NCBI GenBank assembly: GCA_041640655.1
Contig: JBEPZV010000001.1
Coordinates: 96,001-160,000 of the forward strand
Origin: a bacterium
Lineage (GTDB): Bacteria; Acidobacteriota; Blastocatellia; HR10
Reading direction: 5' to 3'
Length of the DNA stretch: 64,000 nt
Shown: positions 1-64,000 of the stretch, one piece after another
How the letters are laid out: every line of letters starts with the position of its first letter
Numbering within the stretch: the stretch's first letter is position 1
Position numbers and translations under genes: made by a program
Notes under the pieces: generated by a model
Databases searched by the model: none
The model's input: only the letters and a program-made list of their open reading frames with translations
Told to the model about the DNA's origin: nothing

Positions 1-105
1 CCGAGCCTGAGCGTGGACGATCCCGGTTACTCCAAAAGTTAAAAGCAGGAACGACAGAATCCATGCTGACCTTCTCATTGTGACCTCCTGAAGGTAAGGA
101 TCAAC

Positions 106-864
106 TCACGGTCTGTCGGACACAGAGGCCGCCCCGAAAGTCTCGCGCAGGTTGGCCTCCACGATCTCTTTCAGATTGGCCGCCTCCAGAGCATCCTCCA
201 ACATCTTTTGGTATGCTCGCTCAGGATCACGACGTCGAATCGCCTCAAAGATCTCGCGGTGATGCCGGAGAACACGCTCGTTATGCTCTCTCGGAGGAAG
301 GATCTTCACAATCTGTTCGGTCAGGAGCACACGCGTCGATTCGGAGATGAGCGCCAGCACGCGATTCTTCGAGGCTCGAGCGACCAAATCGTGGAATTTG
401 CTGCTCTCGACCACCGTGAGCGCGCTTTCGGTCGCCGCCTCTGCTTGCAAAAGGGATTGCTCCATCTCTGCTATTTCCTCTTCGGTGGCATACCGAGCCG
501 CCAGCTCGGCCAGGGGTGGTTCAATGATCTGCCACGTCTGCACGAGCTCATCAAAGGAGATCTGACGCAGGATGAACATACTCGCGATGGAGGTCTTGAT
601 GTGATCTGTTCCCGGCAAGCGAACATAAGCCCCACCCCTAGGACCCAATCTGCGCTCGATGAATTGAAGGGTTTCCAAGGATCGCAGGGCTTCTCGCACT
701 GCGACGCGGCTGACGCCAAACATCTTCGCCAACTCCCGTTCCGGAGGAAGCCGTTCCCCCGGCTTGATCTTACCTGAAAGGATCGCGTACCGAATTTGAT
801 CGGCCACGAGTAGGTAAACGTCCTTTATGGTAATTTTCTCAAACATATTGTTTGGTCCTACCAT
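106..864 (-). CDS. GntR/FadR-family transcriptional regulator (FCD domain); alternative start ATG 846
   Basis: N-terminal wHTH GERLPPERELAKMFGVSRVAVREAL; C-terminal FCD FHDLVARASKN...HHREIFEAIRRRD. Confidence 0.92.
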   Translation of the reverse strand: MVGPNNMFEKITIKDVYLLVADQIRYAILSGKIKPGERLPPERELAKMFGVSRVAVREALRSLETLQFIERRLGPRGGAYVRLPGTDHIKTSIASMFILRQISFDELVQTWQIIEPPLAELAARYATEEEIAEMEQSLLQAEAATESALTVVESSKFHDLVARASKNRVLALISESTRVLLTEQIVKILPPREHNERVLRHHREIFEAIRRRDPERAYQKMLEDALEAANLKEIVEANLRETFGAASVSDRP

Positions 865-905
865 AATCCGGTAGTATTATAATCCGAGCAGATCGAAGTT
901 GTCAA
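853..905 (-). promoter_or_regulatory. Sigma70-like promoter with FadR-type operator for the GntR gene
   Basis: Minus strand TTGACA (905-900), 18-nt spacer, TATAAT (881-876); palindrome TGGTcctACCA at 853-863 resembles FadR-subfamily boxes. Confidence 0.7.
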
Positions 906-910
906 GCCCC

Positions 911-2000
911 TGCATTCGTCCAGTACCTTTGGCACTCGGGATGATAAATGAGGAGTCATTTTACCGGAGGCATGAGGCCGAGTCGATGGTGAGGGATGAG
1001 GGTGTTGTAAGCGATGAGCCAATCGGCGAGGTTCTTGTTGAAGAGGGTGAGGTCGGGAAAGATCCTCGTGTCAGTCGATGAACTGTTCCTGGATGGTGCG
1101 GTTGAAGCGCTCGGCATGGGCATTCATCTTCGGGCTTTTTGGGTAAGTCCAGTAGTGGGTCGGTCCCAGGTGTTGGAGGATCTGGTCGAAGGCCCCCTTG
1201 AACTCGGAGCCGTTGTCCGACAGGAACAGGATCTGGCGGGCAGTATCCTGGGTAAGTCCGGCCACGAGCGCCTCGGCCGCGCGGGCGGTGTGGCGGGCGT
1301 GTTTGCTGGGAAGGGCCACGGCGAAGGCGATAGCCAAGACGGGGTCGATGGCGGTGAGCACAGAGCGCCGGATGCCATCGCGCACTCGTTCGATAGTGTC
1401 TACGGCCCACAGGGTGAGCGGTGGGGCTTTGAGATCTTCTGGCTTTCTGGCCTTGCGTTCTTGGCGCAGGGGTTTTGGTCGGCCCCGGGCATCCAGGCGC
1501 TCTTGGCAAAAGCGCATTTTGCCTGGCGCGCGGGCCATGATCCGGCCGATCGTGCAGACCGAGGGCCGTGCCACGCCCTGCGCCTTACCCCAAGGGGCGA
1601 GCAGGACATGGAGGTTTTCCTTTCCCAGGTTGGGATAAAGGGTGCGCAGCCGTCGGATCTCAGCCACGAGCCGTGGGTCGGTTTGAGGCGCCCGGCGTCG
1701 CTTGGGCGCCGAGGACTTCGCGGCCAGCGCCGCAGGGTTGCCTCCGGCAGCATGCAGCGCTCTTTTCCAGCGGGAGAGGGTTCTTCGGGAAACCCCAAAG
1801 GCATCTACCGTCGCAGCCAGGCCGTGCTTGTCAAAGAACTGGAGGATTCTGAGTCGTTCCTGGGCATCTTTGGGGGTCATCTCCCAAAGATGTCCCAAAG
1901 AGGCCACCTGGTAACCCCCCGGACTCGGTACCCAACCCGATGAGCTTGCATGGCACTCCCCCCTCTCCAAAGGAGTGCCAAAGGTTTCTGAACTTATGCA
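911..2000 (-). mobile_element. Insertion sequence (IS481-like, integrase-core DDE) with imperfect terminal inverted repeats
   Basis: TGCATTCGTCCAGTACCTTTGGCACT (911-936) versus the reverse complement of 1974-2000, TGCATAAGTTCAGAAACCTTTGGCACT; encloses a transposase. Confidence 0.8.
956..1970 (-). pseudogene. Disrupted DDE transposase (nonsense codon plus frameshift near the C-terminus)
   Basis: HTH start, WAVDT, SDNGSEF, PKMNAHAERFNRTIQEQF; TGA at 1071-1073, then the C-terminal LFNKNLADWLIAYNTLIPHHRLG continues in another frame. Confidence 0.8.
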
Positions 2001-2016
2001 TTGGTCAAGTAAACGG

Positions 2017-2047
2017 TGTCAACGCCTTGTCAACGCCCTGTCAACGC
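2017..2047 (+). repeat. Three direct repeats TGTCAACGC with 11-bp period
   Basis: Copies at 2017, 2028 and 2039, plus a partial TGCCAA at 2050. Confidence 0.85.
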
Positions 2048-2209
2048 TCTGCCAAAAAGTGAAAAATGTGAAGCACACAGAAATCCGCCCGCCTCCTAAC
2101 CCATTGAACACCAATGACTTCACAATTCCACCCCAAGCCCTCCAAAATCATCCTGATTCTTTTTGCCCATGTCACACAAAACAAAAAAAAGGAGGAAGTC
2201 TATAGAGGA

Positions 2210-2800
2210 GGAACGGTGGGCCATCGCCGGTTCCGGCAGTGGGTGCGAACCGGAGTGCTGGAACTGATCCTCCAAACCTTGGCGCAAGATCTTAAAGAGC
2301 GCGGCTGGCTGAACCTGGAGGAGTGCTTCATCAACAGCACCTTCATATCCGCAAAAAAAAGGGCGAGGATTGGCGCGACCAAGCGGGGCAAGGGTTCGAA
2401 GGTCATAGCAGTGGCAAACCGCGCTGGTCTTCCTCTCGCCACTTGGGTTGCAAGCGCTTCGCCGCGTGAGGCCATACTCATGGAGCCGACCCTGCAAGCC
2501 CGCGGGGAGGTGCCCCAGCGCGTGATCGGCGACCGCGCCTATCAGAGCGATCCGCTGGACGAGCGCTTGGCCGCCCAAGGGATCGCGATGATCGCCCCAC
2601 ATCGCCGAAACCGCACGAAGCCCCAAGATGGCCGACCGCTGCGGCAGTGCCGACGCCGCTCGCAAGGTGGAGCGGCCCCTTCGCCCGGGTGGCAGACTTC
2701 CCGTCCTCTTCTGGTCCGCTACGAACGCCATCTGGCACACTACCTCGGCTTTGTCCATGTGGACTGCATCATCCACGGAGTTTTTGAGCTGACTTCTTAA
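2210..2800 (+). pseudogene. IS5-family (IS427-like) transposase remnant, 5' truncated
   Basis: HRRFRQWVRTGV, INSTFISAKK...TKRGKGSK, GDRAY, RPLLVRYER; first DDE Asp appears as Asn and the C-terminus is scrambled. Confidence 0.75.
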
Positions 2801-2906
2801 ACACTCTTAGTCTGCCAGATCCCGTAAGCTTACCTTGGGATCCTTGATTCTCTCTCACCATAGCGCTACATTTTTTCACCTCGAAGCCAAAGAATGGGGG
2901 GATCCA

Positions 2907-3875
2907 ATGCCACTTAAATTCTACATCGAACCGCATAGCCCAATTCCGCTCCACGCACAGATCATCGACCGTATTCGACTCGCCCTGTTGACAGGAGAGC
3001 TGCGACCTGGTGACACGCTACCCTCTATCCGAGATGTCGAAAGAGAGTGTGGAGCGAGCCGCAATATTGTGCGGCGGGCGTATTTGGAGCTAGAAGCTTA
3101 CGGGCTCTTAAAGCTTAAACATGGCAAGGGAGTCATCGTCCACGACGATCTTCCTCACTTAACGAACAAGGTACTCGCCCACCGTAGTCAGAAACTTTGC
3201 CAAGAGGTACTATCTAAGGTCAAGGCCATCGGCCTCGTCGGATCCTCCTTCGCTCGCATGTTGTACCACGTTGCTTTGGCAGATGAACGGTCGCGGCAGC
3301 AGTTTTTTTACGTGGACATCACGGGACCATTGGCCCAAGAGCGCGCCGCTCAGATCAGTCGCGCTTGGCAAATCACTATTGTTGGATTGGCTATTAAGGA
3401 TATAGGTGTGTTGGAGCAAATCAGGCGGGAGACCCCTCTCAAGGTCTTCACTAACTTCTATAGATATGGTGAAGTGGCCAAACTCCTCAGCTATCCCAAT
3501 GTAGATCTCATCCCAGTCGCCTTGAAGTTCAGCAAGGAGATGGAAGCAGAGATTGACCGTCTTCGCGAAGGCTCGATCGTGGAGATCGTCCTTGATGAAC
3601 GGGACTTTTCCAGCTATGGAGGGTTGATCCTAGAGAACTATCAGCACGCCTTTGCTTCTAAGAAGCTATTCTTCAGGGTCAGAGCAATGACAACCATCGC
3701 TGATCTGAAAAATAGATTGAGATCGGGGAATTGCCACATGCTCATCATCAGCAATCGGCTGTGGGATCAACTGCCGGAAGACGTGAAACGCTTGAGGATG
3801 GTCACCTACCCTAAGATGGAGTTCGATGCTCGCGCTTCAGAACCTGCTCGACTTCGAGCAGGAATTATACTCTAA
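2907..3875 (+). CDS. GntR-family regulator (YtrA-like wHTH) with a long C-terminal domain of unknown ligand
   Basis: PIPLHAQIIDRIRLALLTGELRPGDTLPSIRDV...VRRAYLELEAYG. Confidence 0.85.
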   Translation: MPLKFYIEPHSPIPLHAQIIDRIRLALLTGELRPGDTLPSIRDVERECGASRNIVRRAYLELEAYGLLKLKHGKGVIVHDDLPHLTNKVLAHRSQKLCQEVLSKVKAIGLVGSSFARMLYHVALADERSRQQFFYVDITGPLAQERAAQISRAWQITIVGLAIKDIGVLEQIRRETPLKVFTNFYRYGEVAKLLSYPNVDLIPVALKFSKEMEAEIDRLREGSIVEIVLDERDFSSYGGLILENYQHAFASKKLFFRVRAMTTIADLKNRLRSGNCHMLIISNRLWDQLPEDVKRLRMVTYPKMEFDARASEPARLRAGIIL

Positions 3876-3942
3876 TATGCTCGCTTGACTTCAAGGAGCG
3901 CGCAGTATCGCGCCTCACATTGCTTGGCCTCACTCAAGTGAT

Positions 3943-4374
3943 TTAAATTAACACATTTTCCCCACTCATATACACCTCCACTCGCTTGAACTTTCCCTGC
4001 TCGAGGTAGAAGAAATTGCAGTTGCTCATATTGACCTGACGACCGTCCGTTCCTACAAGGACGACGTTGAATTGCGCCGCACATCTCTCGCGCTCAGTAT
4101 CCACCACATGGGAGAAGTCCTTATGGACCATGAAGTTATAGTTATTGAAGAGGTTCTCGAACATCCGCTTGATCCCCGTATCGCGACCCACGTGAGTCGT
4201 AACAGCCAGTTGAGGGCGCCCCTCCTGCATGGCCACCGATCGGATTATGAACACAGCATCCGGACAAAAGCACTCCAACGTGGCAGCCAAATCCCTGCGA
4301 TCTACGCTTCCGAAATACTTCTCTTCTACCATCTGAACGTAATATTCGTAAGGATAACTTCCCATATAAGCCAC
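3943..4374 (-). CDS. SnoaL/NTF2-like protein
   Basis: YFGSVDRRDLAATLECFCPDAVF, GRDTGIKRMF, CNFFYLEQGKFKRVEVY. Confidence 0.8.
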   Translation of the reverse strand: MAYMGSYPYEYYVQMVEEKYFGSVDRRDLAATLECFCPDAVFIIRSVAMQEGRPQLAVTTHVGRDTGIKRMFENLFNNYNFMVHKDFSHVVDTERERCAAQFNVVLVGTDGRQVNMSNCNFFYLEQGKFKRVEVYMSGENVLI

Positions 4375-4496
4375 CTCCTGGCGAGGGTATCTCCATTATT
4401 GGGCCTCACAAAGAGCTCGTAACAGAGAAAGAGCCCATCGCACGCAGAGATGCTTCCTACTGAGCGTTTCGCGTTTCATCAACTCTGTGAGGCTCA

Positions 4497-5384
4497 TTAA
4501 GACGTCACCATCATCTCCCGTGCCAAAATGGTTCGTGCCAGTTCAGCGCAGGCGAGCAATCGCTCATAATCAATCCCGGTTCGAATCCCCATCTCATGAA
4601 ACATCAGCACAAGCTTCTCGGTGGCGACATTCCCGGTCGCGCCTGGACTAAAGGGACAACCGCCAAGCCCACCAATGGAGGCATCAAAAATCGTAATGCC
4701 CGCCTGGAGGGCAGCATAGGCGTTTACTAACGCCATGTGTCGCGTATCATGAAAATGCACCGATAACGCTCGAGCTGGCCACCGCTGACAAGCACGGGTT
4801 AACAGGTCACCAGTCTGCACCGGATTCGCACATCCAATTGTATCTGCGAATGTCACCTCATCGCTTCCCATGTCAAAAAGTGTCTCGGCGATCTCCATCA
4901 CACGCCCCACGGGGACTCGCCCCTCATAAGGACAACCAAAGGACGCACTGATTATCCCACGAACCCAGAGCCCATCTGCTTTGGCCCTCGCGATAATCAG
5001 CTCAAACTGGCGGAGCGATTCCACAACAGACATGCCAACGTTCTTTTGATTGAGCGCCTCAGTTGCAGCGACCACCAGCGTGATATCCGTGAGGGCCGGG
5101 CACCGCCGGGCTCGTTCATAGCCCTTCTCGTTCGGGATGAGGGCCATGAGCCTCGTGCCCTCCGGAACCTCAAGACGCGAGAGCACCTCCTCGGCGTCCT
5201 TCAACTGTGGGATCACCTTCGGATGCACGAATGACGTCACTTCGATCCTTCGGATACCAGCCCATATAAGCTTGTGGATCAACTCAACCTTCTGCGACGT
5301 CGGCACTTCCACAGCTAAGTTCTGCAGTCCATCACGAGGACCTACGTCCACAATCTCTACTGCTTCTGGCAATGGGTTCATCAA
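4497..5384 (-). CDS. Hydroxymethylglutaryl-CoA lyase family (DRE-TIM)
   Basis: DVGPRDGLQN, HFHDTR, GGLGGCPFSPGATGNVATE. Confidence 0.93.
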   Translation of the reverse strand: MMNPLPEAVEIVDVGPRDGLQNLAVEVPTSQKVELIHKLIWAGIRRIEVTSFVHPKVIPQLKDAEEVLSRLEVPEGTRLMALIPNEKGYERARRCPALTDITLVVAATEALNQKNVGMSVVESLRQFELIIARAKADGLWVRGIISASFGCPYEGRVPVGRVMEIAETLFDMGSDEVTFADTIGCANPVQTGDLLTRACQRWPARALSVHFHDTRHMALVNAYAALQAGITIFDASIGGLGGCPFSPGATGNVATEKLVLMFHEMGIRTGIDYERLLACAELARTILAREMMVTS

Positions 5385-6586
5385 ATCACCCCCTCCTCAT
5401 GTAAGGTGTTCAACTCTTTGTCACTTAATCCTAACAGGCCTCTGAAGATCTCCTCATTGTGCGCTCCTATCGGCGGGCCAATCCATTTCGTAACCCCAGG
5501 CGTCTCACTCAAGAAAGGAAGAATCCGCGGAATTTTCAACGGCTCTCCGTCCGGAAGAACTACCTCCTCGAACAAGCCGCGTGCAATGAAATGCGGATCT
5601 CTGACGATCTCAGCAATGCTGTAGATGGGCCCACACGGAACACCTGCTACTTCCAGCGTTTCAAAAACCTCCTGGAAAGTGTGCTCCCGGGTCCATTCCT
5701 CGATCGCCCGATCTATCATCTCCTCATGTTCGACGCGCCCGTCATTGTGCGCGAGCTTCGGATCTTCAGCCAAATCTGCTCTCCCTATGGCGTACATCAA
5801 CCGCTTGAAAATCGTATCTCCATTACCGCCGATCACGATGTACTTGCCATCCCCACATCTGTAAGTGTTCGTTGGAACGATTCCAGATAGTTTAGCTCCC
5901 TCTCGCTCACGAACATATCCCAGCTTATCATACTCCGGTAATAAGCTCTCCATCACGTTAAAGACCGCTTCATAAATGGCGACGTCCACCATCTGTCCCC
6001 GTCCGCTACCGATAACGTCCCTGTAGTAAACCGCTATCAGAGCTCCCAAGGCCGCATGCAAACCCGCCAGCGTGTCCCCGAGACTCAGATTCGGACGCAC
6101 CGGAGGGCGATCAGGATAACCGGTCACGTATCGAAGCCCCCCCATCGCTTCAGCCACGCTGGCATATCCCGGCCGATGCGAATACGGTCCTGTTTGTCCC
6201 CACCCAGAAACCCGAACCATAATCAATCGCGGATTCAGCGCTCGCAAATGTTCCCACCCCAATCCCCACTTCTCCAACGTCCCCGGTTTGAAGTTCTCCA
6301 CGAGAATGTCCACGCGCTGAGCGAGTCGGCGAGCGATTTCCTGCCCTTTAGGATGTCGCAGATTCAACGTGATGCACTTCTTATTGCGCCCGAGGATGTA
6401 CCACCACAGCGCTGTCCCCTTATACACCTTCCGCCACCGTCGAAGCGGATCTCCAATCCCCGGCGGCTCGATCTTGATCACCTCGGCCCCAAAGGCGGCC
6501 AGGATAACACCCGCAAAAGGACCGGCCAGTAATTGACCCATCTCCAAAACCTTCAATCCCTGAAGGGGCATTCGCCTCTCGTCCAT
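5381..6586 (-). CDS. CaiB/BaiF family III CoA-transferase
   Basis: LAGPFAG, GAEVIKIEPPGIGDPLR, ENFKPG, GWGQTGPY. Confidence 0.93.
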   Translation of the reverse strand: MDERRMPLQGLKVLEMGQLLAGPFAGVILAAFGAEVIKIEPPGIGDPLRRWRKVYKGTALWWYILGRNKKCITLNLRHPKGQEIARRLAQRVDILVENFKPGTLEKWGLGWEHLRALNPRLIMVRVSGWGQTGPYSHRPGYASVAEAMGGLRYVTGYPDRPPVRPNLSLGDTLAGLHAALGALIAVYYRDVIGSGRGQMVDVAIYEAVFNVMESLLPEYDKLGYVREREGAKLSGIVPTNTYRCGDGKYIVIGGNGDTIFKRLMYAIGRADLAEDPKLAHNDGRVEHEEMIDRAIEEWTREHTFQEVFETLEVAGVPCGPIYSIAEIVRDPHFIARGLFEEVVLPDGEPLKIPRILPFLSETPGVTKWIGPPIGAHNEEIFRGLLGLSDKELNTLHEEGVI

Positions 6587-6616
6587 AGGGACACCCTCTC
6601 CGCAAACGCTCGTCCT

Positions 6617-7291
6617 TTAACGCTCCACCCCCGGCAATCCCATCAAGTACTCGAGCACCTCACCGAGAGAAACCACATCACCATATTTCGCATCGATGTC
6701 AAAGAGATTGGCCTCATGAGGACCAGGTGCTCGATCTCCAACCGCTTCGCGAACGACGATCGTGCGAAATCCGTGCTGGCAGCTGTCCACGGCCGAGGCA
6801 CGCACGCACCCGCTCGTCGTGCATCCCCCGATCACCACCGTGTCGCACCGAAGCGCCGTCAGGGTCGAAGTCAATGACGTCCCGAAAAACGCGCTCGCGT
6901 ATTTCTTCACAATCACATGCTCCCCGGGCTTGGGGGCAAGTCGTTCGTCAATTGCCGTCATGCGCGATCCTTTCTTCAATATGCTCAAGGATGGCACCTT
7001 CATCAGAAACACCCCCGCGTCCCGAAGGTCCTCTTCGTACTCCACTGTGGTGAAAAAAATAGGGACTCCCTTCCCCCGCGCCGCCATCAACAATTCTCGC
7101 GCCGCTTCCACTTCCGCGTCATAATTGGAGGCTAACGGCGAACTCGGATCCGTGAACGCCACAATGAAGTCCACGATCAATAGGGCCGGTCGCTCCCCAA
7201 AGCCAACCCGTCGCGCGAACCCCCGTTGCTCATAAAACCGACGAATCTCCACATCTCCCATGAATGAGCTACCCTCCCTCCCCAAGACCAT
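6617..7291 (-). CDS. Isochorismatase-family cysteine amidohydrolase (N-carbamoylsarcosine/maleamate amidase-like)
   Basis: ALLIVDF, KKYASAFFGT, TTSGCVRASAVD; start may be ATG 7261. Confidence 0.9.
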   Translation of the reverse strand: MVLGREGSSFMGDVEIRRFYEQRGFARRVGFGERPALLIVDFIVAFTDPSSPLASNYDAEVEAARELLMAARGKGVPIFFTTVEYEEDLRDAGVFLMKVPSLSILKKGSRMTAIDERLAPKPGEHVIVKKYASAFFGTSLTSTLTALRCDTVVIGGCTTSGCVRASAVDSCQHGFRTIVVREAVGDRAPGPHEANLFDIDAKYGDVVSLGEVLEYLMGLPGVER

Positions 7292-7294
7292 AAT

Positions 7295-9121
7295 CTAAGG
7301 ATCTGCCACCATCTCCTGCGGCACGCCTTCGACACGCCCCGCCTTGATCCCAATCGGCTCTGGTACCGGACCGAACGTGAAGATCGGAACAGGTCCTCGC
7401 CGCTGCCGCTTCTCCGCCCGAAGCTTCTCCGTCGTCTCCCAATCGATCTCAAATGTCACTGGGTCCAAGACCACCCCATAGTCCCGCTCCGCCTTCTCCC
7501 TGGAAACCAACCCGCGAATTACATCCATCCGTACCCGCTCGGCCGGACGATCTAGAGGATCCTTCCACCCCCCACCTCCAGCTGTTTGATAGATCAAGAT
7601 GTCCCCCTTACGCACAGGTACCTGACTGACCTTCGAAGGAAGAGGCACTCGCTCTCCTGTCGTCCGAATCAAAAGCTTGCGAGAACACTCTCCGGGAAGT
7701 CCCCCCAGAATCCCCCACGGCTTCGAACGCTCACGATCATCGTGAATGGCGATCTCTCCATCCGCCTCAAAGCGATAGACCTTATGCACCCCATTGCCTC
7801 CACGGTGGAACCCAGCTCCTCCCGAATCGATCAAAGAACCATATTCCAGAACCGTCAGTGGATAATAGTTCTCCAAATACTCTGTCGGAATGTTCTCAAA
7901 GAGCGGCCACCACGAATGCGCATCCAACCCATCATCCACCGGTCTCCCGGGGATCCCGCCGAAGGTGATCTCCATCAAATGGAAGAACTCCCCCCGCTCA
8001 TCGTAACCGTTATAGAGCAAGTATGGACTCGTCCCGTAGCCAGCCGCCGTTGACAGCTCCGGAGCATTTACTCCCAATGCCCCTCCGAGGACATCGAAGA
8101 GCCGCGCCAAGGCGTGCGTCCGACAGCCGAGCGCCGCTGGGAATTTAGGCCTCAACAAGGACCCCTCCGGCAAGATGATGTGCAAGAGCGGATAGAATCC
8201 ATCGTTGAACAGGATCTGCGGATCATAGACCATGATCAGATAGACGCCGATGAACATCTTGAACATTTCTTCGCTCAAGTAGAAGTTAATTGGCCCTGGT
8301 GCTTGCGGATCTGTCCCTGTCCAATCGAAATACCCATGATCCCCCTCGCGCCAAATGGTCAGCTTCATCTTATAGGGCCCATTGCCACGTCCATCATCGT
8401 CTACATAGTCCTCAAAACTCACCGGCTCCTCGGGTAAGTTCTTCACAATCAGCGCGCTCATCGCTCGATACGTTCGATCTAGCAACGCTTCGAATGCTTC
8501 CAGCACGACGTCCTTGCCAAAGCGATCACATAGTTCCTGCACGCGCTTCTCAGCCGTCCGACACCCGGCCACGATCGCCATCAGATCGAAATAGTTCATC
8601 GTCGGCGTCCGCGTGTTGTTCAGGATCAGATCGAGCACATCCTCATTGAGCTTCCCCTCCTCGAAGAGCTTCACCGGAGGAATCCGAACCCCCTCGCCGA
8701 AAATCGTCGTCGCATCCGTCGGCAAACTCCCCGGCACCGGCCCCCCCACGTCAAGCGTATGCCCGAATTGCGAAGCCCATCCTACGAGCTCACCATCATA
8801 GAAGATCGGCAGAAGCACCAACCAGTCATTGATATGCGAGATAGCGGCCTGGCATTTATATGGATCGCTCGTCAGGAAGATGTCACCCGGCCTGATCCCC
8901 CGCTTCCAATCCCGAATGAACCCAGCAATATATGAACCGAATTGTCCCACCACCATCCGCCCATCCGGCGTGCACACCATAGGGAACGCATCATGCTGTT
9001 CGCGGATCACAGGTGACATCGCCGAGCGAAAGACGACAGCATCCATCTCATACCGAATGTTCCGTAACGCATTTTCGATGATATCCAGCGTTATTGGATC
9101 AAGCTGGACCCTCGCCTTCAT
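7295..9121 (-). CDS. Hydantoinase B / oxoprolinase family subunit
   Basis: LDPITLDIIENAL, SPVIREQHD, HINDW, DSGGAGFHRGG, TAGGGGW. Confidence 0.93.
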   Translation of the reverse strand: MKARVQLDPITLDIIENALRNIRYEMDAVVFRSAMSPVIREQHDAFPMVCTPDGRMVVGQFGSYIAGFIRDWKRGIRPGDIFLTSDPYKCQAAISHINDWLVLLPIFYDGELVGWASQFGHTLDVGGPVPGSLPTDATTIFGEGVRIPPVKLFEEGKLNEDVLDLILNNTRTPTMNYFDLMAIVAGCRTAEKRVQELCDRFGKDVVLEAFEALLDRTYRAMSALIVKNLPEEPVSFEDYVDDDGRGNGPYKMKLTIWREGDHGYFDWTGTDPQAPGPINFYLSEEMFKMFIGVYLIMVYDPQILFNDGFYPLLHIILPEGSLLRPKFPAALGCRTHALARLFDVLGGALGVNAPELSTAAGYGTSPYLLYNGYDERGEFFHLMEITFGGIPGRPVDDGLDAHSWWPLFENIPTEYLENYYPLTVLEYGSLIDSGGAGFHRGGNGVHKVYRFEADGEIAIHDDRERSKPWGILGGLPGECSRKLLIRTTGERVPLPSKVSQVPVRKGDILIYQTAGGGGWKDPLDRPAERVRMDVIRGLVSREKAERDYGVVLDPVTFEIDWETTEKLRAEKRQRRGPVPIFTFGPVPEPIGIKAGRVEGVPQEMVADP

Positions 9122-9135
9122 AATTTTCCTCCCAT

Positions 9136-11223
9136 CTACGAACTCTCTTGCGCGTGGCCCTCTGGCCAAATCAGGATATTCAGATATTCGTCAACCTCTC
9201 CATAATGCCCGGGAAGGATCACCACCGTTGAATCTATTTGCGTGATTACTGCGGGACCGTGGATCACATTCCCGGGACGAAGCCGACTCCGATCGTAGAT
9301 CGCCGTGTCCAGGAAACCGCCTTGAAAGTAGATCTGATGATGATCCACCATCGCGTGCCGACTGTCGCTCCCCTCCCGCTCAAACCGAGGCAACTCGAGC
9401 TTCCGCACCATACCGACGCCGATGGCACGCACATTCACGACCTCAATCATCGAGTCGATGTTAAAGCCGTAGTTCTGCTGATGTACCCGCTTGAAGTCCG
9501 CCACGAGCTGCTCGAATCCGATAGCGTCAAGATCCACAACGCTGACAGGGATCGGGAACTCATAGCCTTGACGGTAGTAACGAACATCAACCTCATACTC
9601 GATATGCTGTCGTTCCGGAGGGATGCCCTCTCTCTGCAACCATTGGCGCGCTTCCTCGGCCAGTTTGAGCAGCAGGGTCTTGATCTCTGTGGGGGACGTT
9701 TGATCCAACGTCCGAATATATGTACGCGCGAATTCATTCTTGATGTCAGAATGTAAAAATCCAAGTGCTGAGAACACTCCGGGCATGAGCGGGACGATCA
9801 CCGGCCATGAGCCCGTCAGCCGCGCTAGCGCATTCGCATGCAGAGGGCCAGCCCCTCCAAAAGCCACTAAACAAAAATCACGGGGATCAAGTCCGCGTTG
9901 CACAGTGACCAATCGGATCGCCCCGAACATATTTTCATTGACAATATCGAGGATCCCCTGTGCAGCTCCGTAGAGATCTAACCCCAGTGCATCAGCGATC
10001 TTTTGCACGGCCCGACGCGCGGCTTCCACATCCAGCATCATCTCACCACCCAGCAGCTTCGGGGGGAGATGTCCGAGGATCACATTGGCGTCGGTCACCG
10101 TAGGTTCTTCCCCCCCTAAACTATAACAAGCCGGCCCTGGTTCTGCTCCCGCCGACTGTGGGCCAACCCGCAACGCCCCTGTAATCGGCACGTGCGCGAT
10201 CGAGCCCCCCCCCGCTCCAATCGATCGCACATCCACCGAGCGAACCTTCACCGGATAGTATCCAAGGCGTGTCTCCCGAGCCAGATAAGGACGCCCCCCA
10301 AAACTCACCGCCACATCCGTTGAAGTCCCTCCCATATCGAAGGAAATAACATTAGCGTATCCACAAAGCTGTCCAACATAACTGGCAGCGATAACTCCTC
10401 CCGATGGTCCCGACATCAAGGTATTCACCGGCTTATCGCTCGCCGCTTCCAAGCTCATCACTCCTCCATCAGAACGAAGGATGTTCACAACCGGTGCCAG
10501 CCCCTCCGCTTCCAACTTCTCCCGAATCCCACGCAAATATCCACTCATCCGCGGCCGCACGTAGGCGTTCATCACCGCCGTCAGCGTACGCTCATACTCC
10601 CGGAACTCCGGCAGGATGTCGCTGGAGATCGTCACTGATAAATCCCCACTCTCCCGCTCGATGATCCGTTTCACCTCCTGCTCGTGCATCGGATTCACAT
10701 ACGAATGCAGCAATGAGACCGCCAACGCTTCGACCTTCCTCCCATATAACCGTTGTGCCCAATTCTGGATCTCCAATAACGCTGCACGCACCTCGCCAAC
10801 ATCTAACGGGACCAACTCCTCGCCACGTGCGTTGATGCGTGCCGAAATCCCTCGCGTCAACTCCAACGGTGCCATCGGATCTGGCTTAATCATGATGATC
10901 CAGCCGGCCAATGGTCCCGGCGTCTGTCCACGCGCGACATGCAGAATCTGCTCGAACCCCTTATTTGTGATCAATCCCACGAGCGCCCCCTTCCCCTCTA
11001 ACACCGTGTTTGTAGCCACCGTCGTCCCATGCAAGATCAATTGGATATCCCGCGGTGAGATCCCCGCTATCTCGGCAATCTTTCGAATCCCATTGAGTAC
11101 GCCGATGGAAGGATCCGATGGTGTGGAGGGGACCTTGGTCAGGAACAGCCTCCCCGTCTCCTCATTGAAAAGCACGAGGTCCGTGAATGTTCCTCCAACG
11201 TCAATCCCCAAGCGATAGTTCAT
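9136..11223 (-). CDS. Hydantoinase A / oxoprolinase family subunit (ATP-binding)
   Basis: GIDVGGTFTD, HGTTVATN, DMGGTSTD, IGAGGGS, GPQSAGAEPGPACY. Confidence 0.94.
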   Translation of the reverse strand: MNYRLGIDVGGTFTDLVLFNEETGRLFLTKVPSTPSDPSIGVLNGIRKIAEIAGISPRDIQLILHGTTVATNTVLEGKGALVGLITNKGFEQILHVARGQTPGPLAGWIIMIKPDPMAPLELTRGISARINARGEELVPLDVGEVRAALLEIQNWAQRLYGRKVEALAVSLLHSYVNPMHEQEVKRIIERESGDLSVTISSDILPEFREYERTLTAVMNAYVRPRMSGYLRGIREKLEAEGLAPVVNILRSDGGVMSLEAASDKPVNTLMSGPSGGVIAASYVGQLCGYANVISFDMGGTSTDVAVSFGGRPYLARETRLGYYPVKVRSVDVRSIGAGGGSIAHVPITGALRVGPQSAGAEPGPACYSLGGEEPTVTDANVILGHLPPKLLGGEMMLDVEAARRAVQKIADALGLDLYGAAQGILDIVNENMFGAIRLVTVQRGLDPRDFCLVAFGGAGPLHANALARLTGSWPVIVPLMPGVFSALGFLHSDIKNEFARTYIRTLDQTSPTEIKTLLLKLAEEARQWLQREGIPPERQHIEYEVDVRYYRQGYEFPIPVSVVDLDAIGFEQLVADFKRVHQQNYGFNIDSMIEVVNVRAIGVGMVRKLELPRFEREGSDSRHAMVDHHQIYFQGGFLDTAIYDRSRLRPGNVIHGPAVITQIDSTVVILPGHYGEVDEYLNILIWPEGHAQESS

Positions 11224-11232
11224 AGACCATCC

Positions 11233-14200
11233 TCAGAAGACTAACTTCAAGCCAAACTGAATCTGCCGCGAGTTTTTCGCGCTTGTGATTGTCCCAAAGT
11301 TGGGATTCACGTTGCGCCCATCCGGGCCGGGAACGAACACGCGATCAGGAAGATTGAAGTTCGGGCGATTGAAGAGATTGAAGAATTCAGCGCGGAACTG
11401 CAAATTGATCTCCTCGGAGACTTTCGTCGTTTTCTGCAGGATTGCATCAACTTGCGCAAATCCCGGCCCATCTATAATGTTCCGTCCGGCTGTCCCTGGC
11501 AGAGCCTCGAACCCAGCCGGCGTCAAAAAGCCCAGCGGCGCCGTAAATACCGAGGTGTCGAACCAACGATGGGGACGCCGTTGATCAGAAGGCAGATTCG
11601 GATTCCCCCTCACATCCGGCCGCGGGAAGCGAAAGCCCGGCGGACTCCCTGTCGGATGCTGCGGTGTCAACGGTTGCCCCGAATGCAATGTGACGATCCC
11701 TCCAATCTGCCACCCCTCGCTCACCTTACCCCACGCCCCCCTCACCGAACGCCCAAACGGTAGCTCGTAGAGGAAACTCCCCACGAACCGATGGCGAACA
11801 TCAAAGTTCGCCCGCCCACGCTCGCAACGCAAACACCGTGGATCCTGCTCCCGTGTCGGCGCCCCTCCTTCCTCACGCGCCGAAGAGACCGTGTCGATCG
11901 CCTTTGCCAACGTATAGGAGGCAACAAACGAAAGGCCTCGCGAAAGCCGCCGCTCCAATCGAATGTACCCACTATGATAGGTGCTGGTAGCCCCACTGGC
12001 CTCCATAATGTAGAAGCTGAAATTCGGTACTGGCCGAGCCCCCGTCCTGAAATCCTCTGGATTCCCCGTGGTTAAACGATTCAAGTTGATACCCGTCGAC
12101 CCGACATAGGCGACCTCCACCATCGTATTCGCCGTCAACTGTTGCTGCACGTTCAGCGTATAGCTCTGGACATACCCGATAGGGAGATCAACCTGAGGGC
12201 TAATGCCACTGATCGGGATATTATGAGGATCAGAGAGCGGCCCATATGCGTCCGCATATCGGAGCGGCGGAAGTGGGGCTCCAAACCGAGCGAAGTCAAC
12301 GAGCACGAGCTGTGCCGTGAACGGCAACAAATTGCGCGAATCCGAAGAAGCCGACCAGTCACGCAGAGCGTTGTAAATCCCATATCCGGCCCGCACCACA
12401 GTTCGACCCGTTCCGAAGATGTCCCAGACGAGACCGAACCGTGGAGCCAGATTGCGAAAGTCAGTCTTTGTAACCGAACGCCCGAGCCCGCGCGACTTCG
12501 AAGTCACGAAACGAACCGGCGGTAATCCAAGATTCCGCAGGAGCGTATTATACTCAGTCACCAAACGGCCGTTGACCTCCGGTGGAAGCCGATCACCTGC
12601 AATGATGATCTCTCCCGTGAATTGGTCGAACACGGCGAGTCGATTGTTCACCTCATAGATCGGTGGAAAGACCTCATAGCGCAATCCGTAGTTCAATGTC
12701 ACACGAGGAGTCACACGATACTCATCGTGAAAAAAGACTCCGAATAGATTGGTGCGAAAGTTACCCGTCGTATCTCCTTGCAGCTTGACGATGCTCGCTG
12801 GACGATCCAATAGAAAGTCCGCCCGGGGATCACCAGTCACCAATACCGGAGATGCGAACGAGACGAATCCCCGAGTGAAGAAATTCGAGAGCGTATCAAA
12901 ACGCACGTGGTGATAGTCGCCACCGAACTTCAACACGTGTCGTCCCCTCGTCCAAACCAGGTTATTCCGGATGACATATTCGTTGTTCTTGCGAAAGAGC
13001 GGATTGAAGACATCCGAGTCTCCGAATTGCGAAAGCCCGGGCACCGTGTAGGCCGGGAACCCACGATCGCGTCGAGCGATTTCCTGATTCACCCCATTAA
13101 GCCGAGCGAAGTTGACGTCCTGATTGGCCGCCAGACGCTTTCCATCATAAAAGCTCCAGCCTATGCGAAGCTCGTTGATCACATTGTCCCTCAGAGTTGA
13201 AGTCAACCCAATGGCCAGATTCTGCGTGTCGTCTTCGATCGGCGTTGGAAACCCAGGCGGAGGCGGCGGATCAAAAGTCAGGATATTGTCCCCGAACGGT
13301 AAACTCTGATCACCCCGAGCCAAAATATAACGGGCAAAAAATTGCTGGCGAGGGCTGAATTGGTGATCGAAGCGCGCCACCACTTGATCCCGATCCTCAA
13401 TCCGTTTGGCGACCGAGACGTGATTGAGCCCGCGCTCGCTCGGCCTCAGGTTCGGCACAGGGAAGAACCGGTCAATGATCGCTCGAGCGATGGGACCAAT
13501 AGGCACCTGGTAGAAGGTCTTCCCCCCAATGGTAACAGTCGGAAATGGTCGCCCCGTCTCTGGATTGATGACCGGATTCTCGAAGAGCCCCTTCCGCTCG
13601 TTCTCCGTGAGAAGAGCCGAGAGAACCGTCTCCTCCTTCCGGATGCGCAGCCCCTCATAGGTGAAGAAAAAGAAGGTACGATCCTTCACAATCGGGCCAC
13701 CGAAACTCCCCCCCAAATTGTTCTGTCGGAAGGCCGGGATAGGGCGATCCGGGAGGTCAAAGAAGTTCTTCGCATCGAACTTATCGTTCCGCACGAACTC
13801 AAAGAGCGAACCATGAAAATTATTCGCGCCCGACCTCGTGAGGATGTAGACCTGTCCCCCACCGAACATCCCCGCCTCCGTCGAATATGAAGCTTGTAGG
13901 ACACGGAACTCTTGAATCGCCTCAATAGATGGCGTGACCGTGGGGACATTGAAGTAATGATCAATCGCCGGAATTCCATCAATAAGGTAATTATTCTGAT
14001 CATTGCGAGCGCCACTAGCAATGAACCCCACATTCCCTGTACTCGCTGTGTCGAAGCCACCGTTCCCCCCCTGCTCCTGCGGAGCGACATTCGGAGAGAG
14101 CAAGGCCAATTGTATGAAGTTGCGGCCATTAAGCGGAAGATCAACGACCCTCCGGTTCTCGATGATCTCTCCAATGGTCGTCGTCGTCGTATCCGTCAAC

Positions 14201-14595
14201 GGCGGTGCGGCCGTTACAGTGACAACCTCGGTCACTGTCCCCACACGCAATTCTATATCCAGCCGGAGAGTTTGATCGATCCGCAACATGATATCTCGGC
14301 GCACTTCCCTCTGAAATCCTGGAGCTTCAATGATGATCTCATAGGAGCCGACGGGCAAGAATTGAAGCGCGTAAAACCCACGCTCATTTGTCAACACCGA
14401 GCGCTCCAGGTTCGTCTCTGTATTCCGTGCCGTCACCTTAGCTCCTGCAACGGCCGCTCCCTGCTGATCGGTCACTAAGCCTTCAATATTCGCCGTCGTC
14501 CTCTGCCCGAGGGCACCGCTATCAAGTAATACAAGCGCCCCCAAAATAAAGAGAACCCAGGACTGCCTCAGCTTAGCGAATCGCCCCGCCATCAC
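11233..14595 (-). CDS. TonB-dependent receptor, Oar-like with carboxypeptidase-regulatory N-domain
   Basis: Signal peptide, LPLNGRNFIQL, TRSGANNFHGSLFEFVRN, FRAEFFNLFNRPNF, C-terminal RQIQFGLKLVF. Confidence 0.93.
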   Translation of the reverse strand: MMAGRFAKLRQSWVLFILGALVLLDSGALGQRTTANIEGLVTDQQGAAVAGAKVTARNTETNLERSVLTNERGFYALQFLPVGSYEIIIEAPGFQREVRRDIMLRIDQTLRLDIELRVGTVTEVVTVTAAPPLTDTTTTTIGEIIENRRVVDLPLNGRNFIQLALLSPNVAPQEQGGNGGFDTASTGNVGFIASGARNDQNNYLIDGIPAIDHYFNVPTVTPSIEAIQEFRVLQASYSTEAGMFGGGQVYILTRSGANNFHGSLFEFVRNDKFDAKNFFDLPDRPIPAFRQNNLGGSFGGPIVKDRTFFFFTYEGLRIRKEETVLSALLTENERKGLFENPVINPETGRPFPTVTIGGKTFYQVPIGPIARAIIDRFFPVPNLRPSERGLNHVSVAKRIEDRDQVVARFDHQFSPRQQFFARYILARGDQSLPFGDNILTFDPPPPPGFPTPIEDDTQNLAIGLTSTLRDNVINELRIGWSFYDGKRLAANQDVNFARLNGVNQEIARRDRGFPAYTVPGLSQFGDSDVFNPLFRKNNEYVIRNNLVWTRGRHVLKFGGDYHHVRFDTLSNFFTRGFVSFASPVLVTGDPRADFLLDRPASIVKLQGDTTGNFRTNLFGVFFHDEYRVTPRVTLNYGLRYEVFPPIYEVNNRLAVFDQFTGEIIIAGDRLPPEVNGRLVTEYNTLLRNLGLPPVRFVTSKSRGLGRSVTKTDFRNLAPRFGLVWDIFGTGRTVVRAGYGIYNALRDWSASSDSRNLLPFTAQLVLVDFARFGAPLPPLRYADAYGPLSDPHNIPISGISPQVDLPIGYVQSYTLNVQQQLTANTMVEVAYVGSTGINLNRLTTGNPEDFRTGARPVPNFSFYIMEASGATSTYHSGYIRLERRLSRGLSFVASYTLAKAIDTVSSAREEGGAPTREQDPRCLRCERGRANFDVRHRFVGSFLYELPFGRSVRGAWGKVSEGWQIGGIVTLHSGQPLTPQHPTGSPPGFRFPRPDVRGNPNLPSDQRRPHRWFDTSVFTAPLGFLTPAGFEALPGTAGRNIIDGPGFAQVDAILQKTTKVSEEINLQFRAEFFNLFNRPNFNLPDRVFVPGPDGRNVNPNFGTITSAKNSRQIQFGLKLVF

Positions 14596-14651
14596 AGTGA
14601 CCTCCCTATTTATTTTTCAAAACAACTGTCTTGTTTTTAAAACAGCTCTTC

Positions 14652-14709
14652 TATATAGCACGGGGTCCCTGTTTTGTCAATAGCTATAATTTCATTATAG
14701 TATTGTCAA
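14652..14709 (-). promoter_or_regulatory. Sigma70-like promoter of the TBDR/hydantoinase operon with upstream inverted repeat
   Basis: Minus strand TTGACA (14680-14675), 17-nt spacer, TATATA (14657-14652); palindrome CTATAAT-ttc-ATTATAG at 14684-14700. Confidence 0.65.
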
Positions 14710-15859
14710 TTCCACCTGATCCAGACAGCCATCCAAAGACAAAGATATGGAGGCTCAGGGGGGGGAGAATCATACAGCGCACCTCTTCGATGCTACAAGG
14801 CTGGCAGAGGCAGTGGGAGCCGGGGGAGGCCGGAGATGGGCGGTGAAGCTCGGGGATGGCGCCATGGTAGATGAGTCGCAGCCAGAGGCTCCCCCGGAGG
14901 CGGGTGCAGAGATAGTCTTCGAGCATGCGCAGAGCGAGGCCGACGGCGGCCTGGTTCAGGGAGCGAAGGCTTCCCCGCCGTTCGCTCTGCCAACGGCGAT
15001 GCCGCCGATGGGCGTGCTCCCGCAGGGCACCTTCCCGGACGACGGCCACATGCTGCTCTTGCGCCAGACTGCCCAAGCAGAGCAGGCAGTGCTCCCCGGG
15101 TACGATCCAGCGCAGATCGGCGCCGAGAAGCAGGTCGTCACCTTCGGCGGGCAACACGCCCGTGCCCACATCCAGAAGCGGCTTCAGATACAGGGCGGCG
15201 AGCACGCCGCAGGCCCAGCGGGCGCCGTCGTGATCCACGGCGCAGAGGAGCACATCGGCGGCTTTGAGGGCGGAGAGGGCCGCCACTTCGGTCACCGAGC
15301 CGACGAGCGCGTGGATGTCCGCCCTCGGATTGAGGGTGTGCAGGCTCTCGGCCAGAGCCTGAGCCTTTGGCCGTCCCACATGCTCGGGCCGGAAGCCGTC
15401 GCCATCCAGGTTGTGCTCCTCCACATGGTCGGGATCCACGAGGGTGAGGCGTCGGACGCCGCTGCGCACGAGGGTATTGGCCAGAAGCGAACCGGTGCGG
15501 CCGCAGCCGATCAGGGCGTAGTGGAGCGCGCACAGGCGCTGCCAGCCGTATTCGCCCAGGGCGCCGGCGATGCGGGAGTGGCGTTCACCGGGTTCGGGAA
15601 AGGTTTCGGGCGCGAGGTCGTGGTCTGTGATCTCCGGCAGGCCCGGGGCGATGAGGCGCAGGGTCACCGGTTCTCGCCGGCCGTCGGGGCGCAGGAGATG
15701 GGCTGCGGGGAAGCCCGCTCGCGGCACGTGAGCGATGATGATCGGGGCCGCCCGCAGGCCATGCAAGACGGGCAGCGGCATCAACAGAACGCCCGTTTCC
15801 CTGCCCTGCTCCCTCCCGCACCTGATTCTTCCGCTCGCGTCCAGAGCGACGCCAACCAT
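14684..15859 (-). CDS. ThiF/MoeB (E1-like) adenylyltransferase-domain protein, ends probably truncated
   Basis: LIGCGRTGS, LVDPDHVEEHNL, VGRPKA, AVDHDGAR, PGEHCLLC; abrupt composition change at both ends. Confidence 0.75.
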   Translation of the reverse strand: MVGVALDASGRIRCGREQGRETGVLLMPLPVLHGLRAAPIIIAHVPRAGFPAAHLLRPDGRREPVTLRLIAPGLPEITDHDLAPETFPEPGERHSRIAGALGEYGWQRLCALHYALIGCGRTGSLLANTLVRSGVRRLTLVDPDHVEEHNLDGDGFRPEHVGRPKAQALAESLHTLNPRADIHALVGSVTEVAALSALKAADVLLCAVDHDGARWACGVLAALYLKPLLDVGTGVLPAEGDDLLLGADLRWIVPGEHCLLCLGSLAQEQHVAVVREGALREHAHRRHRRWQSERRGSLRSLNQAAVGLALRMLEDYLCTRLRGSLWLRLIYHGAIPELHRPSPASPGSHCLCQPCSIEEVRCMILPPLSLHIFVFGWLSGSGGIDNTIMKL

Positions 15860-15981
15860 GTGCGAAGCAAGAGATTGAGGTGCTGGAAGACACCGGCGAG
15901 GTCAAAGGACTGCGATACCGAGTGCATGCGGATATCGGCCGGTGACCTCCGATGACTCAAGAGAGTGAAGAATTCTTCGCA

Positions 15982-16009
15982 TTGACTGAAACACGAAATC
16001 ACATATAAT
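15982..16009 (+). promoter_or_regulatory. Sigma70-like promoter for the HTH-parA-rep cassette
   Basis: TTGACT, 16-nt spacer, TATAAT, followed by the RBS GAGGGAG before ATG 16045. Confidence 0.7.
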
Positions 16010-16044
16010 AACGCATCGAAACGTTTTTCGAGGGAGTTCTGACG

Positions 16045-16287
16045 ATGGTGGCAAAAGTCGAGGTTCTTCCCATCGGCGAGGCGGCCGAGTACTTGGGCGT
16101 CTCGCGGCGCAAGATCTGGCAGTTGGTGAAACGAGGGGAGCTCCCCAGCCGACCCGATCCCCTCGATCGGAGGCGGAAGCTCGTGCGGGTGGAGGACTTA
16201 GACAAACTCCGGGAGGGATCCTATGTTCGCTACGATCGGCATCGCCAATCAGAAAGGAGGCGTCGGCAAGACAACAACGGCCGTTAA
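16045..16287 (+). CDS. Excisionase-like HTH DNA-binding protein
   Basis: LPIGEAAEYLGVSRRKIWQLVKRGEL; its 3' end overlaps parA. Confidence 0.75.
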   Translation: MVAKVEVLPIGEAAEYLGVSRRKIWQLVKRGELPSRPDPLDRRRKLVRVEDLDKLREGSYVRYDRHRQSERRRRQDNNGR

Positions 16288-17017
16288 TCTCTCGGCCTGT
16301 CTGGCCCGAATGGGACGACGGGTGCTGCTGGTGGACCTGGATGCGCAGGCGAATGCGACAAACCATGTGGGCGTGGATCCCCCGCAGGACGAGATGCTGA
16401 GCTCATACGCCCTGCTGGTGGATAAGTCGCCCAATGTGCGAGCGATTCTCACCTCCGTCTCTCCCAACCTCCAGCTCGTCCCAGGACATATCGCCCTGGC
16501 CGAAGTGGATATCAAACTCTTCTCGACGATCAACCGGGAGACGCGGCTGCAACGGGCGCTGGCGCGGCTTCGGGAGGATTTCGATTACATCGTGCTCGAT
16601 TGTCCGCCATCGCTGGGCATCGCCACGATCAACGCCTTTTGCGCGGCGACGCACCTGATCATCTGCATCCAGACGAACTGGTTCGCCTACGAGGCATTGA
16701 AACGGTTGATGTCCATTGTCGAAGACGTCATGGAGGAGACCAACCCCAATCTGGTGGTCTATGCGCTGGCGACCCTGCATCGGCCGAACGTGAACATCCA
16801 TCGAGATGTGCTCGTGAAGATCCAGGAGACCTTCGAGCACTTCGCCCTCTCGTCGGTCATCCGACACACGGCCACATTGGCCGAGGCTTCGGCGGCTCGA
16901 CAGACGATCGTCGAGTATGCGCATGGGAGTCGGGGTCACATGGACTATCAAAATCTCGCCGAGGAGATCATCAACCGTGTCGAACGAAAAGCTCTCAAGA
17001 TCGCGCAAGCACTATGA
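16223..17017 (+). CDS. parA: ParA/Soj-family partition ATPase
   Basis: NQKGGVGKTTT deviant Walker A, LLVDLDAQANAT, DYIVLDCPPSLG. Confidence 0.93.
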   Translation: MFATIGIANQKGGVGKTTTAVNLSACLARMGRRVLLVDLDAQANATNHVGVDPPQDEMLSSYALLVDKSPNVRAILTSVSPNLQLVPGHIALAEVDIKLFSTINRETRLQRALARLREDFDYIVLDCPPSLGIATINAFCAATHLIICIQTNWFAYEALKRLMSIVEDVMEETNPNLVVYALATLHRPNVNIHRDVLVKIQETFEHFALSSVIRHTATLAEASAARQTIVEYAHGSRGHMDYQNLAEEIINRVERKALKIAQAL

Positions 17018-18236
17018 GATCCCGGATCTGCGGATCTCAGACGAGGAGTCGGCAGCCATCAAGCAGATCATGCGGCGGTTGAGGGGGAAGCCCGAGGACG
17101 TCTCGAGTCCTCCAGTGGGGACTCCCCCTGAGGCCTCCCTCCCACCCCAGGAACCGCAGCCCGAAGGTGGCTCAAAACGAGCCAGCTCAAAAAGAGCCAG
17201 CTCAATGAGCCAGCTCAAAACAAGCCAGCTCAAAAAGAGCCAGCTCAATTTGAGCCAGCTCGAATTGAGCCAGCTCACAGAGAGCCAGCTCTCGATGAGC
17301 CAGCTTGACGAAAATATTGCTTTGAATTGGCGAACGATCGAGCACACGCGGATCCCGCAAGTGGTCTTCGACGAGATCCTGCCCACACTGCCGGTGGCCG
17401 CACAAGGGATCTATCTGCAGCTTCTGCGGCTGACACTGGGGTTTCATCGGCCGGTGTGTCATATCAGCCTGGAAGCCCTTAAGTCTCGATGTAATCAGAG
17501 CTTAGCTAGCGTGAAGCGCCACCTGGAGCTTTTGATCCGGCGTGGCCTAGTCCGTAAAGTGGGCGTGAGATTCGGCGGATCCGACCGCGGGAGTTATCTC
17601 ATGCCGGTCATCCCCGGAGTGTTCAATGAGGAACCAAAGCCTGAAACAAGCCAGCTCAATATGAGCCAGCTCAATACGAGCCAGCTCATAGAGAGCCAGC
17701 TCTCGATGAGCCAGCTCACAGAGAGCCAGGTCAATTCGAGCCAGCTCTCCATGAGCCAGCTCAATATGAGCCACAAGAAATATGATGATGATGATCTTGA
17801 AATAAAAAGTCATCATCAGACTGAAAAGGCGGACGACGATGACTCGCCTCATTTGAAGAAGGTCAAGGAGATCTACGCTCGGTTGACGGGGAACACGTGG
17901 ACGGTTTCGGATACGCGGGCCTACCGGGAACACGGCATCCAGCAGTACCGACTGGAGCACGTGGAGGCGATCATGGAGGCCGTGGCCGAACGAGCGCCCG
18001 AACGCATCAACAGCTTCAACTACTTCGTGCGGGAGATCGTCACCGCCGCCCGCCCCGAGAGCCGAGGCGCCCGCCGCCGCCGCCTGGAGCAGATCGTCCG
18101 ACGCCTTCAGCAGCTGCACGTGGGAGCCGCCCAGTACGGCATCGCCGACCTGGCCGAGGACGTCAAACGCGCCTGCGCCCGCGAGGGCATCCCCTTCGAC
18201 CCCGACCTCTTCAACGAAATCATCGGTTTGGGATAG
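16977..18236 (+). CDS. Putative replication initiator (central wHTH flanked by SQLxx repeat tracts)
   Basis: Directly follows parA; GTG 16977 with a GAGGAG RBS; wHTH-like IYLQLLRLTLGF...SLASVKRHLELLIRRGLV; DnaD/Rep-like C-terminal INSFNYFVREI. Confidence 0.6.
   Translation: MSNEKLSRSRKHYEIPDLRISDEESAAIKQIMRRLRGKPEDVSSPPVGTPPEASLPPQEPQPEGGSKRASSKRASSMSQLKTSQLKKSQLNLSQLELSQLTESQLSMSQLDENIALNWRTIEHTRIPQVVFDEILPTLPVAAQGIYLQLLRLTLGFHRPVCHISLEALKSRCNQSLASVKRHLELLIRRGLVRKVGVRFGGSDRGSYLMPVIPGVFNEEPKPETSQLNMSQLNTSQLIESQLSMSQLTESQVNSSQLSMSQLNMSHKKYDDDDLEIKSHHQTEKADDDDSPHLKKVKEIYARLTGNTWTVSDTRAYREHGIQQYRLEHVEAIMEAVAERAPERINSFNYFVREIVTAARPESRGARRRRLEQIVRRLQQLHVGAAQYGIADLAEDVKRACAREGIPFDPDLFNEIIGLG
17180..17306 (+). 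repeat. Tandem array 1: nine AGCCAGCT(C) units, 15-bp period with one 13-bp unit
   Basis: Starts at 17180, 17195, 17208, 17223, 17238, 17253, 17268, 17283, 17298. Confidence 0.95.
17649..17773 (+). repeat. Tandem array 2: eight AGCCAGCTC units plus one partial, 15-bp period
   Basis: Starts at 17649, 17664, 17679, 17694, 17709, 17724 (AGCCAGGTC variant), 17739, 17754 and partial 17769. Confidence 0.95.
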
Positions 18237-18319
18237 GGAAGGGAAGCCTGCCGCCTGAAATCGGCCCCTTGCGGCAGACGCTATGCCATCGCCGGACGCT
18301 TCAGGGAGAGGTCAGGACG

Positions 18320-18432
18320 GGTCAATGATGATGGCTCGGCAATTTCGGGATCATATCGGGCGTCGCAGCGGCACGGCCCGACCCCTCGTGGGCATCGTCC
18401 GGGTCGTCATCGAGAACCGGCGGGAGGGATAC
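18320..18432 (+). pseudogene. 3' remnant of a DUF3883-ended (SNF2 helicase) gene, copy 1
   Basis: MMMARQFRDH...PLVGIVRVVIENRREG; homologous to 24849-24944. Confidence 0.5.
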
Positions 18433-18439
18433 GGAAACG

Positions 18440-18570
18440 ATGCCCGAATGGGAATGGCTCGCCCAACAGATTGAAGGGCAATTCCTGAAGCGCAAAAGCT
18501 GCTCTGAGCGACGCCCGAGTGCCCTACAACTGCGTTCCATCCAGGATGCAGTCTGGGATGTGAACTTGTC
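18440..18570 (+). pseudogene. 5' stub of an AlbA_2/Schlafen-domain gene
   Basis: MPEWEWLAQQIEGQFLKRKSC resembles the EGQxxERKS start of AlbA_2 domains; similarity is lost downstream. Confidence 0.45.
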
Positions 18571-18653
18571 AACCGCTCTTGCGGTTTTATCAATCCGTCT
18601 CAGCAAATTTGCTTCGATACGAGAGCGTTTGATATTGTCAAAGGAGGATCGCC

Positions 18654-18767
18654 ATGTCCAAGTACTTCCTGATTGAAACTGCGCTACCTCTCAGGGATCC
18701 CCTTTCCCTTCAGCAGACAACCAACTCGTCCAGCATGTCAATGACGACATTTGAGGTTCCGTCATGA
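18654..18767 (+). pseudogene. DUF1156 5' stub 1
   Basis: AAGGAGG RBS, MSKYFLIETALPLR; its TGA overlaps the ATG of the next gene. Confidence 0.6.
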
Positions 18768-20047
18768 TTCGCAGAGTATTCGTGGACGGATATAAGTCGC
18801 TGAAGGACGTGGGTTTGGAATTACAGCCGCTGACCGTTATCGTCGGTCCGAACGCGGCGGGGAAGAGCAATCTCTTTGATGCCCTGCGGCTTGTCAGCCG
18901 CATCGCAACGAGCCGCTCCCTGCAGGATGCCTTCGATGACCATCGGGGCGATCCATTGGAAGCCTTTGATTACAGCGAAAGGGGCATTGCCGGGCTTTTA
19001 GAGCACGAGCGGGCGCAGTTCACCATAGAAGTAGATGTCGAGTTGAGCGATAAAACGGTAGAAGGTGCCGAGCGGCTGATCCAGATGCATCGTGCTTTCG
19101 GTGGACAGGGAAACCATAGGGGCAAGCTTCGGAAAATAACGGAGCGCTTCTTACGTTACCGCATCACCATAGAGATTACTCCGAAGACGGGCGTCTTGCG
19201 TGTTGTGGACGAACGCCTTGAGGCATTGACCCGGACTCCCGAAGGGAAACTGCGCCCCGATGAGAGGCGACGATCATTTCTGGAAAAGGTAGGGGAGCGC
19301 CTCCGATTACGGATGGAGGGACAGGCGCGTCCCACGGAGTACGAGACCGGGCTAAACTACGCCATCATCTCCCAACCGGTTTATCCGCCACACTATCCGC
19401 ATCTGGTCGCCTTCCGGGAAGAGTTGTCCGGGTGGCAGTTTTACTACTTCGAGCCACGCATCATGCGGGAAGAGTCGGCTGTCAAGGAAGTCAACCGATT
19501 GCCTTCTTCCGGTGGGGATCTGGCAGCGTTTTACTATACGCTCAAGCAAAAGAGTCCGCAGCAGTTTGAAAACCTTCAACGCACTCTAAGGTCGCTTGTT
19601 CCGACTGTAGAGGGGATTGACGCCGAGTTGACCAAAGAAGGCAAGGTGCGGCTGAAGGTCAAGGAAAGAGGTGTGGAGTTTTCTGCGAAAGTGGTCTCCG
19701 AGGGAACGCTACGCATCCTGGGGCTGATGGCGATTGTGGGTCCAACCAATCCCGCCACCGTGATTGGCTTTGAGGAGCCAGAAAACGGCGTCCATCCCCG
19801 GCGGCTCAAACTCATCGCCGACTTGCTCCGCAACGCCGCCACACACCGTCAGATCCTCGTCAACACCCACTCACCTCTTTTGCCCGATTATCTGCAGGAC
19901 GCCTACCTTGTGCAGGTCCGCAAGAGGGAGGATGGGCATAGCGAGTTTGTGCCCCTTGCGGAGGCTGGTGGTCTACAGGTAGAGAAAGCGCTGGAGGAAG
20001 AAGTGGTACCTATATCGCAACACATCCTGAGAGGGGATTGGGAATGA
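18764..20047 (+). CDS. AAA_21/ABC-type ATPase, putative defence component
   Basis: GPNAAGKSN Walker A, SEGT signature, FEEPENGVHP Walker B, NTHS H-loop. Confidence 0.88.
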   Translation: MIRRVFVDGYKSLKDVGLELQPLTVIVGPNAAGKSNLFDALRLVSRIATSRSLQDAFDDHRGDPLEAFDYSERGIAGLLEHERAQFTIEVDVELSDKTVEGAERLIQMHRAFGGQGNHRGKLRKITERFLRYRITIEITPKTGVLRVVDERLEALTRTPEGKLRPDERRRSFLEKVGERLRLRMEGQARPTEYETGLNYAIISQPVYPPHYPHLVAFREELSGWQFYYFEPRIMREESAVKEVNRLPSSGGDLAAFYYTLKQKSPQQFENLQRTLRSLVPTVEGIDAELTKEGKVRLKVKERGVEFSAKVVSEGTLRILGLMAIVGPTNPATVIGFEEPENGVHPRRLKLIADLLRNAATHRQILVNTHSPLLPDYLQDAYLVQVRKREDGHSEFVPLAEAGGLQVEKALEEEVVPISQHILRGDWE

Positions 20048-20637
20048 GCCGCACGCGTCAGGTTGTCTGCTTTTGTGAGGACATCGCTCATGAGAGGTTT
20101 ATTAAGGCTCTCATCCAGCGGGCAGGAGCAGAGAAAAATGTCGCCGTGCAAATCAAAGTGCTCAACGCCACGCACGGAAGTAAGGTGTGGAACGAGTTTC
20201 GGCAATACTTGCGAGAACTCAAGGCAGGAACGGCGTCCCTGCTCGATATTTTGGTCGTGGTGATGGATGGTAACTGCCAAACAGCAGCAAAAGTTCGGAA
20301 AGATATTGAGGAGGAGGTTATGAAGGTGGGCTTGACCATTCCCCATCTCATCTGTGCCGTTCCCGATCCCCATATTGAGCGATGGTACCTGGAAGACCAG
20401 CACGCATTCAAAAAGGTCTTGCCCAAAGTGCAGCCGCGAAAACTCCGCTACAAGTGCGAGCGCGACCGATACAAGAGAGCGCTCGTAGAAGCCATACGAG
20501 CGGCAGATATCGAGCCTCTGCTTGGAGGCGCAGAATACGGGGAAGAGATCGCCCAAGATTTAGACCCGGCCAAGCTTGATCGCTCGTTTCGAGCCTTTTG
20601 GAAAGACCTTGGTGCTGCGTTAGGAGAACACTCGTAA
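20044..20637 (+). CDS. DUF4276/RloB-like TOPRIM-type partner of the ATPase
   Basis: Coupled to the ATPase; FCEDIAHE, VVVMDGN, AVPDPHIERWYL, SFRAF. Confidence 0.65.
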   Translation: MSRTRQVVCFCEDIAHERFIKALIQRAGAEKNVAVQIKVLNATHGSKVWNEFRQYLRELKAGTASLLDILVVVMDGNCQTAAKVRKDIEEEVMKVGLTIPHLICAVPDPHIERWYLEDQHAFKKVLPKVQPRKLRYKCERDRYKRALVEAIRAADIEPLLGGAEYGEEIAQDLDPAKLDRSFRAFWKDLGAALGEHS

Positions 20638-20709
20638 ATATGAGCGACGAGAATTTTTCCAACGCAGACTCTGCGAGAAAATGGAGAATTGTATGAGAGG
20701 AGGGAAGCG

Positions 20710-20835
20710 ACGCCCCAGCGCTTTCTGGTTGAAACCGCACTGCCTCTCAAGGGGCTTTCCAAACAGGCCCGGCGTGAGAAGGCCATCCGCCACGGGCATA
20801 TGTCAGGATATACTGTAAAAGTCAGGAGGCTTTAA
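20710..20835 (+). pseudogene. DUF1156 5' stub 2 (start codon appears as ACG)
   Basis: PQRFLVETALPLKGLSKQARREKAIRHGHMS matches the typical DUF1156 N-terminus xxLIExxLPLxxISxxxxREKxIRHGH. Confidence 0.75.
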
Positions 20836-20836
20836 A

Positions 20837-23572
20837 ATGCAGAAGCGCAGTGCGAGCAAATTTGCCAAAGCTCGCTGGATACGAACAGACCTCCATCTCC
20901 ATTCGCCTGGGATCCATAGCTTTAAATTCCCCCGAGAATGGAGCGATCAACAGCAGGACCAGGTGATTGCAGAGTATATTCAGCAGCTAAAAAACCAGGG
21001 AATCCAAGCGTGTGCCATTACCGATTACCAGCAAATCCGTGAAGAGTGGTTCAACGCCATTCGAAGACAGGCCCACGAGGAGGGGATCTTCGTCTATCCC
21101 GGTGTCGAACTCTCCTTTGGGGGGACGCCCTCCGGAAAATACGGCTTACATGTTCTGGCCATCTTTCCATACGAGATGCAACCTGCTGACATCAACAGAA
21201 CGATCCAGAATCTGGATGACTGCCCAAAAGAGCCGCTGATTGGCACAGATGGAACACACCGGGATATTGTTCCAAAGGGGCGTATAGAAGAATGCCTGAT
21301 TCGTCTCCGTCAGGAAACCGGTTGCATTCTGATTTTCGCCCACTCGAATGATGACAACGGTCTGTTCAAAGCCTATCAATCCCAACAAGCCGCCGAGCTT
21401 CTCCGTCAAGTTCGGCCGGAAGCGGTGGAAAACCTCAGCGACAAGGACCGCGAGCGACTGTTGAGTACGGGCAGGCTGGACGAAGCGCTTTTGCGTCGTA
21501 TTGCCACCATCTACAACAGCGACAACCACAGTATTGACGAAATCGGCACAAAAACCCTGCCCGATGGCACCCGCCGGGCCACCTATCTGAAACTGAGCGC
21601 GCCCGACCAAATTCAGGCCATCCGTCTGGCGCTTCGGGATTGGGAGGTCCTCGTTCGCCTGAGCGAGAAGCCGGAACCCATCCATACCCGCATCGAGACG
21701 CTGGAGGTGGACGGCAAGGGCTTCCTGGGAAACTTCCGTCTGGCTTTCAGCCCCGATCTCAACGTGCTCATTGGCGGCCGTGGCGTGGGGAAATCGGCCG
21801 TGCTGGAGGTGATCCGCTATGTCCTGGACCTTCCGGTGTATGGGCCTGCGGAATACCGGGAGGGCCTGGTTCGATACGCCCTGGGAAGTGGGGGAAAGGC
21901 CATCCTCTTCCTGCACCAGGTGGTAAAACCCGGTGTCGAACGCCGCTATCGGGTGGAACGAGTCTGGGGTGAGAAACCCCGGGTCTTTGAACTCACAGAG
22001 CAGGGCGAACGCCCCATCGAATTGCTCCCTCAGGATCTCTTTACCGAAGCTGACCAGCCTCTCTTCTTCGGTCAGCGGGAGATTTACGAGATCACTCAGT
22101 CCACCCGTCTGCGGCGGAAGCTGCTCGATGACCTCATCGGCCGCCCGGCCCGCGAGCAACTTCGGGAAGTGGAAAAAATCCGCCAGGAACTGCGCCGCAA
22201 TGCCCGGGATCTTCTTGAATACCGCCGTTACGAAGAACGGATGGAGGAGGTGGAAAAACGCCTCAAGGAAATCGAACATGAGATCCGCCTTTACGAATCG
22301 CAGGGTATCGCGGAAAAGCTCAGGGAAGAAACCGCCCTCACCCGCGACGAGGAACGCTTGAAGCGCCTGGAAGAACACCGGCAGCAGTACGAACAAGAAT
22401 GGGAAGAGCTGCGTAGGCGCTGGCGGGAGCGCTGGGAGACCACGCTGGCCGACCTGGCGCAAGCGGCAAGCCGACAGAAGGACCTCATACAGGAAGCAGC
22501 TCAGGCCTTGCAAGAACTACGGAGCGCTTTTGAAACCCTCTTTTCCCAGGGTGAGGAGGCCTTGTATACATTCCGGCAGCAACTGCATTCCTTGCGGCGC
22601 CGCTGGCAGGAATCCCGGCGAGCGCTGGACGAGGAGCTGCGGCAGCTCCGCCAGCAACTGGGAGACACGGCACTGGATCCCGATCGTCTCGCCAAACTCA
22701 CCGCCGAACAAGCACGGTTAAAATACGAGCTCGAGCTGTTTCAGAAAAAGGCCGAGGAGGCGCAAAAGGCTCGCGAGGAACGGAAAGCCCTCCTTCAACG
22801 GCTCCGCGATGCCCAGCGCGAAGCGTTTCGGCTGCGCCAAAAATGGGCGGAACAAATCACCGAGCAAATTAAGGATCGAGTGCGCGTAGAGATCATTTAT
22901 CGTGGCCAGCGGAAAGAATACGCCAACCGCTTGAAGGACTTTTTCAGCGGCTCACGAGTGCCAAGCAAAGACCTGGAAAGCCTGGCTCAAAATGAAAAAA
23001 TACCCGATGGACTGGCGCTGGCGGAGCGTGCCCGCAAGGGCAAAGAGACGCTCTCCCAGGAATCGGGGCTGAGCGAGGCCCGAGCCCAGCAGCTGATTGA
23101 TTTCCTCAATCAGGATGAAAGCCGGTGGTTTGAACTGGAGTTGCTAACGCCGGATGACGAAGTGCGGGTCTCGTTGAAGGTGAACGAACGCTGGGGGATT
23201 CTGGATACACTGTCCGCTGGCCAGCGGGCCACCGCCATGCTCCTCATTCTCCTGACCCAGGCTCCTCGGCCGCTCCTGGTGGACCAGCCCGAGGATGACC
23301 TGGACAACCGCTTTATCTTCGAGGATGTGGTCCAGCTCCTGCGCCGTCAAAAGGACCGCCGCCAGCTGATCATGGCCACCCACAATGCCAACATCCCGGT
23401 GCTCGCCCATGGGGAGCTCATCGTCGCCCTGGAAGCGGAAGCGGAAAGGGCGCGCATCGCCGTTCAGGGAGGATTGGATCGTCCTGATGTGCAAGATATA
23501 GTGCGCCGGGTGATGGAGGGCGGCGAGGAAGCCTTCCGTCGGCGCGCGGAGAAATACGGACTGGAGGTTTAA
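20837..23572 (+). CDS. PHP phosphoesterase fused to a coiled-coil ABC ATPase (TrlF/Ppl-like), putative anti-phage protein
   Basis: DLHLHS, AITDY, PGVE, FAHS, NSDNH; GGRGVGKS, long coiled coil, LSAGQ, VDQPEDDLDN, ATHNAN. Confidence 0.85.
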   Translation: MQKRSASKFAKARWIRTDLHLHSPGIHSFKFPREWSDQQQDQVIAEYIQQLKNQGIQACAITDYQQIREEWFNAIRRQAHEEGIFVYPGVELSFGGTPSGKYGLHVLAIFPYEMQPADINRTIQNLDDCPKEPLIGTDGTHRDIVPKGRIEECLIRLRQETGCILIFAHSNDDNGLFKAYQSQQAAELLRQVRPEAVENLSDKDRERLLSTGRLDEALLRRIATIYNSDNHSIDEIGTKTLPDGTRRATYLKLSAPDQIQAIRLALRDWEVLVRLSEKPEPIHTRIETLEVDGKGFLGNFRLAFSPDLNVLIGGRGVGKSAVLEVIRYVLDLPVYGPAEYREGLVRYALGSGGKAILFLHQVVKPGVERRYRVERVWGEKPRVFELTEQGERPIELLPQDLFTEADQPLFFGQREIYEITQSTRLRRKLLDDLIGRPAREQLREVEKIRQELRRNARDLLEYRRYEERMEEVEKRLKEIEHEIRLYESQGIAEKLREETALTRDEERLKRLEEHRQQYEQEWEELRRRWRERWETTLADLAQAASRQKDLIQEAAQALQELRSAFETLFSQGEEALYTFRQQLHSLRRRWQESRRALDEELRQLRQQLGDTALDPDRLAKLTAEQARLKYELELFQKKAEEAQKAREERKALLQRLRDAQREAFRLRQKWAEQITEQIKDRVRVEIIYRGQRKEYANRLKDFFSGSRVPSKDLESLAQNEKIPDGLALAERARKGKETLSQESGLSEARAQQLIDFLNQDESRWFELELLTPDDEVRVSLKVNERWGILDTLSAGQRATAMLLILLTQAPRPLLVDQPEDDLDNRFIFEDVVQLLRRQKDRRQLIMATHNANIPVLAHGELIVALEAEAERARIAVQGGLDRPDVQDIVRRVMEGGEEAFRRRAEKYGLEV

Positions 23573-23575
23573 GCG

Positions 23576-24748
23576 ATGAACGAGCTGGAACTCCTGGAAC
23601 GTATCCAACGAGGAGAAAATCTGCACACAGAATTTAAACGGGAAGATGCGCAGTCCGATGACATCGCCGCCTCCCTGGTGGCCTTCGCTAACACGGACGG
23701 CGGCCAGCTGATCTTCGGCGTGACCGACGATGGACAGATTGTGGGTGTCCCGGATCCCGACCGCCTGATGCAGCGGGTAGACCAGATCGCCTACCAGAAC
23801 TGCGAGCCGCCCATCACCGTGCTTCAGGAAACCGTGCGCACCGGGAGGGGCACCGTGGTGGTGGTTCACATCCCCAAAGGCGACCAGCGTCCCTATCGCA
23901 CGAACCGGGGGGACTTCTTCATCCGCACCAGCTCGGGACGACGTCGTGCTTCCCGTCAGGAACTCCTGCGTCTCTTCCAGTCGGTGGAGAGTCTCTACTA
24001 CGACGAAACCCTCGTGCTAAGGGCGGATCTGGCTGATTTGGATCTGGATCATTTCAAGCGGTTCTTCGCCCGCGCTTACCCTGACCAGGCGCTCTCCGAA
24101 GAGAACCTGCTTCCTGTATTGCAAAACATGAAGCTGGTGGGCCAGCACCAGCACCGCTGGGTCCCCACCGTGGCCAGCCTCCTCTGTTTCGGTAAGGACC
24201 CCCAGCGTTTCCTTCCCGGCGCTGAGATTCGAGCCGCGCGTCTCCCCGGAACCACGCTCGCTGCCGAGCCCGGCGACGCCAAATCCATAGGCGGCAACCT
24301 CTTCGACATGCTGGAGGACGCCATGCGTTTCCTCCACATTCACTTGCCTGTTGTCCATCGAATCCGTGGACTGGAGCCGGAAAGGCATCCCATGATTCCT
24401 GATGAAGCCCTACGGGAGCTTCTGGTGAACGCGCTGGTGCACCGCGACTACACCATTACCGCTCCCGTTCGCGTGTTGCTCTTCGACGATCGACTGGAGA
24501 TCCGCACACCGGGACAGTTGCCGAACACGGTAACCGTGGAGGCTATCCTTCTTGGAGCAGCCCACGTATTGCGGAATCCCACCATCTACCTGATGTTTTA
24601 CCGCGCCGGCTTGGTTACTCACCTCGGAAGCGGCGTCCTGCGGGCCAAACAGGCGCTCGAGCGTAGCGGCAAGAGGCTGCAAATGCAGCAGTCCGAAACG
24701 GAATTCATCTCCACGATTCTCTGGGAACAGGATGGAGGTCTGCCATGA
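23576..24748 (+). CDS. AlbA_2 (Schlafen-like) plus HATPase_c_4 domain protein
   Basis: GENLHTEFK, AFANTDGGQLIFGV, LRELLVNALVHRDY, RNPTI, GSGV. Confidence 0.88.
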   Translation: MNELELLERIQRGENLHTEFKREDAQSDDIAASLVAFANTDGGQLIFGVTDDGQIVGVPDPDRLMQRVDQIAYQNCEPPITVLQETVRTGRGTVVVVHIPKGDQRPYRTNRGDFFIRTSSGRRRASRQELLRLFQSVESLYYDETLVLRADLADLDLDHFKRFFARAYPDQALSEENLLPVLQNMKLVGQHQHRWVPTVASLLCFGKDPQRFLPGAEIRAARLPGTTLAAEPGDAKSIGGNLFDMLEDAMRFLHIHLPVVHRIRGLEPERHPMIPDEALRELLVNALVHRDYTITAPVRVLLFDDRLEIRTPGQLPNTVTVEAILLGAAHVLRNPTIYLMFYRAGLVTHLGSGVLRAKQALERSGKRLQMQQSETEFISTILWEQDGGLP

Positions 24749-24784
24749 TAGGTAACATCGAAGCAAAAACGGAGGGCATGAGCC

Positions 24785-24847
24785 ATGGCTTCTGACCGCC
24801 TCCTCATCGAATCCACCCTTCCGCTGCGAGCGCTTTCCGAAGAGGCG
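24785..24847 (+). pseudogene. DUF1156 5' stub 3
   Basis: GGAGGG RBS, MASDRLLIESTLPLRALSEEA. Confidence 0.6.
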
Positions 24848-24848
24848 C

Positions 24849-24944
24849 ACCATCCAGAACCCGACCGCTCATCTCAAAGCGCAGCCCATTGTGGGTGTGG
24901 TCAAGCTCGTCATCGAGAACCGGCGGGAGGGAGGCCGGCCATAA
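24849..24944 (+). pseudogene. 3' remnant of a DUF3883-ended gene, copy 2
   Basis: TIQNPTAHLKAQPIVGVVKLVIENRREGGRP-stop; 26 bp identical to 18404-18429. Confidence 0.55.
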
Positions 24945-24974
24945 GCCCAAACCGCCTGCGCGAACTCATCAGGC

Positions 24975-25312
24975 TGGGAAACAATACTTTCTTGGTTCTG
25001 GGTGGATATGGCGGCGCGGGACTCTCTATTGCCCATTTCCTTCTTCAAGAAACGAATGTCCGGCTAATTCTTGCCGGGCGAAGCCGGGAGAAGGCGGGAG
25101 AGATAGCAGAGCAATTGAATGCTGAATTCCGAGGGGGCAGGGTTCAGTGGCGCTATGCCGATGCTGCCGATGTGCAAAGCCTGACCACTGCGCTTGAGGG
25201 ATCGGATCTGTTGCTTGTTTGCTCTACGACTACGCGGTATGCGGAGCAGATTGCCAGAACTGCGCTCCTGGCTGGCTTGGACTACATGGACATCATTAAC
25301 CAGGAGATATAA
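24975..25312 (+). pseudogene. Saccharopine-dehydrogenase-like NAD-binding fragment
   Basis: FLVLGGYGGAG, LILAGRSREKA, GLDYMDI then stop; no C-terminal domain. Confidence 0.65.
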
Positions 25313-25315
25313 GCG

Positions 25316-26824
25316 ATGAAAAAGCCATGGTCGAATTTTATCGTTGGGATCATGCTGACGCTGACGGCGTGCAACTTGAATCAAACAGCGTCTCTCCAAT
25401 CGCCGTCGTCTGCGCAGAATCAACCTCATCCCACATTCGTGGAAATTCGAGTGAACGGCGCGCTCCGATATCAAACCTTCGAAGGCTTCGGCGGGACCGT
25501 TACCATCTTTGAGGATGAGGGCATTTACCATCGCCACGATCCCTCGCAACCGGTCAAGACCACGGCAACACAAGCGCAACGGGCGGACATCGCCAAACTG
25601 CTTTTTTCAGATCTCGGTATCACCCGCGCCCGCGTCTTCCCCATCAACCACGAGCCCTCCAACGACAACGCCGATCCATTTACCCTCGAGCCAGCCGCAT
25701 TCGACTGGTACCTCACCGACGCGTTGATTGACTTTGTGAAATTATCGCGCCCCTACGGTTTGAAGAACTGGTGGGCGTCCTTTGCCGTGGACGGCGGTCA
25801 CCAACAGGCATGGCTGCGAAAAGCGGGGAGCCCCTGCGCCCTTGACCCCACCATGATTGACGAAGATGTGGAATGGATCCTGGCAGCCGCCCTGCGCTTC
25901 CGCGACGCGGGACAGGAACTTCCCTATCTCACCATCAACAATGAGCCCGATCTATGCCCGCCCGGCTACAAGATCGAGATTGGCGATTACGTAACGATCG
26001 TCAAACGCCTCGGCGCGCGCCTGCGGGCGGAAGGGCTTTCCACGATGATAGTCGTCTCCGACGGCTGGATACCGCAAAACGCTTTGCTGTACATGCAAGC
26101 CGCGCTCGCCGACCCCGCGGCGCGTCAATATGTCGGCGCGCTCGCGTATCACGCCTATGCGGATGGATACGATGACCCGAACACCTTATTGAACTCATCG
26201 GCGGTGAGCCAGCCTCCTCAAGCCGCCGTTGAAATTCGCCGGAAGATTCGCGAACTCGGCGCGCAATACAACCTGCCGATCTGGATGACCGAAGTCTGTT
26301 ATTGCGTTCCCAGGCCATTCAGCGATTTCGACCTGATCCGCGCCAGGCTCAACCATCTTCACGATGAGTTGACCTATGGGAATGTTGCCGCGTTCGATGT
26401 CATGAATCTCTTTTTTCTCAAGCGCCCCCATGTCAGGGATGAATTGGTGGAAATCAACTTCAACCCGCAGGGTGCGCTCGAAAGTTACGCGATCTCCGCG
26501 TACGGATATTTGCTCGGGCACTACTCCCGCTTCATCGTTCCCGGTTCGACTCGCTTGGACGCCTCCTCCAGTGATCCACGCCTGCGCGTGGTGGCGTTTG
26601 AAAGACCCGATGGAAAAGTTGTCATCGTCGCCATTAACAACAATCCGTACGGTGTCACGGTCAACGTGAATCTGGCAGGCTTGCGTCAAATGCCAACCTC
26701 CATGAGCGTGCTGACCAGCCGCGCAGGGGCAATATGGGAGAGCATCCCCGACATAACCATCAACGGCTCAACCGCTGCTGTTGCGCTATCGCCGCTAAGC
26801 GTGACCACAATAACGGGCAAGTAG
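25316..26824 (+). CDS. Glycoside hydrolase (GH30-like, clan A) lipoprotein
   Basis: Lipobox LTAC, YQTFEGFGG, INNEP acid/base, IWMTE nucleophile, HYSRFIVPGS, beta-sandwich C-terminus. Confidence 0.85.
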   Translation: MKKPWSNFIVGIMLTLTACNLNQTASLQSPSSAQNQPHPTFVEIRVNGALRYQTFEGFGGTVTIFEDEGIYHRHDPSQPVKTTATQAQRADIAKLLFSDLGITRARVFPINHEPSNDNADPFTLEPAAFDWYLTDALIDFVKLSRPYGLKNWWASFAVDGGHQQAWLRKAGSPCALDPTMIDEDVEWILAAALRFRDAGQELPYLTINNEPDLCPPGYKIEIGDYVTIVKRLGARLRAEGLSTMIVVSDGWIPQNALLYMQAALADPAARQYVGALAYHAYADGYDDPNTLLNSSAVSQPPQAAVEIRRKIRELGAQYNLPIWMTEVCYCVPRPFSDFDLIRARLNHLHDELTYGNVAAFDVMNLFFLKRPHVRDELVEINFNPQGALESYAISAYGYLLGHYSRFIVPGSTRLDASSSDPRLRVVAFERPDGKVVIVAINNNPYGVTVNVNLAGLRQMPTSMSVLTSRAGAIWESIPDITINGSTAAVALSPLSVTTITGK

Positions 26825-27103
26825 GTTCAATAAATGGCGAAAAACGATTCACCGCTCATATATCTTGCGGCAGGAATCTGCCCCAGGAGGGATTGCGGGC
26901 TGCTCGGGGTGGTTTGCCTGCGGTGGAGCGTGCGCGAGGCAGCGCGGGTCGGCTGTATCGGCTTGCATGGCAGGCGATTGAGCGGTCATTGAATCTTGCC
27001 TGTAAGTTTGTGATAGTGTCGGTGAGTGGTATGGTCATGGCGCTTTGCAAGCAGAGAGAAGGGCGTCTTTGGGGCAGGGAGTCCTGCTCCAGCCTGCGAT
27101 TGC

Positions 27104-27229
27104 GCCCAACACCGTTTGCAGCGGACAGCGGCTTCGCCGCTGAGGGTATGCGCCGCGAGCCAGCCGAGCCGTTTTTGAGCGCAGGAATCTTGCCAGCCCC
27201 GCCGCTGCCGCTAAAACCAACCGTTAGCC
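27104..27229 (+). mobile_element. Integron attC recombination site (126 bp)
   Basis: GCCCAAC...GTTAGCC core sites; TTTGCAGCGGACAGCGGC pairs with GCCGCTGCCGCTAAA leaving two unpaired bases in the left arm. Confidence 0.75.
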
Positions 27230-27331
27230 TGCTTATCACAATCATAGTGGCTTGTTACCTGCTCGTAGCGGGCAAGAGGCGAATAATGAGCGGTGCCGCC
27301 CATCAACATATTAGCGAGAGGAGGAGTGACG

Positions 27332-28906
27332 ATGTCTCAATCAGATAAACTCAACCGCAGAGACTTTTTACGCTTATCGGGCCTCGGGGTGGCGACTCTG
27401 TTCGCCGGTCCCCTCCTGAGCGGATGTACCTCCGCTGAACAGGGCACAGCCATCCCCACGGCAACCACTGCCGAGCTGGAGATCGCCCTGCAAGCGATGC
27501 GGGGAGAAGTATCCATCCTCCCCGGCAAAGCCACGCGTGTCTGGAGATACCAGGGTCAGGTGACCAAAGGCGACCCTGCCAGCCTGCAAACCCTGGATTC
27601 CTATCTTGGGCCGATTTTGCGGGTGCGAAGGGGGCAAAGAGTGCGCATCGTCTTCACTAATAACCTGTCTGAACAATCCATTGTGCATTGGCACGGTCTG
27701 CACGTACCGGACGATATGGACGGACATCCGCGCCATGCCATCGGACCCGGTCAGACCTATGTCTACGAGTTCCAGGTCCTCAACCGTGCCGGTACATACT
27801 GGTTCCATCCCCATCCCCATAAGATCACTGGCCCCCAAGTGTACAAGGGCCTGGCCGGCTTGTTCTTGGTCTCTGATGACGAGGAAATGGCCGCCGGCCT
27901 GCCCTCTGGGGAGTATGATATCCCACTGATCATTCAAGACCGCACCTTCGACGCCGACAACCAACTGCTCTATCTTCCAGGCGGGATGATGGATCAGATG
28001 ATGGGGTTCCTGGGAGACCGTATCCTGGTCAACGGGCAACCCGACTTTGTGCTGCCGGTGGCGACGCGGCCTTATCGTCTACGTCTGCTCAACGGTTCCA
28101 ACTCCCGCATCTACAAACTCGGTTGGGAGGACGGCACTCCTTTGATGGTCATTGCCACTGACGGCGGCCTGCTGGAAAAGCCGGTGCAACGCAGCTACGT
28201 GGTTCTCGCCCCTGGCGAGAGAGTTGAGCTGTGGGTTGATTTTAGCGGGCGTCCCCTGGGTAGCGAACTGCGCCTACAAAGCCTGGCTTTTGCTGGTGCT
28301 GAAGCCACAAGGATGATGATGGGTCGTGCACCAGCGTTACCCAACGGGTCGGAGTTTACCGTGATGCGCGTACGCGTGGAGCGGGAATCCGAAGAAAAAC
28401 AGGCGCTGCCTGAACGCCTCTCCACCATCCCGCGCTACCGGTTGGAAGATGCAGTCAACCGCGAGAAGCCGCGTGCCTTCACCCTCACCATGCAGCAAAT
28501 GCTTTGGACGATCAATGGCCGCACTTTCGAGATGGAAAGCGTGGCCAAGGACGAAGTGGTCAAATTGAACACCATAGAGGTGTGGGAGTTCGTCAATCAG
28601 CCGGGCAGCATGGGTATGGGTATGATGGGCGGTATGGTGGAAGAGATGGCCCACCCCATGCACATCCACGGGCTGCAATTCCAGGTCATAAAGCGTGAGG
28701 TGCGCCCAGAGATGACTGCCAACTGGGAAACCGTAAGCGCCGGCTACGTGGATGAGGGCTGGAAGGATACGGTACTGGTAATGCCAGGCGAACGAGTCAG
28801 GCTTCTGCTCAAGTTCGAGGACTTTACCGGCCTGTACCTTTACCACTGCCACAACTTGGAACACGAAGACCTGGGGATGATGCGCAATTACCGAGTAACT
28901 GCGTAA
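27332..28906 (+). CDS. Multicopper oxidase (CueO/laccase-like), Tat-exported lipoprotein
   Basis: NRRDFL Tat motif, LSGC lipobox, HWHG, WFHPH, HPMHIHG, YHCHNLEHEDLGMM; Met-rich loops. Confidence 0.95.
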   Translation: MSQSDKLNRRDFLRLSGLGVATLFAGPLLSGCTSAEQGTAIPTATTAELEIALQAMRGEVSILPGKATRVWRYQGQVTKGDPASLQTLDSYLGPILRVRRGQRVRIVFTNNLSEQSIVHWHGLHVPDDMDGHPRHAIGPGQTYVYEFQVLNRAGTYWFHPHPHKITGPQVYKGLAGLFLVSDDEEMAAGLPSGEYDIPLIIQDRTFDADNQLLYLPGGMMDQMMGFLGDRILVNGQPDFVLPVATRPYRLRLLNGSNSRIYKLGWEDGTPLMVIATDGGLLEKPVQRSYVVLAPGERVELWVDFSGRPLGSELRLQSLAFAGAEATRMMMGRAPALPNGSEFTVMRVRVERESEEKQALPERLSTIPRYRLEDAVNREKPRAFTLTMQQMLWTINGRTFEMESVAKDEVVKLNTIEVWEFVNQPGSMGMGMMGGMVEEMAHPMHIHGLQFQVIKREVRPEMTANWETVSAGYVDEGWKDTVLVMPGERVRLLLKFEDFTGLYLYHCHNLEHEDLGMMRNYRVTA

Positions 28907-29214
28907 TTCGACGGCACCGGCATGTGTGTATAGAACGTCAAGCGCGAGAGAAGGTTAGCAAGGCCCGAGCAGGTATATATTTTCCAGCCAGCAATCCCCA
29001 TTCTCCTTTCTCCTTCACGACCAACCGGGGACCAAAGTCGGTGGACCCATGCCAGCGGTTGACTCAGGGTGGGCAGTCGGTGATATACTGGCGGCGACTT
29101 GTGGTGGTGTGAAAGCGGGTCGGCGAGGGAGCGTTCCCGTGTTGGAGCAGAAGAGGGTTGAGGGCTCGGACTTCGAGATCGCGCCTGATGGGCACACCGA
29201 CGTCCGTCGCATGT

Positions 29215-29443
29215 ATGGCTCCCGCTGTGCGCGCGCCGCAGTCCGGGCGGCTCCAACAGGTGCGTCGGGCGCTCTGGGCGCGGCATGACCGTCGCCAAGC
29301 GGAAGAGGGGGATGGGGAGCAGGCGGTTCATCATCTTCCACAAGGTCTGTCTCGGCCACAAAGCCGTGCGGACGGCGGTGGTCTACATGCATGTGTTGAA
29401 CCGGCGCGGTCCAGGTGTCCCGAGCCCGGCTGATGCATTGTGA
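29215..29443 (+). pseudogene. intI: Integron integrase remnant with large internal deletion
   Basis: N-terminal RLQQVRRALWARHDRRQAEEG, frameshift to RRFIIFHK, joined directly to C-terminal LGHKAVRTAVVYMHVLNRRGPGVPSPADAL-stop. Confidence 0.75.
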
Positions 29444-29584
29444 GCGATGCGCGTGGGACGGAAACCGTATCACAGGACGAGGACATAAAGTGAGGGGACA
29501 TGATGGAAACAAACCGCTTGGCGATCAAGGCGCCGATGCGTCTTCTGCCAAGACACCGCCAAGATCTGGGGGATGCCAGGCGGG

Positions 29585-29700
29585 AACCGAGCATGTCAGC
29601 TGGCCGAACAGGGTGGAGATGAGGTTCTCTATCTTGAGGCGCCAATGCTTGTGCCACCACTTGCCCAACCGGTGCGTCGGGAAGTAGAGGGGCAGCCGCT
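29585..29700 (+). pseudogene. IS630-family transposase fragment
   Basis: HVSWPNRVEMRFSILRRQCL resembles the IS630 HxSWLNxVEIxFSILxRQCL motif. Confidence 0.55.
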
Positions 29701-29870
29701 CGGGCGACGGTGGCTTGGCGTCTTGCCACAGCGCATGCGCGGCAAAAATGGCATCGCCACTACGCGAAGGCCAACAGGTGATTGCCAAATGTAATGTGGT
29801 CGAGTACGCGCATCAGGCAACACACAGGGAAGTGATCGGTGTGCTCGCGAGGCATCTTTGGGGGGGCCTG

Positions 29871-30527
29871 ATGGTGTTCGTGGGGATGGCGCGCACCCCG
29901 TGGGGAGTGTTGGCACAGAAGCCGCTGGCCGAGAAGCTGCATGATCCCACGACGGACCGCGCCTATCCCGTGGTGCGCGACCCTCGGTTGAACTACGTGG
30001 TGAGCGCGCTGGAGCTCACCGGCGATTTCTACCGGTTGCGCTTCAAGCAGGCGTTCGTCTCCTTCGGGGTGACCGAGCGCGGGACGACGGAAGTCGTGAT
30101 CATCGGCTGGACGCCCCAACGGGAGGCCCCCTCAGGGGAGCTGATCCTGACGCCTTCGCCCGACGTGAAAAAGCTGGAGGCTGTGCTCTCACCCGGAGGT
30201 GCGCCCGAGCCCACACGGCCGATCGAGAGCGTTCCCGAGCGCCGTCGTGTGACCAGGGTCTACCTCCGTCTGCATCCCGGCGACCCGTTCCTGAACATCC
30301 CTGCAGAGCGGTTGCGTTCCGAGCCGGATCCCGCACGACATGATGAGGCCGAAGCCGTCCGGCGATCGCGGTTCCCGTTGTACCTCAACGAAGGACCCTC
30401 ACAGGCGATCATTCCACCTCCCGGCGTGCGCGTGCTCGATGCGGAGACGACATCAGGGGACCGGATCGTGGTGCTCGATGGGCCGAACGTTCCCCGGAGC
30501 ATCACCCGATTGATCGTGAGGCGTTGA
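29871..30527 (+). CDS. Hypothetical protein, start uncertain, possibly exported
   Basis: Open frame with host-like GC3; no recognised motif. Confidence 0.5.
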   Translation: MVFVGMARTPWGVLAQKPLAEKLHDPTTDRAYPVVRDPRLNYVVSALELTGDFYRLRFKQAFVSFGVTERGTTEVVIIGWTPQREAPSGELILTPSPDVKKLEAVLSPGGAPEPTRPIESVPERRRVTRVYLRLHPGDPFLNIPAERLRSEPDPARHDEAEAVRRSRFPLYLNEGPSQAIIPPPGVRVLDAETTSGDRIVVLDGPNVPRSITRLIVRR

Positions 30528-30679
30528 ATCGGGGGAAGACCCGCCGAAGAGCGGCTCACCGGAATGCCCCCGGGTCGGTCGCGCTCCCACCGGGGTCCTC
30601 TCCGCCGCATCAGATCAGCATATCACCCGCGTTCGTGGCGAAGACAAGGGGTCCGGCACGCCTCCCCACCGCCTGTGAA

Positions 30680-31384
30680 TCAGCCGAGAGGGACGTCAAC
30701 GGGGACAGCGCTTCTCACGAGAATGCGCCCCGAGGTGACCGAACACGCATAGGCGCACAGCACCACACCGGCGTGCAACGCCTCGCGCCCGGCTTCGACC
30801 AGCTCCGGATCCGCCCGAACATCGAGTCGCAGCCGGCGCGCATCATCCCGCTGGATGAACCAGATCATGGCCGCGCGCATTCCCCGTCGAACCGCGCGCG
30901 CGAGCGCTCGCAAGTGCCGGGCACCGCGGGCCGTGGGGGCGTCCGGGAAGAGCGCGACACGATCCTCCACGCGATTGCACGACTTCGTCTCCACAAGCCA
31001 CACCCCGTCAGCCGCCTGCACGCGAAAGTCCAGGCGTTCGCCCTCATAGGAGACCTCTCGTTCCCACCCGAGGACGCCGCAAACGGGCGGAAGACCGCCG
31101 GTTCGAAGCGCGGTCTCCCAGAGGCGGTTCGGCACCTGGCTGTCCACGCCCACCCATCGGCCACAATGATGCACCAGAAGCAGCGTCCCCCACGTCCGAC
31201 CATGCCCAGTGGGGTGCACGCGCACCAGGACTCCGGGGATCAACAGTTCCGAGAGGCGACCGGAATTGGGCAGATGGACATATCGGTGCTGACCCGCGAC
31301 CACGACCTCCGCGGCGAAGCGGTTCACGCGCTGCACGAATCGGCCCGCGAGAAGGGGGCGAGGGAGTCGAAGCTCCACGCGCAT
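30680..31384 (-). CDS. sfsA: SfsA family DNA/RNA nuclease-like protein
   Basis: FVQRVNRF, HLPNSGRLSELL, RLDF, VETKSC, ALFPDAPTARGARHLRAL. Confidence 0.9.
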   Translation of the reverse strand: MRVELRLPRPLLAGRFVQRVNRFAAEVVVAGQHRYVHLPNSGRLSELLIPGVLVRVHPTGHGRTWGTLLLVHHCGRWVGVDSQVPNRLWETALRTGGLPPVCGVLGWEREVSYEGERLDFRVQAADGVWLVETKSCNRVEDRVALFPDAPTARGARHLRALARAVRRGMRAAMIWFIQRDDARRLRLDVRADPELVEAGREALHAGVVLCAYACSVTSGRILVRSAVPVDVPLG

Positions 31385-31484
31385 CCTGACATCATAGCGC
31401 ACCACTGGCGCACCGCTCCACACATCGCGGTCTCTCGGGTCACGCCCCTGGACTTTCCCGGCTCTTTCGTGTACCCTCTCGCAT

Positions 31485-31498
31485 CAAACAAGCGTTTG
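31485..31498. promoter_or_regulatory. TetR-type operator copy 1 (CAAACAAGCGTTTG)
   Basis: Palindrome 30 bp upstream of the Fe-S oxidoreductase; matches the sites at 33637 and 52811. Confidence 0.6.
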
Positions 31499-31528
31499 GT
31501 CCGATGCATCTCGCGGAGGAGAGTGAGG

Positions 31529-33535
31529 ATGCCGACACGAGAGGTCTATTGGAACATCCACCACGTCTGGATCATGTATGCGCTGCTTGTACCCACCCTG
31601 CTCATCTTCGGATACGGGGTGTACCGTCGCCTCCGACTCTGGCGGCGGGGGCGGCCCTATCCGGTTCAGTGGAAGGAGGCGCTCCCACGCGCGAAGGCCA
31701 TCGCCATAGACGTTCTCGCTCATCGGCGAATGCTTCGAGAGGCTTATTCCGGACTCGCGCATCTGGCCCTCTTCGCCGGATTCCTCATCCTCTTCATCGG
31801 GACGCTCGTCGTGATGGTCCACGAGGATTTCAAGATGCGGATCATGCAGGGGGCGTTCTATCTCTATTTCCAATCGCTCACTCTCGATCTCTTCGGCCTG
31901 CTGGCGATCTTGGGCATCGCGATGCTCGCCGCGAAACGTTATCTCATGAGGCCCGCCCGGCTGCATGTGAACGTTCCCGAACGAGAGGGCGCCTCGCGGC
32001 AGCGACCCCGAGAAGACGCCCTCCTGCTGGCCGTGATCTTCCTGATCCTCGTGACGGGCTTCCTCATCGAAGGGTTGCGGATCGCCGCCACGCGCGATCC
32101 ATGGGGCCGATGGTCTCCCGTCGGCTGGCTCCTCGCCCAGTGGTTCCACGCGCATTGGGAAGTGGCGATGATGCGGGAGGTGCACCGGTTCCTCTGGTGG
32201 TTTCACCTTGTGCTCACCTTCGGATTGATCGCCTGGCTCCCCTACACAAAGCTCCTCCACATCTTCACGGCAGCGGCGAATATCTTCCTGCGCCCTCTGG
32301 AACCCGCCCGCGCGCGGCTCGCACCGCTCGATCTGGAGACCGCTCAGACATTGGGCATCACCCGCATCGAGGACTTCACCTGGAAGGACCTGCTCGATCT
32401 GGATGCGTGTACCGAATGTGGCCGGTGCCAACAGGAATGCCCTGCGACGGCGACGGGGAAGCCCCTCTCGCCGAAGACGCTCATCCTCGACCTTCGCGAG
32501 GCCCTATCCGCCTCGGAGAAGGACAGCGCTCCTCTCATCGGACGATTCATCGGTGAGGAGACGCTCTGGTCGTGCACGACGTGCCTGGCATGCACGCGCG
32601 CCTGTCCGGTCTTCATCGAGCATGTGCCGAAGATCGTCGGCATGAGGCGGTACCTCGTGATGGAAGAAGCGCGCGTGCCGGAGCTGATGGCGGAGACGCT
32701 GCGGTCGCTCGAGGATCGGGGGCACCCCTTCCGCGGCGCGACACTCTCGCGCACCGACTGGTGCCGCGACCTCTCGATCCCATCCCTTCGAGAGGCCGAC
32801 CATGTGGATTTCTTGCTCTGGGTCGGCTGCGCCTCCGCACTCAACGAACGAAATCACCGGGTCGTTCGAGCCCTCGTCCGCGCGCTTCGCGAGGCCGGCC
32901 TCCGATTCGCCATCCTCGGCTCAGAAGAACGATGCACCGGCGACCCCGCTCGACGCATCGGAAACGAATACCTCTTCGAGCAGCTCGCGCGCGAGAACAT
33001 CCGCCGCTTGAACGCCTACGGCGTGCGACGGATCGTGACCGTATGTCCGCATTGCTTCAACTGCTTCACCCATGAGTATCCGCACTTCGGCGGACAGTAC
33101 GAGGTGATCCATCACAGCCAGCTCCTGGCTGATCTCGTGCGCGCCGGGCGACTTCATCCCCGACACCCTCACGCCATCGCCGTGACCTATCACGACCCGT
33201 GCTACCTCGGGCGATATAACGACATCTATGACGCACCGCGAGACGTCCTCCGCGCGTGCGCGCGCGACCTGCGCGAGATGTCGCGCTGTCGCGACCGCGC
33301 CTTCTGCTGCGGCGCCGGAGGCGGATTGATGTGGACGGAGGAGCTGGGACGGCGCATCAATCACGAACGCGCGCAGCAGGCGCTCCGGACCGAAGCCCAC
33401 GTCATCGCCGTCTCCTGCCCCTTCTGCCTGATCATGCTCGAGGAGGGCATCACGGCCAAAGCGGAAGGCCGGACCGTCGAGGTCCTCGATATCGCCGAGG
33501 TGCTGGAGCGCACTCTGGACCGGGAGCCCACATGA
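31529..33535 (+). CDS. Membrane Fe-S oxidoreductase (FadF/HdrD-like: TM heme domain, two 4Fe-4S clusters, two CCG domains)
   Basis: TM helices with His, CTECGRCQQECP, CTTCLACTRACP, ERCTGDP, YHDPCYLGR, FCCGAGGG, SCPFC. Confidence 0.9.
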   Translation: MPTREVYWNIHHVWIMYALLVPTLLIFGYGVYRRLRLWRRGRPYPVQWKEALPRAKAIAIDVLAHRRMLREAYSGLAHLALFAGFLILFIGTLVVMVHEDFKMRIMQGAFYLYFQSLTLDLFGLLAILGIAMLAAKRYLMRPARLHVNVPEREGASRQRPREDALLLAVIFLILVTGFLIEGLRIAATRDPWGRWSPVGWLLAQWFHAHWEVAMMREVHRFLWWFHLVLTFGLIAWLPYTKLLHIFTAAANIFLRPLEPARARLAPLDLETAQTLGITRIEDFTWKDLLDLDACTECGRCQQECPATATGKPLSPKTLILDLREALSASEKDSAPLIGRFIGEETLWSCTTCLACTRACPVFIEHVPKIVGMRRYLVMEEARVPELMAETLRSLEDRGHPFRGATLSRTDWCRDLSIPSLREADHVDFLLWVGCASALNERNHRVVRALVRALREAGLRFAILGSEERCTGDPARRIGNEYLFEQLARENIRRLNAYGVRRIVTVCPHCFNCFTHEYPHFGGQYEVIHHSQLLADLVRAGRLHPRHPHAIAVTYHDPCYLGRYNDIYDAPRDVLRACARDLREMSRCRDRAFCCGAGGGLMWTEELGRRINHERAQQALRTEAHVIAVSCPFCLIMLEEGITAKAEGRTVEVLDIAEVLERTLDREPT

Positions 33536-33605
33536 GCCGCCTCGCCCGATGCTTCGACGCCCCCCAGGGAGTGCGCGCCAGCTCCCGCCGGATGAAAAAA
33601 GGGAC

Positions 33606-33650
33606 TTGACTCACGGCGGGACATGTGGTAATTTACCAAACGGTTGTTTG
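33606..33650 (+). promoter_or_regulatory. Sigma70-like promoter with overlapping TetR-type operator copy 2
   Basis: TTGACT, 17-nt spacer, TAATTT with extended TG; CAAACGGTTGTTTG at 33637-33650. Confidence 0.7.
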
Positions 33651-34033
33651 ATAGCGGATGCGGGTGCGGCGGTGCGAGGACGCGTGCGGGGGGATTCCTG
33701 CAGACGGCGTTCGATCGGACGTGGGCGGATCCTACAACCGAGGGGCTTCCAGAACCGGTTCAGCCTGCGCGACCGGAACGGCGGTAGCGCGCCTCCTCTC
33801 CGCGCGGCTTCCCGGGGAGAGCTCCGGGCTCGCATGTCGGCTCCTCCAGATGGCAGACTCCCGTGTGAAGGCCTCAGGTCACCTCGCTCATCCGGAGACC
33901 CTCGAGGTGCTCCCCGGCGAGATCCCTATGCCGGGGAGCGGGAATCGGCTCCTGCGCCGATCTCGGGGGAGCGCCGAGTGAGGGGGATATTGCCGGAAGA
34001 CCCGCGGCTCTCGATCTCCAGGAGGACAACAGC

Positions 34034-35224
34034 ATGGCGGTCCGACGTATTGATCTGTCCGATATCCCGAACTCCTATTGGTCAGCTATTGACAACCTGA
34101 TGGCTCGCGAGATGTCCGAGGGGACGTTCCGCAAGACCGTCGTCGTGCTCCGGTTCAGCGAGGCGCGACCTGCGCTGAGTATCGGGATCAACGATGACGG
34201 GGATCGAATCCATCCGCGACGCGCCCGCGAGCGTGGGCATACCCCGTTTCGCCACCTCTGCTGCGGGGGCGGGGCCGGAGCGTTCACCGCCGGTTTGCCC
34301 CTGATCCTCTACTACTATCGAAAGCCCTACGAGAAGCCGGCCGTCACCCTCCTCTCAGAATCCACCCGGAACGGCGAGGCCAATGCGCGGGCCCTGCGTC
34401 GGCTCGGCTTCACGGCCGAATACCGGGCGATCGGCGATACGGAGATCCTCATCGGAGAGGCGCGCTACAAGGTCATCGCCAGCTACGCCGGTAACTACGC
34501 TCTGCCCGACTACTGGTCCGCCTGTAGCTCGATCATCTGGAGCCCGATCCCTCCCCAGACGGCCCAGGCCTATATGGAGTGCATCTATCACGACCCGGAG
34601 AAGTTCGAAGATAAGGAGGCGAAGACGCCGCAGGCGCGGATGAAACCGCTTCAGGAGGTGGCCAAACAGCAGGGGATTTCGATACAGTTAGAAGACGTCA
34701 TCGAGGCGGTGATCGAAGAGAACGTGAGGGCCCTCATGGGAGAGCAGACCGTGATCTCCGAGTCCTGGGCGCCGGAGGAGGAAGAGGAGTTGACGCGCAC
34801 CGTGCCCTTCTTCGAGAGCGAGACGTGGATCAAACGACTCTCCACCAAGCACCTCTGCGCGACGGCGCCGGTGGCCAGCCGAGTGGGCGTGGCCGCGTAC
34901 AAATCCCGTAAGCTCATCCGCGCGAGCCTCATCGTCACCGAACACGGGGAGATTCACGATTGCCTGATCACGGGGGATTTCTACTGGAGGCCGCAGCCGA
35001 CGATCTTCTCCTCCGGGGCCTTGGACTATTTCCGCGAGGCTCTGCGCGGTCTCCCCCTGGCTGCGGAAGACGAGATCGCGAAGGCCATCGAAGGCGTCTT
35101 CAATCGACCCGATTTCGAGATGCCGTTGATCCGACCCGAGGACGTCCTCCGCGCGATTCGGAAAGCCGGCGAACGGCTCATCCCCGTCGAGGCGTATCAG
35201 GAGCCGCTCGCAGCGCGCGCGTGA
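34034..35224 (+). CDS. Divergent lipoate-protein ligase A-like protein with C-terminal domain
   Basis: AIDNLM, PALSIG, RHLCCGGGAG (cf. RRxxGGGAV), YKVIAS Lys, DPEKFEDK, YKSRKLIR...ITGDF. Confidence 0.65.
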   Translation: MAVRRIDLSDIPNSYWSAIDNLMAREMSEGTFRKTVVVLRFSEARPALSIGINDDGDRIHPRRARERGHTPFRHLCCGGGAGAFTAGLPLILYYYRKPYEKPAVTLLSESTRNGEANARALRRLGFTAEYRAIGDTEILIGEARYKVIASYAGNYALPDYWSACSSIIWSPIPPQTAQAYMECIYHDPEKFEDKEAKTPQARMKPLQEVAKQQGISIQLEDVIEAVIEENVRALMGEQTVISESWAPEEEEELTRTVPFFESETWIKRLSTKHLCATAPVASRVGVAAYKSRKLIRASLIVTEHGEIHDCLITGDFYWRPQPTIFSSGALDYFREALRGLPLAAEDEIAKAIEGVFNRPDFEMPLIRPEDVLRAIRKAGERLIPVEAYQEPLAARA

Positions 35225-35252
35225 GGAGAGACTTCTCCAGGGAGAAGCCACC

Positions 35253-36536
35253 ATGCCGGATGCCTATTGGGAGGCCGCGCTGGAGACGATGCCGCGCGAG
35301 CAGCTCCTCCGTTGGCAGGAGGAACACCTGCGGCAGCATCTCGCCTACGTCTATGAGAAATCTCCCTACTATCGGCGCGCGTTCGAGGCGGCCGGGATCG
35401 CGCCCGCGGAGATCACGAACCTGGAGGCGTTCGCGGCCGCCGTGCCCTGCCTCACCAAGATGCAGATCATCGAGGATCAGCGGGAGCATCCCCCGTTTGG
35501 TCGGCTCCTGGCCGTCGAACCGACGGAGCTGATGCGCATCTATTGGTCGCCCGGACCGGAGCTGATCGTCTTCACGCCGCACGACTATGCCTATGTCCTC
35601 GATCTCGCCGCCAAGGCGTTCTACACCTGCGGCGCGCGCCCGCAGGATATCGTGGACGTGACCTGCACGTATCACTGGGTCATCGCGGGGACCGTTATCG
35701 ATGAGGCGTTCCGAAAGATCGGATGCACCGTGATCCCCGGAGGGGCCGGACAGAGCCGAATGCACATTGAGGTCATGCGCGCGACGCGGACGACGGTCCT
35801 GTTCGCCTTCTTCACCTTCGCCGAGGAATTGGGCCGCGTCGCTCGCGAGATGGGACTCGATCCCGCGCGCGATCTCACGCTCCGTCTCGCCATCGTGACC
35901 GGGGAGTTGAGGGCGCGCACGCTGCGTCACGAACTGGAGCAGACCTTCGGCCTTCGAACGCGCGAGATCTACGGGGCGAGCGAAGTCCCCTTCGTGGCGG
36001 CCGAATGCCCCGAAGGCGGCGGCATGCACCTGGATCCTCGCTTCATCGTGGAGGTCCTCGATCCGCAGACGCAACAGCCGGTCGCCGAGGGCGAGAGCGG
36101 CGAGCTGGTGATCACCGATCTCATCAAGCGAGCGCAACCGAGCATCCGCTATCGCACCGGCGACATCACCGAAGGACTGGACCTCACACCCTGCCCGTGC
36201 GGGCGGACGACGCCGAAGATGCGACCGATCCTCGGCCGGGTCGGACAGATCCCCCGAGTGAAAGGGCTCTTCATCGTCCCACGAGAGGTCGAGGAGGTCA
36301 TCCGCCGGTATCCGCAGCTCGGGCGGTTCCAGCTCATTGTGGATCGCCCGGAGATTCGCGATCGGCTCACCATCAAAATCGAGCTGAAATCCCCACCCGA
36401 AGGGACGAACTTGAGGGAGACGCTGCTGCGCGACTTGAAGGAGAAGATACGCGTGACGGCGGATGAGCTCGTCTTCGTTCCCGAGGGGAGCATCCCGGCC
36501 GATGTTCCTCTCGTCGAAGACCTGCGGCGCGTGTGA
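35253..36536 (+). CDS. Phenylacetate-CoA ligase (PaaK) family protein
   Basis: YEKSPYYR, IYGASE, GELVIT, IRYRTGD, ILGR; the usual SSGTTG P-loop appears as SPGP. Confidence 0.8.
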   Translation: MPDAYWEAALETMPREQLLRWQEEHLRQHLAYVYEKSPYYRRAFEAAGIAPAEITNLEAFAAAVPCLTKMQIIEDQREHPPFGRLLAVEPTELMRIYWSPGPELIVFTPHDYAYVLDLAAKAFYTCGARPQDIVDVTCTYHWVIAGTVIDEAFRKIGCTVIPGGAGQSRMHIEVMRATRTTVLFAFFTFAEELGRVAREMGLDPARDLTLRLAIVTGELRARTLRHELEQTFGLRTREIYGASEVPFVAAECPEGGGMHLDPRFIVEVLDPQTQQPVAEGESGELVITDLIKRAQPSIRYRTGDITEGLDLTPCPCGRTTPKMRPILGRVGQIPRVKGLFIVPREVEEVIRRYPQLGRFQLIVDRPEIRDRLTIKIELKSPPEGTNLRETLLRDLKEKIRVTADELVFVPEGSIPADVPLVEDLRRV

Positions 36537-36570
36537 GTCCGTGGGACGCACCACGTATGTGAGTCGGACT

Positions 36571-37127
36571 ATGAGAGCTCAGGAGCCGCAATCCCCCAAG
36601 CGACCGATCTGGGGCACCCCACGTGGGGACCCTTCTGGTGGAGTCGTCACGATCTCCGGCCGTTCACCCTCAGCGATGAAGAGGCCTGGGAGCTCATCAC
36701 CACCCCGCCCTGGCGTTGCGTGATCGCATGGGTCACACGAGAGAACCAGCCCGTGGTCGCCCCCATGGCGTATCAGGTGCTCGATGGGAAGATCATGCTC
36801 ACCACGACGAAGAACCGAGATAAAGTGAAAGCCTTCCGGCGGAACCCTGCGATCTCCCTCTGCTTTCAGAACGCCAAGGGCTCCAAACCTGTGACCGTGC
36901 GCAGCCGCCTGGACTCCGACGATCCCGAGCTCACCCGCCGCTGGATCACGTCCATCGTGGACAGCTACGGGCATCCCCTGAGTCTGGAAGAGAAGCAGCT
37001 CGACATCGCGCGTTACAGCAGCCCGGATCGGCTCATCCTCATCGTCACGATGGAGGAACTGCTCACCTTCGATCGAGAGAAGATGATCCGGGCCGAGCGG
37101 GAGAACCTCGACGTGTGGGAGACGTGA
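36571..37127 (+). CDS. Pyridoxamine-5'-phosphate-oxidase-like (PPOX split-barrel) protein; 5' end frameshifted or starting at GTG 36720
   Basis: LSDEEAWELI...IAWVTRENQPVVAPM, RDKVKAFRRNPAISL; ATG 36571 is out of frame by a 20-bp palindrome. Confidence 0.65.
36612..36632. repeat. 21-bp palindromic element GGGCACCCCACGTGGGGACCC, copy 1
   Basis: Identical to 41242-41262. Confidence 0.85.
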
Positions 37128-37140
37128 CGGAGGATCGCTC

Positions 37141-38037
37141 ATGGCTGCGAAGAAAGCGGACAAGGTGATGACGCTGACCGAAGCCGCGACACTCGTGCGC
37201 GATGGGGACACCGTGGCGCTGCAGGGCATGGGGACGCAGATGAGCCCACTCGCCCTCGTGCGCGAGCTGATTCGGGCGGGCAAGCGCGATCTCACGATCG
37301 TGATGATCGTCGGTGGCATCGGACTCGATTGGCTCATCGCCGCCGGATGCGTGCGCCGCGTCATCGCCATCATCGTCAATCTCGATGAGTTCGGCATGGC
37401 TCACGCCTTCCGCCGAGCCGTGGAGGCCGGGGAGGTCGTCATGGAGGAATACAGCGAGCATCAGCTCCTATCGCGCCTTTTGGCCGGAGCCTATGGGCTG
37501 CCATTCCTCGTCACGCGCGCTGGCCTCGGCACGGACCTGCTCGCCCTGCACCCGGAGACCACGCGAATCATCGCCTGTCCGTTCACCGGACAAGAGGTCG
37601 TCGCCTGCCGAGCGCTCGTGCCGGACGTCGCCATCCTCCACGCGCATCGCGCCGATCGCTACGGCAATGTCCAGTTCTTCCCGAAACCCATCTGGCTCGA
37701 CGCGGACGTCTTCCCCCGCGCCGCGAAGAAGGTCATCGTCACCGTCGAGGAGATCGTCGAGAACGAGGAGATCCGACGCACGCCCATTCATACGGGCATC
37801 CCCTATTTCAAGGTGGACGCCGTCGTCGAGGTCCCCTACGGGGCTCATCCCTGCTCCCTCTACCCCTTCTATGCGTTCGATCGCGCGCTCTTTCAGGAAT
37901 ACGCGACCGCCTCGCGAACGGCGGAGGGCACGCGCGCCTTCTTAGACCGATACGTCTATGGTCCGACGACCCACGCGGAGTACCTGCAGCGAGTGGGAGG
38001 AGCCGAGATGCTCCTCCGCATTCGAAAATGGGAGTGA
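37141..38037 (+). CDS. CoA-transferase family I alpha subunit (GctA/IpdA-like)
   Basis: VRDGDTVAL, GLPFL, CPFTG, PDVAILHAHRADRYGN, VPYGAHP. Confidence 0.9.
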   Translation: MAAKKADKVMTLTEAATLVRDGDTVALQGMGTQMSPLALVRELIRAGKRDLTIVMIVGGIGLDWLIAAGCVRRVIAIIVNLDEFGMAHAFRRAVEAGEVVMEEYSEHQLLSRLLAGAYGLPFLVTRAGLGTDLLALHPETTRIIACPFTGQEVVACRALVPDVAILHAHRADRYGNVQFFPKPIWLDADVFPRAAKKVIVTVEEIVENEEIRRTPIHTGIPYFKVDAVVEVPYGAHPCSLYPFYAFDRALFQEYATASRTAEGTRAFLDRYVYGPTTHAEYLQRVGGAEMLLRIRKWE

Positions 38038-38041
38038 GCGT

Positions 38042-38848
38042 ATGGCCGAGATCGCCCGCGACTACACGGTGGACGAGCTGATGGTCGTCACACTCGCGCG
38101 ACAGTTCCGGAGCGAGGACATCGTCCTGAACGGCACCGTCTCCTTCATCCCCGTCGCCGCGATCATGCTGGCGCGCGCCACGCACGCGCCGGGACTCACC
38201 TGGGTCGCCGGAGCCGTCGGCGTGGATGCGGACCCCGAACCCCTCTCGGGCAATACGCTCGATCCGACGATGTGGCGCCGATGCGTCATGTATCTGCCAC
38301 AGGAGCACATGTGGTCCTACGTGCATCGCGGCGTCCTGGAGACCTTCTGCATCCGCGGCGCGCAGATCGACAAGTACGGCAACGTCAATAACACGGTCAT
38401 CGGCGAGTACACCCACCCCAGAGTGCGCTTGCCCGGGTCGGCCGGAATGGGCGATATGGGGTCGCTCGATAAACGCATCTTCATCTGGACGACGACGCAT
38501 ACCCCGAGGACGTTCGTGGAGCGCGTGGATTTTCGATCCTGTGCCGGATATCTCGACGGCGGCGATGCGCGCGAGCGGCTCGGATTGAAGAACGGCCCCC
38601 AGTTGGTCATCACCAACCTCTGCGTGATGGACTTCGAACCCGAGAGCAAGCACATGCGGCTCAAGTCGCTGCATCCGGGCGTCACTCTCGACGAGGTTCA
38701 GGCGCAAACAGGATTCCGATTGCTGATCCCCGAGGAGATCCCGCCGACGGAGCCACCGACGGTCGAGGAGATCCGATGGCTGCGCGAGGTCATTGATCCG
38801 CGCGGGATGCGAAAGCTGGAATTCCGCCGCGCTCCCGCGCGCGCCTAG
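38042..38848 (+). CDS. CoA-transferase family I beta subunit (GctB/IpdB-like)
   Basis: GAQIDKYGNVN, RLPGSAG, FVERVDF, SLHPGV, TEPPT. Confidence 0.9.
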   Translation: MAEIARDYTVDELMVVTLARQFRSEDIVLNGTVSFIPVAAIMLARATHAPGLTWVAGAVGVDADPEPLSGNTLDPTMWRRCVMYLPQEHMWSYVHRGVLETFCIRGAQIDKYGNVNNTVIGEYTHPRVRLPGSAGMGDMGSLDKRIFIWTTTHTPRTFVERVDFRSCAGYLDGGDARERLGLKNGPQLVITNLCVMDFEPESKHMRLKSLHPGVTLDEVQAQTGFRLLIPEEIPPTEPPTVEEIRWLREVIDPRGMRKLEFRRAPARA

Positions 38849-38860
38849 AGGCGAACCCTC

Positions 38861-40024
38861 ATGTCAGGCAGAACCATCGCCGGACACGAGAACACCGAGC
38901 GGCCACGCATCGAGGTCGGCGCGCCGGGAGGGATCATGCCTCCCTTTGAGAAAGTCGTCCAACAAGCGCAGCGGGCCGAGGCCCAAGGATACGACGCCGT
39001 CTGGTGGCCCTGCCACCTGATGGGATGGCACCCGCAGGCGATCTGGAAGCCGGAGATCACGCCCTTGGCCGCGACCCAGCCGAACGCCGACACGTACTTC
39101 GACCCCGTGGCGACGATCGCCGCCGTGGGCGTGCACACAACGCGCATCCGACTGGGGATCGGCGTCACCGATGTCATTCGCCGCCATCCGGCCATGCTCG
39201 CGCAGGCCGCCCTCACGCTCGATCACATCACGCGCGGACGCATGATCCTCGGCCTCGGTTCGGGCGAGCGGTTGAACATTACCCCCTACGGCCTCGACTT
39301 CGATCAGCCCGTCTCTCGGCTCGAGGAGGGCCTGGTGATCATCCGCCGCTTATGGGAGTCCGGAGGCCGGCCTGTGGAGTTCACGGGGCGCTTCTGGCGG
39401 CTCGAGAGCGCCGTGCTCGGCCTCCCACCATATGAGGGCCGATTCCCGCCCATCTGGATCGCCGCTCACGGACCGCGCATGCTCCGGCTCACCGGACGCT
39501 ACGCCGACGGATGGCTGCCGACGAAGATGACGCCCTCCGAATATCGGGAGAAGCTCGCGCACATCCGCCAAGCTGCCCGCGAGGCCGGACGCGACCCCGA
39601 AGCGATCACCCCGGGCATGCTCGCCTACGTGCTCGTGGACGAAGATCGCGCGGCCGTCTCCCGAATGATGGACGCGATCCTGGTGAGAGCGCTCTGCTTG
39701 CTCCTCCCCGCAGAGGTGTTCACCCGATTCGGATACGACCCCCCGTTCGGCCCGAAGGCGAGCGGCTTTCACGACTACATCCCCGCGCGCTTCGGATACG
39801 AGGACGCCCTGTCGGCGATTCGCAAAGTGCCGCGCGAGATCGTCGCGTACTTCACGCTCCATGGGACGCCGGAGGAGATCGCCGGACAGATCCACGATCT
39901 CGCGGAGGCCGGTCTCCGACATATCGTGCTCTGGAACATCACCCCCTTCGCCGATCCCGCGCGCACGCGCGCCTCATTTCGGGCGTTGGATCGCGTGAGG
40001 GATCTCGTGTCGGGGAGCCCATGA
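38861..40024 (+). CDS. LLM-class flavin/F420-dependent oxidoreductase
   Basis: GYDAVWWPCH, RRHPAMLAQAALTLDH, GLGSGE, AAHGPRMLRLTGRYADGW. Confidence 0.9.
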   Translation: MSGRTIAGHENTERPRIEVGAPGGIMPPFEKVVQQAQRAEAQGYDAVWWPCHLMGWHPQAIWKPEITPLAATQPNADTYFDPVATIAAVGVHTTRIRLGIGVTDVIRRHPAMLAQAALTLDHITRGRMILGLGSGERLNITPYGLDFDQPVSRLEEGLVIIRRLWESGGRPVEFTGRFWRLESAVLGLPPYEGRFPPIWIAAHGPRMLRLTGRYADGWLPTKMTPSEYREKLAHIRQAAREAGRDPEAITPGMLAYVLVDEDRAAVSRMMDAILVRALCLLLPAEVFTRFGYDPPFGPKASGFHDYIPARFGYEDALSAIRKVPREIVAYFTLHGTPEEIAGQIHDLAEAGLRHIVLWNITPFADPARTRASFRALDRVRDLVSGSP

Positions 40025-40040
40025 ACCGGAGGAGAAGGGA

Positions 40041-40811
40041 ATGCGCTTCCTCAACAAGCGAGCCTTGGTGACCGGCGGCGCATCGGGCATCGGACGAGCG
40101 GTCGTCGAGCGGTTCGTCGCCGAGGGAGCGGCCGTCGCCATCAGCGACCTCAATGGCGAAGCCGCGCGCGCCCTGGTCGAGGAGCTGCGCGCCCGCGGCG
40201 CGCGCGTCACCGCTGTCATCGGCGATGTCTCTGAGCTCCGCGACGCCGAGCGCATGGTGGCGGAGGCCGTCGCCTTCCTGGGCGGCCTCGATATCTTGAT
40301 CAATAACGCGGGGATCGAGACGATCGGCTCGGTCACGACCGCCCGGGATGAGGAGTGGGAGCGCCAGATCGCCGTCAATCTCAATGGCGTCTATCGCATG
40401 AGTCGCTTCGCCATCCCCGAGATCATCCGGGCCGGCGGTGGCGCCATCGTCAACATCGCCTCGGTCGGCGGTCTGGTGGCCGTGCGCGAGTTCTCCGCCT
40501 ACGGCGCCTCAAAGGCCGCCGTCATTCAGCTCACGCGCAGCATGGCCGCCGATTACGCCGAGCATGGCATTCGCGTCAATTGCATCTGCCCAGGACCGGT
40601 GGATACCCCGCTGCTTGAGCGCGCCTGTCGGCGCGTCTCGGGCGAGAAAAGCCCGGAGCAGATCCGACAGATGTACGCCGACTTCACGCTCCTCAAACGC
40701 ATCGCGCGACCCGCGGAGATCGCCAGCTGCGTCGCCTTCCTCGCCAGCGAGGAGGCCAGCTATGTGACCGGCGCCGTCTTAGTCGTTGATGGAGGATTCA
40801 CGGCTCAGTGA
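40041..40811 (+). CDS. Short-chain dehydrogenase/reductase
   Basis: TGGASGIG, NNAG, YGASK, IRVNCICPG. Confidence 0.93.
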   Translation: MRFLNKRALVTGGASGIGRAVVERFVAEGAAVAISDLNGEAARALVEELRARGARVTAVIGDVSELRDAERMVAEAVAFLGGLDILINNAGIETIGSVTTARDEEWERQIAVNLNGVYRMSRFAIPEIIRAGGGAIVNIASVGGLVAVREFSAYGASKAAVIQLTRSMAADYAEHGIRVNCICPGPVDTPLLERACRRVSGEKSPEQIRQMYADFTLLKRIARPAEIASCVAFLASEEASYVTGAVLVVDGGFTAQ

Positions 40812-40839
40812 ACAACGTGAAGAAGGAGGACGACGACCG

Positions 40840-41235
40840 ATGACCCCATCTGAGCAGCTCGTTCGCGCCTATTTCGCCGCCGTGAACCAGACGCACCTTG
40901 AGGCCGTGATCGCGCTCTTCGCGCCCGAGGCCTCGCTGCATTTTCCCATGTCCGAGCCCATCATCGGACGCGAGGCGATCGGTCGGTTCTATGCGACCAT
41001 CCTGCAGTTTTACCCCGAACGGTTCGACGATGTGCGACGGCTCTTCTTCAGCCCCGAGGGCGACGTCGCCGCGGAGATCCACTTCGAAGGCGTGACGCAA
41101 ACCGGACGACGGGTCGTCTTCGACGCCGTGGATCTGTTCACCATCCGGGACGGGCGGATCCAGAAGCTGCAGATCTTCTACGACAGCGCGCGCGTCCTGG
41201 AGATGATCGGAACACTCCCGAACACGTCGAGCTGA
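40840..41235 (+). CDS. SnoaL/NTF2-like (ketosteroid isomerase fold) protein
   Basis: VRAYFAAVN, LFAPEA, GREAIGRFY, DLFTIRDGRIQKLQIFYD. Confidence 0.85.
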   Translation: MTPSEQLVRAYFAAVNQTHLEAVIALFAPEASLHFPMSEPIIGREAIGRFYATILQFYPERFDDVRRLFFSPEGDVAAEIHFEGVTQTGRRVVFDAVDLFTIRDGRIQKLQIFYDSARVLEMIGTLPNTSS

Positions 41236-41241
41236 CCTCAC

Positions 41242-41262
41242 GGGCACCCCACGTGGGGACCC
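41242..41262. repeat. 21-bp palindromic element, copy 2 (intergenic)
   Basis: Identical to 36612-36632. Confidence 0.85.
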
Positions 41263-41282
41263 CGAATGGCGGGGAAGAGCAG

Positions 41283-42989
41283 ATGAGCGCCCTCTACGAA
41301 GACGTCTTCGAATGGCCGCGCCTGACATACGGGGAGGCCCTGGAGCGCCTCGCCGCACGGTTCCCCGACCGAGAGACCTTCGTCTTCCATCACATCGGCG
41401 CCGAGCGCGAGACGGCGGCGCCGCAGAGGGCGCGGCGACAGGCGTATACGGCGGCCGAGCTCTTGGCCGAGGCGAACCGATTGGCGCAAGGCCTGCTCGC
41501 TCTGGGCATCGCTCCGGGTGAGCGCATCGCGCTCTGGATGACCAATCTGCCGGAGGCCGCCATCGCGGAATTCGCCATCACGAAGATCGGCGCCGTGATG
41601 GTCCCCATCAATATTCGCTTCAAGACGAGCGAGCTCGAGTACGTGCTCCGACAGTCCGAAGCGAAGATGCTCATCATGATGGATCGCTTCGGGGAGACCG
41701 ATCTGGAGGCGATGGTGCGCCAGGTGTGCCCGGAGCTGACCCGATGCGCTCCAGGACAGCTTCGCTCCTCACGCTGCCCTCATCTTCAGGGCGTCATCAC
41801 GCTCGGGCCTCGGTCCCCCGGCCTGCTCGCTTATCAGGACGTGCTCGCCTTGGGGCACGCGGGCCTCGATCGCGCCCGGCGTGAGCGAGAGGCGAGCGTC
41901 ACCCCAGATGGCATCGCGCTCATTCAATACACGTCCGGCAGCACGGCCTTCCCCAAAGGGGTCATGCTCTCGCACGATCAGACCTTGCGCAACGCCTTCA
42001 TCATGTCCGGACGCGCGGGCTTGGACGCCGACGATCGCGTGCTCTCGGCCATGCCCATGTTCCACATCGGAGGCTCCGTTTGCGCCCTCCTGGGCGCCGT
42101 CACGCGCGGCTACGTCCTGCACATGATGACCAAGTTCGATGCCGGAGAGACCCTGCGCCTCATCGAGGAGGAGCGAATCACCGCCTATATCGGCATCGAG
42201 ACGATGTTCCTCATGCTCCGCGATCACCCCGACTGCTCACGACGCGATCGGTCGAGCCTGAGGAAAGGATGGGCGGCCGGCTCGCCCACCCTTCTGCGTC
42301 TGATCGCGGAGGAGATCGGCATCCCCTTCATCTGCTCCGTCTACGGTCTCTCCGAGTGCAGCCCCAACGTCTGCATCACCGATTGGCGGGACTCACTCGA
42401 GAAGCGCGTGGGGACGAACGGTCGCCCGCATCCGGGCGTCGAGGTGGAGATCCGAGATCCGATGACGGGCGAGCCATGTCCGCCGGGACAGCCCGGCGAG
42501 ATCTGCGTGCGCGGCTACGTCGTGATGAAGGGATACTATAACATGCCCGAGGAGACGGCGCGCACCATTGACCCCGACGGATGGCTGCATACGGGCGATC
42601 GCGGCCTCCTGACCGAGGACGGATACCTGGTGTTCCTGGGACGATGCAAGGACGTGCTCCGGGTCGGGGGAGAGAATGTCTCCGCCCTCGAAGTCGAGAA
42701 TTTCTTGCTCACTCACCCTCTGGTGGTGGCCGCGGCCGTCGTCAGCGTGCCCGACCCCCGGTGGGGAGAGGTCCCGGCCGCCTTCCTGAAGCTCAAGGAG
42801 GGAGAGTCGGTGACAGAAGATGAGGTCATCGCCTACTGTCGGGAGCATCTGGCCCCGTTCAAGGTCCCGCGATACGTCCGCTTCGTTCGGGAGTTCCCCA
42901 TGACCGGGAGCGGAAAGATCCAAAAATTCCTGCTGCAGGAGCACCTCCTCGCCGAGTTGGAGCCGAAGGCCTGCTCCCGTGATCCCTGA
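41283..42989 (+). CDS. Acyl-CoA synthetase (AMP-forming, FadD-like)
   Basis: YTSGSTAFPKG, YGLSE, WLHTGD, GGENV, TGSGKIQK. Confidence 0.93.
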   Translation: MSALYEDVFEWPRLTYGEALERLAARFPDRETFVFHHIGAERETAAPQRARRQAYTAAELLAEANRLAQGLLALGIAPGERIALWMTNLPEAAIAEFAITKIGAVMVPINIRFKTSELEYVLRQSEAKMLIMMDRFGETDLEAMVRQVCPELTRCAPGQLRSSRCPHLQGVITLGPRSPGLLAYQDVLALGHAGLDRARREREASVTPDGIALIQYTSGSTAFPKGVMLSHDQTLRNAFIMSGRAGLDADDRVLSAMPMFHIGGSVCALLGAVTRGYVLHMMTKFDAGETLRLIEEERITAYIGIETMFLMLRDHPDCSRRDRSSLRKGWAAGSPTLLRLIAEEIGIPFICSVYGLSECSPNVCITDWRDSLEKRVGTNGRPHPGVEVEIRDPMTGEPCPPGQPGEICVRGYVVMKGYYNMPEETARTIDPDGWLHTGDRGLLTEDGYLVFLGRCKDVLRVGGENVSALEVENFLLTHPLVVAAAVVSVPDPRWGEVPAAFLKLKEGESVTEDEVIAYCREHLAPFKVPRYVRFVREFPMTGSGKIQKFLLQEHLLAELEPKACSRDP

Positions 42990-43116
42990 GGTGGTGTCCG
43001 CCGAAGAATCGCCGCATCGCATCGGAGATCGCGAAGCGCGAGGGAGATGCCCTTGAACTTTGATGAGCGGCGCCCTCGCTGAGGACGCCCCAATCCTTCC
43101 CTGGGAGGTGAGCCTT

Positions 43117-46100
43117 ATGGATCGAGAGCGAAGAAACGGAGCTGCGCTTTGGGTCATCGTGCTCTCTCTCTGTCTCAGCTCCTGGAGCGCACGGCCTCTC
43201 TTCGCTCAAGGGGCCGTGACGACGGCGACCATCGCCGGAGATGTCACCGATAAGACAGGTGCGGTGATCCCCGGCGCCCGCGTCGCCATCAGGAACCAGG
43301 AGACGGGTTTGACCCGCGAGACCACGACGGGAGAGCAAGGGCAGTTCGTCCTCTCCCAGCTTCCGGCCGGACGGTACGATCTGAACGTCGAAGCTCCCGG
43401 GTTCAAGAAGGCGATCCTGCGCGATGTGGTGCTCACAGTCGGCGCGACCGAAACGGTGCGCATCACACTCGAAGTCGGTGAGCTCACCGAGAGCATTGAC
43501 GTGAGTACAGAAGTCGTCCCCGTCGTGGAGACGACCAAGGTCGAGGTCAGCACGGTCATCCTCCCCGTGCAAGTGCGCGAGCTGCCCTTGAATCAGCGGA
43601 GCTTCACCGCCTTGGTCACGCAGCAACCGGGGCTGGTGCGGATGACGAATGCGACGCCGCCAACTGTGCTGGGAGCGGCGACCAACACCGGTTCCTATAT
43701 CAGCGCCGGGGGGTTGATGGGGTCTTCCGTGGCCTACCTCATTGACGGCGTGAATTTCAGCAACGGGAATTTCACCGCTCCGGGAACGGCGGCCGCGGGC
43801 GATATGCCTGGCGTCGAGGCCATTCAGGAGTTCAAGGTGATCACCCATTCGTTCAGTGCCGCTTACGGCGGCGCCTCCGGAGCTGTCGTCAGCTTCGCCA
43901 CGCGCAGCGGGACCAACGAGCTGCACGGGAGCGCCTACGAGTTCGTGCGCAACGATGTCTTCGATACCCGCTCCTTCTTCGACCGCGAGAAGCCGCCCTT
44001 CCGCCGCAATCAGTTCGGCGCGGCCCTGGGCGGCCCCATCCGTCGAGATCGCGCGTTCTTCTTCACGAATTACGAGGGCTTGCGGCAGCGGCTCACGACC
44101 ACGGAGATCTCCTTCGTCCCGAGCGAGTGCGCGCGCAACGGCGGGCTCGGGGGGACATGCGACTTCCCCGTGATCGGTCCCGGAGGGCGACCGGTCGCCA
44201 TCTCCCCCGCCGTGAAGGCGATCCTCCAGTTGTATCCGAAACCGAACGGCGCCGATCTCGGCGGGGGGATCGCCGAATATATCTTCCAGAACCGCCAGCC
44301 GACGCGCCAGGATTTCGGGCTCGTTCACCTCACGTCCACGCTCTCGCCGAAGGATCAATTCGCCGGCCGCTGGTCGCTCACGGATGCCGATGCCCTCGCC
44401 GCCTTCCACTTCCCGACCTTCGAATTCGTGCGTACCGATCGCGTGCAAAACTATCTGCTCCGCTGGTCGCGCGTCTTCACGCCCAATCTCGTGAACACGG
44501 CGAGCTTCAGCTATCTGCGCTCCCGCGTCTTCGCGGCCACCGAGCCCACCGTCCCTCTGCGCCCGGAGCAGTTCACGGGGAATCCGGCGCGCCAGACGAT
44601 CGGTGTGATCTCCGTCGGCGGCGGCACGGCGGGTACTGTCAGCGGCACCCTGACGCTCTTGGGGAATGATGATGCCAGCCCCTTCCGCCTCGCGCGCAAT
44701 AGTTTCATCTTCAACGACGATCTCGTCTACACGCGCGGCCCCCACACGCTCAAGCTCGGAGGCATGGTGAACCGGTTCCAGTGGAATTGGAATTCGGCCG
44801 TCATCCCGGGCGGCAGCTATACCTTCCTCACTCTGAACGACCTGCTCGCCGCCAATCCCGCCGTCCTGATCATTCGCCGGGATGGGGCGGATGCGAGCTT
44901 CGGCGTTCGCACCACGCTCTTCGCCTGGTACGTAGAGGACGCCTGGCGGCTCTCACCTCGGGTGACGCTCACACTCGGGTTGCGACACGAATTCCAGGTC
45001 CCGATCCTCAAAGATATCCACAACAAGTTGGGGAATTGGCGACGACCGGAGGATACGCGGGTCACCATTGGACAGCCCTACGACAACTACTCCCTCACGC
45101 AATTCCAGCCGCGCGTGGGCATCGCCTACGACCCCTTCGGCAACGGGAAGACGGTCATCCGCGCGGGGTTCGGCCTCTTCAACGAATTCCTCGGATTCGA
45201 GGGCACAGCTCAAGGGATTCTGCAATGGAATGCACCTGAGCCCGTGCTCAATACGTTCTTCGGAGAGCCACTGGCCCCCGGGTTCTTACCGCGGATCCCG
45301 TTCCCACAGTGCGCGACCTGCACGCAGCCGACGCCCTACGTGGGGCTGGTCACCGGGCTGCTGGATCCGGTGAACTCGCCGACTTCCGTACAGTGGCATC
45401 TGGAGGTGGCCCGGGAGCTTCCGGCGAAGCTGAGCCTGACGCTCACCTACGCCGGGTCTCAATCCTATCACATTCCGCGCAAGATCGAGGCCAACCACAA
45501 TCTCCCCTGCCGCTTCGAGAACGGGCGGCCGATCTTCACCGGAGGATGCGGGACGGCGGCGCCAGCCGTGAGTCAGATCGCCTTCTCCCTCTACGCTCGC
45601 CGCTTCGACGCCACGGCGAATTACCACTCGATGAGCCTTCAGGTGGCACGCCGCCTCGCCGCCGGACTCACCTTCCAAAGCTCGTACGCCTTCTCCAGAG
45701 CCCTCTCGGAATCCGATGCCTTCAATTCCAATAACATCATTCGCGGAGTCGCTCAGGCGAGCCAATATCCGCCGGATCGCCGTCTGGATCGTTCGGAGTC
45801 GCTCTTCAGCATTCGCCATCGCGCGACCGTGAACGCCGTGTATGAGCTCCCCGTGGGGCGTGGCCGACGATTCCTCGGCGATGCGCGCGGTCTCACGCAA
45901 GCGCTCTTCGGGGGATGGAAGATCACGGCTCTCGGCGAGTTCCGCAGCGGATACCCCTTCTCCGTCCTCGCCGGATTCGGCATCACGGGCGTGGGGGATA
46001 ACATAGACTTCCCCGACCGACCGAATCTCCTGCGGGCCAATCCCGTCATCGGACGCGTGGATCGCTACTTCGATCCCAAAGCGTTCGCCTTGCAAGAGCC

Positions 46101-46452
46101 CGGTCGCCTGGGGAACGCCCCGCGCACGTCCGTGCGAGGTCCCGGCTTCTCGAATCTCGACGTCGGCGTGTCGAAGGAGTTCCCCATTCGGGAGACCGCG
46201 CGGTTGCAATTTCGCGTCGAAGCCTTCAACATCCTGAACCATCCGAACTTCGCCCTTCCGTTCAACCAGCTCTACATCGGCTTCGTGCCCCAATTCCGGC
46301 GCGTCCCGACGCCGGCGGAGTTGGACGCGCTCCCCTGCCGATTGACGGCCGAGCAGGCGCAAATTCACTCCTGCAACCCACAGGCGGGTCGGATCACCAG
46401 CACCGTCGGCACGCCGCGTCAGATCCAGTTCGCCTTGAAGTTGACATGGTAG
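43117..46452 (+). CDS. TonB-dependent receptor, Oar-like
   Basis: Signal peptide, LPLNQRSF, TRSGTNELHGSAYEFVRN, FRVEAFNILNHPNF, RQIQFALKLTW. Confidence 0.93.
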   Translation: MDRERRNGAALWVIVLSLCLSSWSARPLFAQGAVTTATIAGDVTDKTGAVIPGARVAIRNQETGLTRETTTGEQGQFVLSQLPAGRYDLNVEAPGFKKAILRDVVLTVGATETVRITLEVGELTESIDVSTEVVPVVETTKVEVSTVILPVQVRELPLNQRSFTALVTQQPGLVRMTNATPPTVLGAATNTGSYISAGGLMGSSVAYLIDGVNFSNGNFTAPGTAAAGDMPGVEAIQEFKVITHSFSAAYGGASGAVVSFATRSGTNELHGSAYEFVRNDVFDTRSFFDREKPPFRRNQFGAALGGPIRRDRAFFFTNYEGLRQRLTTTEISFVPSECARNGGLGGTCDFPVIGPGGRPVAISPAVKAILQLYPKPNGADLGGGIAEYIFQNRQPTRQDFGLVHLTSTLSPKDQFAGRWSLTDADALAAFHFPTFEFVRTDRVQNYLLRWSRVFTPNLVNTASFSYLRSRVFAATEPTVPLRPEQFTGNPARQTIGVISVGGGTAGTVSGTLTLLGNDDASPFRLARNSFIFNDDLVYTRGPHTLKLGGMVNRFQWNWNSAVIPGGSYTFLTLNDLLAANPAVLIIRRDGADASFGVRTTLFAWYVEDAWRLSPRVTLTLGLRHEFQVPILKDIHNKLGNWRRPEDTRVTIGQPYDNYSLTQFQPRVGIAYDPFGNGKTVIRAGFGLFNEFLGFEGTAQGILQWNAPEPVLNTFFGEPLAPGFLPRIPFPQCATCTQPTPYVGLVTGLLDPVNSPTSVQWHLEVARELPAKLSLTLTYAGSQSYHIPRKIEANHNLPCRFENGRPIFTGGCGTAAPAVSQIAFSLYARRFDATANYHSMSLQVARRLAAGLTFQSSYAFSRALSESDAFNSNNIIRGVAQASQYPPDRRLDRSESLFSIRHRATVNAVYELPVGRGRRFLGDARGLTQALFGGWKITALGEFRSGYPFSVLAGFGITGVGDNIDFPDRPNLLRANPVIGRVDRYFDPKAFALQEPGRLGNAPRTSVRGPGFSNLDVGVSKEFPIRETARLQFRVEAFNILNHPNFALPFNQLYIGFVPQFRRVPTPAELDALPCRLTAEQAQIHSCNPQAGRITSTVGTPRQIQFALKLTW

Positions 46453-46513
46453 AGAAGGCGGTGCGGAGATCGCACCGATGATGGCCTGAGAGCTCGCGCT
46501 CGGAGAGCGAGAG

Positions 46514-47557
46514 ATGAAATTCGGCATGCTCGTCAACACGCAGGATCCGCCCGATGGGGCGCGCATCGCGACGCTCTATGAGGAGATCCTCGAGGAGGCC
46601 GAGCTGGCTGAGGCCGTCGGGTTCGATGCCGTCTTCGTGCCCGAGCATCACATGATGCCCGACGGATACTTGAGCGCTCCGCTGGTCCTTCTGGCCGCGA
46701 TCGCCGCGCACACGACGCGCGTGCGCGTGGGAACGTCCATCCTGCAGCTCCCCGAATGGCACCCCATCCACGTCGCGGAGGAGGTCGCCGTCCTCGACAA
46801 TATCTCAAAGGGACGCGTCATCCTGGGCGTCGGATTGAATCTCGTCGACGCGGAATTCCAGCTCTTCGGAGTCGCGCGACAGGGGGTCACGCGACGCTTC
46901 GTCGAGCAGATCGAGATCCTCCGGCGCGCCTGGAGCGGAGAGACCTTCTCCTTCGAGGGCGAATTCTTCACGCTGCGAGATGTTCGGGTCACGCCGCGCG
47001 TCGTGCAGCGACCGCATCCGCCGATCTGGATCGGCGCCATGAGCGAACCGGCCCTGCGTCGCGCCGGACGCCTCGGCACGGGATGGATCTCCGACCCTCT
47101 GCACGTCATCCACGTCATGAAGGCGTGGGCCGACATCTACCGTCAATCGGCGATCGAACATGGCCACGCGGATCGCATCGAGGTCGTCCTCATCCGCGAT
47201 GGATGGGTCTCAGACGACCCCCGGGAAGTCCGCGAGCTGTGGTGGCCTACCGTGCGCGACTACCACCTCTTCTACAAACGCCTGGGCTTCTTCGAGTCCG
47301 GTCGTTTCAACGCCCAGTGGGAACCCTGGGTGCGCACGGCCCGCGACGAGGACTGGACCTATGAGCGCGTGGCCCCGGACCGCGTGATCGCCGGGACGCC
47401 GGACGACGTCATCGCCGAGATCGAACGCTATCGCCGCGAGGTCGGATGCGAATACATCGTCTTCTACTTCCGCCATCCGACCGGCCCCGATCACCGGGCG
47501 ACGATGCGCTGTCTCGAGGTGTTCGGCAAGGAGGTCATCCCGCACTTCCGCCGCTGA
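46514..47557 (+). CDS. LLM-class flavin-dependent oxidoreductase
   Basis: GFDAVFVPEHH, HPIHVAEEVAVLD, QRPHPPIWIG. Confidence 0.9.
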   Translation: MKFGMLVNTQDPPDGARIATLYEEILEEAELAEAVGFDAVFVPEHHMMPDGYLSAPLVLLAAIAAHTTRVRVGTSILQLPEWHPIHVAEEVAVLDNISKGRVILGVGLNLVDAEFQLFGVARQGVTRRFVEQIEILRRAWSGETFSFEGEFFTLRDVRVTPRVVQRPHPPIWIGAMSEPALRRAGRLGTGWISDPLHVIHVMKAWADIYRQSAIEHGHADRIEVVLIRDGWVSDDPREVRELWWPTVRDYHLFYKRLGFFESGRFNAQWEPWVRTARDEDWTYERVAPDRVIAGTPDDVIAEIERYRREVGCEYIVFYFRHPTGPDHRATMRCLEVFGKEVIPHFRR

Positions 47558-47588
47558 AGCGCTCGCGGCTGGTCGAGGAGGGGGGATC

Positions 47589-48626
47589 ATGAGACTCCAT
47601 TATCTCTTGGACACGCACGCCGGACCATATGACCGTCCGATCCCGACGCGCGAGGAGGTGAGCGCGTTCATCGATCAGCTCTACCGCGAGATCGAACTGG
47701 CCGAAGCGGGCGGGTTCGATGCGATCGTCGTGCCCGAGCGTCACGGTCGCACCGAATGCTTCTTCCCCTCGTCGCTGGTGCTGCTGTCGGTCATCGCCGC
47801 GCGAACGAGCCGCCTTCGCCTGGGCAGTTACATCCTCGTGCTCCCCCTGCATCATCCGATCCACGTGGCCGAACAGGTGGCCATGATCGATCAGGTCTCG
47901 CGCGGACGCGTCATCTTCGGCGTCGCCGCCGGATACCATTCCGGATACAGCCGAATGTTCGGCATCCCTCATCACGAACGCGGCGCCCGATTCGAGGAGC
48001 AGGTCGAGATCATCAAACTCGCGTGGACCGAAGAGCGGTTCTCTTACCACGGCCGATACTATCACTTCACCGACGTCATGGTCACCCCCAAGCCCTATCA
48101 AACACCGATGCCCGAGTGGTGGGTCGGAGGGATGTTCCCCAAGACGATCGCCCGGGCCGGGCGCATCGGCGACGCCTGGTGTAGCGATCCGTTCCCCCTC
48201 GATCGCCAGGTCTGGCTCGAGCAGGTCCGCCTCTATCGCGAGGCGGCGCGCGCGGCCGGACGTCCGTCGAAGGTCATCCTCATGCGCGACGGATGGGTGG
48301 CGCCCACGCGCCAGGAGGCCGAGGAGGTGTTCGGACGGCTCGCCGTCGAAGAGTGGCTCTTTTACTTCCGATGGGGCATCCTCACGCACCATCCGGAGTT
48401 CCAGTCCGAATCCGATTTCACCCTCGAACGCGCCAGCCGTCACTTCGTCCTCGGGACTCCGGAGGACTGCATCCGACAAATCGAGATGTACGCGCGCGAG
48501 TACGATGTGGATGAGATCGTCATGCGCTTCCGCCTGCCCAAGGGGCCGCGATGGGATCAGGTCCTGCACTGCCTCGCCCTCTTCGGACGCGAGGTCGTGC
48601 CGTATTTCCATGGGAAGGCCTCATGA
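47589..48626 (+). CDS. LLM-class flavin-dependent oxidoreductase, paralogue of the upstream gene
   Basis: GFDAIVVPERH, HPIHVAEQVAMID, PKPYQ. Confidence 0.9.
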   Translation: MRLHYLLDTHAGPYDRPIPTREEVSAFIDQLYREIELAEAGGFDAIVVPERHGRTECFFPSSLVLLSVIAARTSRLRLGSYILVLPLHHPIHVAEQVAMIDQVSRGRVIFGVAAGYHSGYSRMFGIPHHERGARFEEQVEIIKLAWTEERFSYHGRYYHFTDVMVTPKPYQTPMPEWWVGGMFPKTIARAGRIGDAWCSDPFPLDRQVWLEQVRLYREAARAAGRPSKVILMRDGWVAPTRQEAEEVFGRLAVEEWLFYFRWGILTHHPEFQSESDFTLERASRHFVLGTPEDCIRQIEMYAREYDVDEIVMRFRLPKGPRWDQVLHCLALFGREVVPYFHGKAS

Positions 48627-49144
48627 CGAAGATCCTCGAACGCAACGTCAACGTGAAGATCTTCGACGATCGCGGGCCATCCCTGCGCGTGCAGGGATCG
48701 CTGCTTGATGTCGAGCACAGCTTTCACCTGGAGTTGATCGTGGAGGTCCAGACCGGACGTATCCTCTCCGCGCGCGCGGAGATGATCAAGCGCCCGTATC
48801 CCACGCTGTGCCCGCCCGCGTTGCAAAACGTCGCCCGCCTGGAGGGAGAGGTCATCGGACGGGGAATCAATCGGCGGATCGCCGAGCTCCTCGGCGGCGC
48901 GAGCGGATGCGTCCATCTTGTGGAGGTCGCCCAATCCGCCGTTCGCTTCACGGCCACCTATCTCATCGATCGGCGCACGGGGATGAGCGAAGAGGGATTG
49001 AGCGGACTCTCCGAGCACGAACATCGCCAGCGCTGGCTGCCCTTGCTGAAGAATACCTGCCATGTCTTCCGCGTGGAGGAGACGGAGCGCGCGCCGGTCC
49101 CCGAACACTCGAGCGCCGAGGGGCCTCGACCTCCGCATGTGTGA
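48623..49144 (+). CDS. DUF2889-like protein
   Basis: DVEH, PYPTLC, LGGASGCVHL, NTCH. Confidence 0.7.
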   Translation: MTKILERNVNVKIFDDRGPSLRVQGSLLDVEHSFHLELIVEVQTGRILSARAEMIKRPYPTLCPPALQNVARLEGEVIGRGINRRIAELLGGASGCVHLVEVAQSAVRFTATYLIDRRTGMSEEGLSGLSEHEHRQRWLPLLKNTCHVFRVEETERAPVPEHSSAEGPRPPHV

Positions 49145-49178
49145 TCCATTCCCCGGAAGGGAGAAAGGAGGGAGAGAG

Positions 49179-52130
49179 ATGCGTTCACCGATCCGTTCCA
49201 TTCGCCGCGCGAGCCTCGTGAGGAGGGAACACATGGTCCTTTGTGAACTGATGGGACTCGCGCTTTGGTGTGGCACCCTGGCCCTGGCGGCGCAGACGCC
49301 GGCCATGGCGAGTCTGAGTGGGAGCGTGACCGATCCGGCGGGGAATGTCGTCGCCAGCGCACAGGTGAGCGTTCGGAATTTGGATACGGGCATCCTGCAA
49401 CGGGTCGAGACCAGCGAGCGCGGCATCTATCAGTTCGTCTCGCTGCCGCCGGGACGATACGAGCTGAAGGTGGAGGCCGTCGGCTTCGCCACGAGCGTCA
49501 TCCCGGAGGTCCGATTGACGGTGGGACAGGCGGCGACGGTGGACGTCACCTTGAAGGTGGGGACCGTTCAAGAGACGATCGAGGTGACGGCGCCGACGCC
49601 TCTGGTCGAGCCCACGCGCACGAGCCTCGCCCAGGTGCTGGAGGAGCGACAGGTTCATGAGCTGCCCATCAACACGCGGAACTTCGTGCAACTGACGCTC
49701 ATCACGCCCAAGGTCGTTCCGGCCAGCGCGGCCAGCGGACGCGGCGCCTACATGGGCGATCGGTATAAGGAGAATCAGTTCAGCTTCAGCGGACTGCGCT
49801 ATCAATTCAATTACCAGACGGTGGACGGGGCATCCTCCTACGTGTGGACGGCCAACGTGGTGAAGTCGTTCTACTCGCTGGAGACGGTCAAAGAGTTCCG
49901 CGTGCTCAACAGCCTCTACACGGTCGAGCAGGGACACGCGATGGGGGGGATCATCACCGTGATCACGCGCTCGGGGACGAACGAATGGCATGGGACGCTC
50001 TACGAGTTCCTGCGCAACGATAAGCTCGATAAGACGGACATCCTGACGACGCCGGGCTTCAGCGCCTTCCGCCGGAATCAATTCGGAGCGGCCGTGGGGG
50101 GACCGCTGGCGCGGGATCGCGTCTTTGTCTTCGGCAACTACGAAGGGCAGCGACAGGCCAAGGCCCCGCGCTTCCCCGCCGTCTACCTGCAAAATCTCGA
50201 CGCCATCAATGCCGCTCTGGCGCGCTTGGGCTTCCCGCCGGAGACGCCCTATGTCCTGCAGACGGCCGATACAGATCAGTTCCTCCTCCGGTTCGACGCC
50301 CTGCTCAGTCCGGTCCACAACCTGATGGGGCGCTATAACTTCTACAACACCGAGAACGCGAACGATCGGATCGGAGCCTCGGGCGTGACCGGGGAGCCGA
50401 TCACCACGCTCGCCGCGCGACACCACCGGTTACGCGATCAGGGCGTGGTGCTCTCGCTCAACTCCACGCCGTCCTCTCGCTGGGTCAACGCCGCCGTCTT
50501 CGGCTTCGAGAAGCATCGCTATCGGCTCGATCCGAGACCCGGCGTGCCCTTGATCGAGCTGGCCGTCGTCGGCGCCTTCTCGACGGGCGTCGAAGCCGCC
50601 GATGAACAAGGGCTCAACGAGCGGCGATTCCACCTCTCGGACACGCTCACCTATCTGCGGGGACACCATCAGTTCAAATTCGGCATCGAATATTTGCGCA
50701 CCGACGTCTCCAATCACGTCACGCCGGGGAGCCTCGCGATCATCCCCGGATTATCCGCATTCTTGGCTCCGGAACCCATCGTGGCTCAGGTTCGCATCCA
50801 TCCGGAGCAGTACAAACTGCGCCTTCACATGAAGGCCAATCAGTTCGGATTCTTCCTTCAAGATCAATGGCAAGCGCGGCGGAACCTCACCTTCACTTAC
50901 GGCCTGCGCTACGACGTCGAGCGGATTCGCGGGATCATCGCGCTCTCCGAGGATGATGTGAACAACGTCCAACCGCGCGTGGGCTTCGCCTACGCGTTCG
51001 GCGCGCAACGCCCCACGGTCATCCGCGGCGGCTACGGGATCTTCATCTCGGATCGGTATCACCCATACCTCTTCATTGACGGCTTCGTCCATGGGACGAA
51101 CTTCCCGAGCTTCAATGACGCGTATCGGGCCGCCAACCCCTTCGTGCGAAAGTACAAGCCGCTGCCCGATACCGTCGCCCCGCTGATCATCACCGGAGCG
51201 GGTCCGGCGACGGCAGCGTTCAAGGATTATGTGCTGCGGGGGATCATCCCTTCAGGACCAGCCGCGCTCTTCGTCGTCATCTCGGCGCCGGATCTGCCCA
51301 ATCCGTATGCCCAGCAGTGGAGCCTGGAGGTCGAGCGACAATTGACTCCTTCTTGGGCCGTGACCCTCGGCTATTCGGGCCTGCGCTCGTTCAAGCTGCC
51401 GCTGCTCATCAATCACAACCTGAGGCCAGCCGTCGCCAAGCTCCCCAGCGGCAAGAACGATTATCAAGCCCAACTCTATGATCCGCGCTTTGGCGTGACC
51501 TACATCGGGCAACCGTTCGGCTCTTCGATCTATCATGCGGGGACGCTCACCGTGCGCCGGATGTTCGCGCGCCACATCGGACTCACAGCGAACTACGTCT
51601 TCTCGCGAGCGATTGACAACGGAGCGGGCAACAGCACCTTCATCGCGCCGGAGGACCCGTACAACACGCGGCTCGATCGAGCGCTCTCGGCCGAACACGC
51701 CAAGCATCGGTTCACCCTGAGCCTGATGGCCGACGCTCCCGCCTCCTGGCCCGGACTTCGAGGATTCGGCGTGCGGCTCCTGGCCATCGCCCAAAGCCCG
51801 CGATATTTCAACGTGACGGTCGGCTCCGATGTCAATCGCGATCTGAACGCCGTGACGGATCGCCCCGATGTGCTCGGTCGCAATACCTGGCGAGGAGATG
51901 ACTACGTCACCTTCGATCTGCGCATCCTGCGCCGGTTCCAGTTCCGAGAGCGCTACGGGCTGGAGGCCGTGGTCGAGTTCTACAATCTCTTCAATCGCGT
52001 GAATATCACCGATCTCTTCACCGTCTGGGGGCGTCCGACGCTGGCGCAACCCCCGATTGCCACCTTCAACACGCCACGCGCCGTCGGCGATGCCTTCAAG
52101 ACCCAACTCGCCTTGAAGTTCACCTTTTGA
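49179..52130 (+). CDS. TonB-dependent receptor, Oar-like
   Basis: LPINTRNFVQL, TRSGTNEWHGTLYEFLRN, EFYNLFNRVN, QLALKFTF. Confidence 0.92.
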   Translation: MRSPIRSIRRASLVRREHMVLCELMGLALWCGTLALAAQTPAMASLSGSVTDPAGNVVASAQVSVRNLDTGILQRVETSERGIYQFVSLPPGRYELKVEAVGFATSVIPEVRLTVGQAATVDVTLKVGTVQETIEVTAPTPLVEPTRTSLAQVLEERQVHELPINTRNFVQLTLITPKVVPASAASGRGAYMGDRYKENQFSFSGLRYQFNYQTVDGASSYVWTANVVKSFYSLETVKEFRVLNSLYTVEQGHAMGGIITVITRSGTNEWHGTLYEFLRNDKLDKTDILTTPGFSAFRRNQFGAAVGGPLARDRVFVFGNYEGQRQAKAPRFPAVYLQNLDAINAALARLGFPPETPYVLQTADTDQFLLRFDALLSPVHNLMGRYNFYNTENANDRIGASGVTGEPITTLAARHHRLRDQGVVLSLNSTPSSRWVNAAVFGFEKHRYRLDPRPGVPLIELAVVGAFSTGVEAADEQGLNERRFHLSDTLTYLRGHHQFKFGIEYLRTDVSNHVTPGSLAIIPGLSAFLAPEPIVAQVRIHPEQYKLRLHMKANQFGFFLQDQWQARRNLTFTYGLRYDVERIRGIIALSEDDVNNVQPRVGFAYAFGAQRPTVIRGGYGIFISDRYHPYLFIDGFVHGTNFPSFNDAYRAANPFVRKYKPLPDTVAPLIITGAGPATAAFKDYVLRGIIPSGPAALFVVISAPDLPNPYAQQWSLEVERQLTPSWAVTLGYSGLRSFKLPLLINHNLRPAVAKLPSGKNDYQAQLYDPRFGVTYIGQPFGSSIYHAGTLTVRRMFARHIGLTANYVFSRAIDNGAGNSTFIAPEDPYNTRLDRALSAEHAKHRFTLSLMADAPASWPGLRGFGVRLLAIAQSPRYFNVTVGSDVNRDLNAVTDRPDVLGRNTWRGDDYVTFDLRILRRFQFRERYGLEAVVEFYNLFNRVNITDLFTVWGRPTLAQPPIATFNTPRAVGDAFKTQLALKFTF

Positions 52131-52217
52131 GGACGTTCGAAAGCGAAGGGTCCACAAGAAGCCGCGCCCGCTCGCCCCTGAAGTGCGGGCGGTCGAGAAC
52201 GATTCGAGGAGGAGAAG

Positions 52218-52799
52218 ATGCCCGCTGTCCCGTTAAAAGATGTGAACGATCTTCCGCCTGACCTGCAGCATCTCATCGCCGAGTATGACGCGTGGATCGG
52301 AGATACGACCTTCGCCCGCGTCATCGCCCATCGGCCCGAGGCCTTTCGGGCGTTTCACGCCTTGTACGTGTCGCTGCTCGAGGGCCGCGTCGAATCGGCG
52401 ATCAAGGAGCTGGCCCGACTGCGACTCGCGCGACTGAACGGATGTGCGTACTGAACGGCGGCGAATCTCGCCTGGGCCAGGCGAAACCAAATCCCCGAGG
52501 AGAAGATCCGCGGGCTCGATGACCCCGAGCGCGGGCCATTCACACCCCGCGAGAGGGCCGTCCTGAAACTGGCCGAGATCATGGCGCATCGCTCGCAGAT
52601 CGTCCTGGAAGCGGCGGTGCTGGAGGAGCTGAAGCGCGAGCTGACCGACGAGGAGCTCGTGGAGCTCGGCATGTACTTCGCGCTCGTCACCGGATTTCAG
52701 AAGTTCAACACCGCGTTCCGCATCCTCTACGCCTGCGCGACGGAGCCGTCCACCTCACCCGGCGGCGCCGATTTGACAGAGGAACGGGAGATGCGATAA
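52218..52799 (+). CDS. AhpD/carboxymuconolactone-decarboxylase-family protein with in-frame UGA (CxxU), probable selenoprotein
   Basis: KELARLRLARLNGCAY-TGA(52452-52454)-TAANLAW...FTPRERAVLKLAE...ELVELG in one frame; hairpin just downstream of the TGA. Confidence 0.8.
52468..52484 (+). promoter_or_regulatory. Candidate bacterial SECIS hairpin
   Basis: TCGCCTG-GGC-CAGGCGA starting 14 nt after the UGA, with a G-initiated loop. Confidence 0.6.
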
Positions 52800-52803
52800 A
52801 GTC

Positions 52804-52831
52804 CGTTGACCAAACGGACGTTTGGTCAACG
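52804..52831. promoter_or_regulatory. TetR-type operator copy 3, perfect 13-bp arms
   Basis: CGTTGACCAAACG-GA-CGTTTGGTCAACG immediately before the RBS of the VOC gene. Confidence 0.75.
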
Positions 52832-52844
52832 AGGAGGCAGCGGC

Positions 52845-53261
52845 ATGATCGGCGGCGTGAATCACATCGCGCTTTTGGTCGCGGACCTGGAGGCGAGCAT
52901 CGAACGCTTCCAGCGCCTGTTGGGAGCGACGCTTCGGGAGCGCAGCTTCTTGCCCGAATCCAAGACCGAGGTGGCCGTGCTCGAGATCGGGGGCGTCCAC
53001 CTGGAGTTGCTCAGCGCGCGGGATCCGGATACCAAGGTCGGGCGCTTGCTCCGAGAGCGCGGGGAGGGGATCCACCACATCTCGTTTCACGCTCACGGCC
53101 TGGAGGCCGAATTGGCGCGCCTGCGCGAACAAGGGGCGCGCGTCCTCGATCCCCAACCGCGCACCGGATTGCATGGGCGGAAGATCGCGTTCCTCAATAT
53201 GGGCACAAACGGCGAGATCCTCATCGAGCTGGCCGAGGAGCCGAGCGAGTCCGCGGGCTGA
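52845..53261 (+). CDS. Methylmalonyl-CoA epimerase-like VOC protein
   Basis: NHIALLVADL, LELL, GEGIHHISF, LIELAE. Confidence 0.85.
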   Translation: MIGGVNHIALLVADLEASIERFQRLLGATLRERSFLPESKTEVAVLEIGGVHLELLSARDPDTKVGRLLRERGEGIHHISFHAHGLEAELARLREQGARVLDPQPRTGLHGRKIAFLNMGTNGEILIELAEEPSESAG

Positions 53262-53271
53262 GGAGAGTCAT

Positions 53272-54126
53272 ATGAAGGGAGCCATTGACGTCTGGTGCAA
53301 CCCGTTTACGCCCTCGGGGATCAAGCACCTCTTCCTCGACAACGAGGAAGTCTACTTCATGATGGGGATTCAATGGGGACGCGCCGAGAATATGAAGGGG
53401 CATGAGCCGCGCGAGTTCATCGCGATGATGGACCGGCTCGGCATCGAGAAGGTCTGCGTCCCCGCGCTCAAGCAGGCGTTCTATCGGAAGAACAAGATGG
53501 GCGCCGACTTCGCCTACGAGGAGATCGCCGAGCTGGTGCGGGCGTATCCGGATCGCATCGTGGGATTGGCCGGCATCAATCCCTTCGAGCGCATGCAGGG
53601 CGTGCGCCAGCTCGAACGGGCCGTTCGCGAGTACGGCTTCCGCGGCGCCCATATCCATCCGTACGGGTTCGGACTCCCGCTCAATGCGGCCGAGTGGTAC
53701 CCCTTCTACGCCAAATGCGCGGAGCTGGACATCCCGATCGTCATCCAGACGGGCCATTCGGCCGAGTTCATGCCGAGCGCCTGCGGTCGCCCGATCCTGC
53801 TCGACGACGTCGCCCTCTATTTCCCCGAGCTGCGATTGGTCGCCGCGCATACGGGATGGCCCTGGGTCGAGGAGCTGATCGCCCTGGCATGGAAACATCC
53901 TAACGTCTATATCGCCGTCAGCGGACATGCTCCGAAATATTGGGACAAGTCGCTCGTTCACTTCCTCAACTCGCGCGGCATTGGGAAGGTGATGTGGGGG
54001 ACGGATTATCCGCTCATCCTGCATGAGGAGAGCCTGACGCAGATCGAACAGCTCGGGTTGAAGCCGGAGGCCAAGCGGGCGCTCCTGCGGGAGACGGCCG
54101 TGAAGGTCTTCAAGTTCGAGGAGTGA
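53272..54126 (+). CDS. Amidohydrolase_2 family protein
   Basis: YPDRIVG, YPFYAKCAELDIP, FPELRLVAAHTGWPW, KVMWGTDYP. Confidence 0.88.
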   Translation: MKGAIDVWCNPFTPSGIKHLFLDNEEVYFMMGIQWGRAENMKGHEPREFIAMMDRLGIEKVCVPALKQAFYRKNKMGADFAYEEIAELVRAYPDRIVGLAGINPFERMQGVRQLERAVREYGFRGAHIHPYGFGLPLNAAEWYPFYAKCAELDIPIVIQTGHSAEFMPSACGRPILLDDVALYFPELRLVAAHTGWPWVEELIALAWKHPNVYIAVSGHAPKYWDKSLVHFLNSRGIGKVMWGTDYPLILHEESLTQIEQLGLKPEAKRALLRETAVKVFKFEE

Positions 54127-54129
54127 GCC

Positions 54130-54921
54130 GTGTCCGACTATCGGTTCCTGACGATCCATCGGGACGAGGGCGTGGCGGAGGTCATCCTGCGGAAGCCGCC
54201 GATGAACACGCTGGATCCCGCGCTCTACCAGGAGCTGATGCGCGTGAGCGAGGAGTTGGAGGCCGATGAGCGGACGCGCGCCGTCGTCTTCACGAGCGCT
54301 CTGGAGCGGGTCTTCATCGCCGGAGCGGACATCAAGCAGATGGCCGAATATCGGTTCGAGCGGAAACCGTTGGAGCGAAAGATCGAGCTGGTCCACGCCA
54401 CCTTCACCCGCGTGGAGCGCCTCTCCAAGCCGACGGTGGCGGCCATCACCGGACACGCCCTCGGCGGGGGATGCGAATTCGCACTAGCGCTCGACTTCCG
54501 CTTCATGTCCAAGGGGGCACCGCGCATCGGATTGCCGGAGGTCAAACTGGGCATCCTCCCCGGAGGAGGGGGGACGCAACGCCTGCCCCGGTTGATCGGT
54601 CGCATGCGCGCGGCGGAGCTGATCATGACCGGAGAGCTTCTCGACGCCGAGCGCGCGGAGGCCATCGGGCTGATCACGCGCGCCTGTGAGCCGGAACGCA
54701 CGCGAGCAGAGGCGCTCGAGTTCGCGCGCCGTCTGGCGGCGCAAGCCCCGCTGGCCGTGCGCGCCATCAAGCGATGTTTGATCGAATCGGCGGCGACGGA
54801 TCTGGAAACCGGTCTGGCCATCGAAAAACGGTATTGCCTGGAGGCCCTCCTCTCGGAAGATGCGCGCGAGGGGATCACGGCTTTCCTCGAGAAACGTTCT
54901 CCGCATTGGAGGGGGCGATGA
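54130..54921 (+). CDS. Enoyl-CoA hydratase/isomerase
   Basis: FIAGADI, ALGGGCE, GLPEVKLGILPGGGGTQRL. Confidence 0.92.
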   Translation: MSDYRFLTIHRDEGVAEVILRKPPMNTLDPALYQELMRVSEELEADERTRAVVFTSALERVFIAGADIKQMAEYRFERKPLERKIELVHATFTRVERLSKPTVAAITGHALGGGCEFALALDFRFMSKGAPRIGLPEVKLGILPGGGGTQRLPRLIGRMRAAELIMTGELLDAERAEAIGLITRACEPERTRAEALEFARRLAAQAPLAVRAIKRCLIESAATDLETGLAIEKRYCLEALLSEDAREGITAFLEKRSPHWRGR

Positions 54922-56036
54922 GACGCGTGGCCATCCTCGGGGCGGCTCAGACGCGACTGGAGGCCTGCAAGGCCTCGCTCGCGTACAACGAATTGGTCTA
55001 CGGCGTCGTGCGCGAGGTGCTCGATCGCACGGGCGTGCCGATGCGGGAGATCGAGAGCATGGTGACGGCCTCGCAGGATGCCTACGATGGGAAGACCATC
55101 TCCGGGATGGCCATCAACGAGGTCGTCGGGGCGTACCTGAAATCCGAGGCGAAGGTGGCCGCCGACGGACTTCAGGCACTGCTCTATGGCGTCGCCCGCA
55201 TCCTCTCGGGCGAATTCGACCTGACGCTCGTCGTCGCCCATTGCAAGGAGTCGGAGGGGGATCCCGCCGCCATCACGGGCTTGATGTTCGATCCCTTCGT
55301 CCAACGCCCTCTGCACCTCGATGAGCTGACGGCGGCGGCGCTGCAGGCGCGTCGCTACTGTCGGAAGAAGGGGCTCGCTCCGGAGGACGTCGCGCTCGTC
55401 TCGGTGAAGGCGCATCGCCAGGCGCTCAAGAATCCGTACGCTCAGCGGGCCGGGATGTTCAGCGTGTCCGACGTGCTCGCGTCCCCCCTGTTGGCGGATC
55501 CGATCCACGAGCTGGAGGCGGCCCCGCATTCCGACGGCGCCTGCGCGCTGCTGCTGGCGAGCGAGGCGCGCGCGCGCGCCCACACGGATCATCCCGTGTT
55601 CATCGTCGGCATCGGGAACTGCACCGACGCCTATTGGACCGAGCGCGATCTGGCCGAGGCCCGCGCGCTCCAGGAGGCGGCGCGGCGCGCATATGCCATG
55701 GCGGGGATCCGCGAGCCGGCGCGCGAGATTCACGTCGCGGAGATCTCGGCGCGCTATGCGCACGAGGAGTTGATGGCCATCGAAGCGCTCGGCCTCCACC
55801 CGAATCCGGTGGAGCTGATCGCCCAAGAGCGCGCCGCATTCATCAATCCCTCCGGCGGCCCGCTCTGCGGGAATCCCCCCACGGTGAGTGGGCTCGTGCG
55901 CGCCATCGAAGCATATGCGCAATTGAGCGGAGAGGCCGGAGCGCGCCAGATCGAAGGCGCGCGCACGGCCCTGGCCCACGGAGCGGGCGGCATCTGCGGT
56001 CAGAACCAGACGGTCGTGATCCTCCAGAGGGAGTGA
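54918..56036 (+). CDS. Thiolase-fold (SCP2-type) protein lacking the catalytic Cys, Ltp4-like
   Basis: DGACALLLA, INPSGG, ALAHG; AADG at the nucleophile position. Confidence 0.8.
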   Translation: MRRVAILGAAQTRLEACKASLAYNELVYGVVREVLDRTGVPMREIESMVTASQDAYDGKTISGMAINEVVGAYLKSEAKVAADGLQALLYGVARILSGEFDLTLVVAHCKESEGDPAAITGLMFDPFVQRPLHLDELTAAALQARRYCRKKGLAPEDVALVSVKAHRQALKNPYAQRAGMFSVSDVLASPLLADPIHELEAAPHSDGACALLLASEARARAHTDHPVFIVGIGNCTDAYWTERDLAEARALQEAARRAYAMAGIREPAREIHVAEISARYAHEELMAIEALGLHPNPVELIAQERAAFINPSGGPLCGNPPTVSGLVRAIEAYAQLSGEAGARQIEGARTALAHGAGGICGQNQTVVILQRE

Positions 56037-56042
56037 AGGGAT

Positions 56043-57206
56043 ATGCCGCGACGCGTCGCCATCATCGCCACGGGACAGACCAAACACGCCGCGCGACGAC
56101 TCGATGTCAATATCGCCGAGCTGATCACCGAGGCCGTCACCCGCGCCCTTCAGGATGCGGACCTCACGATGCGGGACATTGATGCCGTCCTGCTCGGTAA
56201 TATGGAGCCGTTCGAGGGATTCCTCTTCCCGGAATTGTGGGCCGTCGAAGGGTGGGGGGGGTATATGAAGCCCTCGGTGAAGTTCAATACCGGCGGGACC
56301 GTGGGGACGACCACGGCCATCGCGGCCTACTACTACGTCGCCAGCGGCATCTACGATACGGTGCTGGCCATCGGATTTCAGAAGCAGTCCGAAGGCCATA
56401 CGCAGACGGCGATCACGACAGTGGGCGACCCCATCTGGGAGCGCTCGGTCATGGCCGGAGCCATCGGCAACTTCGCCGTCATGGCGACGACCTATATGCA
56501 CGAGAGCGGCGTGACCGAGGAGCAAGCGGCTAAGGTCGCCGTCAAAGCGCGCCGCAATGCCTGCCTCAACGAATACGCGCATCTGCAGATGCCCGACATC
56601 ACCGTCGAAGATGTCTTGAAGTCCGAGATGCTCGCCTATCCGGTGAAGCGACTCGACATGTGCCCGCAGTCGGATGGGGCGGTCGCCGTCATCTTCGCCG
56701 AGGAGTCGAAGGCGCAGAAGCTCTGTCCGCGGCCGGCGTGGATCAAGGCCGTCGCGACGGCGCACGAACAGCAGTACATGGGGGACAGCCCCAAACGCTT
56801 GGCCGAGATGCGGAGTTTGATCGCGGCGTCGCGTCGCGCCTATCAGGCCGCGGGGATCACGAATCCGCGCCGGGAGCTGGATGTCGCCGAGATCTACGAG
56901 GTCGCCTCGTTCGCCGAATTGGCCATGTACGAGAATCTCGGATTTTGCGAACGGGGCGAAGGGGGGAAACTCATCGACGCCGGAGTCACCGAGTTGACCG
57001 GAGAGTTGCCGGTCAACCCCTCGGGCGGCGTCCTGTCCACGAATCCGATCGGCGCGACGGCGCTCATTCGCGTCGCCGAAGCCGCCTTGCAGATCATGGG
57101 CAAGGCGGGGAGACGACAGGTCGAGGGCGCGCGCACGGCCCTGGCCACGGGATACGGAGGGAACGCATGGACCGACATCCTCATCCTGAGTCGCGAGAAG
57201 CCGTGA
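56043..57206 (+). CDS. Thiolase-fold (SCP2-type) protein lacking the catalytic Cys, Ltp3-like
   Basis: TGGTVG at the nucleophile loop, CPQSDGA, VAEIY, PVNPSGGVLSTNPIGA. Confidence 0.85.
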   Translation: MPRRVAIIATGQTKHAARRLDVNIAELITEAVTRALQDADLTMRDIDAVLLGNMEPFEGFLFPELWAVEGWGGYMKPSVKFNTGGTVGTTTAIAAYYYVASGIYDTVLAIGFQKQSEGHTQTAITTVGDPIWERSVMAGAIGNFAVMATTYMHESGVTEEQAAKVAVKARRNACLNEYAHLQMPDITVEDVLKSEMLAYPVKRLDMCPQSDGAVAVIFAEESKAQKLCPRPAWIKAVATAHEQQYMGDSPKRLAEMRSLIAASRRAYQAAGITNPRRELDVAEIYEVASFAELAMYENLGFCERGEGGKLIDAGVTELTGELPVNPSGGVLSTNPIGATALIRVAEAALQIMGKAGRRQVEGARTALATGYGGNAWTDILILSREKP

Positions 57207-57670
57207 GCCGGGAGGAGACGACGCTCCGCGTCCCCTTCCTCCTGGACATGGAATATCGCTACGCCGTCGGCCAATACGGGAGGCGATTTTTCGCCGAACT
57301 GCGCGATCGCGCCCGCCTGATGGGCGTGCGCTGCCCCGAGTGCGAACGGGTCTATGTGCCGCCGCGCCCCGTCTGCGGCATCTGCTACTGCGAGTTGCAT
57401 GAATGGGTCGAGGTCGGCCCCGAAGGGACGATCGTCGGATGGACCGTCGTGCGTATCCCCTTCATTGATCCCATGACCGGCGAGCAGCGCCCCGTCCCCT
57501 ACGGCTTCGCCATCATCCGCCTGGATGGCGCGGCGACGAGCCTCTACCACTTCCTGGACGAGACCGACGAACGCAAGATTCGCGTCGGACAGCGCGTGCG
57601 CGCCGTCTTTCGGGAGAAACGCGAGGGATCGCTGCGCGACATCCTCCACTTCCGCCTCCTCGAGGAGTGA
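57203..57670 (+). CDS. DUF35 Zn-ribbon/OB-fold protein
   Basis: CPECERVYVPPRPVCGIC, IRLDGA, VGQRVRAVF. Confidence 0.88.
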   Translation: MSREETTLRVPFLLDMEYRYAVGQYGRRFFAELRDRARLMGVRCPECERVYVPPRPVCGICYCELHEWVEVGPEGTIVGWTVVRIPFIDPMTGEQRPVPYGFAIIRLDGAATSLYHFLDETDERKIRVGQRVRAVFREKREGSLRDILHFRLLEE

Positions 57671-57671
57671 G

Positions 57672-58088
57672 ATGAGCGAGTGGATCGTTCGACAAAAGAT
57701 TCGCATCCCCTTCCACTATACGACCGGTCGCACCCTCACGCGCTTCCTCACAGGGCTCGCCCAATGTCGCATCTGGGCGACCCGATGCGCTGCCTGCGCG
57801 CGCGTCTACGTCCCGCCGCGTAGCTTCTGCGGACGATGCTGGCGGGAGATCACCGAATGGCGGGAATTGCCCGCCGAAGGAGAGGTGATGAGCTACACGG
57901 TGCGACCTGCCGACCCCCCGCTGATCCTCGGCCTCATCCGCTTGGATGGAGCCGACACCGCTCTCGTGCATCGCCTGGGCGAGGTCGAGCCCGAGGAGCT
58001 GGAGCGCGTGGTTCGCGTCCGCGCCGTATGGCGCGAGGATCGAATCGGGAGCATCCTGGACATCGCCTACTTCGCCCCAGTGCGATAG
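57672..58088 (+). CDS. DUF35 Zn-ribbon/OB-fold protein, second copy
   Basis: CAACARVYVPPRSFCGRC, IRLDGADT, RVRAVW. Confidence 0.88.
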   Translation: MSEWIVRQKIRIPFHYTTGRTLTRFLTGLAQCRIWATRCAACARVYVPPRSFCGRCWREITEWRELPAEGEVMSYTVRPADPPLILGLIRLDGADTALVHRLGEVEPEELERVVRVRAVWREDRIGSILDIAYFAPVR

Positions 58089-58098
58089 GGAGGGAGCC

Positions 58099-59247
58099 AT
58101 GGATTTCGGATTCACCCAAGAGCAGTTGCAGATCAAGAAGGCCGTGCGGGAATTCGCCCTGCGCGAGATCGCTCCCCATGTGGCCGCGTATGACCAGCAG
58201 GAGCGATTCCCCGTCGAGATCGTCCGAAAGGCGGCGGCGCAGGGCTATATGGGGGGCGTCGTCCCCGTCGAGTACGGCGGCGCGGGCCTGGATTACGTCA
58301 CCTATACGCTCATCATCGAGGAGATCTCGCGGGTGTGCCAGATCGTCGGCTGCGCCCTCTCCTTCCCCAGCGGCCTGGCGGGATCGGCCATCCTCCGCTA
58401 CGGGACGGAAGAGCAGAAGCAGAAGTATCTGAGGCCGCTCGCTCAGGGCGAAGCGTTCGCCTCCGTGGCGCTCACCGAGCCGGGATCGGGGACGGACGTC
58501 GCCGCCATGCGCACGATGTGTCGGCGGGATGGGAGATATTACGTTCTCAATGGGGCGAAAGCCTGGATCAGCTTCCTCGATGTGTGTGATTGGGTGCTGA
58601 CCTTCGCCACCCTGGATCGCAGCTTGGGCCATAAGGGCATCTGCGCCTTCATCGTCGAACGCGGCACACCGGGCATGACCTTTCGACCTTACACGCACAA
58701 GCTCGGGTTCAAACCCTTGTGCACGGGCGAAGTCGTCTTCGAGGACTGTCGCGTCCCCATTGAGAACCGCATTGGGGAGGAGGGCGAGGGCTTCCGCGTC
58801 GCCATGTGCGCAGTTGAGAACGGACGTCTGGGCGTCGCCGCGCGCGCCGTGGGGATGGCTCAGGCGTGCCTGGACGAGGTCATCGCGTATGCGCGCGAGC
58901 GCGTCGTCTTCGGTCAGCCCATCGGGAAGTTCCAACTGGTCCAGTCCAAGATCACCGATATGGTCGTGGGGATCGAGAGCGCGCGCTATCTGACTTACCG
59001 GCTGGCCTGGCTCAAGGACCAAGGCGTTCAGGATGTTCGCCGCGAGGCCTCCATCGCCAAGATGGTCGCCACCGATGTCGCCCTCATGGCGGCCACTCAC
59101 GCCGTGCAGATCTTCGGCGCCTACGGCTGTTCGGCCGAATATCCCGTCAGCCGATACTATCGCGACGCCAAGGTCTTTCAGATCGTCGAGGGCGTCAATG
59201 AGCTGCATCGCGTGCTCATCGCCGAGTATACTCTGGGCTATCGCTGA
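58099..59247 (+). CDS. Acyl-CoA dehydrogenase
   Basis: ALTEPGSGTD, LNGAKAWIS, FGQPIGKFQ, RYYRDAKVFQIVEG. Confidence 0.94.
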   Translation: MDFGFTQEQLQIKKAVREFALREIAPHVAAYDQQERFPVEIVRKAAAQGYMGGVVPVEYGGAGLDYVTYTLIIEEISRVCQIVGCALSFPSGLAGSAILRYGTEEQKQKYLRPLAQGEAFASVALTEPGSGTDVAAMRTMCRRDGRYYVLNGAKAWISFLDVCDWVLTFATLDRSLGHKGICAFIVERGTPGMTFRPYTHKLGFKPLCTGEVVFEDCRVPIENRIGEEGEGFRVAMCAVENGRLGVAARAVGMAQACLDEVIAYARERVVFGQPIGKFQLVQSKITDMVVGIESARYLTYRLAWLKDQGVQDVRREASIAKMVATDVALMAATHAVQIFGAYGCSAEYPVSRYYRDAKVFQIVEGVNELHRVLIAEYTLGYR

Positions 59248-59264
59248 CGTGAGGGAGAGGGCTT

Positions 59265-60662
59265 ATGGCGAAGTACGACGTCGTCATCATCGGCGCCGGA
59301 GCCGCCGGACTGACGGCCGGAGCCCTGTTGGCCAAGTTCGGGAAGCGGGTGCTCATCCTGGAACGCGACGCCTATCTCGGCGGCCGCGCTATGGCCATCC
59401 CTTATGAGGGGTATCGGCTCAACCTCGGTGGCCATCTCCTCGAGGATAGCGGATCGGGCATCACCCGGATCTTCCAGTTCCTCGGGAAGCGGCTCGAGCA
59501 CGGTGTCGTCAATCAGGGCCTCCCCTTCTGGGACAATCGCGACGGACGATGGCGGCCCATCCAGGAGCGCTATCGCGTGGAGAAGGGCGAGCTGAAGAAG
59601 ATCATCCGCATCCTCTGCGAGACCGATTTCTCGGAGTTCGACCGCTACGATCATCTCCCCCTGCGAGCGTGGCTCCTGGAGCATACGCGCAGCGAGGGCA
59701 TCATCGAGCTGTTCGAGTACATCGCCATGGCGGAATGTCTCACCGAGCGGTGGTACGATCACTCGGCCAGCGATAATCTCTACGTGCGCAAGATGCATTA
59801 TCAGGAGAAGCAAACGGCAGGATATTCCTTCTGGCCCGTCGGCGGATGGGACGGGATGTTCCACACCCTCGCCGAGGCCGTTCGCGAACGTGGGGGAGAG
59901 ATCCGACTGCACACGCGCGCCCATCGCGTGCTCATCGAGAACGGGCGCGTGACGGCCGTGGCCCTGGAGCCGGTAGAGAAGGCCATCCCCACGGAAGCCT
60001 TCAACCTGGAGTATGTGGAGACAGATGTGGTCATCTCCACCCTGCCCGTCTGGAACGTCCTGGAGGTCGTGCGCGAGCAGGATCTGCCCGATTGGTACGT
60101 GGCCCAGGTGAAGACGCTCGCGCAGGATCGCTTCCGCGTCTGCTGGCTGGGCTTTTACGTCGCCTGTCACGAGCCGATCACCACGGGCACGTCGCTCACG
60201 GAGCTGGCCGTGTGGTTCGAAGCCCCATACAGCCGATTGCCCGGATGGGCGTTTCTGGTCTCGGGGATGGATCCGACGACGGCTCCCGAGGGGAAACACT
60301 TGTTCAACTGCGGATTCGCGTTCCAGGGCGTGCGCGACCGGGAATGGATCGAGCGGAAGTTCGAGGAGGCCGAGCGCGACCTGGCCGCCATGTACCCGAC
60401 GACGTTCACGCCGAGGAACATCATCTGGAAGAAGCGCCACCTGGTGATGTATCCCCCCTTCGGCGTCATTCAAAAGCCGTGTCTGGTCGGTCGCTACCGA
60501 CCCGATTATCGCGCACCGAACGTGGAGGGGTTATACTTCGCCTCGGAGACCTTTCGCTCGCGTGGCATCGGCGTGGATCGCGCCGCGCGCGCGGCCTTGA
60601 CCTGCGTCGAACAGATCCTGGGCTTTCGCATCCCGGAGTTCGCCGATTCATGGCATTACTGA
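59265..60662 (+). CDS. FAD-dependent oxidoreductase, phytoene-desaturase-like
   Basis: DVVIIGAGAAGL, LGGRA, PVGGW, DPTTAPEGKHL, VEGLYF. Confidence 0.8.
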   Translation: MAKYDVVIIGAGAAGLTAGALLAKFGKRVLILERDAYLGGRAMAIPYEGYRLNLGGHLLEDSGSGITRIFQFLGKRLEHGVVNQGLPFWDNRDGRWRPIQERYRVEKGELKKIIRILCETDFSEFDRYDHLPLRAWLLEHTRSEGIIELFEYIAMAECLTERWYDHSASDNLYVRKMHYQEKQTAGYSFWPVGGWDGMFHTLAEAVRERGGEIRLHTRAHRVLIENGRVTAVALEPVEKAIPTEAFNLEYVETDVVISTLPVWNVLEVVREQDLPDWYVAQVKTLAQDRFRVCWLGFYVACHEPITTGTSLTELAVWFEAPYSRLPGWAFLVSGMDPTTAPEGKHLFNCGFAFQGVRDREWIERKFEEAERDLAAMYPTTFTPRNIIWKKRHLVMYPPFGVIQKPCLVGRYRPDYRAPNVEGLYFASETFRSRGIGVDRAARAALTCVEQILGFRIPEFADSWHY

Positions 60663-60676
60663 GCAGGGGCGCGCCC

Positions 60677-61579
60677 ATGAGGAGCATCGAGCGAAAATCG
60701 CTGATCATCGACGAGCGGGAGGCCGCCTCCTGGATCCGCGATGGGATGACCATCGCCATCGGCGGCTTCATCAATTCGAGCCATCCGATGGCCATCGTGC
60801 GCCAGATCATCCGTCGGGGAGTGCGCGATCTCACGGTCATTGGACCGGCCTCGGGCGGCCTCGATCTGGATCTCCTCATCGGAGCCGGATGCGTCCGGAA
60901 GCTCGTGACGGCTTACATGGGGGGCGAACACTACTGTCCGGTCGCCCCGATGTTCCGCGCCGCCGTCGAACGCGGGGAGCTCCAGGTTTGGGAGTGCGAT
61001 GAGGGGATGTATTACTGCGCCCTGCGCGCGGCAGCCCAGCGCCTGCCCTTCACGCCGTGGAAGGCCGGGATCGGGACGTCGTTCCCCGACGTCAACCCGG
61101 ACATCAAGGTCTTCCCCGATCCGATCACGGGCGAGCCGCTTCTGGCCATCCCGGCCATCAAGCCCGACATCGCCCTCATCTACGCCGCCCACGCCGATCC
61201 ATACGGGAACATCCAACACATCGGGACGGGATTCGGCGATCGGGCCCTCTGGCGCGCCGCCGATCGGACGATCGTGCAGGTCGAGCGGATCATCCCCAAC
61301 GAGGAGGTGCGGAAGAATCCGTTGGCGACATCCCTCTACGGCGTGGACGCGATCGTGCGCGCCCCCTACGGCTCGCATCCGTTCGCCGCGCCGGGCTACT
61401 ACATCGAGGATGCCGAGCATCTGCGCGAATATGTGGCCGCGGCCACCGCCTACGCCAAGCACGGCGATCGCGGACCCTTCGAGGCGTACCTGCGGCAATA
61501 TGTCCTCGAGCCGGAGACGCATGCCGATTACCTGGAGGTCATCGGGATTCGCCGCCTCATCAGCTTGCACGAGTATTGA
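60677..61579 (+). CDS. CoA-transferase family I alpha subunit, IpdA-like
   Basis: IRDGMTIAIGG, ECDEGMYYCALRAAAQRLPF, DPYGN, PYGSHP. Confidence 0.88.
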   Translation: MRSIERKSLIIDEREAASWIRDGMTIAIGGFINSSHPMAIVRQIIRRGVRDLTVIGPASGGLDLDLLIGAGCVRKLVTAYMGGEHYCPVAPMFRAAVERGELQVWECDEGMYYCALRAAAQRLPFTPWKAGIGTSFPDVNPDIKVFPDPITGEPLLAIPAIKPDIALIYAAHADPYGNIQHIGTGFGDRALWRAADRTIVQVERIIPNEEVRKNPLATSLYGVDAIVRAPYGSHPFAAPGYYIEDAEHLREYVAAATAYAKHGDRGPFEAYLRQYVLEPETHADYLEVIGIRRLISLHEY

Positions 61580-61582
61580 CCT

Positions 61583-62380
61583 ATGGCCAAGACGTCCGCC
61601 AGAGACTTCACGACCAAAGAACTCATCGCCGCCTTCATCGCCCATCAGGTGCGCGATGGAGAGCGCGTGGCCGTCGGCGCCGGACTTCACGTGCCGCGCG
61701 CCGGGATCCTGCTGGCGCACCTGCTCTATTGCCCCAACGTGCGGCTCTACATCGTCATGACATTCACCAATCTGCTCAAGGAGCCGCGGATGGAGCCCTT
61801 CTACACGGTGACCGATTTCCGCCCGGCGAAATGGGCCGAAGCCTACGTCCTGCACGACGATTTCCAAGAGAACCCCCGCCTGGTCTCAAATATGTTCGTC
61901 GTGGGCGCTCTGCAGATTGATCCCTACGGGAATTCGAACCTCATCGGCGTCGGCCGGGACTATCACCGACTGAGCTTTCGTGGGCCCGGGGCGGTGGGCA
62001 CGACCTCGATGGCCCATTACGTGGATCGCTACTACCTCTACGTGCAATCTCACGATCGGCGCATCTTCGTCGAGAAGTGCGACTTCATCTCCACCCTCGG
62101 TTGGGGAGAGGGGGGTCCCGATGGGCGCCGACGACTCGGCCTCCCCGATAACGGGCCGATCTATTGCATCACCCCGCTGGGCATCATGGACTTCGAGCCG
62201 CAGACCAAGCGCATGCGACTCAAGTCCGTCCATCCCGGCGTGACCGTGGACGACGTGGTGCGAAACACGGGATTTGAGCTGATCATCCCCGATGTGGTGC
62301 CGGAGACCGAACCACCGACGGTCGAAGAGCTGCGCGTGCTTCGCGAGCGCATTGACGTGGAGGGGATGCTGCGACGATGA
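61583..62380 (+). CDS. CoA-transferase family I beta subunit, IpdB-like
   Basis: ALQIDPYGNSN, RGPGAVG, FVEKCDF, SVHPGV, TEPPT. Confidence 0.88.
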   Translation: MAKTSARDFTTKELIAAFIAHQVRDGERVAVGAGLHVPRAGILLAHLLYCPNVRLYIVMTFTNLLKEPRMEPFYTVTDFRPAKWAEAYVLHDDFQENPRLVSNMFVVGALQIDPYGNSNLIGVGRDYHRLSFRGPGAVGTTSMAHYVDRYYLYVQSHDRRIFVEKCDFISTLGWGEGGPDGRRRLGLPDNGPIYCITPLGIMDFEPQTKRMRLKSVHPGVTVDDVVRNTGFELIIPDVVPETEPPTVEELRVLRERIDVEGMLRR

Positions 62381-64000
62381 CCTGGAAACTCCTGGAGCCG
62401 ATCACCTTCAGCGGTCTGCGCGTGAAGAATCGGATCGTCATGCCCCCCATGGGGATGGGGTATGCGAACGAGGACGGTACCGTCTCCGATCGCATGATCC
62501 GCTATTACCTCCGGCGGGCGCAAAGCGGCGTCGGCATGATCGTCATCGAGAACTGCATCGTGGACCCTCAGGTCGTCGGCGTGGGACCGGAGCTGCGCAT
62601 TCACGACGATCTCTACATCGAGGGATTGCGCCGGCTCGTGCGCGCGCTCAAGCCCTACGACGTCATCGTCGGCTTGCAGTTGAACCACATGGGGCGGCAA
62701 ACGACCTTGGGCACGCCCGTCGCCCCCTCGCCCATCCCCATCTCGCCCAAAGGGCCGATCCCGCGCGCCCTCACGACGGAGGAGATTCGCGTCGTCGTGA
62801 GCGAATTCGTCGAGGGAGCGCGGCGCGCGCGCGAGGCCGGCTTCGACTTCGTCGAGATCCACGGCGCGCACGGATACCTCGTCTGCGAATTCCTCTCCCC
62901 GGCCTCCAATCGCCGGGAGGACGAGTATGGAGGCTCCCTGGAGGGCCGACTGCGCTTCCCCCTGGAGATCGTCGCGGGCATCCGCGAACGTGTGGGCGCG
63001 GATTTCCCCATTCAGTTTCGCCTCTCCGCTCAGGAATACGTGCCCGAGGGGTTGACGCTGGAGGAGACCCGCCAGGTCGCGCGGCGTCTGGAGCAGGCTG
63101 GCGTCAGCGCGATCAGCGTCTCCGCGGGGAATTGGCAAACGCTCCATTACATCATGGCGCCCATGTTCATGCCCAAGGGGTACCTCGTCGAGGACGCCGC
63201 GGCGATCAAATCCGCCGTGCACATCCCGGTCATCGCCGTCGGCCGCCTGCATGACGTCGCCGTGGCCGAGCGCGTCCTGCGCGAGGGGAAGGCCGATCTC
63301 ATCGCCGTCGGCCGCGGGCTCATCGCCGATCCCGAATGGGCGAAGAAGGTGAGGGAAGACCGCATCGAGGACATCCGACCCTGCATCTCCTGCAACTATT
63401 GCGTGGACTTCGTCTCGCGGGCGCTAGAGGCGCGCTGTACGGTCAATGCCGAACTCGGCGAGGAGTTCACGTTCCATGTTCGACCGGCGCGACAGCGCAA
63501 GCGCATCGTCATCATCGGTGGCGGACCGGCCGGACTGGAGGCGGCGCGCGTGGCGGCCGAACGCGGGCACGAGGTCTGGCTCTTCGAGAAGGATCGGCGC
63601 CTGGGCGGGAAGCTCCACGTCTCGGCCGCCGCGCCCTCCAAGGCGGAGATCCATCGGTTCACGGAATATCTGATCCGCCAGATCCAGAAGCATCGCGTCC
63701 GCGTCGAATTGGGCGTGACGCTCACGCGCGAGGAGCTGCTCGGAGGACATCCCGACATCATCATCCTGGCGACGGGGAGCGTGCCCGCGATCCCTCCGCT
63801 TGTGGGCGCGGACCTCCCCATGGTGGCGCTCGCCGAAGACGTGCTGCTTGGGCGCACCACCGTGGGCCCTCGCGTGGTGATCGTGGGCGGAGGCGGAACC
63901 GGGTGCGACGTGGCCGAATATCTGCTCCATCGCGGCCACGAGCTGACGATCCTCGAACTGCTCTCGCATATCGGCCGGGGCGTGGAAGCCATCACCCGCC
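62377..64000 (+). CDS. NADH:flavin oxidoreductase (Old Yellow Enzyme plus Fe-S/FAD domain, FadH/BaiCD-like), runs off the window end
   Basis: Translated by hand: MTWKLLEPITFSGLRVKNRIVMPPM, EIHGAHGYL, NRREDEYGGS, IRPCISCNYC, IIGGGPAGLEAA. Confidence 0.9.
   Translation, partial: MTWKLLEPITFSGLRVKNRIVMPPMGMGYANEDGTVSDRMIRYYLRRAQSGVGMIVIENCIVDPQVVGVGPELRIHDDLYIEGLRRLVRALKPYDVIVGLQLNHMGRQTTLGTPVAPSPIPISPKGPIPRALTTEEIRVVVSEFVEGARRAREAGFDFVEIHGAHGYLVCEFLSPASNRREDEYGGSLEGRLRFPLEIVAGIRERVGADFPIQFRLSAQEYVPEGLTLEETRQVARRLEQAGVSAISVSAGNWQTLHYIMAPMFMPKGYLVEDAAAIKSAVHIPVIAVGRLHDVAVAERVLREGKADLIAVGRGLIADPEWAKKVREDRIEDIRPCISCNYCVDFVSRALEARCTVNAELGEEFTFHVRPARQRKRIVIIGGGPAGLEAARVAAERGHEVWLFEKDRRLGGKLHVSAAAPSKAEIHRFTEYLIRQIQKHRVRVELGVTLTREELLGGHPDIIILATGSVPAIPPLVGADLPMVALAEDVLLGRTTVGPRVVIVGGGGTGCDVAEYLLHRGHELTILELLSHIGRGVEAITR

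Follow-up and report, generated by a model that had tools for sequence, protein, structure and literature searches.

The region at 18382-24944 on the + strand of the 64-kb window (the whole stretch of DNA that was analysed) holds three 5' stubs of hmaB (B1, B2 and B3) and two 3' tails of hmaA (A1 and A2), which bound two intact cassettes, HEC-01 and Ppl together with an AlbA_2/HATPase_c_4 gene. Along the strand the order is A1, B1, HEC-01, B2, Ppl/AlbA_2 and finally B3 fused to A2. In the Hma defence system, hmaA encodes an SNF2/NOV_C (DUF3883) helicase, hmaB a DUF1156 methylase and hmaC a DUF499 ATPase. To the left (16045-18236, + strand) lie a small ORF that, judged by eye, resembles a helix-turn-helix protein, a ParA gene (16223-17017; Pfam AAA_31/ParA-type, E 3.7e-54) and a gene for a Rep-like winged-helix protein with SQL repeats (16917-18236), which gave only weak matches to HTH_36 (E 2.5e-4) and to Phage_rep_O (E 0.0022); this left context is plasmid-type or island-type baggage adjoining the remnant. 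The stack is not an assembly artefact, as other contigs agree on it: one contig from a public run covers 18078-26500 with 0 differences, two from metagenomes show 100% identity, one over 15670-22197 and the other over 19992-24446, and the same structure is present in contigs from 4 public runs of 4 studies, 3 of which runs may represent the source sample.

All three stubs lie on the + strand. B1 (18654-18692) retains 13 codons (MSKYFLIETALPL), B2 (20710-20799) retains 30 codons, including PQRFLVETALPLKGLSKQARREKAIRHGH and broken after IRHGH, and B3 (24785-24847) retains 21 codons (MASDRLLIESTLPLRALSEEA), its end being fused to A2. A profile of 25 intact hmaB N-termini, drawn from other genomes only and with none from the window, placed these three first among the six-frame segments of the window, namely B2 (E 2.1e-11), B3 (0.015) and B1 (0.22, a weak match when taken alone). 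B2 was also matched by PADLOC HmaB (positions 8-38 of 967, E 1.3e-5) and by Pfam DUF1156 (E 0.002, under the curated cut-off). Motif patterns for stubs and tails, composed after the stubs had been seen, matched the 3.1-Mb genome at only these three and two places. Of codons 5-13, 4 are the same in B1 and B2, 4 differ synonymously and 1 has an I/V change, and because the copies differ mostly by synonymous or conservative changes they appear to have diverged as working genes and not as local duplicates.

One could suppose that the stubs were kept because they are useful, in that they supply the downstream cargo with a start codon and ribosome-binding site and couple its translation, or offer a site to a regulator. 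AGGAGG stands 6 nt before the ATG of B1, the B1 frame continues to a TGA overlapping the start of HEC-01A (ATGA), and that of B2 comes to its stop 1 nt ahead of the Ppl ATG, all of which would fit such a role. However, the start codon of B2 has decayed and is now ACG, a stub in another genome (G301) is frameshifted, stub lengths vary, orphan stubs occur in G098 and G258 with no cargo downstream, and a frame that ends beside a start codon is to be expected if the donor hmaA tail ended there. We consider a retained function very improbable.

The tail A1 (18382-18474, + strand) comprises about 30 codons, including ARPLVGIVRVVIENRREG, and then a stop, whereas A2 (24849-24944, + strand), in a different frame from B3, comprises the last 31 codons of an hmaA tail (TIQNPTAHLKAQPIVGVVKLVIENRREGGRP) and its stop. 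A profile of 13 hmaA tails ranked A2 best in the window (E 0.0014), and A1, which gave no direct profile match, is assigned as an hmaA tail from its likeness to A2. An hmaC tail was also considered as the identity of the 3' ends and gave no match on testing. The two tails have 48 nt in common at 83% identity (18382-18429 and 24885-24932), of which the final 26 nt are identical (18404-18429 and 24907-24932) and the preceding 22 nt hold 6 differences; this perfect identity beside a diverged stretch is left unaccounted for by the import model set out below. Between A1 and B1, a 78-aa ORF (18440-18676, + strand), whose ATG lies 10 nt past the 26-nt block ending GGGAGGGA, had no Pfam match, a best PADLOC match of E 0.06 and no relative among the fetched loci. 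The first-pass annotation had described the stubs as three diverged copies of a DUF1156 gene start at module boundaries, and the tails as two copies of an SNF2/DUF3883 helicase end with 26 identical bp; both descriptions hold. A product joining the two 26-nt repeats, which it had suggested looking for, is absent from the contigs of the 4 runs, in which rare forms would be missed.

The first cassette is an HEC-01 gene pair, in which the intact ABC-type ATPase HEC-01A (AAA_21/AAA_15; 18764-20047, + strand, 427 aa; PADLOC HEC-01A E 3.8e-67 over positions 1-397 of 464; Pfam AAA_21 E 4.4e-32) adjoins, with a 10-nt overlap, the intact DUF4276 partner HEC-01B (20038-20637, + strand, 199 aa). The latter matches Pfam DUF4276 over positions 1-191 of 192 (E 1.2e-8; its 35.9 bits exceed the cut-off of 30.2) and PADLOC HEC-01B (E 9e-8). 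In the available text of Payne 2024 (10.1101/2024.01.29.577857) this partner is called TOPRIM, and the HEC-01 representative assayed gave protection against none of the phages tried. The second cassette begins with an intact Ppl gene (20837-23572, + strand, 911 aa; PADLOC Ppl E 6.3e-46), encoding a PHP-like N-terminal domain (Pfam PHP weak, E 0.0026, under the cut-off) fused to an ABC/SMC-type ATPase (Pfam SMC_N E 9e-8, AAA_21 E 2.8e-7). It is followed by an intact gene for a 390-aa AlbA_2 (Schlafen-type) and HATPase_c_4 protein (23576-24748, + strand; Pfam SLFN_AlbA_2 E 4.7e-25, HATPase_c_4 E 1.2e-14), which is a conserved partner of this Ppl subfamily, a homologue lying directly 3' of Ppl in 69 of 77 relative loci. 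Both cassettes are predicted to be still active.

The bodies of hmaA, hmaB and hmaC were found neither at the locus nor elsewhere in the genome, whose completeness is 89.8%, so that an unassembled piece could still carry a core copy. The full-length HmaA (SNF2 plus NOV_C) is represented by its tails alone, about 30 codons each, with zero matches to HmaA or NOV_C genome-wide. HmaB, a DUF1156 N6-adenine methylase, is reduced to the 8-38 match of B2, which was the sole match in a genome-wide HmaB search; an internal methylase segment of HmaB had 0 matches in this genome (G000). The DUF499 ATPase HmaC had no match in the genome at E<=10. Within the fused ORF 24785-25312, a truncated saccharopine-dehydrogenase-like NAD(P)-binding fragment (24960-25312, + strand; Pfam Sacchrp_dh_NADP E 3.4e-12, only profile positions 2-99 of 129) probably marks the right edge of the deletion that took the Hma core.

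In intact loci of other genomes the gene order is hmaA, cargo, hmaB and hmaC. HEC-01A/B followed by hmaB was found in L063, L073, L079, L085, L109 and L118, and Ppl and AlbA_2 followed by hmaB in L193 and L223; the window repeats both cargo orders, with a stub replacing hmaB. Such cargo is not always Hma-linked elsewhere, as Hma signals adjoin 12 of 80 loci with HEC-01A relatives and 29 of 77 loci with Ppl relatives, and the closest Ppl relatives (L158, 64%; L154, 56%) lie between hmaB and hmaC, outside the hmaA-hmaB slot.

Stubs recur in other genomes as well. In 401 genomes, a model of the hmaB N-terminus gave 100 rows at E<=1e-4, 68 of them in frames of >=700 aa, and 14 rows correspond to 13 stubs in 13 genomes (this one included) that lie in frames <200 aa and away from contig ends, whereas an equally conserved internal hmaB segment gave 3 of 94 rows in frames <200 aa in the same genomes. 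The contrast of 13 with 3 is overstated, since genomes of one phylum are not independent. The first 20 regions inspected were partly picked for having stub matches. G301 has the order hmaA, stub, TmtA-like cargo, hmaB, hmaC, the stub, 143 bp long, beginning 1 nt before the ATG and sharing 89.5% identity with the resident 5' end; G165 has hmaA, an ATPase, stub, HEC-07, hmaB, hmaC; and in G045 a stub lies 2 kb upstream of hmaB. In G073 a stub (96% identical to a nearby hmaB 5' end) and a ministub lie upstream of a second, broken hmaB copy.

The presence in G301, G165 and G045 of a stub within a single intact Hma locus (one hmaA, hmaB and hmaC) argues against tandem complete Hma systems that collapsed by separate deletions, each starting in the 5' end of an hmaB and extending as far as the hmaA tail or cargo that came next, such that stubs would mark deletions and not imports. 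A deletion between neighbouring copies would yield a stub-to-tail fusion like that of B3 and A2, and two hmaB genes do lie within 7 kb of each other in G186, G148 and G196, but those pairs are divergent, not tandem, and at least three deletions would be required here, each starting within the first 13-30 codons of hmaB. We regard such a collapse as improbable.

Two clear multi-stub stacks were seen among 41 cargo-selected loci with Hma signals, the junctions of most embedded cargo elsewhere being clean. L089 has a stub, HEC-01A/B and two further stubs without the core. L170, an unrelated metagenome contig, has Ppl, AlbA_2 and a stub, and farther on a stub fused to an hmaA tail (about 3555/3564), as in B3 and A2, and then another stub. 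This second, independent fusion is what would be expected if the segment lying between hmaA tail and hmaB 5' end of an Hma locus were cut out as a circle, leaving a stub-to-tail junction on it, and the circle then entered another locus by a single homologous crossover of the Campbell type, in the DUF1156 block or the hmaA tail, to give stub, hmaA tail, cargo and hmaB in that order. Direct repeats flanking cargo, such as B1 and B2 or the G301 stub and its resident 5' end, are also in keeping with this. Yet stubs upstream of related cargo end at different points (B1 after codon 13, that of L089 near codon 19, the HEC-01A proteins being only 47% identical), L193, L199 and L223 have no hmaB stub upstream of Ppl, no circular or excised form was present in the contigs of the 4 runs, where rare forms would escape, and circle formation would itself require an illegitimate joint. 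Circles seem to us an unlikely source of the stack.

Each stub is of the hmaB subtype found after relatives of the cargo directly upstream of it. For B2, 8 of the 10 nearest N-termini came from the HEC-01 set, which made up 10 of the 57 compared, although its lead was small (16-17 of 28 identities against 15-16 in other subtypes). The five N-termini nearest to B3 were those of L223, L193, L170 (twice) and L049, with 10-11 of 18 residues identical where the next best had 8, and in L223, L193 and L170 Ppl-AlbA_2 lies directly upstream of hmaB or of an hmaB stub.

The reading that we favour, with a probability of about 0.65, is serial import of cargo together with the donor's hmaB 5' end through one homologous and one non-homologous joint, with later deletion of the core. 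The locus would be the remnant of an Hma defence locus whose hmaA-hmaB slot took in material from other Hma loci on three or more occasions, each time cargo accompanied by the hmaB 5' end of the donor and in some cases by part of the donor hmaA tail; no donor locus was found for these imports. As read from the footprints, the right-hand joint would be homologous, within the highly conserved DUF1156 block of about 200 bp, and the left-hand joint non-homologous, inside the resident hmaB 5' end and upstream of the crossover, by homology-facilitated illegitimate recombination or an equivalent process. With joints of these two kinds the methylase gene would remain whole and the resident hmaB 5' end would persist as a dead stub upstream of the incoming cargo; repeated imports could build the observed stack, the newest lying nearest hmaB. 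Because the left joint must be upstream of the crossover, import predicts stubs that stay inside the conserved block, and the short stubs in frames <200 aa do so, spanning about 13-67 codons. Later deletions may have removed most of hmaA and also a stretch that began just past A2, took in hmaB and hmaC and ended within a neighbouring dehydrogenase gene, which the self-contained cassettes would have survived.

The interpretation given in the first-pass annotation, that cargo from several donors was stacked by recombination through conserved flanks into an array that outlived its core system, is supported overall. The coding-type differences between stubs, and the match of B2 to the subtype that follows HEC-01 relatives and of B3 to that following Ppl relatives, point to several donors, and the absence of hmaA, hmaB and hmaC agrees with the loss of the core. 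Its mechanism needs one refinement: no stubs would remain if conserved flanks were the only sites of recombination, so at least one joint per event must be non-homologous. More tentatively, and at somewhat less than even odds, the hmaB 5' DUF1156 block and the hmaA tail could act as universal homology arms that make every Hma locus an integrase-free cassette-capture platform. If so, cassettes would hop between distantly related Hma loci, each hop could leave a dated stub, a stub stack would be a readable, time-ordered record, and stubs beside now stand-alone defence genes would reveal a past within Hma.

Several known arrangements resemble this stack in part. Orphan toxin-immunity arrays reportedly lie downstream of rhs and cdiA genes. 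In these arrays, modules enter by recombination in a conserved block of the large gene and displaced modules are stacked, each with a short conserved piece, much as is proposed here; there, however, the 3' core of that same gene supplies the conserved piece and toxin tips form the units, whereas here the conserved piece belongs to the 5' end of the downstream gene and each unit is a whole defence operon. Integron arrays likewise stack promoterless cassettes on the same strand at a single site, and their order may follow that of acquisition, but the boundaries here are pieces of coding sequence with variable ends and not recombination sites; no integrase family was found among the 9 ORFs scanned with Pfam over 14684-25312, where an integron would have IntI together with attI and attC sites. 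Homology-facilitated illegitimate recombination is said to operate in naturally transformable bacteria. It too inserts foreign DNA by one homologous anchor and a nearby illegitimate joint, although for this organism and for Hma loci we infer it from footprints only. The term also occurs in PMC11751169.

The closest comparison is with Hma loci themselves, classed as a Type-1 DUF499-centred BREX-related system in the accessible portion of Rakesh & Krishnan 2026 (PMC12839542). Defence systems that lie within Hma, BREX, DISARM and Type I RM loci are documented, and the variable helicase-methylase slot named in the first-pass annotation, with HEC-01 and Ppl as its contents, is already in print: the available text of Payne 2024 (10.1101/2024.01.29.577857) states that 931 of 1,485 Hma systems carry embedded genes and uses these genes to define HEC-01, and that of Liu 2024 (PMC11232893) names Ppl as one of the insertions of Halomonas hma loci. 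The hmaB 5' stubs appear to be unreported, as far as literature searches reach. The Payne 2024 set left out loci with pseudogenes or repeated hma genes and, on how embedded genes arrive, the text available proposes only a 'genomic sink' idea. In the same portions of Payne 2024 and Rakesh & Krishnan 2026 neither 'recombination' nor 'truncat' occurs, while in that of Liu 2024 the former appears once, on recombination-related Pfam families near hmaA, and the latter 4 times, always of protein constructs. As physical footprints of insertion events, stubs of flanking genes point to the conserved DUF1156 block as the route of exchange between Hma loci, with no dedicated recombinase involved, predict the order of acquisition and offer a simple sequence marker for the origin of stand-alone systems such as HEC-01 and Ppl. 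The locus described here is like the published Hma loci with embedded defence systems in its hmaA and hmaB family ends, its slot and its types of cargo; unlike them, it has lost its core, and repeated hmaB 5' stubs and hmaA tails form the borders of its cassettes, and it shows that embedded cassettes can outlive their host system.

In the block that the first-pass annotation had described as stacked defence cassettes bounded by DUF1156 5' stubs and DUF3883 3' stubs (18320..24944), the following elements lie on the + strand: a short piece of a gene's end (A1, whose stop is at 18474), 180 bp of spacer, a gene start of 13 codons (B1, from 18654), HEC-01A (18764-20047; PADLOC E 3.8e-67), HEC-01B, which encodes a DUF4276 protein (20038-20637), a gene start of 30 codons (B2, 20710-20799), Ppl (20837-23572; PADLOC E 6.3e-46), an AlbA_2/HATPase_c_4 gene (23576-24748), a gene start of 21 codons (B3, 24785-24847) and, abutting B3, a second gene end (A2, 24849-24944), followed by a truncated saccharopine-dehydrogenase-like fragment. 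The three gene starts and two gene ends were thus confirmed in place, and the overall interpretation is supported. All four cargo genes are intact, and the B1 frame terminates on the start of HEC-01A. A ParA gene and a Rep-like gene lie to the left of the stack, and at a greater distance either flank carries ordinary chromosomal genes (TonB-dependent receptor, GH30-like hydrolase, multicopper oxidase).

The stubs and tails were assigned to genes of the Hma system, which consists of hmaA (SNF2/NOV_C helicase), hmaB (DUF1156 methylase) and hmaC (DUF499 ATPase). B2 matches positions 8-38 of the 967 in the PADLOC HmaB model (E 1.3e-5) as well as Pfam DUF1156 (E 0.002). When a 34-residue profile of 25 intact N-termini of hmaB, all taken from other genomes, was run over every six-frame segment of the window, the top three matches were B2 (2.1e-11), B3 (0.015) and B1 (0.22), the last of these weak when taken alone. 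A profile made from 13 tails of hmaA ('WLYVVF..IQNPA.L..P.V' type) placed A2 at the top of the window (E 0.0014); it supersedes a profile of only four type-1 tails that gave A2 at E 0.93. A1 is linked to hmaA through A2, to which it is 83% identical over 48 nt; the last 26 bases are identical, as had been noted, and this block terminates in the Shine-Dalgarno-like GGGAGGGA. A search for longer proteins related to A1 had seven candidates, none of which scored. Because of the profile matches and the likeness of A1 to A2, the B stubs can be assigned as hmaB (DUF1156) starts and the A tails as hmaA (SNF2/NOV_C, formerly DUF3883) ends, B1 and A1 being individually weak. The C-termini of hmaC (..VVRTVTENSRTL..) look similar to A1 and A2 by eye, but a profile of 14 hmaC tails had no meaningful match (A1 at E 18), and an hmaC origin of the A tails was therefore rejected.

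Several other features of the region were recorded. Neither a 78-aa ORF in the spacer (18440-18676) nor the 70-nt gap that separates B1 from HEC-01A has relatives in any fetched locus by BLAST, and a resemblance of those 70 nt to an hmaA tail, seen by eye, was unsupported by the hmaA-tail profile. A promoter and terminator scan of 18000-25500 yielded no more than shuffled sequences, and no tRNA genes were found in the window. The frame at 24785-25312, comprising B3, a wrong-frame stretch of A2 and the dehydrogenase fragment, is a single open frame of 175 aa that gene callers would call as a protein. The island's left margin has a patch with 65-69% G+C, which contains a ThiF/E1-like gene (14684-15859, - strand; Pfam ThiF E 7e-28) that is overlapped by a 402-aa antisense ORF and fits the PADLOC E1-E2 models in its ThiF part only (E 1e-16). 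The Rep-like winged-helix gene (16917-18236) contains two tandem-repeat blocks (15-nt unit, 11 copies; 17175-17335 and 17616-17791), about 70% complementary to one another, which encode SQLxx pentapeptides on both sides of the HTH and may represent iteron-like sites within the gene.

The cargo genes have relatives in the slot between hmaA and hmaB. HEC-01A relatives (45-66% identity) were accompanied by Hma genes in 12 of 80 fetched loci, with the order hmaA, HEC-01A/B, hmaB in L063, L073, L079, L085, L109 and L118. Hma signals were found in 29 of 77 loci with Ppl relatives, from which L152 and L153, identical to the window, had been excluded. In the closest of these relatives (L158, L154, L165-L169), Ppl and AlbA_2 are located between hmaB and hmaC; in L193, L199 and L223 the pair directly follows hmaA, with hmaB next in L193 and L223, and in L178, L181 and L203 an hmaB start follows the pair, the upstream side being lost at the contig end. 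The window, where HEC-01 is followed by B2 and Ppl-AlbA_2 by B3, repeats the arrangements of these relatives with a stub in the place of hmaB. A blastn comparison of window positions 16000-26000 with all fetched loci gave matches within the HEC-01 genes only; for the junctions it revealed no closely related DNA. An AlbA_2/HATPase_c_4 gene follows Ppl immediately in 69 of the 77 loci (L154-L230; Ppl identity 34-64%), so that the subfamily has the look of a two-gene module; the match obtained for it in PADLOC was to the single family Ppl.

The subtype of each stub also follows the cargo upstream of it. When 57 hmaB N-termini gathered from all sets were compared, the ten closest to B2 included 8 from the HEC-01 set, which supplied 10 of the 57, and the five nearest to B3 came from L223, L193, L170 (twice) and L049, with 10-11 of 18 identities versus 8 for the next best. 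B1 is closest to B2 itself. These affinities of B2 to hmaB of the HEC-01 set and of B3 to the L223/L193/L170 types support the proposal that cargo arrived from several donors. The differences among the stub copies are mostly synonymous or conservative, which fits a history in which the copies would have diverged as working genes in separate lineages.

Similar footprints occur in other genomes of the phylum set. In G301, the order is hmaA, a 143-bp stub, a TmtA-like gene, hmaB and hmaC; the stub begins 1 nt ahead of the ATG and is 89.5% identical to the 5' end of the resident hmaB. A stub lies between two cargo genes within an intact Hma locus in G165 and 2 kb upstream of hmaB in G045, and in G073 a second, broken copy of hmaB is preceded by a stub (96% identical to the 5' end of a nearby hmaB) and a ministub. 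Orphan stubs with no accompanying core were found in G332, adjoining HEC-04, and in G098, G148, G106 and G258. Among the fetched loci, L089 (on a contig labelled Planctomycetota) reads stub, HEC-01A/B, stub, stub, while in L170 Ppl, AlbA_2 and a stub precede an hmaB stub that runs directly into an hmaA tail, the same kind of fusion as that of B3 to A2, and then another stub. L089 (2318-5134) also has two small ORFs between its second and third stubs, one with a nucleotidyltransferase-like motif by eye, and after the third stub a 486-aa opposite-strand ORF, possibly encoding a transposase. Matches to the final 100-150 residues of HmaB also stand alone, within frames of 117-340 aa (G172:C1:672309-672740, G367:C1:890140-890589, G399:C2:2551730-2552062 and G316:C244:2946-3134); these may mark 3' tails that delimit the hmaB-hmaC slot, or they may belong to a distinct family of small proteins. 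Divergent hmaB pairs within about 7 kb were seen at G186:C1:4200143-4209058, G148:C1:3482549-3489701 and G196:C1:3924733-3933742.

Short frames are enriched for the hmaB start across the 401 genomes of the phylum, in a comparison of the hmaB N-terminal model with an equally conserved internal segment (cut-off E<=1e-4). The N-terminal model gave 114 rows, 100 of them within the cut-off; 68 of the 100 were in frames of at least 700 aa, and 14 were in frames of <200 aa away from contig ends, representing 13 stubs in 13 genomes, the window's included. For the internal segment (101 rows, 94 within the cut-off), only 3 of 94 were in frames of <200 aa. The genomes are related and the counts are not independent; the unpublished genomes G049 and G024 add one intact-looking row each.

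How could such stubs arise? If exchange ran cleanly through both conserved flanks, no stub would remain, so that at least one joint of each event must have been non-homologous. Incoming DNA carrying cargo and the 5' end of the donor's hmaB could undergo a homologous crossover inside the conserved block, while its other end would join the resident hmaB non-homologously, upstream of the crossover; the outcome would be a stub upstream of the cargo and an intact hmaB downstream. Because joints in hmaA would destroy hmaA, and only about a dozen bases separate hmaA from hmaB in G301, surviving joints would lie in the hmaB 5' end. The same reasoning would account for the size of the short stubs, which at about 13-67 codons match the conserved block in length. 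A donor fragment starting within the donor's hmaA tail would place that tail right after a stub, the kind of fusion seen at 24847/24849 and in L170. Entry of a circle through one crossover would lead to identical products, and the two models are inseparable here. Collapse of tandem Hma loci by deletions could likewise leave gene starts and ends behind, but it is less economical, as stubs are already present inside single intact loci. Following import through two joints or as a circle, the Hma core would have been lost; hmaA, the hmaB body and hmaC were not found in the genome (89.8% complete), in agreement with the view that the array outlived its core.

The structure is not an assembly error: two metagenome contigs match it exactly, and it recurs in contigs of four runs, one from each of four studies; three of the runs may represent the source sample itself. 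A joint between the two 26-bp repeats (18404-18429 and 24907-24932), which the first-pass annotation had proposed to look for, was not seen in the contigs of the four runs, where the stretch is present only as contigs. No RNA data carrying the stretch were found among the runs listed, and no difference was reported for main-depth contigs across runs. In the very deep run X2, a low-depth contig (10.6 vs ~3,700) links B3-like to B2-like letters (20765-20795 and 24837), and the 30 letters shown of its loose end past 20795 translate to ..GHISTLHVWW.. The loose end resembles the 5' end of an hmaB of the same subtype that continues without a break. The community thus seems to include an intact relative of the lost hmaB, and possible donors therefore live in this habitat. 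In run X4, a second HEC-01 variant (~18816-20653), which differs at dispersed bases (12 of them within a single 177-nt contig), occurs at similar depth and covers the HEC-01 genes only; depth is doubled there and not in the flanks, so that this community contains a close copy of the cassette in a different setting.

The variable slot and both types of cargo are already known. According to the preprint by Payne et al. (2024), genes are embedded in 931 of 1,485 Hma systems, HEC-01 was defined from them, and the pipeline discarded loci with pseudogenes or repeated hma genes; Liu et al. (2024) found insertions in ~66.5% of hma loci, Septu, PARIS and Ppl among them. The helicase-methylase junction as a variable slot, as the annotation had it, is thus published in these sources. 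Rakesh and Krishnan (2026) give Hma the new name of a Type-1 BREX-related system and describe DUF1156 as a conserved helical domain at the N-terminus of its methylase. Literature searches on Hma and embedded defence systems, DUF1156 and HmaA/HmaB, covering main texts, turned up no report of hmaB stubs, and the searched texts of the three studies make no mention of gene-end stubs or of a recombination route for the insertions. What is new here is the orphan stack delimited by stubs, together with its implication for how embedding happens.
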